DNA of 35,257 nucleotides from Sanchytrium tribonematis (Eukaryota), in contig JADGIG010000037.1 in NCBI GenBank assembly GCA_018985235.1, positions 1 through 35,257 on the forward strand. The letters run 5' to 3'. The stretch's first letter is position 1. Each line of letters begins with the position of its first letter. The notes under the pieces were generated by a model. It had not been told where the DNA came from. It saw only the letters and a program-made list of their open reading frames with translations, and searched no databases. The translations under genes were made by a program, and so were the position numbers. Shown here piece by piece: positions 1 to 35,257 of the stretch.

Positions 1-1059
1 AACCACATGGCTGGCTAAAGCAGCTCTTACATGCGCACTTTGATCAGATGCAAGATCTTTTACGATAGGCACCAATTGATTCAAAATAACGTCTTTTTCC
101 AACTTGGCACAAATTCCAGGCAAAGCTTCACATGCCGGTAATCTGACTTCCGCTTCATGATCTTTTAGGCTATTCACCAAAGTTGGGAGCAAATCTTCCA
201 ATAAAACTGTAGGATCAGTGTAGTCCGATAACTTAACCAATTGTTGGGCAACACAATATCTCACCCTCCAGGATTTATCATTGATGAGTTGTTTTAGTGT
301 TTGCAAAGGTAATCCACTAATTTTGCCAATTTGAGCGATGGTTGTAATTCCTTCAACACTCAACAATCGAACACTATCTTGTTCATCTTTAGCTAGAAGC
401 AGAATATCAGTGATAATTTCATCAGTATTCATTTGTAATTTAAATGTGCTTTGCAAAATTTCGCTCAAAAATTTGCAAATTATTCTTCGAACCATTGGAG
501 TATCATCTTTCACTAAAGTAGTCACTTGTGCAATCAATGGAGTGACTTGATTGATATATGTTTGATTACCAACACCCACAGCACCGACTGTTTTCATCAG
601 TAAATTAATTGCCTGACAAGCTCCCATTCTGTGTGTGAACCATTCACCCTTTACCAAAACAGAAACCAATTGATTCAGTTGATCTAAAAAGCTAGGCAAT
701 AATGTAGATTGAGCCTGTACCATTTTTTCTAAAGTAACATTCAGGACAATGTAGCATTTATCTCTAACGATTGTTTCTTCAGCTGATAATAAACCGTATA
801 CCATTTTAAAACAATTTCCCAGAATCGGAACTGTTCCCAAAGCTGGTTTGTTTTTTATTGTATCAAACAAGACTCCCAAAGTTTCGGTCAAGGCTATTAA
901 AACCTCGTCTTCGTCTTCGAGCACATTTTGCAGATAGTTGAGTAACTCTTGTAAATTGGCCTCTTCCAAATTTGGAAGTATTGTTTGAACTTGTTTGATA
1001 GCGTCTATTCTGACGGTAGCTTCCTCGCTGCCCAAATCATCAATTACAACTTGGAACAT
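1..1059 (-). CDS. TPD3: Protein phosphatase 2A scaffold (A) subunit, HEAT repeats; 3' end runs off the window
   Basis: Not in the ORF track because it has no stop in the window. Manual translation from ATG 1059: MFQVVIDDLGSEEATVRIDAIKQV...LEDEDEVLIALTETLG...EETIVRDK...DDTPMVRR...DEQDSVRLL...DKSWRVRY...DHEAEVR...DQSAHVRAALA, matching PP2A-A (PPP2R1A/Tpd3) motifs. Confidence 0.92.
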   Translation of the reverse strand, partial: MFQVVIDDLGSEEATVRIDAIKQVQTILPNLEEANLQELLNYLQNVLEDEDEVLIALTETLGVLFDTIKNKPALGTVPILGNCFKMVYGLLSAEETIVRDKCYIVLNVTLEKMVQAQSTLLPSFLDQLNQLVSVLVKGEWFTHRMGACQAINLLMKTVGAVGVGNQTYINQVTPLIAQVTTLVKDDTPMVRRIICKFLSEILQSTFKLQMNTDEIITDILLLAKDEQDSVRLLSVEGITTIAQIGKISGLPLQTLKQLINDKSWRVRYCVAQQLVKLSDYTDPTVLLEDLLPTLVNSLKDHEAEVRLPACEALPGICAKLEKDVILNQLVPIVKDLASDQSAHVRAALASHVV

Positions 1060-1241
1060 TTTTGTGTTTCAGATGTTAATCGGAAAAATTATTTTTGCAT
1101 ATTAAAATGTTCCCACAAACGGAAAATGTCATAGCAAGAGCGAGAAGAATTATGAATTTGCTTAGGTCTGAAAAGATTTATAATGTTGCACGCCCTTCAA
1201 ATAATAAAATCTCCTCAATATTGGCCTGAAACAAATTTAAG

Positions 1242-2535
1242 ATGAACTCAATTGCATTGCTCGATGAAGTTGGAAAAACACTAATCAAAAGAGACTATCG
1301 GGAACCTTTGCCCGTCAGTTTCCATCCCACAACTCCCGTTCACTATGACCCTGTTACCAAACACACTACATTTTACATAAAGTGGAACAATATTTATTTA
1401 ACGGCAGTGACTGACTCTAATTGCAATACCACCACCTTACTGATTTTCTTAACGAAATTGAAGGAGACTTTAGTCAGCTATTTTACCGAATTGAATGAAG
1501 AGAGTATTCGCGACAATTTTATTATTATTTACGAATTGTTAGACGAAATGATGGATTATGGATACCCGCAAGTCACGCAAGACAGCATTTTAAAAAGCTA
1601 CATCACCCAAGATGCATATCAATTACAGGCGTTCACTGGTGGTGTCCAGTCAGTCCCCACAACTGTCACAAACTCTATTAGTTGGAGAAATCCTGATATC
1701 AAATACAGAAAGAATGAAGTTTTCTTGGACGTTATTGAGTCTGTTAATTGTTTAATTGCAGCCAATGGTACTGTAATTAAAAGCGATGTTTGTGGTAGCG
1801 TAAAAATGAGATGTTTTTTATCTGGAATGCCGGAATTAAGACTCGGATTGAATGACAAAGTGCTTTTGGAACAAAGAGGAAATGGGAAAAAAGCTATTGA
1901 TTTGGAAGATGTTAAGTTTCATCAGTGTGTAAGACTACAAAAGTTTTCTACTGATAGAACAATTTCTTTCATTCCTCCTGACGGAGAATTCGAGCTTATG
2001 AGTTATCGTGTAAATACACAAGTCAAGCCTCTAATTAGTTGCGAATCCGTTATTGAATATTATTCAAGTTCAAGAGTCGAGTATTTAATCAAGGCAAAAT
2101 CCCAATTTAAGAGAAGATCCACTGCAAACAATGTTGAAATTATTGTTCCTGTTCCCGTCGATGCAGATACTCCAAAGTTTAAGGTATTTTTGATTTATAT
2201 AGTGTTCTACTGGATCTGTTAGCTACGCCCCAGATAAAAACGCTTTCGTATGGAAAATTAAACAATTTCAAGGTGGCAAAGATTTTTTGATGAGAGCTCA
2301 TTTCGGTTTACCATCAGTCAATCAACAGGATAACTTTTATAAACAGCCTATTCAGGTTAAGTATGAAATCCCATATTTCACGATAAGTGGAATTCAAGTT
2401 CGATATTTGAAGATTGTGGAAAAATCTGGCTATCAAGCTCTACCATGGGTAAGATACATTACTCAAGATGGAGAATATTTTATGAGAATGCCAGATCCGG
2501 TTATGGGTACAAGTAGAATGATGCAACCTATTTAA
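1242..2535 (+). CDS. APM1: AP-1 clathrin adaptor mu subunit; exons 1242-2183 and 2203-2535 (424 aa)
   Basis: Motifs EESIRDNF, YELLDEMMDYGYPQ, YRKNEVFLDVIE, LSGMPELRLGLNDK, FIPPDGEFELMSYR, ALPWVRYITQ. Removing the 19-nt intron joins DTPKFK|CSTGSVSYAPDKNAFVWKIKQF. Confidence 0.95.
2184..2202 (+). other. 19-nt spliceosomal intron (GTATTTTTGATTTATATAG), phase 0
   Basis: GT..AG; removal joins two ORFs in frame into a full-length AP-1 mu. Confidence 0.92.
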
Positions 2536-2635
2536 TAAATGTCCTGATTTTCACTGATAAATTTATGATACCAAATTGAAATCAACGTCGCAAATGATGT
2601 GCCCCATCACGTTATGCAATTCATGACGACAAAAC

Positions 2636-3601
2636 ATGAAGCATTTCGCTCTATCAATTGGCATATTTATAGGACATTTATTAGAGAGTTTTCAATTTCT
2701 ACCACATTTTCATTCTGATTTACTTGTATCAAAAACCCTCAATCACAAAAAAATAGCATATGGTATATTCGTACATAACAATGAGACCTGGTATGGCATG
2801 AACGAATTAGTTGACAAGCTGAATAACGACAATAGCTGTTTTGTTATTCATGTCGATAAAAAATTTCAAATTCCATCAAAAAGTCCCAAAAGCAACGTTC
2901 ATGTTATACAAATGTTCAACATAACCTGGGGAACCTTTTCGTTGACAAAATCTATGATTCAGCTGACAAACTTTGCATTCAGGCAATGCACTTTTGACAT
3001 ATTTCAATTCTTGGATGGCAATTCATATCCTTTACATTCAAATCAGGAAATACAAAGATTTTATGACCACTTAAATGAAAACATAGTATTCAGTGCAACA
3101 AAGACCCTGCGGAGTGGTAAGAGCTGCTGGGGAGGGCATTTTGGAAAGGACCCATGTCGGAGGACAAAATCCAAATGCTTAGATGAAGAATGCAATTTGT
3201 ATGATAACACCCCAAGAAATAGACCTGTGTATAAAGGAATGCAATGGGTTACACTTCAGTACGATTTTGTACATTATATGATGAACAATATTGAATGGTT
3301 GACAGAATGGATTGAATTTTTTCGTCCTTACAAATTAAACGACGAAATGTTCTTCCAAACATTAGTTATGGATGCAGGCGCACCACAAAAGACATTTGAG
3401 ACCGATGTGATACAGACAATATGGGGACGCTGTCGGTCTTACGTCACTGAACGGTCTCGTAAAAAGTGGAGTCCTTGTTATGTTGGTGAAAAGGAAATGA
3501 ATAGAATTAAATATTCGTCCCTTTTTCTCAGAAAATTACATTATGATGAACCTATCAAAGTCGCTATTGACAAATTAGATGCTGAGTTGAGGTTTAATTA
3601 A
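2636..3601 (+). CDS. Glycosyltransferase family 14 (core-2/I-branching, xylosyltransferase-like) protein with N-terminal signal or anchor
   Basis: KIAYGIFVH, FVIHVDKK, ITWGTFSL, LDGNSYPL, YKGMQWVTL, DEMFFQTL and LFLRK match the GT14 pattern; hydrophobic N-terminus. Confidence 0.8.
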   Translation: MKHFALSIGIFIGHLLESFQFLPHFHSDLLVSKTLNHKKIAYGIFVHNNETWYGMNELVDKLNNDNSCFVIHVDKKFQIPSKSPKSNVHVIQMFNITWGTFSLTKSMIQLTNFAFRQCTFDIFQFLDGNSYPLHSNQEIQRFYDHLNENIVFSATKTLRSGKSCWGGHFGKDPCRRTKSKCLDEECNLYDNTPRNRPVYKGMQWVTLQYDFVHYMMNNIEWLTEWIEFFRPYKLNDEMFFQTLVMDAGAPQKTFETDVIQTIWGRCRSYVTERSRKKWSPCYVGEKEMNRIKYSSLFLRKLHYDEPIKVAIDKLDAELRFN

Positions 3602-3624
3602 ATTAAATAAAAAACTCCTTTTTT

Positions 3625-4164
3625 ATGAAACCAATTGAGCAAAATGCCATTGTACAACTAATCAGATCGCATATCAAAGACATTCCTGATTTTCCAAAAA
3701 ATGGGATACTTTTCAGAGACGTCCTACCCGTATTTCAGAACCACCTTGCTGCCGAAGCGCTCTTCAACGAAATGACAGTTTATTGCAAAAAACTTTCACC
3801 TGATTATATATTTGCTTTGGATGCTAGGGGATTTCTATTTGGACCCATATTGAGTCAACGTCTTGGAGTACCATTCATACCGATTCGAAAGGCAGGGAAA
3901 TTACCTGGGGATTGTATAAGTGAGCAATACATGAAAGAATATGGTGGCGATATTCTAGAAACTTATAAAATGGATTTGACAGGAAAAAGTATAGTAATCG
4001 TAGATGACCTTGTTGCAACTGGTGGATCAGTTAAATGTGCTGAGAAGTTGATAATTCGAAACAACGGAAAAGTTAAAGGCTTTGTTTTTGCAATTGAGTT
4101 ATGTTATTTGAAGGCCAAAAACAATTTATCCGCACCTGTTTTTAGTGTAGTAAAATATGAATAG
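3625..4164 (+). CDS. APT1: Adenine phosphoribosyltransferase
   Basis: IPDFPKNGILFRD, DARGFLFG, IRKAGKLPG, and PRPP-binding loop VIVDDLVATGGS. Confidence 0.95.
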   Translation: MKPIEQNAIVQLIRSHIKDIPDFPKNGILFRDVLPVFQNHLAAEALFNEMTVYCKKLSPDYIFALDARGFLFGPILSQRLGVPFIPIRKAGKLPGDCISEQYMKEYGGDILETYKMDLTGKSIVIVDDLVATGGSVKCAEKLIIRNNGKVKGFVFAIELCYLKAKNNLSAPVFSVVKYE

Positions 4165-4181
4165 GAACGAGAGATTTTTAC

Positions 4182-4745
4182 TTACATAAAATCCTCATAT
4201 TCTCGCAAGTCAGCTTGCCTGCTGACTGTGACTTGCGCTTTCTTTTTCTTTTTCTTACCGCCTTTTTCTTGTCTCTGTTTTTCATTTGCCATCACGTCTA
4301 AGGTCGACGTAATTTCCCTAATCTCCATATATCCCGTATCTTTCAGTAATTCCTTCATTAAGGCTTGATAAAACTCAACTTCCATGCGATCCGAGACTTG
4401 AAGAATTTCTGATATTTTATCTACTGCCTTTTGGATTTCAGGAATTGTTTTCACTTCTATTTTTCCAAAATTGTTTACAGGCAGTTGACTTGGTGTGTCT
4501 TTAGTCGGAGATACGCCAAATAAATCCAGAGTATTTTGTGCATCATTTTTTAACTCTATTTCTCGCAATTTAAGTTTTTTTGCTTTTGCATCTAGCTTTT
4601 CAAATTCCTCATTTTCTTTCTTAATTTTCTCTTTTTCTTCCTTTTTTGATTGAGCTTCTTTTTGTAATTTAAGCTCGGCATCTTTTTGCTGCGCAATCTC
4701 TTCTTCATCCGTAAGCGCGTTTTCCCAATCACTCAAATCACTCAT
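4182..4745 (-). CDS. HCR1: Translation initiation factor eIF3 subunit J
   Basis: Acidic N-terminus with DW, DAQNTLDLFG, ANEKQRQEKGGKKKKKK, and C-terminal YEDFM typical of eIF3j. Confidence 0.85.
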   Translation of the reverse strand: MSDLSDWENALTDEEEIAQQKDAELKLQKEAQSKKEEKEKIKKENEEFEKLDAKAKKLKLREIELKNDAQNTLDLFGVSPTKDTPSQLPVNNFGKIEVKTIPEIQKAVDKISEILQVSDRMEVEFYQALMKELLKDTGYMEIREITSTLDVMANEKQRQEKGGKKKKKKAQVTVSRQADLREYEDFM

Positions 4746-5026
4746 TGCAAAAAATGATCTCCTGGTTTCGATGAACCAACAACAAAGTCTCTAAATGTTA
4801 TTCATAATGTTTTTGTGGCTGTTTCTTTAAATTTCAGTACAAGAAAGTAAATTGCAATAGCAATTTAACCATAAAGTCTGTAGTCTAATCATATAACTGA
4901 ATACAAACCCTCTACTGGATTTTATTCTTACGCCAGGGGAATTTATTGTTTATTATTTAAAAACATCTTGGAAAAGGTGCGGCACATAAGAATTTAATGG
5001 AATAAAATAAACTCCGAGTTTTATAA

Positions 5027-5671
5027 ATGTTGACCTCAACAAATTCGCCCTCCGTTGATCCTAGAGAGCTGATCCCTTACTTATGCAAAATCTTTTATGA
5101 TAAAGGATGGTGTAGTGGCACTGGCGGCGGCGTAGGAATGCGAGAAGAAAATCGCGTGTATATTGCACCATCTGCTGTGCAAAAAGAATTTATAGAAGCG
5201 CAAGATGTATATGAGCTTGAGTACCCAACGTTGAATATTATCAAAGAGCCACTGAATTGTAAGCCTTCTCAATGTCTGCCTTTATTTAATGCAGCGTTTT
5301 CAAATGGTGCTAATGTTTGTATTCATTCGCATTCAATCAATGTCAATTTGGCATCCCAATTATTCGATCGAGAGTTTTCAATTACTAACCAGGAAATGAT
5401 TAAGGGAATAATTGATTGGAAAACGAAGAAGTCACTTCGGTATGACGATCATCTAATTATTCCCATCATGGATAATACTCCTTTTGAGTGCGAGCTTGAG
5501 TCATTTTTAATAGAAGCCATGAAAAAATATCCATCTGCTGTTGCAGCCATCGTCAAAAATCATGGAATTTATGTTTGGGCCGAAACATGGCAAAAAGCTA
5601 AAGGGATGATTGAATGTATAGACTATCTCTGTGACCTGAGTGTCCGAATGAAACTTTTAAATTTGCAATAA
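5027..5671 (+). CDS. MDE1: Methylthioribulose-1-phosphate dehydratase (APIP/MtnB)
   Basis: PRELIPYLCKIFY, GWCSGTGGG, IAPSAVQKE, KPSQCLPLF, CIHSHS, NQEMIKGI, HGIYVW. Confidence 0.95.
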   Translation: MLTSTNSPSVDPRELIPYLCKIFYDKGWCSGTGGGVGMREENRVYIAPSAVQKEFIEAQDVYELEYPTLNIIKEPLNCKPSQCLPLFNAAFSNGANVCIHSHSINVNLASQLFDREFSITNQEMIKGIIDWKTKKSLRYDDHLIIPIMDNTPFECELESFLIEAMKKYPSAVAAIVKNHGIYVWAETWQKAKGMIECIDYLCDLSVRMKLLNLQ

Positions 5672-5748
5672 ATTGTGATTTATAGTCTGAATACAACATT
5701 TTTTCTTTTTAAAGAAAATTTTGGGGTTCTTTATTTTTGAAACTGCAA

Positions 5749-7969
5749 ATGTTCCAAATTTCTAAAGTACCGCAAGACCATTGGGCTTTTACAAATTTAC
5801 TATACTTAAATAGCGATGATGCTAAAAAACTAGTGCCCGACATCAAACTTTTTTACGCGGAATTAAATGTTGCTAATTCCAAGTTTCTATTTACCTGCAC
5901 ATCTGATCCGACTATTGCTTCCAAAGAAATCGGAACAAATTTGCTACAAAGGAAATGGATGAACAGCCTTTTAGGGCAGTCAGTTGAAGCTAAAGTAGTT
6001 TCTATTGAGCATGTCTTGACTTCATTATCCTTCGAAATATCGCTCACAAAGAGGCAAACTGTTAAGCTAGACAGCACACAATTGAGTACTTCAATCGCCC
6101 AGCTATTTAAAAATCACACAATAAGTGTAAATCAACCATTGATTGTTGAATATCAAGGCATAAATATGATCTTGACCGCTCGCGAATTACAATCGGCTAC
6201 TGCAAAAGATCTGTTGAGCAAAACGAGCAGCCAGACCAATACACAATTTGGAATTTTACAACTAACCACAGAAATTCAGTTCTCACCTGCTCCTGATTGT
6301 GGCATTCAATTAACTGGTCAGCATATGCAACACACGAAACTAATTCAGCCAAACTTCAAATTCGAAGAATTGGGAATTGGTGGTCTTGATAACGAATTTG
6401 CTGGAATTTTCAGAAGAGCTTTTGCTTCAAGAATTTTCCCACCATCAATCATTGATAAACTTGGTATACAACACGTCAAGGGAATACTTTTATTCGGACC
6501 ACCTGGTACGGGTAAAACACTAATGGCTCGTCAGATTGGAAAGATGCTCAACGCAAAAGAGCCGATTATTGTTAATGGCCCGGAAATTTTGAACAAATTT
6601 GTTGGACAAAGTGAAGAAAATGTGCGAAAATTATTCGCAGCGGCCGAGGCTGAATACAAGGAAAAGGGGGAGGCCAGTGGGTTGCATATTATTATTTTTG
6701 ATGAATTAGATGCCATTTGTCGACAAAGAGGAGGAAAGCAAGATGGGACTGGAGTTGGAGATTCCATCGTAAATCAGCTTTTGGCGAAGATGGACGGTGT
6801 TGAACAATTAAATAATATTTTATTAATTGGTATGACCAATAGAAAAGAATTAATTGATGAAGCCTTATTACGTCCTGGTCGATTGGAAGTGCATATGGAA
6901 ATTGGGTTACCAGACGAAGCGGGAAGACTACAGATTTTAAAAATTCATACCACTAAAATGACAAATAACAAAATGTTGGGCACAAATGTAGATCTGAAGG
7001 AATTAAGCCAATTGACGAAAAACTTTAGTGGTGCTGAGATAAATGGTCTAGTGAGAAGTGCTACAAGTTTTGCGTTTAACAGGCATGTCAAAGTTGGAGA
7101 GCAAGTAAAAGCAGATTTAGAAAATATATTGGTTGAAAAAAACGATTTTTTGTCCGCCTTGAATGAAGTACAAGCTGCTTTTGGAAGTGACGAGGTTGAA
7201 TTATCAAAGTGTTTTGCAAATGGAGTCATCTCCCTCCCAGCAAGTAATCAAATTCTTTCTCAAGGTGAATTGTTTGTCAAGCAAGTCAGAGAGTCTACAA
7301 AAACTCCATTAGTGTCTCTTCTGCTTCATGGGCCACCTGGAACGGGTAAAACTGCATTGGCAGCAAAAATTGCTTCCCTAAGCGACTTTCCATATATCAA
7401 ATTTATTTCATCAGAGACAATGGTAGGCTACAACGAGCAACAAAAAATTAGGGAGATAACCAAGATTTTTGAGGATTCATATAAATCCAACACTTCTGTG
7501 ATCGTTGTTGACTGTATTGAAAGATTGCTGGGTAGTTATAATTCATGTAGAATGGGTAAATATTGGGCCAAGATTTTCGAATTCTGTGTTACAAACGTTG
7601 CTCGTGTTGCTAAAGAAACAACCACCAAAAAACAGAAGACTGCTAACAATTTGCACCACCTCATATCGCAATGTATTACAACAAATGGATATGTTGGAAG
7701 CATTTACTACAGAACTTTATGTTCCGCCAATTTATGATTTGAAAACTATTTCTGTTGTTGTAAATGAAGTCCGACTTCTCGAAGACACCCAAATGAAAGA
7801 TCTTCTATCTCAATTACAAAGTAGCGGAGTTCCATATGAGTATGATGTCAACGCCAAGTTTGCAATCGGAATTAAAAAACTGTTACAATTGACAGAAACA
7901 GCCAGGCAAAGTTCCGACAAAGTTTTAACACTGACAGAGACTGTTCTAAGAGCCAGCAGAGATATTTGA
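5749..7969 (+). CDS. SEC18: Vesicle-fusing ATPase NSF/Sec18; exons 5749-7531 and 7551-7969 (733 aa)
   Basis: GIGGLDNEF, IFRRAFASR, two GPPGTGKT P-loops, IIIFDELDAIC. Splicing restores DCIERLLE-WVNIGPRFSNSVLQTL. First ATG is 5749. Confidence 0.96.
7532..7550 (+). other. 19-nt spliceosomal intron (GTAGTTATAATTCATGTAG), phase 1
   Basis: Removal restores the conserved NSF D2 motif ERLLEWVxIGPRFSN. Confidence 0.93.
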
Positions 7970-8022
7970 TTTTATTTGAATAAATTGAATTATTTTCATT
8001 AATTGCAAACTTGAAACAAACA

Positions 8023-9049
8023 ATGAGTTTTAAATGGGACGAGCAACTTCAAAACGGCTGGGTGTCATCTACTTTTAAAGATGGAAAATGGAGCGACATT
8101 GTCTATCATAAGAAGGAAGAAGAAGGGTTCAAAATGAATATTAATATCAGTTGTTCTGGGTTGCATTATGGACAATCTTGTTTTGAAGGATTGAAAGCTT
8201 TCAAGAATGGAAATGTATTGAGATTATTTAGGCCTCAGGAAAATCACAAGCGAATGATGGTAAGTGCTGAAGCAGCTTCTATGGAATGCCCACCGCTGCA
8301 AATTTTTCTCGATGCAATCACCCTTTGCGTAGAAAAAAATAAGGAATGCTTGGGTAATTTGCCAAGTATCTATGTAAGACCACTGCTGTTTGGATCTGGC
8401 GCTCAATTGGGTTTGCACGAATCCAGCGAGTATACTTTTCTGGTATTTTGTGTTCCCGTTGGAAATTATTATGCCAAGGGAATTACACCTGTTCCAGCCT
8501 TAGTTGTTGATATGGACAGAGCCGCCCCAAGAGGTACTGGAAATGCAAAACTTGCCGGGAATTATGCACCAACTCTTAAACCCGCAAGACTGGCCAAAGA
8601 AAAAGATTACCCAATAACTTTATATCTGGATCCATTGCATCATGAATATATTGAAGAATTTGCCACATCTAATTTTATTGGCATAAAAGGTAATACTTTG
8701 ATCACTCCCAAAAGCAGATCAATCCTGCAAAGTATTACTCGCCTGTCAATTTGCGAGATTGCCGAAAAACTGTTAAATTTTAAAGTTGAGAATCGATTAA
8801 TCAAGTTCGAGGAACTATCGCAGTTTGAAGCTGTTGGAGCCGTAGGAACTGCAGGTACTTTTCAATAATTTAGTAGTCATAACTGCCATTTCTAGAGTTG
8901 ATCATCCGAATGGAACTAGCCACAAGTATGGCGAAACTTTACATCCTTCCTTACAGACTTTGTACGAGACAATAACAAATATACAGAAGGGAGAAGTGGA
9001 AGACAAATTTCACTGGCTTTATCCCACTGAAGGCATACCATTACAATAA
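8023..9049 (+). CDS. Branched-chain amino acid aminotransferase (PLP fold IV); exons 8023-8854 and 8874-9049 (335 aa)
   Basis: LHYGQSCFEGLKAF, YVRPLLFG, catalytic Lys in AKLAGNY, SILQSITR. Spliced C-terminus reads GTAVVITAISRV...IQKGEVEDKFHWLYP. Confidence 0.92.
8855..8873 (+). other. 19-nt spliceosomal intron (GTACTTTTCAATAATTTAG), phase 1
   Basis: Contains the in-frame TAA that ends the listed ORF; removal restores GTAxVIT. A second AG lies 3 nt downstream and would give 22 nt. Confidence 0.88.
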
Positions 9050-9078
9050 ACATTTGTCCATGAATTTTTGTAACAATA

Positions 9079-9777
9079 ATGGAGACTCCAAAGGCTAAAA
9101 AAATTCAATTTGGACAAACTAATGCTCTCAGTGTACCCGCGAAAAGATCTGCCGAAGATTCGGCCATAAAAATACCCAAAAAGCAATTTGGCAGTGAGAT
9201 AAAATTGAAAGATTCTGAAAATAACGTAGAAAAAAAAGATCAAGATCCCGTACTTGATACTCCTTCCAAGAAAGACTATAGACTTATCAAAAAGGAAGAG
9301 ACTAAGGAAGAAGACACCAGTTTATTTGTTGGCAGACCAGCGACTTTGTATCTCAACGAAAATTCTAGTTGGACTAAAAAATCAAAGGGCGGCTCTTTAT
9401 ACTTGTACGATATAGAACAACGAAAATTGAAAAAATCGAAGGGGGGAAATGATTCTGCAGAAAATTCGCCTACAAAAAATGCAAAGTTGAAGTTGGATCC
9501 TACAACTGATTCTGATTCAACTGCTGAAAAAAAAGTCAAATCTGAAGAGGGCCTACAAGTCATATACAGGGACGGCTCCTCTTTAAAAAAAATAATGCTT
9601 AATACTGTAATTCTGAGAGAAAGCAAAATCTTTCAATTGCCCCAGCAGAGTCAATCTGTAGCATTTAGTGCAATTGTTGATGGTAAAATAGAAACATACG
9701 GATTATTATTCAAAGAAGAAAGCATAGCACATGAATTTATTAAAATTGTACAAAACCATAATAAACCGAGTGTTTAA
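9079..9777 (+). CDS. RanBP1-like (PH-fold Ran-binding domain) protein, Yrb2/RanBP3/Nup2-type
   Basis: Charged N-terminus, then EEDTSLF..ATLYL...WTKKSKGGSL...QVIYRD..LKKIMLNT...ETYGLLFKEESIAHEF. Confidence 0.6.
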   Translation: METPKAKKIQFGQTNALSVPAKRSAEDSAIKIPKKQFGSEIKLKDSENNVEKKDQDPVLDTPSKKDYRLIKKEETKEEDTSLFVGRPATLYLNENSSWTKKSKGGSLYLYDIEQRKLKKSKGGNDSAENSPTKNAKLKLDPTTDSDSTAEKKVKSEEGLQVIYRDGSSLKKIMLNTVILRESKIFQLPQQSQSVAFSAIVDGKIETYGLLFKEESIAHEFIKIVQNHNKPSV

Positions 9778-10556
9778 GTATATTTAGTGTCCACTTTGGA
9801 TAGTGTCTTATTAATAATGGAACAAGTGGATGCTTTTTGAGTTTGTAAGTCAAATAAAAATCGCTTTGTAACATCAGAAAAATCTTTGGAGTCGTATTTT
9901 CTTTGAAGATAGCTGATGCTATTTCTTTTAGAGAAAATCTGCAGTTCGTTCTTTGTTATTTCGTTTAATGGATAAATCACTTTCACTATTTTTCCAGACC
10001 TTTCTATTTTTTCAAATAGACTGAAATTTTCAATTCCTAGTACATTATTATATGCAACTTGGGTCAATAGGCTCGCAGCCATATGTTCACAATCGTGGCA
10101 AAATACTACAACATTCAAATCACATTCGATTGCGGCGTCAATAAGAATAGTTTTAATATCGTTGTAATAAATTTCAGATTGTATATGTTTTGGCTGTTCT
10201 TGATCAATTTTAATTTTTTTCACAACAATTTCAAATTCTTGCTTCTCAATTTGGTCAATGTTTGAAGTCTCTTCCTCTATGATGCAGAGTTTGACTTGCT
10301 TTACTTTAGGACGCCCTTTCAAATAATCTTTGATAAGATTAACACAGCATTTAGACGCCAGACTTCCGCTATACCCTATTAATAATTTAATGTTGGAAAT
10401 TTCATCCCCATTGGAATATTTCCCTTTGGTGTCTAAAGCCCTAGACATCGATTTTATAAACTGCTTTTTAGTCCTTTCAACGAGACATTCTTCACAAAAG
10501 GGTGTATTGTTTAATTCAATAGAAGTGGGATTATTACATTTTGCACAATTCGACAT
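9774..10556 (-). CDS. NCS2: Cytoplasmic tRNA 2-thiolation protein 2 (short form)
   Basis: N-terminal CxxC...FCEEC, degenerate PP-loop LLIGYSGSLAS, VIYPLNEITKNEL, RFLFDLQ..STCSIINKTLSK. First ATG is 10556. Confidence 0.75.
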   Translation of the reverse strand: MSNCAKCNNPTSIELNNTPFCEECLVERTKKQFIKSMSRALDTKGKYSNGDEISNIKLLIGYSGSLASKCCVNLIKDYLKGRPKVKQVKLCIIEEETSNIDQIEKQEFEIVVKKIKIDQEQPKHIQSEIYYNDIKTILIDAAIECDLNVVVFCHDCEHMAASLLTQVAYNNVLGIENFSLFEKIERSGKIVKVIYPLNEITKNELQIFSKRNSISYLQRKYDSKDFSDVTKRFLFDLQTQKASTCSIINKTLSKVDTKYT

Positions 10557-10620
10557 CTCCTTTGCTTCAACTTCAACGGTCAAGTTAATTTGAGCATAAG
10601 AAAATTTATGTTTGACATGT

Positions 10621-12409
10621 TTATTTTAGACTAATAACTGCAAATTCGTAGAAAGCGCCCATTGTAATTTCATTGACAGGCACTACAAAAGCTGAGGTTG
10701 GCTTTAAATTTCTCCATTCGAGGTTTTTTATAAAAATACTTTGAAGTTGATTAGGCAGCAAATATTGATCAAAATTTCCGTTACCTAAAACTATTGTAGC
10801 TTTGTCACTAGAAAATACAACATTCCCCAGAGAATCAGTAGATTTTGAGTACTGTTGTGGAGTTTCAGATGCGATACATAACCACTCTACTTCGCCATCT
10901 TTTGGAAGTCTGTCTACTTCTACCGTAAATGCAGGAATGTTTGGGAAATTGCCAGAAAATTTAGCGATGATTTGGGAACTGCAATCACTTTTTCTCACAA
11001 AGCAAACGCCAGTAAGAGGCTGGACTTTCATTTCCTCAGAAATGGACTTGACATGCTTGGCAGAATATAAGTTTTGCTTTAAAGTTGCATCTTTTGCGTC
11101 ATTCGCATTTGGATATGCTAGTTTAATTGGTACAAAACCTACTTGGCCCGCAATAAACGAATAACCTCCAGGTATTAGACATTTGTGGCATTGTGAGTAT
11201 GGTCCAATGTTAGCAGGATATGCATGGCTAATCGAAGCCACATGCATGATCTTTCTGTCGTATTTCTTAGCAATAGTCAAATCGATCTTCGCAAGTATGT
11301 TTTTCGGCAAACTGGCTTGCACACAAGCTCTGGCGGGGGGCTTGATTGTAAACAACTTGCCATATAGAGCGTTAAATTTACCAAACAAACTCATATCTTG
11401 GATATATACATGAACGATTATTAAATCACTTGCATTTAGCCCTTTTGATTTCAATATTTCCATCAGTCTATCTAAACCCTTTTGGGCATCGGAGTCGAAA
11501 TTCGACTCGTGGAAAATAAAAAAATTACTTAATGTATAATAATTCTGTAGTTCAGAGAACGTAAAATCAAATTTTTCTAGAACTTCACTGTTGCTAGGCG
11601 GTTTTATATCTGGTTTGTATAAATTTTCACCGAAATCAAAATCTCGAGTTTGTTTCAGTACATCTAGTGACTTGTCGTTATTGGAGAATACCTTGGACAC
11701 TGATTTAATTTTTGCTAATGCAGTCTGATTGTCTTTAACAATATCAAATTTAATATCCAATGCTTCTTTAAACAATGGGCAATTCGTTGTAAAGGTTTCA
11801 AATTCACCGCCTAAATGAAAACAAAATACCTTCGCCTAAAGGATGAAGTTGATATGAGGCAGACAATTTTTCAAGTTCACTTTGGATCTCAGTGACATTG
11901 AGCCCCAAATGTTTTTCTGTTAAACCTAAGGAAGCCACCTTAATGATTTTGGAATCCACAATAGAAAGTTCCTTGAATAAACGCAATGGTTCAGATTTCC
12001 ATAGCGGGGCAAAAGATGTGAGCCCCAATTTTTGACATATAAATTCAATTCTTAATCTTTGATAGTCAGACTCAATAGCTCCACTTATAACACCATCCAA
12101 ATTGAAATCAGATTTTGCCTTTTTAATTAATTCGAACAACTGTTGAGTTTCATCTTGCTCATCGATGTGGTCGATATATAATTCTTTTTGCACGCTTTTT
12201 CCATTTGTCTTGACGCCTAAGTATGGAACCTGCATGCATTCCGCAATACTTTTTACAAATTGGCTACCAGCAGACTGAATCATGTATGAATCGACTTCTG
12301 AGTCAGTTTCTAAGTGCAAAACGCAGGCTATTGCATGGTTTAAAATTGCTGCATGACAAGTTGCTAGTACACTATCTTTGCCTCCACTTAAAAGCGCGCC
12401 AAGTCTCAT
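10621..12409 (-). CDS. DPH6: Diphthine--ammonia ligase fused to RidA/YjgF-like domains; exons 12409-11830 and 11810-10621 (589 aa)
   Basis: LLSGGKDS, DSYMIQS, SGAIESDYQRLRIE, spliced GEGGEFET, then PPARACV, MHVASISH, PANIGPYSQ, IAGQVG, LPKDGEVEW. Confidence 0.93.
11811..11829 (-). other. 19-nt spliceosomal intron (GTATTTTGTTTTCATTTAG), phase 1
   Basis: Removal restores the Dph6 motif GEGGEFET..NCPLFK and joins two ORFs. Confidence 0.93.
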
Positions 12410-12558
12410 TGTTAACTCCTTGTGAGTTAGATCAAATTACCCATAAATAAACTCTTGCATTACATTTTGGACTACCAAAATTGACAACAACTAAGCTCAA
12501 ATTTAATTTGAAGGTAAACCTATAAATTATTTATAATTTAATAAATCTCCTTCTTTCA

Positions 12559-13149
12559 ATGTCCATAGTAATAGAGCCCGAAGCCTTGGAATACGCTGAA
12601 AATAAATTGCGAGAAATTATATACAATATAGAGCATCCAAATTTTAAAGCAGTTCATATTGATGAGCTTGTATTTAGTAAAGTGGAATGCCAACTTTTGG
12701 GAATCAATGACCCCAAAGAAGTGTGGTATGGACCTCAACAGCAAAGAAATCGATATGATACCTTTATTAGTTCAAAAACCTGTGGTAGCATTAAATTTAC
12801 CGGTGGATTTACTTTAAATTTAGATTACCCAGAAACTGTGCCATTTATTGGACTTCCGATTAACTTGGAAATCGATTTGTCGTTTAATTTTATTGCCTAC
12901 GTTGTTTACATTGAAAAGTCTATTAAAATAAGCATACGTGGAATATCAAATCTCGAAACTGGCACTGAAAACCTCATTAAATCTTGCACCGTACGGTCTA
13001 CAATTGGAGATGTAAACAAATTGAGAAACTTGAAATCGATTGAAATTTTTATTCAAAAATTAATTGAACAGGGTATCAATGAAGAAATGGGGTATCCAAA
13101 TTATATGGAAGTACGCCTATTTTACGATAAACTTGATCTCTTCACATAA
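12559..13149 (+). CDS. MDM12: ERMES SMP-domain subunit Mdm12-like
   Basis: MSIxI start, INDP, LNLDYP..FIGLPINLEI, LIKSCTVRSTIGD..LRNLKSIEIFI..INEEMGYPNY follow the Mdm12 pattern. Confidence 0.72.
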   Translation: MSIVIEPEALEYAENKLREIIYNIEHPNFKAVHIDELVFSKVECQLLGINDPKEVWYGPQQQRNRYDTFISSKTCGSIKFTGGFTLNLDYPETVPFIGLPINLEIDLSFNFIAYVVYIEKSIKISIRGISNLETGTENLIKSCTVRSTIGDVNKLRNLKSIEIFIQKLIEQGINEEMGYPNYMEVRLFYDKLDLFT

Positions 13150-15655
13150 CTGGTCTTTTGAAAATATAAACAAATAATAGAAATCAAAAACTTGTGTAAT
13201 TTCTACTTCTATTATAATTTGCTCATTAGTACCTAAATTAAATTTTTGGTTTTTAACGACCTGAAAGCCTTGGCTTGGGCTAAATACTTCGAAGTCTGTT
13301 AAACTTAAATTGTTGGTATATAAGATTCTCTAGATAAATATTAAGTACCTTTCTATAAAGTTTTCTTTTAATTTCAAATGTCTTGCAAGACTTCCCCACT
13401 TCCATAACAAATTTGATTCTTAAAAATCTCAACGGCTGCGAAACAATTGTTTGTTCAAAGCAATGATTTTTGAAAATTATTTTCGAAAGATCAATTTTTG
13501 TTCCGAATATTTCCTTTTCTTTGTGAAAAATCAGTTCAGAAGGACTTATTTTGACTTGCTTTGACTCCAATAATTTAATTATAAAAATATTTGTGACAGT
13601 ACCTAATATAGGTGTAATTACTATAGGCTGAGTAAACATACTTCGGTGAATTTTCAGCTTGCTGATAACTGCAACATTAGTTTTATAAAACACATTATCA
13701 TCAAATTGTCCTTCGATTTCCAAAATGTCATCCTCAGACATGCTTTTACAAGTCACTTTAACCTTGTTTAATTTCGGGAAAAGGTTGTACGTTAAATTTT
13801 TAACATCGGTTGAAATATGAAAAGGTTTCACAGAAATAAAAGTGCTCGAAGAGCCAGACGATTGAAGCTTATGAATTGGCACGCAATAAATAGGAGACTC
13901 GTTGCATTTTGTAGTGAGCTCTCCATTTTGCCAAATATTAGGCAAGTTTGATGATGCCTGTTCTCCCGGAATTAAAATGTTTTCCATATATTGAATAGGG
14001 CCGTAAAATTCAATACAGTGTTGCTTTCTTTGCGCCTCGATGATATCATTAACGGTTACCTCTGGTATATCAATAATCTGATTTAAATTAATTAAATCCG
14101 AGGTCTTTGAATCCAACCGCAACAGCTTTGAACTTTTTATCTCAGGCACTAATTCACATTTGGTTCCAATTTTTATAATAGTGTGATCAGCGACAATCAT
14201 AATAGGCTTTTCTACTGCAATATTATAAAATTTAGTACCAACTATATCGTAATTATTCGATAATTCTGTGAAAGAAAAGAAAAAGTTACTAGACAAAAAT
14301 GGAAATCGAAATACCAACACACCAGAACCAATTTTAAATTCGTTATTAACTATTACAAGACCAAAATGAGGACAGTCAACAATCACTTCTGCGGAATGCG
14401 GTAGGTCTGGATTTTTAGCAATTTTTTGAAAATCTCCATTCGCGAAATCCAAAGTGTCATAATTCGTGTTACTAATATCTATTACGCTAGTGAGATTATC
14501 AATCGAACCAGATTCATCTTTGCGGAGATCATAATGGTATGATGGTAATATTTCTTCCTTTCGTCTAGGCGAACCACGAGCGGGAGCAACTGCTTTCATT
14601 TCTACTTGGTGATTTTCAGTAACATTTGGTTCATCCGGGGTCTTGATAAATTGGTCACTAGTCAAAATATTACTAGGCGAGTTTAAATTTTCCTCCAAAG
14701 AAAGACGCTTAATTTGGGGTATAGTTGCTATCTCAATGGAACTATTTGTCACACTGTTTTCCACAAAACTAATGTTCTTGTCTAGAATGAGTGCCTCTTT
14801 TACAGGCTCTAAGGAAGGCTTTTTCTTGATCGTTCTTCTTCTCACAACAGGACTATTTCCAGAAACATCATCTTCAGACAAGACGTATTTAACTTCTATA
14901 TCTACATTATCAAATATTGGATGGGCTTCAAATGCAAAGGGAGTTTTGATTTGAATAAGATGCGACAATTTTTGGTCTTGCGTCAAAGCACACCATCCTA
15001 GTAACATTCTAAATTCTTTTTTATCCAAATCTGACAGATTTTCATATGTGCTCTCAAGAACTAGGAATAGATGACTATTTTCGGGAATAGAGAAAACGGA
15101 TTGCAAATTTATCATAACATAATGTTGTTCATACAAATAGTCTTGGTAGACAACTATAATGTAATATAAATCTCTGACATGTCTCGGATCTTTATGGAAC
15201 TTTTTAACTATATCTAGGGCATGGGTTTTATTGTATGAAACTGATTCTAATTTTAATTTTATTTTCTGTAATTCTGGAAGTTTACTAAAAATAAATGATA
15301 TTGGAAGAATGGTTGACATTTCAGAAACTTTGAATTCTAGCTCATGTTGCGTCGCTTCTAATTCAAATAGTGGTTCGAATAATAAAACTCGGCAAGTCCC
15401 TGGATAATAATTAAGTAACGATTGTTGAATATTAAGTACGTAAAAACCGAAAGAACACATATCCAAGGAAGTGAATTCTATGACAATAACTGGATGATTC
15501 GTGACAAATTTTAATTCCAAAGGCAATTGCAAATCCTTTACAAGCGTGTGACCTATAAATCGTCTTGATGTGAGATTATACATACTACAGTATGCTTTCA
15601 AAAATTGTCCCGCGACATTAGAACCCAGATTTCCAGTAATTGATATTGAATACAT
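13117..15655 (-). CDS. NPHP4: Divergent nephrocystin-4 (ciliary transition-zone protein); exons 15655-13349 and 13329-13117 (839 aa)
   Basis: N-terminal MYNLTSRRFIGHT, HPVIVIEF...SFGFYVL and YYPGTCRVLL resemble NPHP4 FFDxxxRHFFGRT, CGFGIL and YHGTPRALL. The spliced C-terminus KTFEI..KRILYTN...LFIFSKDQLCEEIKFIVK resembles NPHP4 KAFEI..KRITYTN...IYINDxEDKNEE. Confidence 0.75.
13330..13348 (-). other. 19-nt spliceosomal intron (GTACTTAATATTTATCTAG), phase 0
   Basis: Matches the consensus of the other introns; removal opens a 70-codon terminal exon with NPHP4 C-terminal motifs. Confidence 0.85.
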
Positions 15656-15699
15656 ACAAGCAATTAAGTTTCAAGAATTCTCCTATATTTATTGACAAA

Positions 15700-16560
15700 T
15701 TAAAAGCGTCGAGGATTGCCCCAACCAGAATTGGGCTCAGAGTTAAAGCTTCTATATCCCCGCCTGCCTCTTCTTGGTCCAGAATAAGATGGCAAGCCAC
15801 GGGTAGAAAAGGTGGTACGATAACGCGCCCTTCCACGATATCTGTAAGGAGCCGGGTATGATGGAGCGCTGTAAGGTTGATCTTGCTCTGATCGGGTATC
15901 TGATTGCTGTGCAAATGCTTGATTTGTGACTGGACTTTCAATTCTTTTAAAAACCCAGTATAGTATCTCAGAGTCATCTTTGGAGTTTGGGGGCCATAGA
16001 CCAGTTGGCGGAAATTCCACAACTTTCCACTGTTCTTCTTCCGATGGTTGAGGAGCCAAAAAAGCATCAGCGTGATCCAATGGGACTCCAGTTTCAATTT
16101 CTTTAGTAAATTCCAAAAGTACATTTCCGTCTGCTTGTCCCACTTTTCTAAGATTTCGAAATAAAGAAGTTATTCCCCATTCCAAGACGAGGCCAGAATC
16201 TTTTGTATTATACAAGTCTACATGTTCCTGCATGAAATCGTACTGAAGAACTGGTAATTTAACTTGTCCAGAAACAATAATGGCAGAATTCAGATCCTTA
16301 TCAACTGTAGCTCTCAAATGATCCAATTCTAACCAACTTTTGAGAAATAACAGGACTATATATGTCCTTTCCTCATACTCCTGAACTTCATATGGTAAAT
16401 AGGCATCTCTAATTGTGCTTCCTGAATTATCAATAGGAAGCCTAAATGTAAATGGTCTTACAACACAAGGTGGAAAATGGTTCAAGTTAAATTGAGGAGA
16501 AAATCGAAATTTTTGGGGTTGTGTGTCTTGTTCGTCGTCAAATGATTTTCTATCTTCCAT
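15700..16560 (-). CDS. Hypothetical 286-aa protein; possible divergent HSP20/alpha-crystallin-like domain plus an RG/SR-rich tail
   Basis: Long ATG-initiated ORF filling the gap between neighbours; LPYEVQEYEERTYIVLLFL...LRATVD..AIIVSG...FTKEI; tail RYRGRARY...RRGRRGY. Confidence 0.6.
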   Translation of the reverse strand: MEDRKSFDDEQDTQPQKFRFSPQFNLNHFPPCVVRPFTFRLPIDNSGSTIRDAYLPYEVQEYEERTYIVLLFLKSWLELDHLRATVDKDLNSAIIVSGQVKLPVLQYDFMQEHVDLYNTKDSGLVLEWGITSLFRNLRKVGQADGNVLLEFTKEIETGVPLDHADAFLAPQPSEEEQWKVVEFPPTGLWPPNSKDDSEILYWVFKRIESPVTNQAFAQQSDTRSEQDQPYSAPSYPAPYRYRGRARYRTTFSTRGLPSYSGPRRGRRGYRSFNSEPNSGWGNPRRF

Positions 16561-16722
16561 TTTTACAAATTGCTGTCACAAGGAGAACAAACCACGATTT
16601 TACTTCATATTGTGCATCAATAATTCTTCATCTTAGTTATTCTTTTACCTTTCATGTACACAACAAAGGCGAATTAATGAGGAATGGGGTTGGAATTGAA
16701 ACATCATTCATTTTAATTAACC

Positions 16723-18447
16723 ATGCAAATATTAGGAAAAGGAGCCACCAGCAATGTGTATTTGTTGAAAAGAAATGATAGCAAGTTCGCGTTAAAAACA
16801 AATCCGAGTGTTAGAGAAGTAGAATTTTTAAAACGTACTCAACATTCAAACATTATCAAATTATTAAATAATCACCCACAGGGCATTATTTTGGAGATAT
16901 GTGCGGGAGATTTACAACATGTGTTTGATTCTCATATAAATATTGACCATTTGATTGATTTATGGATGTTTCAATTACTAGATGCGCTTTCCTACTTGAG
17001 CTCGAACAATATTGTTCACAGAGATGTAAAATTAGCCAATATACTGCTTAATGAAAATTTTGACGTAAAGCTTAGCGACTTTGGACTAGCAATCGATTCA
17101 AATGAATCGGTAGAACTCTCTGGCACTCCGAATTATTTATCCCCCGAATTGTTAAAAAGACACGCTCCATCACATAAAAGCGATGTTTATGCGGCAGGAG
17201 TCTGCTGCTTTGCTTTACTTACAGGCCAATTACCATTCGAAGGAGGAACAGCTAAGCAAACCTTGACTAATATTGTAAAGCAGAAATGGAATCCTAGCTT
17301 AGTTCCTTTACCATTTAAAAAATTAGTGATGGACATGATGAATGTAGAAGTCAAGGCAAGAGTCGATGCTCAGGAGTGTATCAGCAATGGGCATTTTTGG
17401 CGACTACATACACCTTTGGAAACAATGTTTATTTCACCTTTTACAAAGCAACTTTTCGATAATCATATTGCTGTCTTAAAAACAGGAGATATAATACTTC
17501 GAAATCCGGGTTGTGTCGTTCATGTAAATGGGAGTGTCACTATGTTGCATGAAAATTTAACACTTCCATTTTTTGATTCTTCTCAAAGTGAAAAGCTTTT
17601 TTCATTTACAGCCCCTGCTCTTTTAGAAATATTTTCAGAAGGCAAAACATTATCATCACAATGTCTTACCTTGGAAGCCAAACAGTCAAAACGCATCGCT
17701 GTTGATGCTGCTTCAAAATTGTATAAAAGGTATCATTCTGTCACATTTGAAGGAACAACTTTTAAAGAATTGATACCCGATATTGATATTTTTAAAAATT
17801 TTAAAAGAGACACTTCTTGGAGAGCCATATTGTGGAAAAACGATGATTTTCATTTTCGCCTTTATGATATAATAGTTCGTTTTGTGCGTTCTAGTGAAAT
17901 TATTGAGGTTTATGAACCGCTGATCGAAGACGATTCCATATTAAATGTCATGCGTGATGCATCCAATTTTACTTCCAAACCTTTCATTTTTAATAGGAGT
18001 ACTCAGTTTAGTGTGCGAGGAATTCCGTTGGAATATAAATTATTAATTAACATCGCCCAAGCGGCTTTAAAAAAATGTTTGCAAGTCAAAGTTCCTGCAA
18101 GTCCCGTATATCAGAGTATCAGGAAAATAAGTTCTGGAACAGAAATCCTGGAGTTGCCAATCTATCATCCTTCATCTGAATTTGTTGATGGAATTGGATG
18201 GCTTATACAAATTCCTGGAGATCGTGGACAAATCACGGTTGAACTTTTGTCATTAAAAGGTGAAAGAGTAAGAATTATAGATGATTTTGTTTTGACTTGG
18301 AATTTAAGTTGCCAAGAAAACTCAGACTTACCTGCTAATCTAGAGAGCCTTTCGGCTCTTAATCCACAAAGAGAATGTTACAAGGCTTACAAAAAGAACG
18401 AGATACCCGATTATGTAAAATGGTTTATTCAAAAATTTAGAAAATAA
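16723..18447 (+). CDS. PLK4: Polo-like kinase 4 (SAK), centriole duplication kinase
   Basis: Kinase motifs HRDVKLANILL, DFGLA, GTPNYLSPE; cryptic polo box (PLET..ISPFTK..IAVLKTGDI, AILWKN.DFHFRLYD); PB3 (FVDGIGW...IPDYVK). Confidence 0.82.
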   Translation: MQILGKGATSNVYLLKRNDSKFALKTNPSVREVEFLKRTQHSNIIKLLNNHPQGIILEICAGDLQHVFDSHINIDHLIDLWMFQLLDALSYLSSNNIVHRDVKLANILLNENFDVKLSDFGLAIDSNESVELSGTPNYLSPELLKRHAPSHKSDVYAAGVCCFALLTGQLPFEGGTAKQTLTNIVKQKWNPSLVPLPFKKLVMDMMNVEVKARVDAQECISNGHFWRLHTPLETMFISPFTKQLFDNHIAVLKTGDIILRNPGCVVHVNGSVTMLHENLTLPFFDSSQSEKLFSFTAPALLEIFSEGKTLSSQCLTLEAKQSKRIAVDAASKLYKRYHSVTFEGTTFKELIPDIDIFKNFKRDTSWRAILWKNDDFHFRLYDIIVRFVRSSEIIEVYEPLIEDDSILNVMRDASNFTSKPFIFNRSTQFSVRGIPLEYKLLINIAQAALKKCLQVKVPASPVYQSIRKISSGTEILELPIYHPSSEFVDGIGWLIQIPGDRGQITVELLSLKGERVRIIDDFVLTWNLSCQENSDLPANLESLSALNPQRECYKAYKKNEIPDYVKWFIQKFRK

Positions 18448-18453
18448 AAAATT

Positions 18454-18777
18454 TCATGAGGAACCTTCGTTAATTTCCAGATCTGCTATCAAGTCCCACT
18501 GGGCATTAAAAGTGTGCAATTTTTCAAACTCAATGAGCTTTTTCTGCTGTGAAATTTGTGTAAGAATGGAATCATGTTGTTCCATGTCCTTAATAATTTG
18601 TTGAATTTTTTTCTTAGCTGTAATTTTCTGTTCAGCTTCTTCTATTTTACTTTTCAGCTCTTCAATCTCGGTATCTAAATTATCAGCCTGTTCCTTAATA
18701 TGTTGAACATATTCTTTTCTTTTATCCTGAATAGCTACAAGAAGTTCTGTTTGAACTTTGATAGTTTGAAAATCCAT
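18454..18777 (-). CDS. Small coiled-coil protein (107 aa), possibly IFT20-like
   Basis: ATG-initiated ORF filling the gap, heptad pattern; weak resemblance to IFT20. Confidence 0.5.
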   Translation of the reverse strand: MDFQTIKVQTELLVAIQDKRKEYVQHIKEQADNLDTEIEELKSKIEEAEQKITAKKKIQQIIKDMEQHDSILTQISQQKKLIEFEKLHTFNAQWDLIADLEINEGSS

Positions 18778-18807
18778 CAAATTGTCAAGGAGCTTAATTG
18801 TAACAAG

Positions 18808-19290
18808 ATGGATCCACCTCCATATGAAAAATCTGATGCTTCCACTACACCCGTAGATACCAAGAAACCCCTACTAGAGACAGAAGGAAGTCACGAGCGC
18901 TCCAATAATCAACCGGCCCAAATTGAGGGACCGAGACAGTTTGGATTTGGGCTTTGGGACTGCTTTGAGGATATTTTTACTTTTTGTTGTGCTGCCGCTT
19001 GTCCAGCTATCGTATATGGCCAAAACCGACAAAGACAATTGAACAACGAAGAATGCTGCCTATATACTGGATTGTTCTGCATTGTAGAGTCTGCTTCTAA
19101 ATGTGGATGTATTCTTCATGCAATGGACAGACAAGCACTTCGTGACAGACAACATATTGAAGGGAGTCTACTGGATGATCTCTGTGTGTCTGCTGTTTGT
19201 TTGCCCTGCAGCTTGACACAACAAAAGTTGGAGTTAGATGTTATTGATGGGACCAGAGTTCCAAATTATGCCACTCGAAATCTTGAGTAA
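18808..19290 (+). CDS. PLAC8-family cysteine-rich protein
   Basis: GLWDCFED...CCAAACP.IVYGQN...RQALRDRQHIEGSLLDDLC...CLPCSLTQ; N-terminal PPPY. First ATG is 18808. Confidence 0.88.
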   Translation: MDPPPYEKSDASTTPVDTKKPLLETEGSHERSNNQPAQIEGPRQFGFGLWDCFEDIFTFCCAAACPAIVYGQNRQRQLNNEECCLYTGLFCIVESASKCGCILHAMDRQALRDRQHIEGSLLDDLCVSAVCLPCSLTQQKLELDVIDGTRVPNYATRNLE

Positions 19291-19297
19291 AATTTAT

Positions 19298-19982
19298 TTA
19301 ATATCCTTTGACATAGTTTGCCACAGACCAATCTGATGTCAAAGTTAATTCTTCGATTGTAATTCTGTGGTCTTTAATGACTGCGATTTGAACAATATTG
19401 CTTGAACGAGCATCTCTATAGTATAAAACTTTCATAATCTCTTCAACGGCTGCACGGGTATTCCCTTCAACAGTTCTCAATAAAGGTATAGCTAAATGCA
19501 TTCCAAATCCAGTAGCCTGGTGTGGAGAAGTGTTGGTTGTGCCATAAATGTCCACATATCCAATAAATCTAAATCAATAAAAACTACAACGCATTTTTGT
19601 CATCATATCCTCCGACCAGTATAGTATTCCAAAGAGGGTCCACCTTACTTCGCCTTCCATACAGGATTGATCGTAATAATTGATGAATTTGATTGGCATA
19701 TAAAGAATCTTGTGCTAATTCATCTTCATCAATTATGTCGTGTAATTTTTCTAGTAAGTAATTCATATCTGCAGCATCTCCACTGATTCCTAATAAAACA
19801 TGATCATTGAGCTTGTGCAAGCGTGTACCTTTGAATCGGGCCAAGCTCCCATAACTGAATAACATGTCGGCTGCAATAACTACGCTCTCATTTGTTTTAA
19901 TTCCAATAACGGAAGTTCCCGTAACAATAGGTTGGGAGGCATGTGTAGTAATGTCTGACTTCTTTTGTTCAAAGTATTGCAT
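19298..19982 (-). CDS. PRE4: 20S proteasome beta-7 subunit; exons 19982-19588 and 19568-19298 (221 aa)
   Basis: PIVTGTSVIGIK, IAADML.SYGSLARF, RRSKVDPLWN, spliced FIGYVDIYGT, ATGFGMHLAIPLLR, KVLYYRDARS. Confidence 0.93.
19569..19587 (-). other. 19-nt spliceosomal intron (GTAGTTTTTATTGATTTAG), phase 2
   Basis: Joins the two proteasome ORFs. An alternative GT 3 nt upstream (22 nt, GTTGTA) also keeps frame but lacks the GTA consensus. Confidence 0.85.
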
Positions 19983-20019
19983 ATTCAAGGGTTGTGTCAA
20001 AAAACAAATTCAAAAAACT

Positions 20020-20547
20020 ATGCAGCGAGTTTATTTTTACACATTAGATCTTCACGGCAGGCTATATCTTAGAAATGCTTACCCAAAAAACATTGCCACC
20101 AACTTTAAAGACTTGAATTTTTTGAAATTTTTCTATAGAAATCTCGAATTCAATGCTACTGGAAAGCATTCTGAGAGCCCAATGGTATCAATCTGTGGTA
20201 CAGAACTTAATTATTTAGATAGCGTTGAAAAAAACGAGCTCCCAATTGTTTTTGACAAGATTGAGAAAGAAACAATTTTTGCGCAACATAAGCAATTTCA
20301 GATCCTTCCTGAAAATTTTCTTTACTCTATGAGCACAAATCGATTATATCTCAAGCACAACTACTCATTGAACGAGGATCTAAAGAAAACCACTTTAAGT
20401 TCAATTAGATATCCAGAATTTGGCGTTGTCGATGACAGTTTAATTCAGCACTATTTCATAAATAGCAGCCTTGGAAATGACATCAGAGTAGAAAAGGGCA
20501 TATTGACACTGAGTCATCAAAACTATCATCTACAAATGGCAAATTAA
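20020..20547 (+). CDS. UPF0598 / C8orf82 (DUF4505) family protein
   Basis: RVYFYTLDLHGRLYL...KNIATNFKDLNFLKFFY..L..N.TG...SICGTELNYL....PIVF. The upstream part of the listed ORF overlaps PRE4, so the start is placed at ATG 20020. Confidence 0.8.
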   Translation: MQRVYFYTLDLHGRLYLRNAYPKNIATNFKDLNFLKFFYRNLEFNATGKHSESPMVSICGTELNYLDSVEKNELPIVFDKIEKETIFAQHKQFQILPENFLYSMSTNRLYLKHNYSLNEDLKKTTLSSIRYPEFGVVDDSLIQHYFINSSLGNDIRVEKGILTLSHQNYHLQMAN

Positions 20548-20602
20548 TGATGTCATCGGATAATTTTAAGTAGTATTTGACGACACCTCGCGGCAAATTA
20601 AA

Positions 20603-20956
20603 ATGTTCCAATCTTATTTGCAACTTCATTTATGTAAATGGGAAAATTGTGGATATCAATTTGAGGACATTTATTTGCTTCAATCGCATATCGAAAGTGA
20701 TCACATAGGATACAAAAGAAATAATTCGTTCGATGGAGACTGTAAATGGGCAGGATGCTCCAGTCGAAAAAATGCCAGGGCTGATCTAAAAACTCACATT
20801 AAATCTCACTTGGACGTTCGACCGTATAGCTGCCCATTTTGTATGAAATCATTTAAATGGAAACAAGACAAACTAAAGCATAGAGCAAAACATCAGAAAC
20901 TAATTGATGCAATGGAAATCCTATTTGAAAATTTGCCAGACTTCCCAGATTACTGA
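20603..20956 (+). CDS. Minimal three-finger C2H2 protein of PacC/Rim101 type
   Basis: CKWENC..F...L.SHI..DHIG.K.NN...CKWAGC...R..L..HI.SH..VRPYSC.FC.KSFK..QD..KH has the Trp-linked finger architecture of PacC. Confidence 0.75.
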   Translation: MFQSYLQLHLCKWENCGYQFEDIYLLQSHIESDHIGYKRNNSFDGDCKWAGCSSRKNARADLKTHIKSHLDVRPYSCPFCMKSFKWKQDKLKHRAKHQKLIDAMEILFENLPDFPDY

Positions 20957-27542: not shown

Positions 27543-30500
27543 ATGGAAATATTAACAAGCCAATTGAAATCATTAAAATATAGCAATCAAATAAACATAT
27601 ACATTGATAAAATGGAAAGGCTAAATGGCGATGAAAAGCTAGAGGAAGACATCGGTAGATTTGATGAAGATTGGATCAGGAAAGAATTGATGTCTGATGT
27701 AGAGGCAGATGCAAGCTTGGAAAGAAAACTCTTGGCATATTCAAAGCTTTTGAAAACCTGCGAGCAAATCAAAGGTAGTATAAATGATATGGAATTATTG
27801 AAAGTCTGCAACAGTAAAGAAATGACAGCTAGACATGGAATTCTTATTATTCAGCTTCTTATTCCTTATTTAAATTATTTGGAACTTTACCCTGACAAAT
27901 CTCCGAAACTTATTTCCAGTTATTACGAGGTTCTTCACCAAGGCTGGGCTACATCGCGATTTTTCTCAAAAGACGAAATATACGTAGGCCTTATTATAAA
28001 TCTAAGAAATGTGATCGCACCTAGACTGCTATTGGTATCTAAAGATATTTACCAAAATCCCAAGGCAAGTCTGAATTTAATAGATTCAATCTTGTGTTCT
28101 TTAAAGACATACAAATCAGCATATTTGGAAGTTCGCGAAAATATAGAGAAAAACGGCAAAATAATAAGATGGGAATTCGATCAGAGCTTGCTCTTTGAGT
28201 ATTCCAGTTATTGTCAAGATATTTTAAGTGATATCAAGCATATTTTAGTTGTCCTAGAACGAATAGAAGCGACATTGGATTCTGAAATGAAGTCATTTAC
28301 TGGTGAAGCCTTGTCCATTGACGAACTTCTTAAAAAATCCTTCAAGATAGCGTCTGCATTTGAACAAGTGGCATTTGACATATGGGACAAGAAAAATAAA
28401 AACACCTGGAAATTAATGGTGAGAAGATTTGACGACAATTTGATTCATATTGAAGAAATGATTGTCCAATTCATTTCAAATTGCATCCGAAAAACAAGTT
28501 CAAGTTTTGAGACTCTTCAAATTTTAGAGAGTTGTGCAAAATTCAATTCTTTGGAGTCTGTTAAAAGATTGGCCAATGAAGGTTTGAAACATCTCATTTC
28601 CGATTTTCATATAGAAGTTTGTGATGCACACGTCAAGTTCGGAAAATTGTTGAATCAAGAGAAAAAATTGTGCTCCTTTGACGAAATTTTTAAGCTTAAA
28701 AAAGATTACGATACATACAAGAAAGTTATGGTAGTTTTAAGAGGCAATAAAGCTATTGAATCGGCTGAAGGTAAAATTTTATTCGACAAGTACATCAATT
28801 TTTCAGTGGTCATTAAAAAGATTCATGACAATGGTTGTGTTCTATTTCATCAAAACGCAATTGAGCAGTTTAAATCATTATTGTCCTGGAAAATTTTAAA
28901 TGAACAGAGTGATGGACAATTAGGTGTCAATTTTCCATTTGCTCTTTTTGATCTTGTCAAACAGATCAAACAATTCGAGACATTTATTACGGATCTTCCT
29001 TTGGATTTACGGGTTATCGAACCACAAGTTCTCCAAGTTTCTCAAAAGTACCAGAAGCTATTTGCTACAATACAAAAGCTCAACAAGCTAAAAGCCGGTT
29101 TTCAATTTACTGATTCATGGCTGGCAAATGACCAGATTAAAAATATGGATTTGGTGTGTAATACAGGTCTTTTGCGAATGACATGGTGCTCGCTTTCTAT
29201 CGAGACTTATTGCGAAACTCTTGAACGAGAAATAGTATCTGTGGCTAGTAAACTTTCTCAAGCTAGAAAAACCTTACACATGATAGATAAAAAGATGTCG
29301 AGCTTAAAAAAAATCATTGAAGAAGTAAGTGGTTTGTGCGTATACGCAATTTTTGATGAAGTGCCATTGAAATTCAAACTAATCTCAAAAAGATTTCTTG
29401 ATTGCACTTTGACTACTCAAAAAGATTTATCGAGTATTTTGAGTAGCATTCCAAAAGTATTTTTAAAATCTGAAAAGGACCCGCTTTACATTCAGCTATG
29501 CATTGAGATTGAAAAGAAATTTTATTTGTCGGTGGAATCAATTTTGGCTAAATTTTTTACCAAAATTGCGTCTGATATTAAGTTGAAGAGTCGAATTCCT
29601 ATCAAATTATCTCTTAACGCCAAGGGTCATGTAACAACCAATCCTGCCTCAGCTGTTATTAAAAAACAATTTGATGCGCTTCCAACTTTGATTTTGTCAA
29701 ATATGGAAAAAGTTTTGAGATGGAAAAAAGGCTCATGCATGGTTGTTCCAAAGAATTTAAATGAGTTTTACAATTTTAAATCTTCTCTTTCTTGCAGTCG
29801 GGTATTTAAAAAAACTTTGTCTAAATACTATAAAACTATTGGAGAAATAATTCAAGCCACAATTACAGACGTGGAAGTATTGCTAACATTTCAGCATCTA
29901 TGGAAGATTGATGTTGATAGTATAAAAACTGGGAATTTGGAGTTTTCTGAAATGGCTGTTTTCATTTCAAATCTTTATGACTACCACTTTAATTTGCTTG
30001 ATAATATGGCTTTGTTGGAATTAGAAAATAGAGTCTTGAGTCTGGGAGTTGACGAATTTAAAAGTTTGTGTAAGATTAATTCGAAAAAACAACTCGGGGA
30101 AGTAGCCTCTTATTTAATTGGCAAAATAATAAGCAGTATCAAAGAAAATTTTGTGAAATTAGAGGCTCTTGGGTCAGTTGAAATTCGAGACGTAGATATT
30201 CTTGAAGACTTCAAAAGCTATTTTAAAATTATTCAATATTGTAATACAGTGGATCAAAACAAATGCAATATATACTTTTTGAGTGAAGTTTGCTCTATTT
30301 CGACTTTATTCATGGATAGCAGCTCATTTCAGTCATCAGCAAGTGAATATTCATGTCTATTAGACACAAAATTGAAGCAGATTGACAGATATTTTCCATT
30401 AGCAAATTTGCTTCAAACACTAAAATTGAGATTAGAGAAAGAATTTTTAAAACTAGAAAAAATTGCAGAATCTGTCCTGGAAAAGCATCAAACGATGCTG

Positions 30501-33500
30501 GTTTCAGCTTCTAGTTATCAAGAAGCTTTAAAAATTTATCAAATGTTTGAGAAAGAATTTAGCTTCATGATCGAGAATTTGCGGAAACTCCAAAAGATAG
30601 GCGACGGTGTCTCTTTAGAATTGTCTTTCAAATTTCCACAAAGCAAAATTGCCCCGAAAGACGAACTGGTTCAATTTTTGTTGAGTTTTTCAAACTTTGT
30701 TAATCGAGTTGATTCCTTAATTTTTTCAAATTTTCAATCTATATTTCTGCAAGAGTGTCAGGAATTTGAGATTTGTAGCATCAAATTGTTTAACAAATTT
30801 GGATTCAAATTTATTCAAAACTTAATAGTTGAAATCCATACTTATATTAAATACCTAGAAATATTTGAAGCTTTGCAGAATGCACGTTTTGAAATGAGAC
30901 ATATAAAAAAAATATCGAGGGCTGTTCAGGTAAATGATATCTCAGAACTTCATTTATTAGGTATTATGTCAATCGACCCAGGCTTAATAATCGGTGCTAT
31001 TCACTCAGAGAAAATTTGGCATGCTAAGGAGAAAGACATTGAGGAGAAGTATTTAAAAATGGCTTTCACAATCTCCAATATTTCTGTCAAAAAAGTCCGA
31101 TCGAAAATATTCTCTGTCGCTGTAGGTAATGCTGCAGAAATAAAACAAGTTTTTGAGGAAATTGCGACAGAATTAGCAATGTTGCTTTCCTTGGATCAAA
31201 GTGAGTTTATAAGAGCAGAGGTGATAGCTGACAATGAAGAAATTTCCTTTGTTTCTGAGTTCGTTCAATACATTGATGACATTCAGTCTGAGATCGAATC
31301 AATATACACAATAATACAAAATTTAATTAAAAGTGAAGAAAAATTTCAGGAAACTATGACCCTTCAAAGCTGTTTATACAGAATCGTAGAAAAATTAGAC
31401 GATTACGAGTCTTTGTTTTTAATGTCAAAAAATGATAGGTTAGAGGTTTTGAATCTCAAAAAAAAAGTATTTTATCTCAAAACTCAGGTATTCACGGACT
31501 TAGACCAGTTTAGAAACACCTTCCCAAGATTCTGGTTACTTTCGAATGACGAATTAATTAGAGTTTTATCGTTTTCATTTAAAAAGGACTGGTTTGATAC
31601 GTTTAGGCGTATTTTTAATGGGGTCGAAAAATTTGAATATAAATTAGAAGGTACTAATATATTTATTACATCGTTAATTAATCAAAATAACGAAGAATTG
31701 AAGATCCCTTTTGAAGTTGCCCTTACCTACTCCAATCTAAATTGTTTTTCTAGTCTCATTCTTGCTATGAGAATTGGATTGCGAGATCAAATTTTAAGCG
31801 CCGTTAATCTCCTTCAATCTGGATCTGTGGAGGAATTGTTCGCGCAGAGTAGCTCCGCTCTCACTGTTGCTCTGAGGTTTTGTTCATCCAAAGATTACCT
31901 CAGACCTCTCTCAGATATTTTGCTTAAGCAATTATTAACTCGGAAGGAAGCTTTTACTATAAAAAAATTAGAGAAGATGCATATTGATGTTTCTAATGCA
32001 AAAGAACTTTCTAATTTGTTCGAAGTTGAATCCGTAGACAAAAAACTAATTATACGGTTCACAGACTGCGAGCTTGAGCACGGTCTGGAGTTCAAGACAT
32101 GCTCTAGAATATACTGTCATACTCCGCAGACTGTGAAGCTTTTTTCAAACTACTTTGTAGACAGAGTGAAAAAAAAGTGGACTTATGTCCTTGGCTTAAG
32201 TGGATCTGGTAAAACCGAAGGAATTCAAGAGTTTTCAGATTATTGTGGGTACTTTTGCTATGAAGTAAATTGTGGAGATGTTTTAAGCGGACAGTCTCTC
32301 AAAAATATTTTAAAAGGATCAGAATTTTCCAATTCTTCTTATTGGGTAAATTTGAGCGAAATTAATCGGCTCTCTCAAAATGTACTAATTCAGCTTTCGG
32401 AATCAATTCTGAGTTTCAAAGTAGGAAACGGATCCAATGTGTTTGTTAGTCTGAATCCTTATTCTCAATCTAGAAATGTTATTCCAGAAAGTGTTAAATT
32501 CCAATTTCACCAAATAATTTTAGAAAAACCTCCAGTCGTGGAAATTTATTTCAAAATGTTAAATGCACCAGTGTTTAAATCAAAAGACCACTCGTCCGCT
32601 ACCTTGCTTTTGCAAAATTCCAATTATTTAGACTCTTTTCATACGCGTGACACTTATCCTGGTATATTTTTAAAGTTATTTCAAATGTATATGGATAATC
32701 CCAATAACGGAATTCCAGCCATGCAAACTTTCGTTCACTCTGACAAAGCCAAAGTTATTTATTTAGAACCTTCAAGAATTCAATCCAAGCTTGACAATAT
32801 GATTCAATTTCTAGAACGATTTCATTCGCTAGTCTTGGTTGGTTCATATGATGACGCATTCAGCAAATATATTAATGACATAACGTCTTTTTACAAACAG
32901 CATGGCGATGTGAAATGCCAAATTTTGAATCCAAATATCAATGATTCTTTCGAGAATTTTGGCTCAAATGACGAGTACGATGTTTTTACGTCCGGTGTTA
33001 TAACCACTTGTCTTGAATTTGGCTGCAAATTTAATGGGACCTATTTGCTTATATTGGATGGCGAGTTACACTCGGAATGGTCAGAAAATTTAAATTCTGT
33101 TTTAGATGACTGCAGGTCACTTATTTTTCCAGACGGAAGAAAACTGCAAATCAGCGAAAACGTCAAAATTATATTTTGTACCTCAAGCTTGAAAATGGTC
33201 TCCCCAAGTGTCACCAGGCGTTCTACTGTAGTTTTTGTAGACCCCGAAATTGTCGATGACTTTTGGATTGTTAATTACCGGCGCCTGAGGTCTGATCACA
33301 AATTCTTTGATTCTGACATATCCTTGAGCGCCATAGTTCATTTTTATAGCAAGCTTAATTTCCAAAATTTAGCCTCAAAATACTACTCTTTCTGGTCATT
33401 TACCATGTTCGATACATATTCCGAATTCGAAAGTTACTTTGACATGGAATTAAGTTCAGATTTTGAAGAAATACAGAAATCAATTCAGACCGACATAGTA

Positions 33501-35257
33501 TTTGACCCACCTGGGAATGAGTTTAAAAACTCGGATCATGTAATTAAAATCTATCCTAGTACTTCCGTTAATGATATCATTGAAACGCTAAGACCACATA
33601 TTGTTTCTATCGGTCGAGATATTTGGCAGACTCATAAACTGGGTGGAATTTCCTTAAAATTGGCTGACATAAATCATTCTCAGGATGTTTCTCTTTTTTC
33701 ATTCATACGGTCTTATAAGAAGTATAATACAATTTGGAATAAAAATGATAATGAATGGTTAGAAAAGCGTGTCAGTAGACTGGATCTAATGTGCTCTTTC
33801 AGTGTATTGAGCGATTTAAATCCAGAATTTCGTCGACTTTTAAGAAGTGAAATATTTGTCAAAAATCAAAATTTTCTAACTTCCCGCCAAAGCCGATTTT
33901 ATTATGGATATGGTACGCTACCCGACTTTGAGGATTGTGTTGATTGTTTTGATTATGTTAGTCAACAAGGAATAATATTCGACTTCTCAAGGGATCGTGA
34001 TTTCATTCTTAACCAAAAGCGGTTTGTATTTGATGTTTTGACCAGAAAAAGGCAACCAATTACGAATCCAAATTTAAACTATTGTATTTTGATAGGAAGA
34101 ACTAAATCAGATTTAATGCTACTGAAGGAGGTTTTCGGAGCAGATACCTTTAAAAATTATATTGAGTCGATTGAAGTTTTATCAGACGTCCGACAGGAGA
34201 TTATTTTTGTTAAAGACCATTTGAACGAGATGCAGTTTCAAGAGTATGTTTCGATGTTGACATTAAAATGCGATATGCTTGCATTTGTAAAGCCTCTGTA
34301 CTTTGGTTGCAAAAGCTTTTTTGTTGACATATTCGGTAAGGAAACTGCCTCATTGGCCAATATTTTGGAGAAAATTAGGACGCTTGTAAGAAACGTTGAA
34401 TCTAGAGAAAATTGGCTTGCTCAGCAACAGCGACAAGCCCGTTTAGAATCTGAGAATCTTACAAATTTAAGACTCGACATTGGTCAAAAAACAAAGTTTA
34501 TTGATGACAAAAAGTTGATAGCATCTTTGAAAGAAAAAGAGATTAATGAAAGCAGATCCAATATTGAGAGTCAAAAACAGATTTTAGACGAATGTGTTCA
34601 AAAAAGTATGCCAGTTTTGCAGTCTGCAAAGCGGGCTCTATCTAATATTAGCTCATCGGATATCACGGAACTGAGATCTTTTAGCAAACCCCCCTTAGAT
34701 GTCCAAAGAGTGGTCGAATGTATTACAGTTTTATTAAAAAAGGATGATTCATCGTGGAAAGCAGCAAAGTCAATGATGTCGAATGCAGATTTTCGAAATA
34801 ATTTGATGAATTTAGATTTTGATTCACTCACTCATCATCAGATTCATAGCATTGAAAAGATCATGAAATCCTCTGAATTAAGTCCAGAAAAAATGAAAAA
34901 GACCTCTTCAGCTGGGCACGCTTTGTTGGAGTATGTAATTAGCATTCTGCAATATCATTACATCATGACTGATATGAAACCCAAAATTAAACAAGTCGAT
35001 GAATATGACAAGCAATTAGCAAAACTCATTGAGAGCAAAGAGCAAGTTCTCTTCGATATTGAAGATTTGGAGCAAGACATTTTGAACTTAAAATTGCAGC
35101 TTTTATCTTTGGAAAAAAGTCTTTTGATTGTTGACAAGAATATTGGTCTTTGGCTAGAAATTGAAAATAAGCTGAATTTCTTAAGATGTCAATTTGATAT
35201 GATAACAAAATTGTGTAATGCCAAAATATCTATATTTGATAGAATCTTGCTTTCAGT
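27543..35257 (+). CDS. DNAH10: Highly divergent axonemal dynein heavy chain, DNAH10 (inner-arm I1/f alpha)-like; more than 2570 aa, runs off the window
   Basis: Same frame from ATG 27543 to the window end; no + strand fragments appear in the ORF track, consistent with an unbroken frame. Motifs RWEFDQSLLFE, LRWKKGSCM, FPRFWLLSNDELIRVL, AAA1 GLSGSGKTE, LDGELHSEWSENLNSVLDD, and MTBD ITELRSFSKPP.VQ.V.ECI...WKAAK.MMS...F..NLM.LDFDS. Confidence 0.8.
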   Translation, partial: MEILTSQLKSLKYSNQINIYIDKMERLNGDEKLEEDIGRFDEDWIRKELMSDVEADASLERKLLAYSKLLKTCEQIKGSINDMELLKVCNSKEMTARHGILIIQLLIPYLNYLELYPDKSPKLISSYYEVLHQGWATSRFFSKDEIYVGLIINLRNVIAPRLLLVSKDIYQNPKASLNLIDSILCSLKTYKSAYLEVRENIEKNGKIIRWEFDQSLLFEYSSYCQDILSDIKHILVVLERIEATLDSEMKSFTGEALSIDELLKKSFKIASAFEQVAFDIWDKKNKNTWKLMVRRFDDNLIHIEEMIVQFISNCIRKTSSSFETLQILESCAKFNSLESVKRLANEGLKHLISDFHIEVCDAHVKFGKLLNQEKKLCSFDEIFKLKKDYDTYKKVMVVLRGNKAIESAEGKILFDKYINFSVVIKKIHDNGCVLFHQNAIEQFKSLLSWKILNEQSDGQLGVNFPFALFDLVKQIKQFETFITDLPLDLRVIEPQVLQVSQKYQKLFATIQKLNKLKAGFQFTDSWLANDQIKNMDLVCNTGLLRMTWCSLSIETYCETLEREIVSVASKLSQARKTLHMIDKKMSSLKKIIEEVSGLCVYAIFDEVPLKFKLISKRFLDCTLTTQKDLSSILSSIPKVFLKSEKDPLYIQLCIEIEKKFYLSVESILAKFFTKIASDIKLKSRIPIKLSLNAKGHVTTNPASAVIKKQFDALPTLILSNMEKVLRWKKGSCMVVPKNLNEFYNFKSSLSCSRVFKKTLSKYYKTIGEIIQATITDVEVLLTFQHLWKIDVDSIKTGNLEFSEMAVFISNLYDYHFNLLDNMALLELENRVLSLGVDEFKSLCKINSKKQLGEVASYLIGKIISSIKENFVKLEALGSVEIRDVDILEDFKSYFKIIQYCNTVDQNKCNIYFLSEVCSISTLFMDSSSFQSSASEYSCLLDTKLKQIDRYFPLANLLQTLKLRLEKEFLKLEKIAESVLEKHQTMLVSASSYQEALKIYQMFEKEFSFMIENLRKLQKIGDGVSLELSFKFPQSKIAPKDELVQFLLSFSNFVNRVDSLIFSNFQSIFLQECQEFEICSIKLFNKFGFKFIQNLIVEIHTYIKYLEIFEALQNARFEMRHIKKISRAVQVNDISELHLLGIMSIDPGLIIGAIHSEKIWHAKEKDIEEKYLKMAFTISNISVKKVRSKIFSVAVGNAAEIKQVFEEIATELAMLLSLDQSEFIRAEVIADNEEISFVSEFVQYIDDIQSEIESIYTIIQNLIKSEEKFQETMTLQSCLYRIVEKLDDYESLFLMSKNDRLEVLNLKKKVFYLKTQVFTDLDQFRNTFPRFWLLSNDELIRVLSFSFKKDWFDTFRRIFNGVEKFEYKLEGTNIFITSLINQNNEELKIPFEVALTYSNLNCFSSLILAMRIGLRDQILSAVNLLQSGSVEELFAQSSSALTVALRFCSSKDYLRPLSDILLKQLLTRKEAFTIKKLEKMHIDVSNAKELSNLFEVESVDKKLIIRFTDCELEHGLEFKTCSRIYCHTPQTVKLFSNYFVDRVKKKWTYVLGLSGSGKTEGIQEFSDYCGYFCYEVNCGDVLSGQSLKNILKGSEFSNSSYWVNLSEINRLSQNVLIQLSESILSFKVGNGSNVFVSLNPYSQSRNVIPESVKFQFHQIILEKPPVVEIYFKMLNAPVFKSKDHSSATLLLQNSNYLDSFHTRDTYPGIFLKLFQMYMDNPNNGIPAMQTFVHSDKAKVIYLEPSRIQSKLDNMIQFLERFHSLVLVGSYDDAFSKYINDITSFYKQHGDVKCQILNPNINDSFENFGSNDEYDVFTSGVITTCLEFGCKFNGTYLLILDGELHSEWSENLNSVLDDCRSLIFPDGRKLQISENVKIIFCTSSLKMVSPSVTRRSTVVFVDPEIVDDFWIVNYRRLRSDHKFFDSDISLSAIVHFYSKLNFQNLASKYYSFWSFTMFDTYSEFESYFDMELSSDFEEIQKSIQTDIVFDPPGNEFKNSDHVIKIYPSTSVNDIIETLRPHIVSIGRDIWQTHKLGGISLKLADINHSQDVSLFSFIRSYKKYNTIWNKNDNEWLEKRVSRLDLMCSFSVLSDLNPEFRRLLRSEIFVKNQNFLTSRQSRFYYGYGTLPDFEDCVDCFDYVSQQGIIFDFSRDRDFILNQKRFVFDVLTRKRQPITNPNLNYCILIGRTKSDLMLLKEVFGADTFKNYIESIEVLSDVRQEIIFVKDHLNEMQFQEYVSMLTLKCDMLAFVKPLYFGCKSFFVDIFGKETASLANILEKIRTLVRNVESRENWLAQQQRQARLESENLTNLRLDIGQKTKFIDDKKLIASLKEKEINESRSNIESQKQILDECVQKSMPVLQSAKRALSNISSSDITELRSFSKPPLDVQRVVECITVLLKKDDSSWKAAKSMMSNADFRNNLMNLDFDSLTHHQIHSIEKIMKSSELSPEKMKKTSSAGHALLEYVISILQYHYIMTDMKPKIKQVDEYDKQLAKLIESKEQVLFDIEDLEQDILNLKLQLLSLEKSLLIVDKNIGLWLEIENKLNFLRCQFDMITKLCNAKISIFDRILLS

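Follow-up and report, generated by a model that had tools for sequence, protein, structure and literature searches.

A shrunken I1-alpha (DNAH10) dynein heavy chain in sanchytrids that may act as a nucleotide-gated microtubule clamp

We analyzed a 35,257-nucleotide stretch of Sanchytrium tribonematis DNA (the window; assembly GCA_018985235.1, contig JADGIG010000037.1, forward strand). Positions 1 to 27400 hold very compact genes with short gaps, few short introns, and a GC content of ~35%. Pfam matches identified an AAA ATPase, an HSP70, an MRG protein, and a cytidylyltransferase (Table 1), none with an apparent link to dynein. A 796-aa open frame on the minus strand (positions 13280 to 15670) had no Pfam match at E values up to 1. 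A protein kinase on the plus strand (positions 16717 to 18447) carries ~350 C-terminal residues without Pfam annotation, a layout that we take to resemble that of polo-like kinases; a candidate of this kind is of interest in a lineage with reduced centrioles.

The remainder of the window is occupied by a dynein heavy chain gene. Its frame is free of stops from position 27429 to the window end, as a previous sequence-only reading of this DNA had claimed for a 7.7-kb open frame, and the ATG at 27543 agrees with the starts of the orthologues. At the given base composition, a stop-free stretch of 2,571 codons would arise by chance with a probability of ~1e-90. The motifs named in the sequence-only reading all lie where it placed them (GLSGSGKTE at 32193, VNLSEINR at 32346, QFH at 32502, VGSYDDAFSK at 32838, FDPPGNEFKN at 33501, IGRTKSDL at 34092, and MPVLQSAK at 34608), and GxxxxGK[ST] occurs a single time in the window protein. 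A Pfam scan, proposed in that reading as a check, returned DHC_N1, DHC_N2, AAA_6, and MT above the cutoff, in this order, and no other Pfam domain. The N-terminal extension of ~300 to 400 aa that is present in most of the canonical DNAH10 chains examined is missing from the S. tribonematis chain. The window ends before AAA5, AAA6, and the C-terminal region, which were examined in the orthologue P0002.

Table 1. Features of the window and domain layout of the dynein heavy chain
Feature	Position	Strand	Remarks
AAA ATPase	5749-7737		Pfam
HSP70	21385-22794		Pfam
MRG protein	24597-25376	-	Pfam
Cytidylyltransferase	26198-27373		Pfam
Shortened DNAH10 / I1-alpha heavy chain	27543..35257	+	2571 aa, frame runs off 3' end; complete orthologues 3221-3224 aa
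Tail DHC_N1, aa 103-556	27849..29210	+	Pfam E 9.5e-31; class HMM DNAH10-specific
Distal tail/neck, aa 557-1034	29211..30644	+	Weakly conserved: ~35-45% in most 75-aa windows, three orthologues
DHC_N2 including linker N-terminal part, aa 1035-1417	30645..31793	+	Pfam E 4.4e-13
AAA1 large domain (AAA1L)	32064..32567	+	Walker A K/T 32211/32214, glutamate-switch Asn 32268, Walker B Ser-Glu 32355/32358, sensor I Asn 32454
AAA1 small domain (AAA1S)	32568..32774	+	~60 aa shorter than canonical; Arg at sensor II position 32646 by alignment
AAA2 large domain (AAA2L)	32775..33251	+	P-loop GK lost 32856-32859; both hairpin inserts and AAA1's Arg finger 33219 kept
AAA2S-AAA4S remnant	33252..34289	+	~430 aa shorter than canonical; no P-loop; sequence profiles fail to recognize it
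Stalk coiled coil 1	34290..34610	+	Full length
Microtubule-binding domain (MTBD)	34611..34976	+	Most conserved part: 80% among sanchytrids vs 48% among canonical DNAH10
Stalk coiled coil 2	34977..35255	+	Cut by window end

Among 5.8 billion proteins we found three full-length close relatives (3,221, 3,221, and 3,224 aa; 49, 48, and 44% identity over 99% of the query), and the next match, cat DNAH10, scored 240 bits. The best orthologue, EP00835_P000250 of the sanchytrid Amoeboradix gromovi, is listed as complete and bears out the earlier suggestion of a sanchytrid-like lineage; the other two are ENA proteins. A set of 1.84 billion 50%-cluster representatives contained a single close representative (1,271 bits, with the next at 164 bits). 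No orthologue was confirmed in two metagenome scans. One 3.1-kb metagenome contig (L001:2190-2519) gave a weak 28% match to the tail and is probably an ordinary dynein fragment. Six proteins of 746 to 1,277 aa (P0179, P0184, P0195, P0218, P0250, and P0289) had four to six matched stretches each, with the microtubule-binding domain as the best match, and are possibly motorless multi-MTBD proteins. Our literature search, which had most subscription journals outside its range, found no description of the sanchytrid DNAH10 protein beyond an automatic label.

The DNAH10 class had been claimed from the microtubule-binding domain, with a phylogeny suggested as a check. In a tree of the stalk and MTBD (46 chains), the four sanchytrid proteins nest inside DNAH10 (support, 99/96), within its opisthokont part (97/99). 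AU tests on 28 of the 46 rows, covering DNAH2 and DNAH11 as alternatives, rejected grouping with DNAH2 (P = 0.0002) and with DNAH11 (P = 0.027). Class profiles, each built from four sequences, favored DNAH10 in the tail (149 to 170 bits versus at most 50 for other classes) and in the stalk (172 to 178 versus at most 106 bits). Human and bovine DNAH10 are among the three best matches in solved structures (E values of 4e-67 to 5e-64). A tail tree (33 rows) placed the four proteins in an open fork with DNAH10, outside DNAH2, DNAH5, DNAH11, and the cytoplasmic classes. The AAA1 profiles were nearly tied between classes, and the AAA2L profiles slightly favored cytoplasmic classes (53 to 59 versus 42 to 54 bits). 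A quick AAA2L tree, uninformative on class, gave the group a branch of ~9 changes per site close to the cytoplasmic dyneins. We read the cytoplasmic leaning of AAA2L as probable signal loss rather than as a chimera. Because the tail and stalk profiles and the stalk tree favor DNAH10, we accept on these sequence grounds that the chain is an inner-arm I1-alpha (DNAH10) heavy chain.

The sanchytrid chain has ~3,200 aa, compared to ~4,600 aa in complete canonical relatives, and is therefore ~1,400 aa shorter. The 805-aa span from the P-loop (GLSGSGKTE) to MPVLQSAK reported previously was reproduced (803 to 811 aa in the three orthologues). The norm of roughly 1,250 to 1,300 aa given there was also sound: the same motifs lie 1,278 to 1,309 aa apart in all six canonical DNAH10 chains with the motif (seven were tried, one without a motif match). 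The AAA1-to-stalk distance is 758 to 766 aa in the four sanchytrid proteins, compared to a median of 1,271 aa and a minimum of 960 aa in 261 other heavy chains, which are search matches and not a random sample. The 41 DNAH10 chains within this set span 1,192 to 1,328 aa, and the sanchytrid distance is the shortest among the 265 dynein heavy chains examined. The losses amount to ~60 aa between AAA1 and AAA2L and ~430 aa between AAA2L and the stalk. From the stalk start onward, the orthologue has ~950 aa, compared to ~1,425 aa in a chytrid DNAH10. Two dynein-2-like chains with canonical AAA1, P0223 (Blastocladiella emersonii) and P0097 (Ephemera danica), also have short AAA1-to-stalk distances (968 and 960 aa), which may be gaps in the gene models.

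Contigs from a DNA run differ from our sequence at 26 positions, 25 of them inside the frame, with no indel and no joint; these contigs are not independent of the assembly, because the run may be its source sample. The in-frame differences comprise 19 silent and 6 replacement changes and no stop. The resulting pN/pS of 0.079 (P = 2.6e-9) comes from one DNA run and stands alone, without a same-genome housekeeping baseline. The silent excess indicates purifying selection and agrees with the earlier view that the gene is retained by selection as opposed to drifting neutrally. The lengths of the orthologues differ by at most 3 aa despite identities of 44 to 64%. In 75-aa windows, identity among orthologues peaks in the microtubule-binding domain (78 to 81%), the AAA1 site (75 to 77%), AAA2L (77%), and the N-terminal tail (65 to 76%), and it drops to 33 to 36% over most of the AAA2S-AAA4 remnant and to 28 to 35% in parts of the post-stalk region. 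The identity of AAA1L is 78% among the four sanchytrid proteins and 76% among 27 canonical DNAH10 chains, compared to 28% between the two groups. The MTBD, which had rightly been called conserved and DNAH10-like, ranks highest in conservation (80% within the sanchytrid group, 48% among canonical DNAH10 chains, and 39% between them). The sanchytrid group sits on a very long stem branch. From this burst of fast change followed by tight constraint we infer a change of function.

AAA1 is the only strictly required nucleotide site of dynein according to an excerpt of PMC4879348, in which the catalytic set consists of Walker A, the Walker B Asp (for Mg) and Glu, the sensor I Asn, the sensor II Arg, and an Arg finger supplied by AAA2L. 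In an alignment to 27 DNAH10 chains, all four sanchytrid proteins keep the Walker A Lys and Thr, the Walker B Glu, the sensor I Asn, the sensor II Arg (in a less certain register, because it adjoins a deletion), the switch Asn, and the Arg finger of AAA2L. The Walker B Asp, present in 27 of 27 DNAH10 chains, is Ser in all four. Among 256 parsed motifs (nine others were unparsed), this Ser is exclusive to the sanchytrid chains; two other chains carry Asn and two carry Glu. The Walker B motif VNLSEINR, contrasted earlier with xCFDEFNR, is altered (Asp to Ser) but not lost, with the catalytic Glu kept. The change of LFR to QFH replaces Arg with His in all four proteins, although this Arg lies outside the AAA1 catalytic set as excerpted (PMC4879348). 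Loss of the AAA2 P-loop (VGSYDDAFSK) was correctly recognized: the Gly-Lys is gone in all four proteins, and the assignment is supported by the alignment. AAA1 is not eroded, and the broader picture of an eroded motor ring as a whole is not supported, given the 78% identity of AAA1L and a catalytic set complete except for the Walker B Asp. Because of this conservation, the AAA1 sequence points to a retained nucleotide function and not to a purely passive tether.

None of the four sanchytrid proteins has a P-loop motif after AAA1. The segments previously assigned to the AAA3 and AAA4 P-loops (FDPPGNEFKN and IGRTKSDL) do lack GK[ST], but their assignment is by position only and is not detectable above controls. 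Pfam AAA_7, AAA_8, AAA_9, D6, lid, and Dynein_C were not detected in the sanchytrid chain, whereas all are present in a chytrid DNAH10. When the AAA2S-AAA4 and post-stalk regions were aligned profile to profile, E values were no better than 0.26 to 0.54. When 17 local profiles of canonical segments were compared with 93 shuffled or reversed controls, only the linker N-terminal part (above controls in three of the four proteins), AAA1L, and AAA2L were clear and in place. One AAA5L profile score exceeded the control maximum in the wrong place, in the tail. Visual resemblances to AAA3L, AAA6S, and the C-terminal domain were set aside, as the local profiles were not above controls. An ESM Atlas search with the AAA2S-AAA4 remnant returned no usable match, and sequence profiles did not find AAA5, AAA6, or the C-terminal region of P0002. 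Judged from length only, the AAA4L insert appears to be absent. This insert bends the linker, and its deletion severely affects linker remodeling (PMC4879348, excerpt).

Structure prediction, also proposed earlier as a check, was done in two parts; both models are of low confidence and give no ring geometry. The first (aa 1440 to 2571; mean pLDDT, 53.8) has its confident parts in AAA2L and the stalk only, with AAA1 and AAA3-4 mostly below a pLDDT of 60. Its predicted AAA2L fold matches solved dynein (Z = 21.1; root mean square deviation [rmsd] of 1.9 over 159 residues), the whole stalk matches 3wuq (Z = 19.3; rmsd of 3.3 over 262 aligned residues), and the MTBD matches 6l4p_B (Z = 18.8; rmsd of 1.7 over 123 aligned residues). 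These matches are partly circular, because 27 of the 32 alignment rows behind the model are canonical. The second model (P0002 residues 2480 to 3221; four sanchytrid rows; pLDDT, 46.2) contains a pair of alpha/beta modules separated by a helical hairpin. The best 30 Foldseek matches listed for it are all dynein motors (best E value, 8.5e-9). This low-confidence model aligns in order to yeast dynein residues 3335 to 3899 (Z = 10.1; rmsd of 24.7 over 266 residues). AAA6L alone gave an rmsd of 2.6 over 99 residues, and its Z of 9.2 is equaled by unrelated AAA+ proteins, RFC among them. From the dynein matches of the second model, we read AAA5 and AAA6 as probably persisting as shrunken folds. A buttress may be present as well, judging only from the predicted helical hairpin in the expected place.

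Sanchytrids have been stated to be without axonemal dyneins (PMC8371127, repeated in PMC10459994; excerpts). The eggNOG table of the former paper (supplement file 4), as far as sampled, labels the A. gromovi orthologue DNAH10 with a score of 144. A term search of this table returned two axonemal chains scoring 3306 and 3572, entries for DNAL1, DNAI1, and DNAAF1, and automatic labels for CCDC39, CCDC40, GAS8, and WDR65. Two further heavy chains score weakly, and one weakly scoring chain is labeled unclassified axonemal. In rows 787, 1910, and 2012, NODE_73.p1 is the axonemal chain scoring 3306 and shares its eggNOG group with the DNAH10 orthologue, whereas NODE_259.p2 (106) and NODE_282.p1 (246, with cytoplasmic-type labels) score weakly; further degenerate dyneins are possibly among these chains. 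Within the same automatic table, term searches returned neither WDR63 nor WDR78 (I1 intermediate chains) and no tether name (WDR52, WDR96, or CFAP44), and no DNAH2 partner was identified.

The A. gromovi protein P0301 (EP00835_P001568) is an outer-arm beta-class chain of 4,328 aa with four P-loops, a DEFNR motif, and all Pfam motor domains. It is 79% identical to its ENA counterpart P0162 (P0162/P0300). This second copy and the matching residue composition make contamination less likely. Nor is the setting here a motorless flagellum, since A. gromovi encodes an intact outer-arm beta chain. Together, this chain and the shrunken DNAH10 conflict with the published loss of axonemal dyneins. Going by its sequence, the outer-arm chain suggests a motile or retracting stage that has not been seen. 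Sanchytrid pseudocilia are reported to be immotile, and zoospore axonemes have only four singlets.

The chain keeps its two ends (the tail and the microtubule grip) and one ATP pocket, and it has lost the parts that regulate the cycle and prime the stroke. In Chlamydomonas, I1-alpha has about one-eighth of the ATPase activity of I1-beta and no microtubule activation, and the role proposed for it is restraint of sliding (PMC3031465, excerpt). From the kept and lost parts and this low ATPase, we favor, at about an even chance, the view that sanchytrid I1-alpha is a nucleotide-gated microtubule clamp or brake rather than a stepping motor. The tail would dock on the axonemal or kinetosomal 96-nm scaffold (the docking site in the zoospore axoneme is uncertain because of the four singlets), and the microtubule-binding domain would grip a neighboring microtubule. 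Binding of ATP would close the pocket formed by AAA1 and AAA2L and could loosen the grip via the remnant AAA5/AAA6 and buttress, while the Asp-to-Ser change would slow hydrolysis. Most of AAA4 appears to be gone, and with it the insert that bends the linker; the linker would therefore not be primed to make a full power stroke. Such a chain would form a cross-link that can be released and that either limits sliding or keeps the reduced microtubule bundle together, taking further the restraining role that has been proposed for normal I1-alpha.

As a tentative alternative to the clamp, the chain could be a slow motor, minimal yet still working, which might, for example, help retract the pseudocilium. 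One ATP site, linker, stalk, and buttress would suffice, and the accessory sites of AAA2-4 would be dispensable. The full-length stalk, the six catalytic or switch positions and Arg finger kept in four of four proteins, and AAA1L conservation at the canonical level (78% versus 76%) all fit such a motor. It is harder to reconcile with a Ser in place of the Mg-coordinating Asp and with the absence of ~430 aa from AAA2S-AAA4S and ~60 aa from AAA1S; none of the 261 other dyneins is as short here. The tether of the sequence-only reading, a static nucleotide-insensitive strut in which the tail and MTBD link two microtubules and AAA1/AAA2L serves as a rigid base, seems unlikely. A surface Glu, an Asn, and two Arg residues are invariant in four proteins that are 44 to 64% identical, and structure alone should need none of them, although the altered Walker B, the highly conserved microtubule-binding domain and N-terminal tail, and the reported immotility of pseudocilia would suit a strut.

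Redeployment outside the axoneme, e.g., as an anchor between the long kinetosome and lipid droplets, mitochondria, or the nucleus, appears quite improbable. A new role is suggested by the very long stem branch and the return of conservation after it, the sampled A. gromovi table does not return the I1 partner names, and the sanchytrid paper proposed exaptation of the flagellar base. However, the conserved tail segment is a DNAH10-type DHC_N1, and labels of the 96-nm ruler persist in the same table. The extreme divergence from canonical dyneins could also be that of a decaying relic or of an assembly or gene-model artifact. This explanation is largely refuted by the deletions and lengths shared by four proteins and by the silent excess (pN/pS of 0.079), and with a 7.7-kb open frame and contigs without indels it can hardly be credited.

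Compared to the I1/f alpha chains (human DNAH10, 8j07_k8; Chlamydomonas 1-alpha, DHC1), the sanchytrid chain has the same tail type, stalk, MTBD, and domain order and the same AAA1 catalytic set except for one residue. It also recalls the low-activity restraining role proposed for 1-alpha (PMC3031465, excerpt). It differs in being ~1,400 aa shorter, in a Walker B of SE instead of DE, and in the lost AAA2 P-loop. DNAHX, a nonmotile heavy chain of sea urchin sperm that holds ATP without hydrolyzing it, is likewise kept despite an altered AAA1 site; as described in the excerpted part of PMC11785096, it is an outer-arm duplicate with insertions, a disrupted stalk and MTBD, and variable AAA1 motifs. 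In contrast, the sanchytrid chain has an I1-alpha origin, deletions, an intact stalk, a highly conserved MTBD, and fixed AAA1 motifs. Membership in the DNAHX subfamily is ruled out by the origin, the deletions, and the stalk. Human DNHD1, an orphan chain, is also a degenerate heavy chain with a flagellar role, but excerpts of PMC8754002 and PMC11785096 describe it as devoid of catalytic residues in Walker B and carrying insertions, which by description sets it apart. The diatom Thalassiosira has a reduced dynein set with intact outer arms and builds an axoneme only for gametes (PMC2239267, excerpt). The diatom has lost all inner-arm chains, whereas sanchytrids keep a shrunken I1-alpha and have no known swimming stage. 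Nonmotile heavy chains (DNAHX and DNHD1) and outer-arm-only diatom flagella were thus known before; the origin and anatomy differ here.

The sanchytrid chain is a deletion experiment made by nature, bearing on which ring parts link ATP to the grip on microtubules, and it can be expressed and assayed. We consider it possible, if doubtful, that this is a naturally minimized, still-cycling dynein with one nucleotide site and a Ser-Glu Walker B, which together with the outer-arm chains and the 96-nm ruler would imply an unseen motile or retracting stage. If so, most of AAA2S-AAA4 could be removed from a dynein ring, and a flagellar stage would have gone unseen in a phylum for which loss of axonemal dyneins has been described. 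The findings correct the picture of flagellum loss in fungi. Flagellar reduction in sanchytrids looks like selective repurposing of parts rather than simple decay, and this view gives a reason to seek a motile stage.
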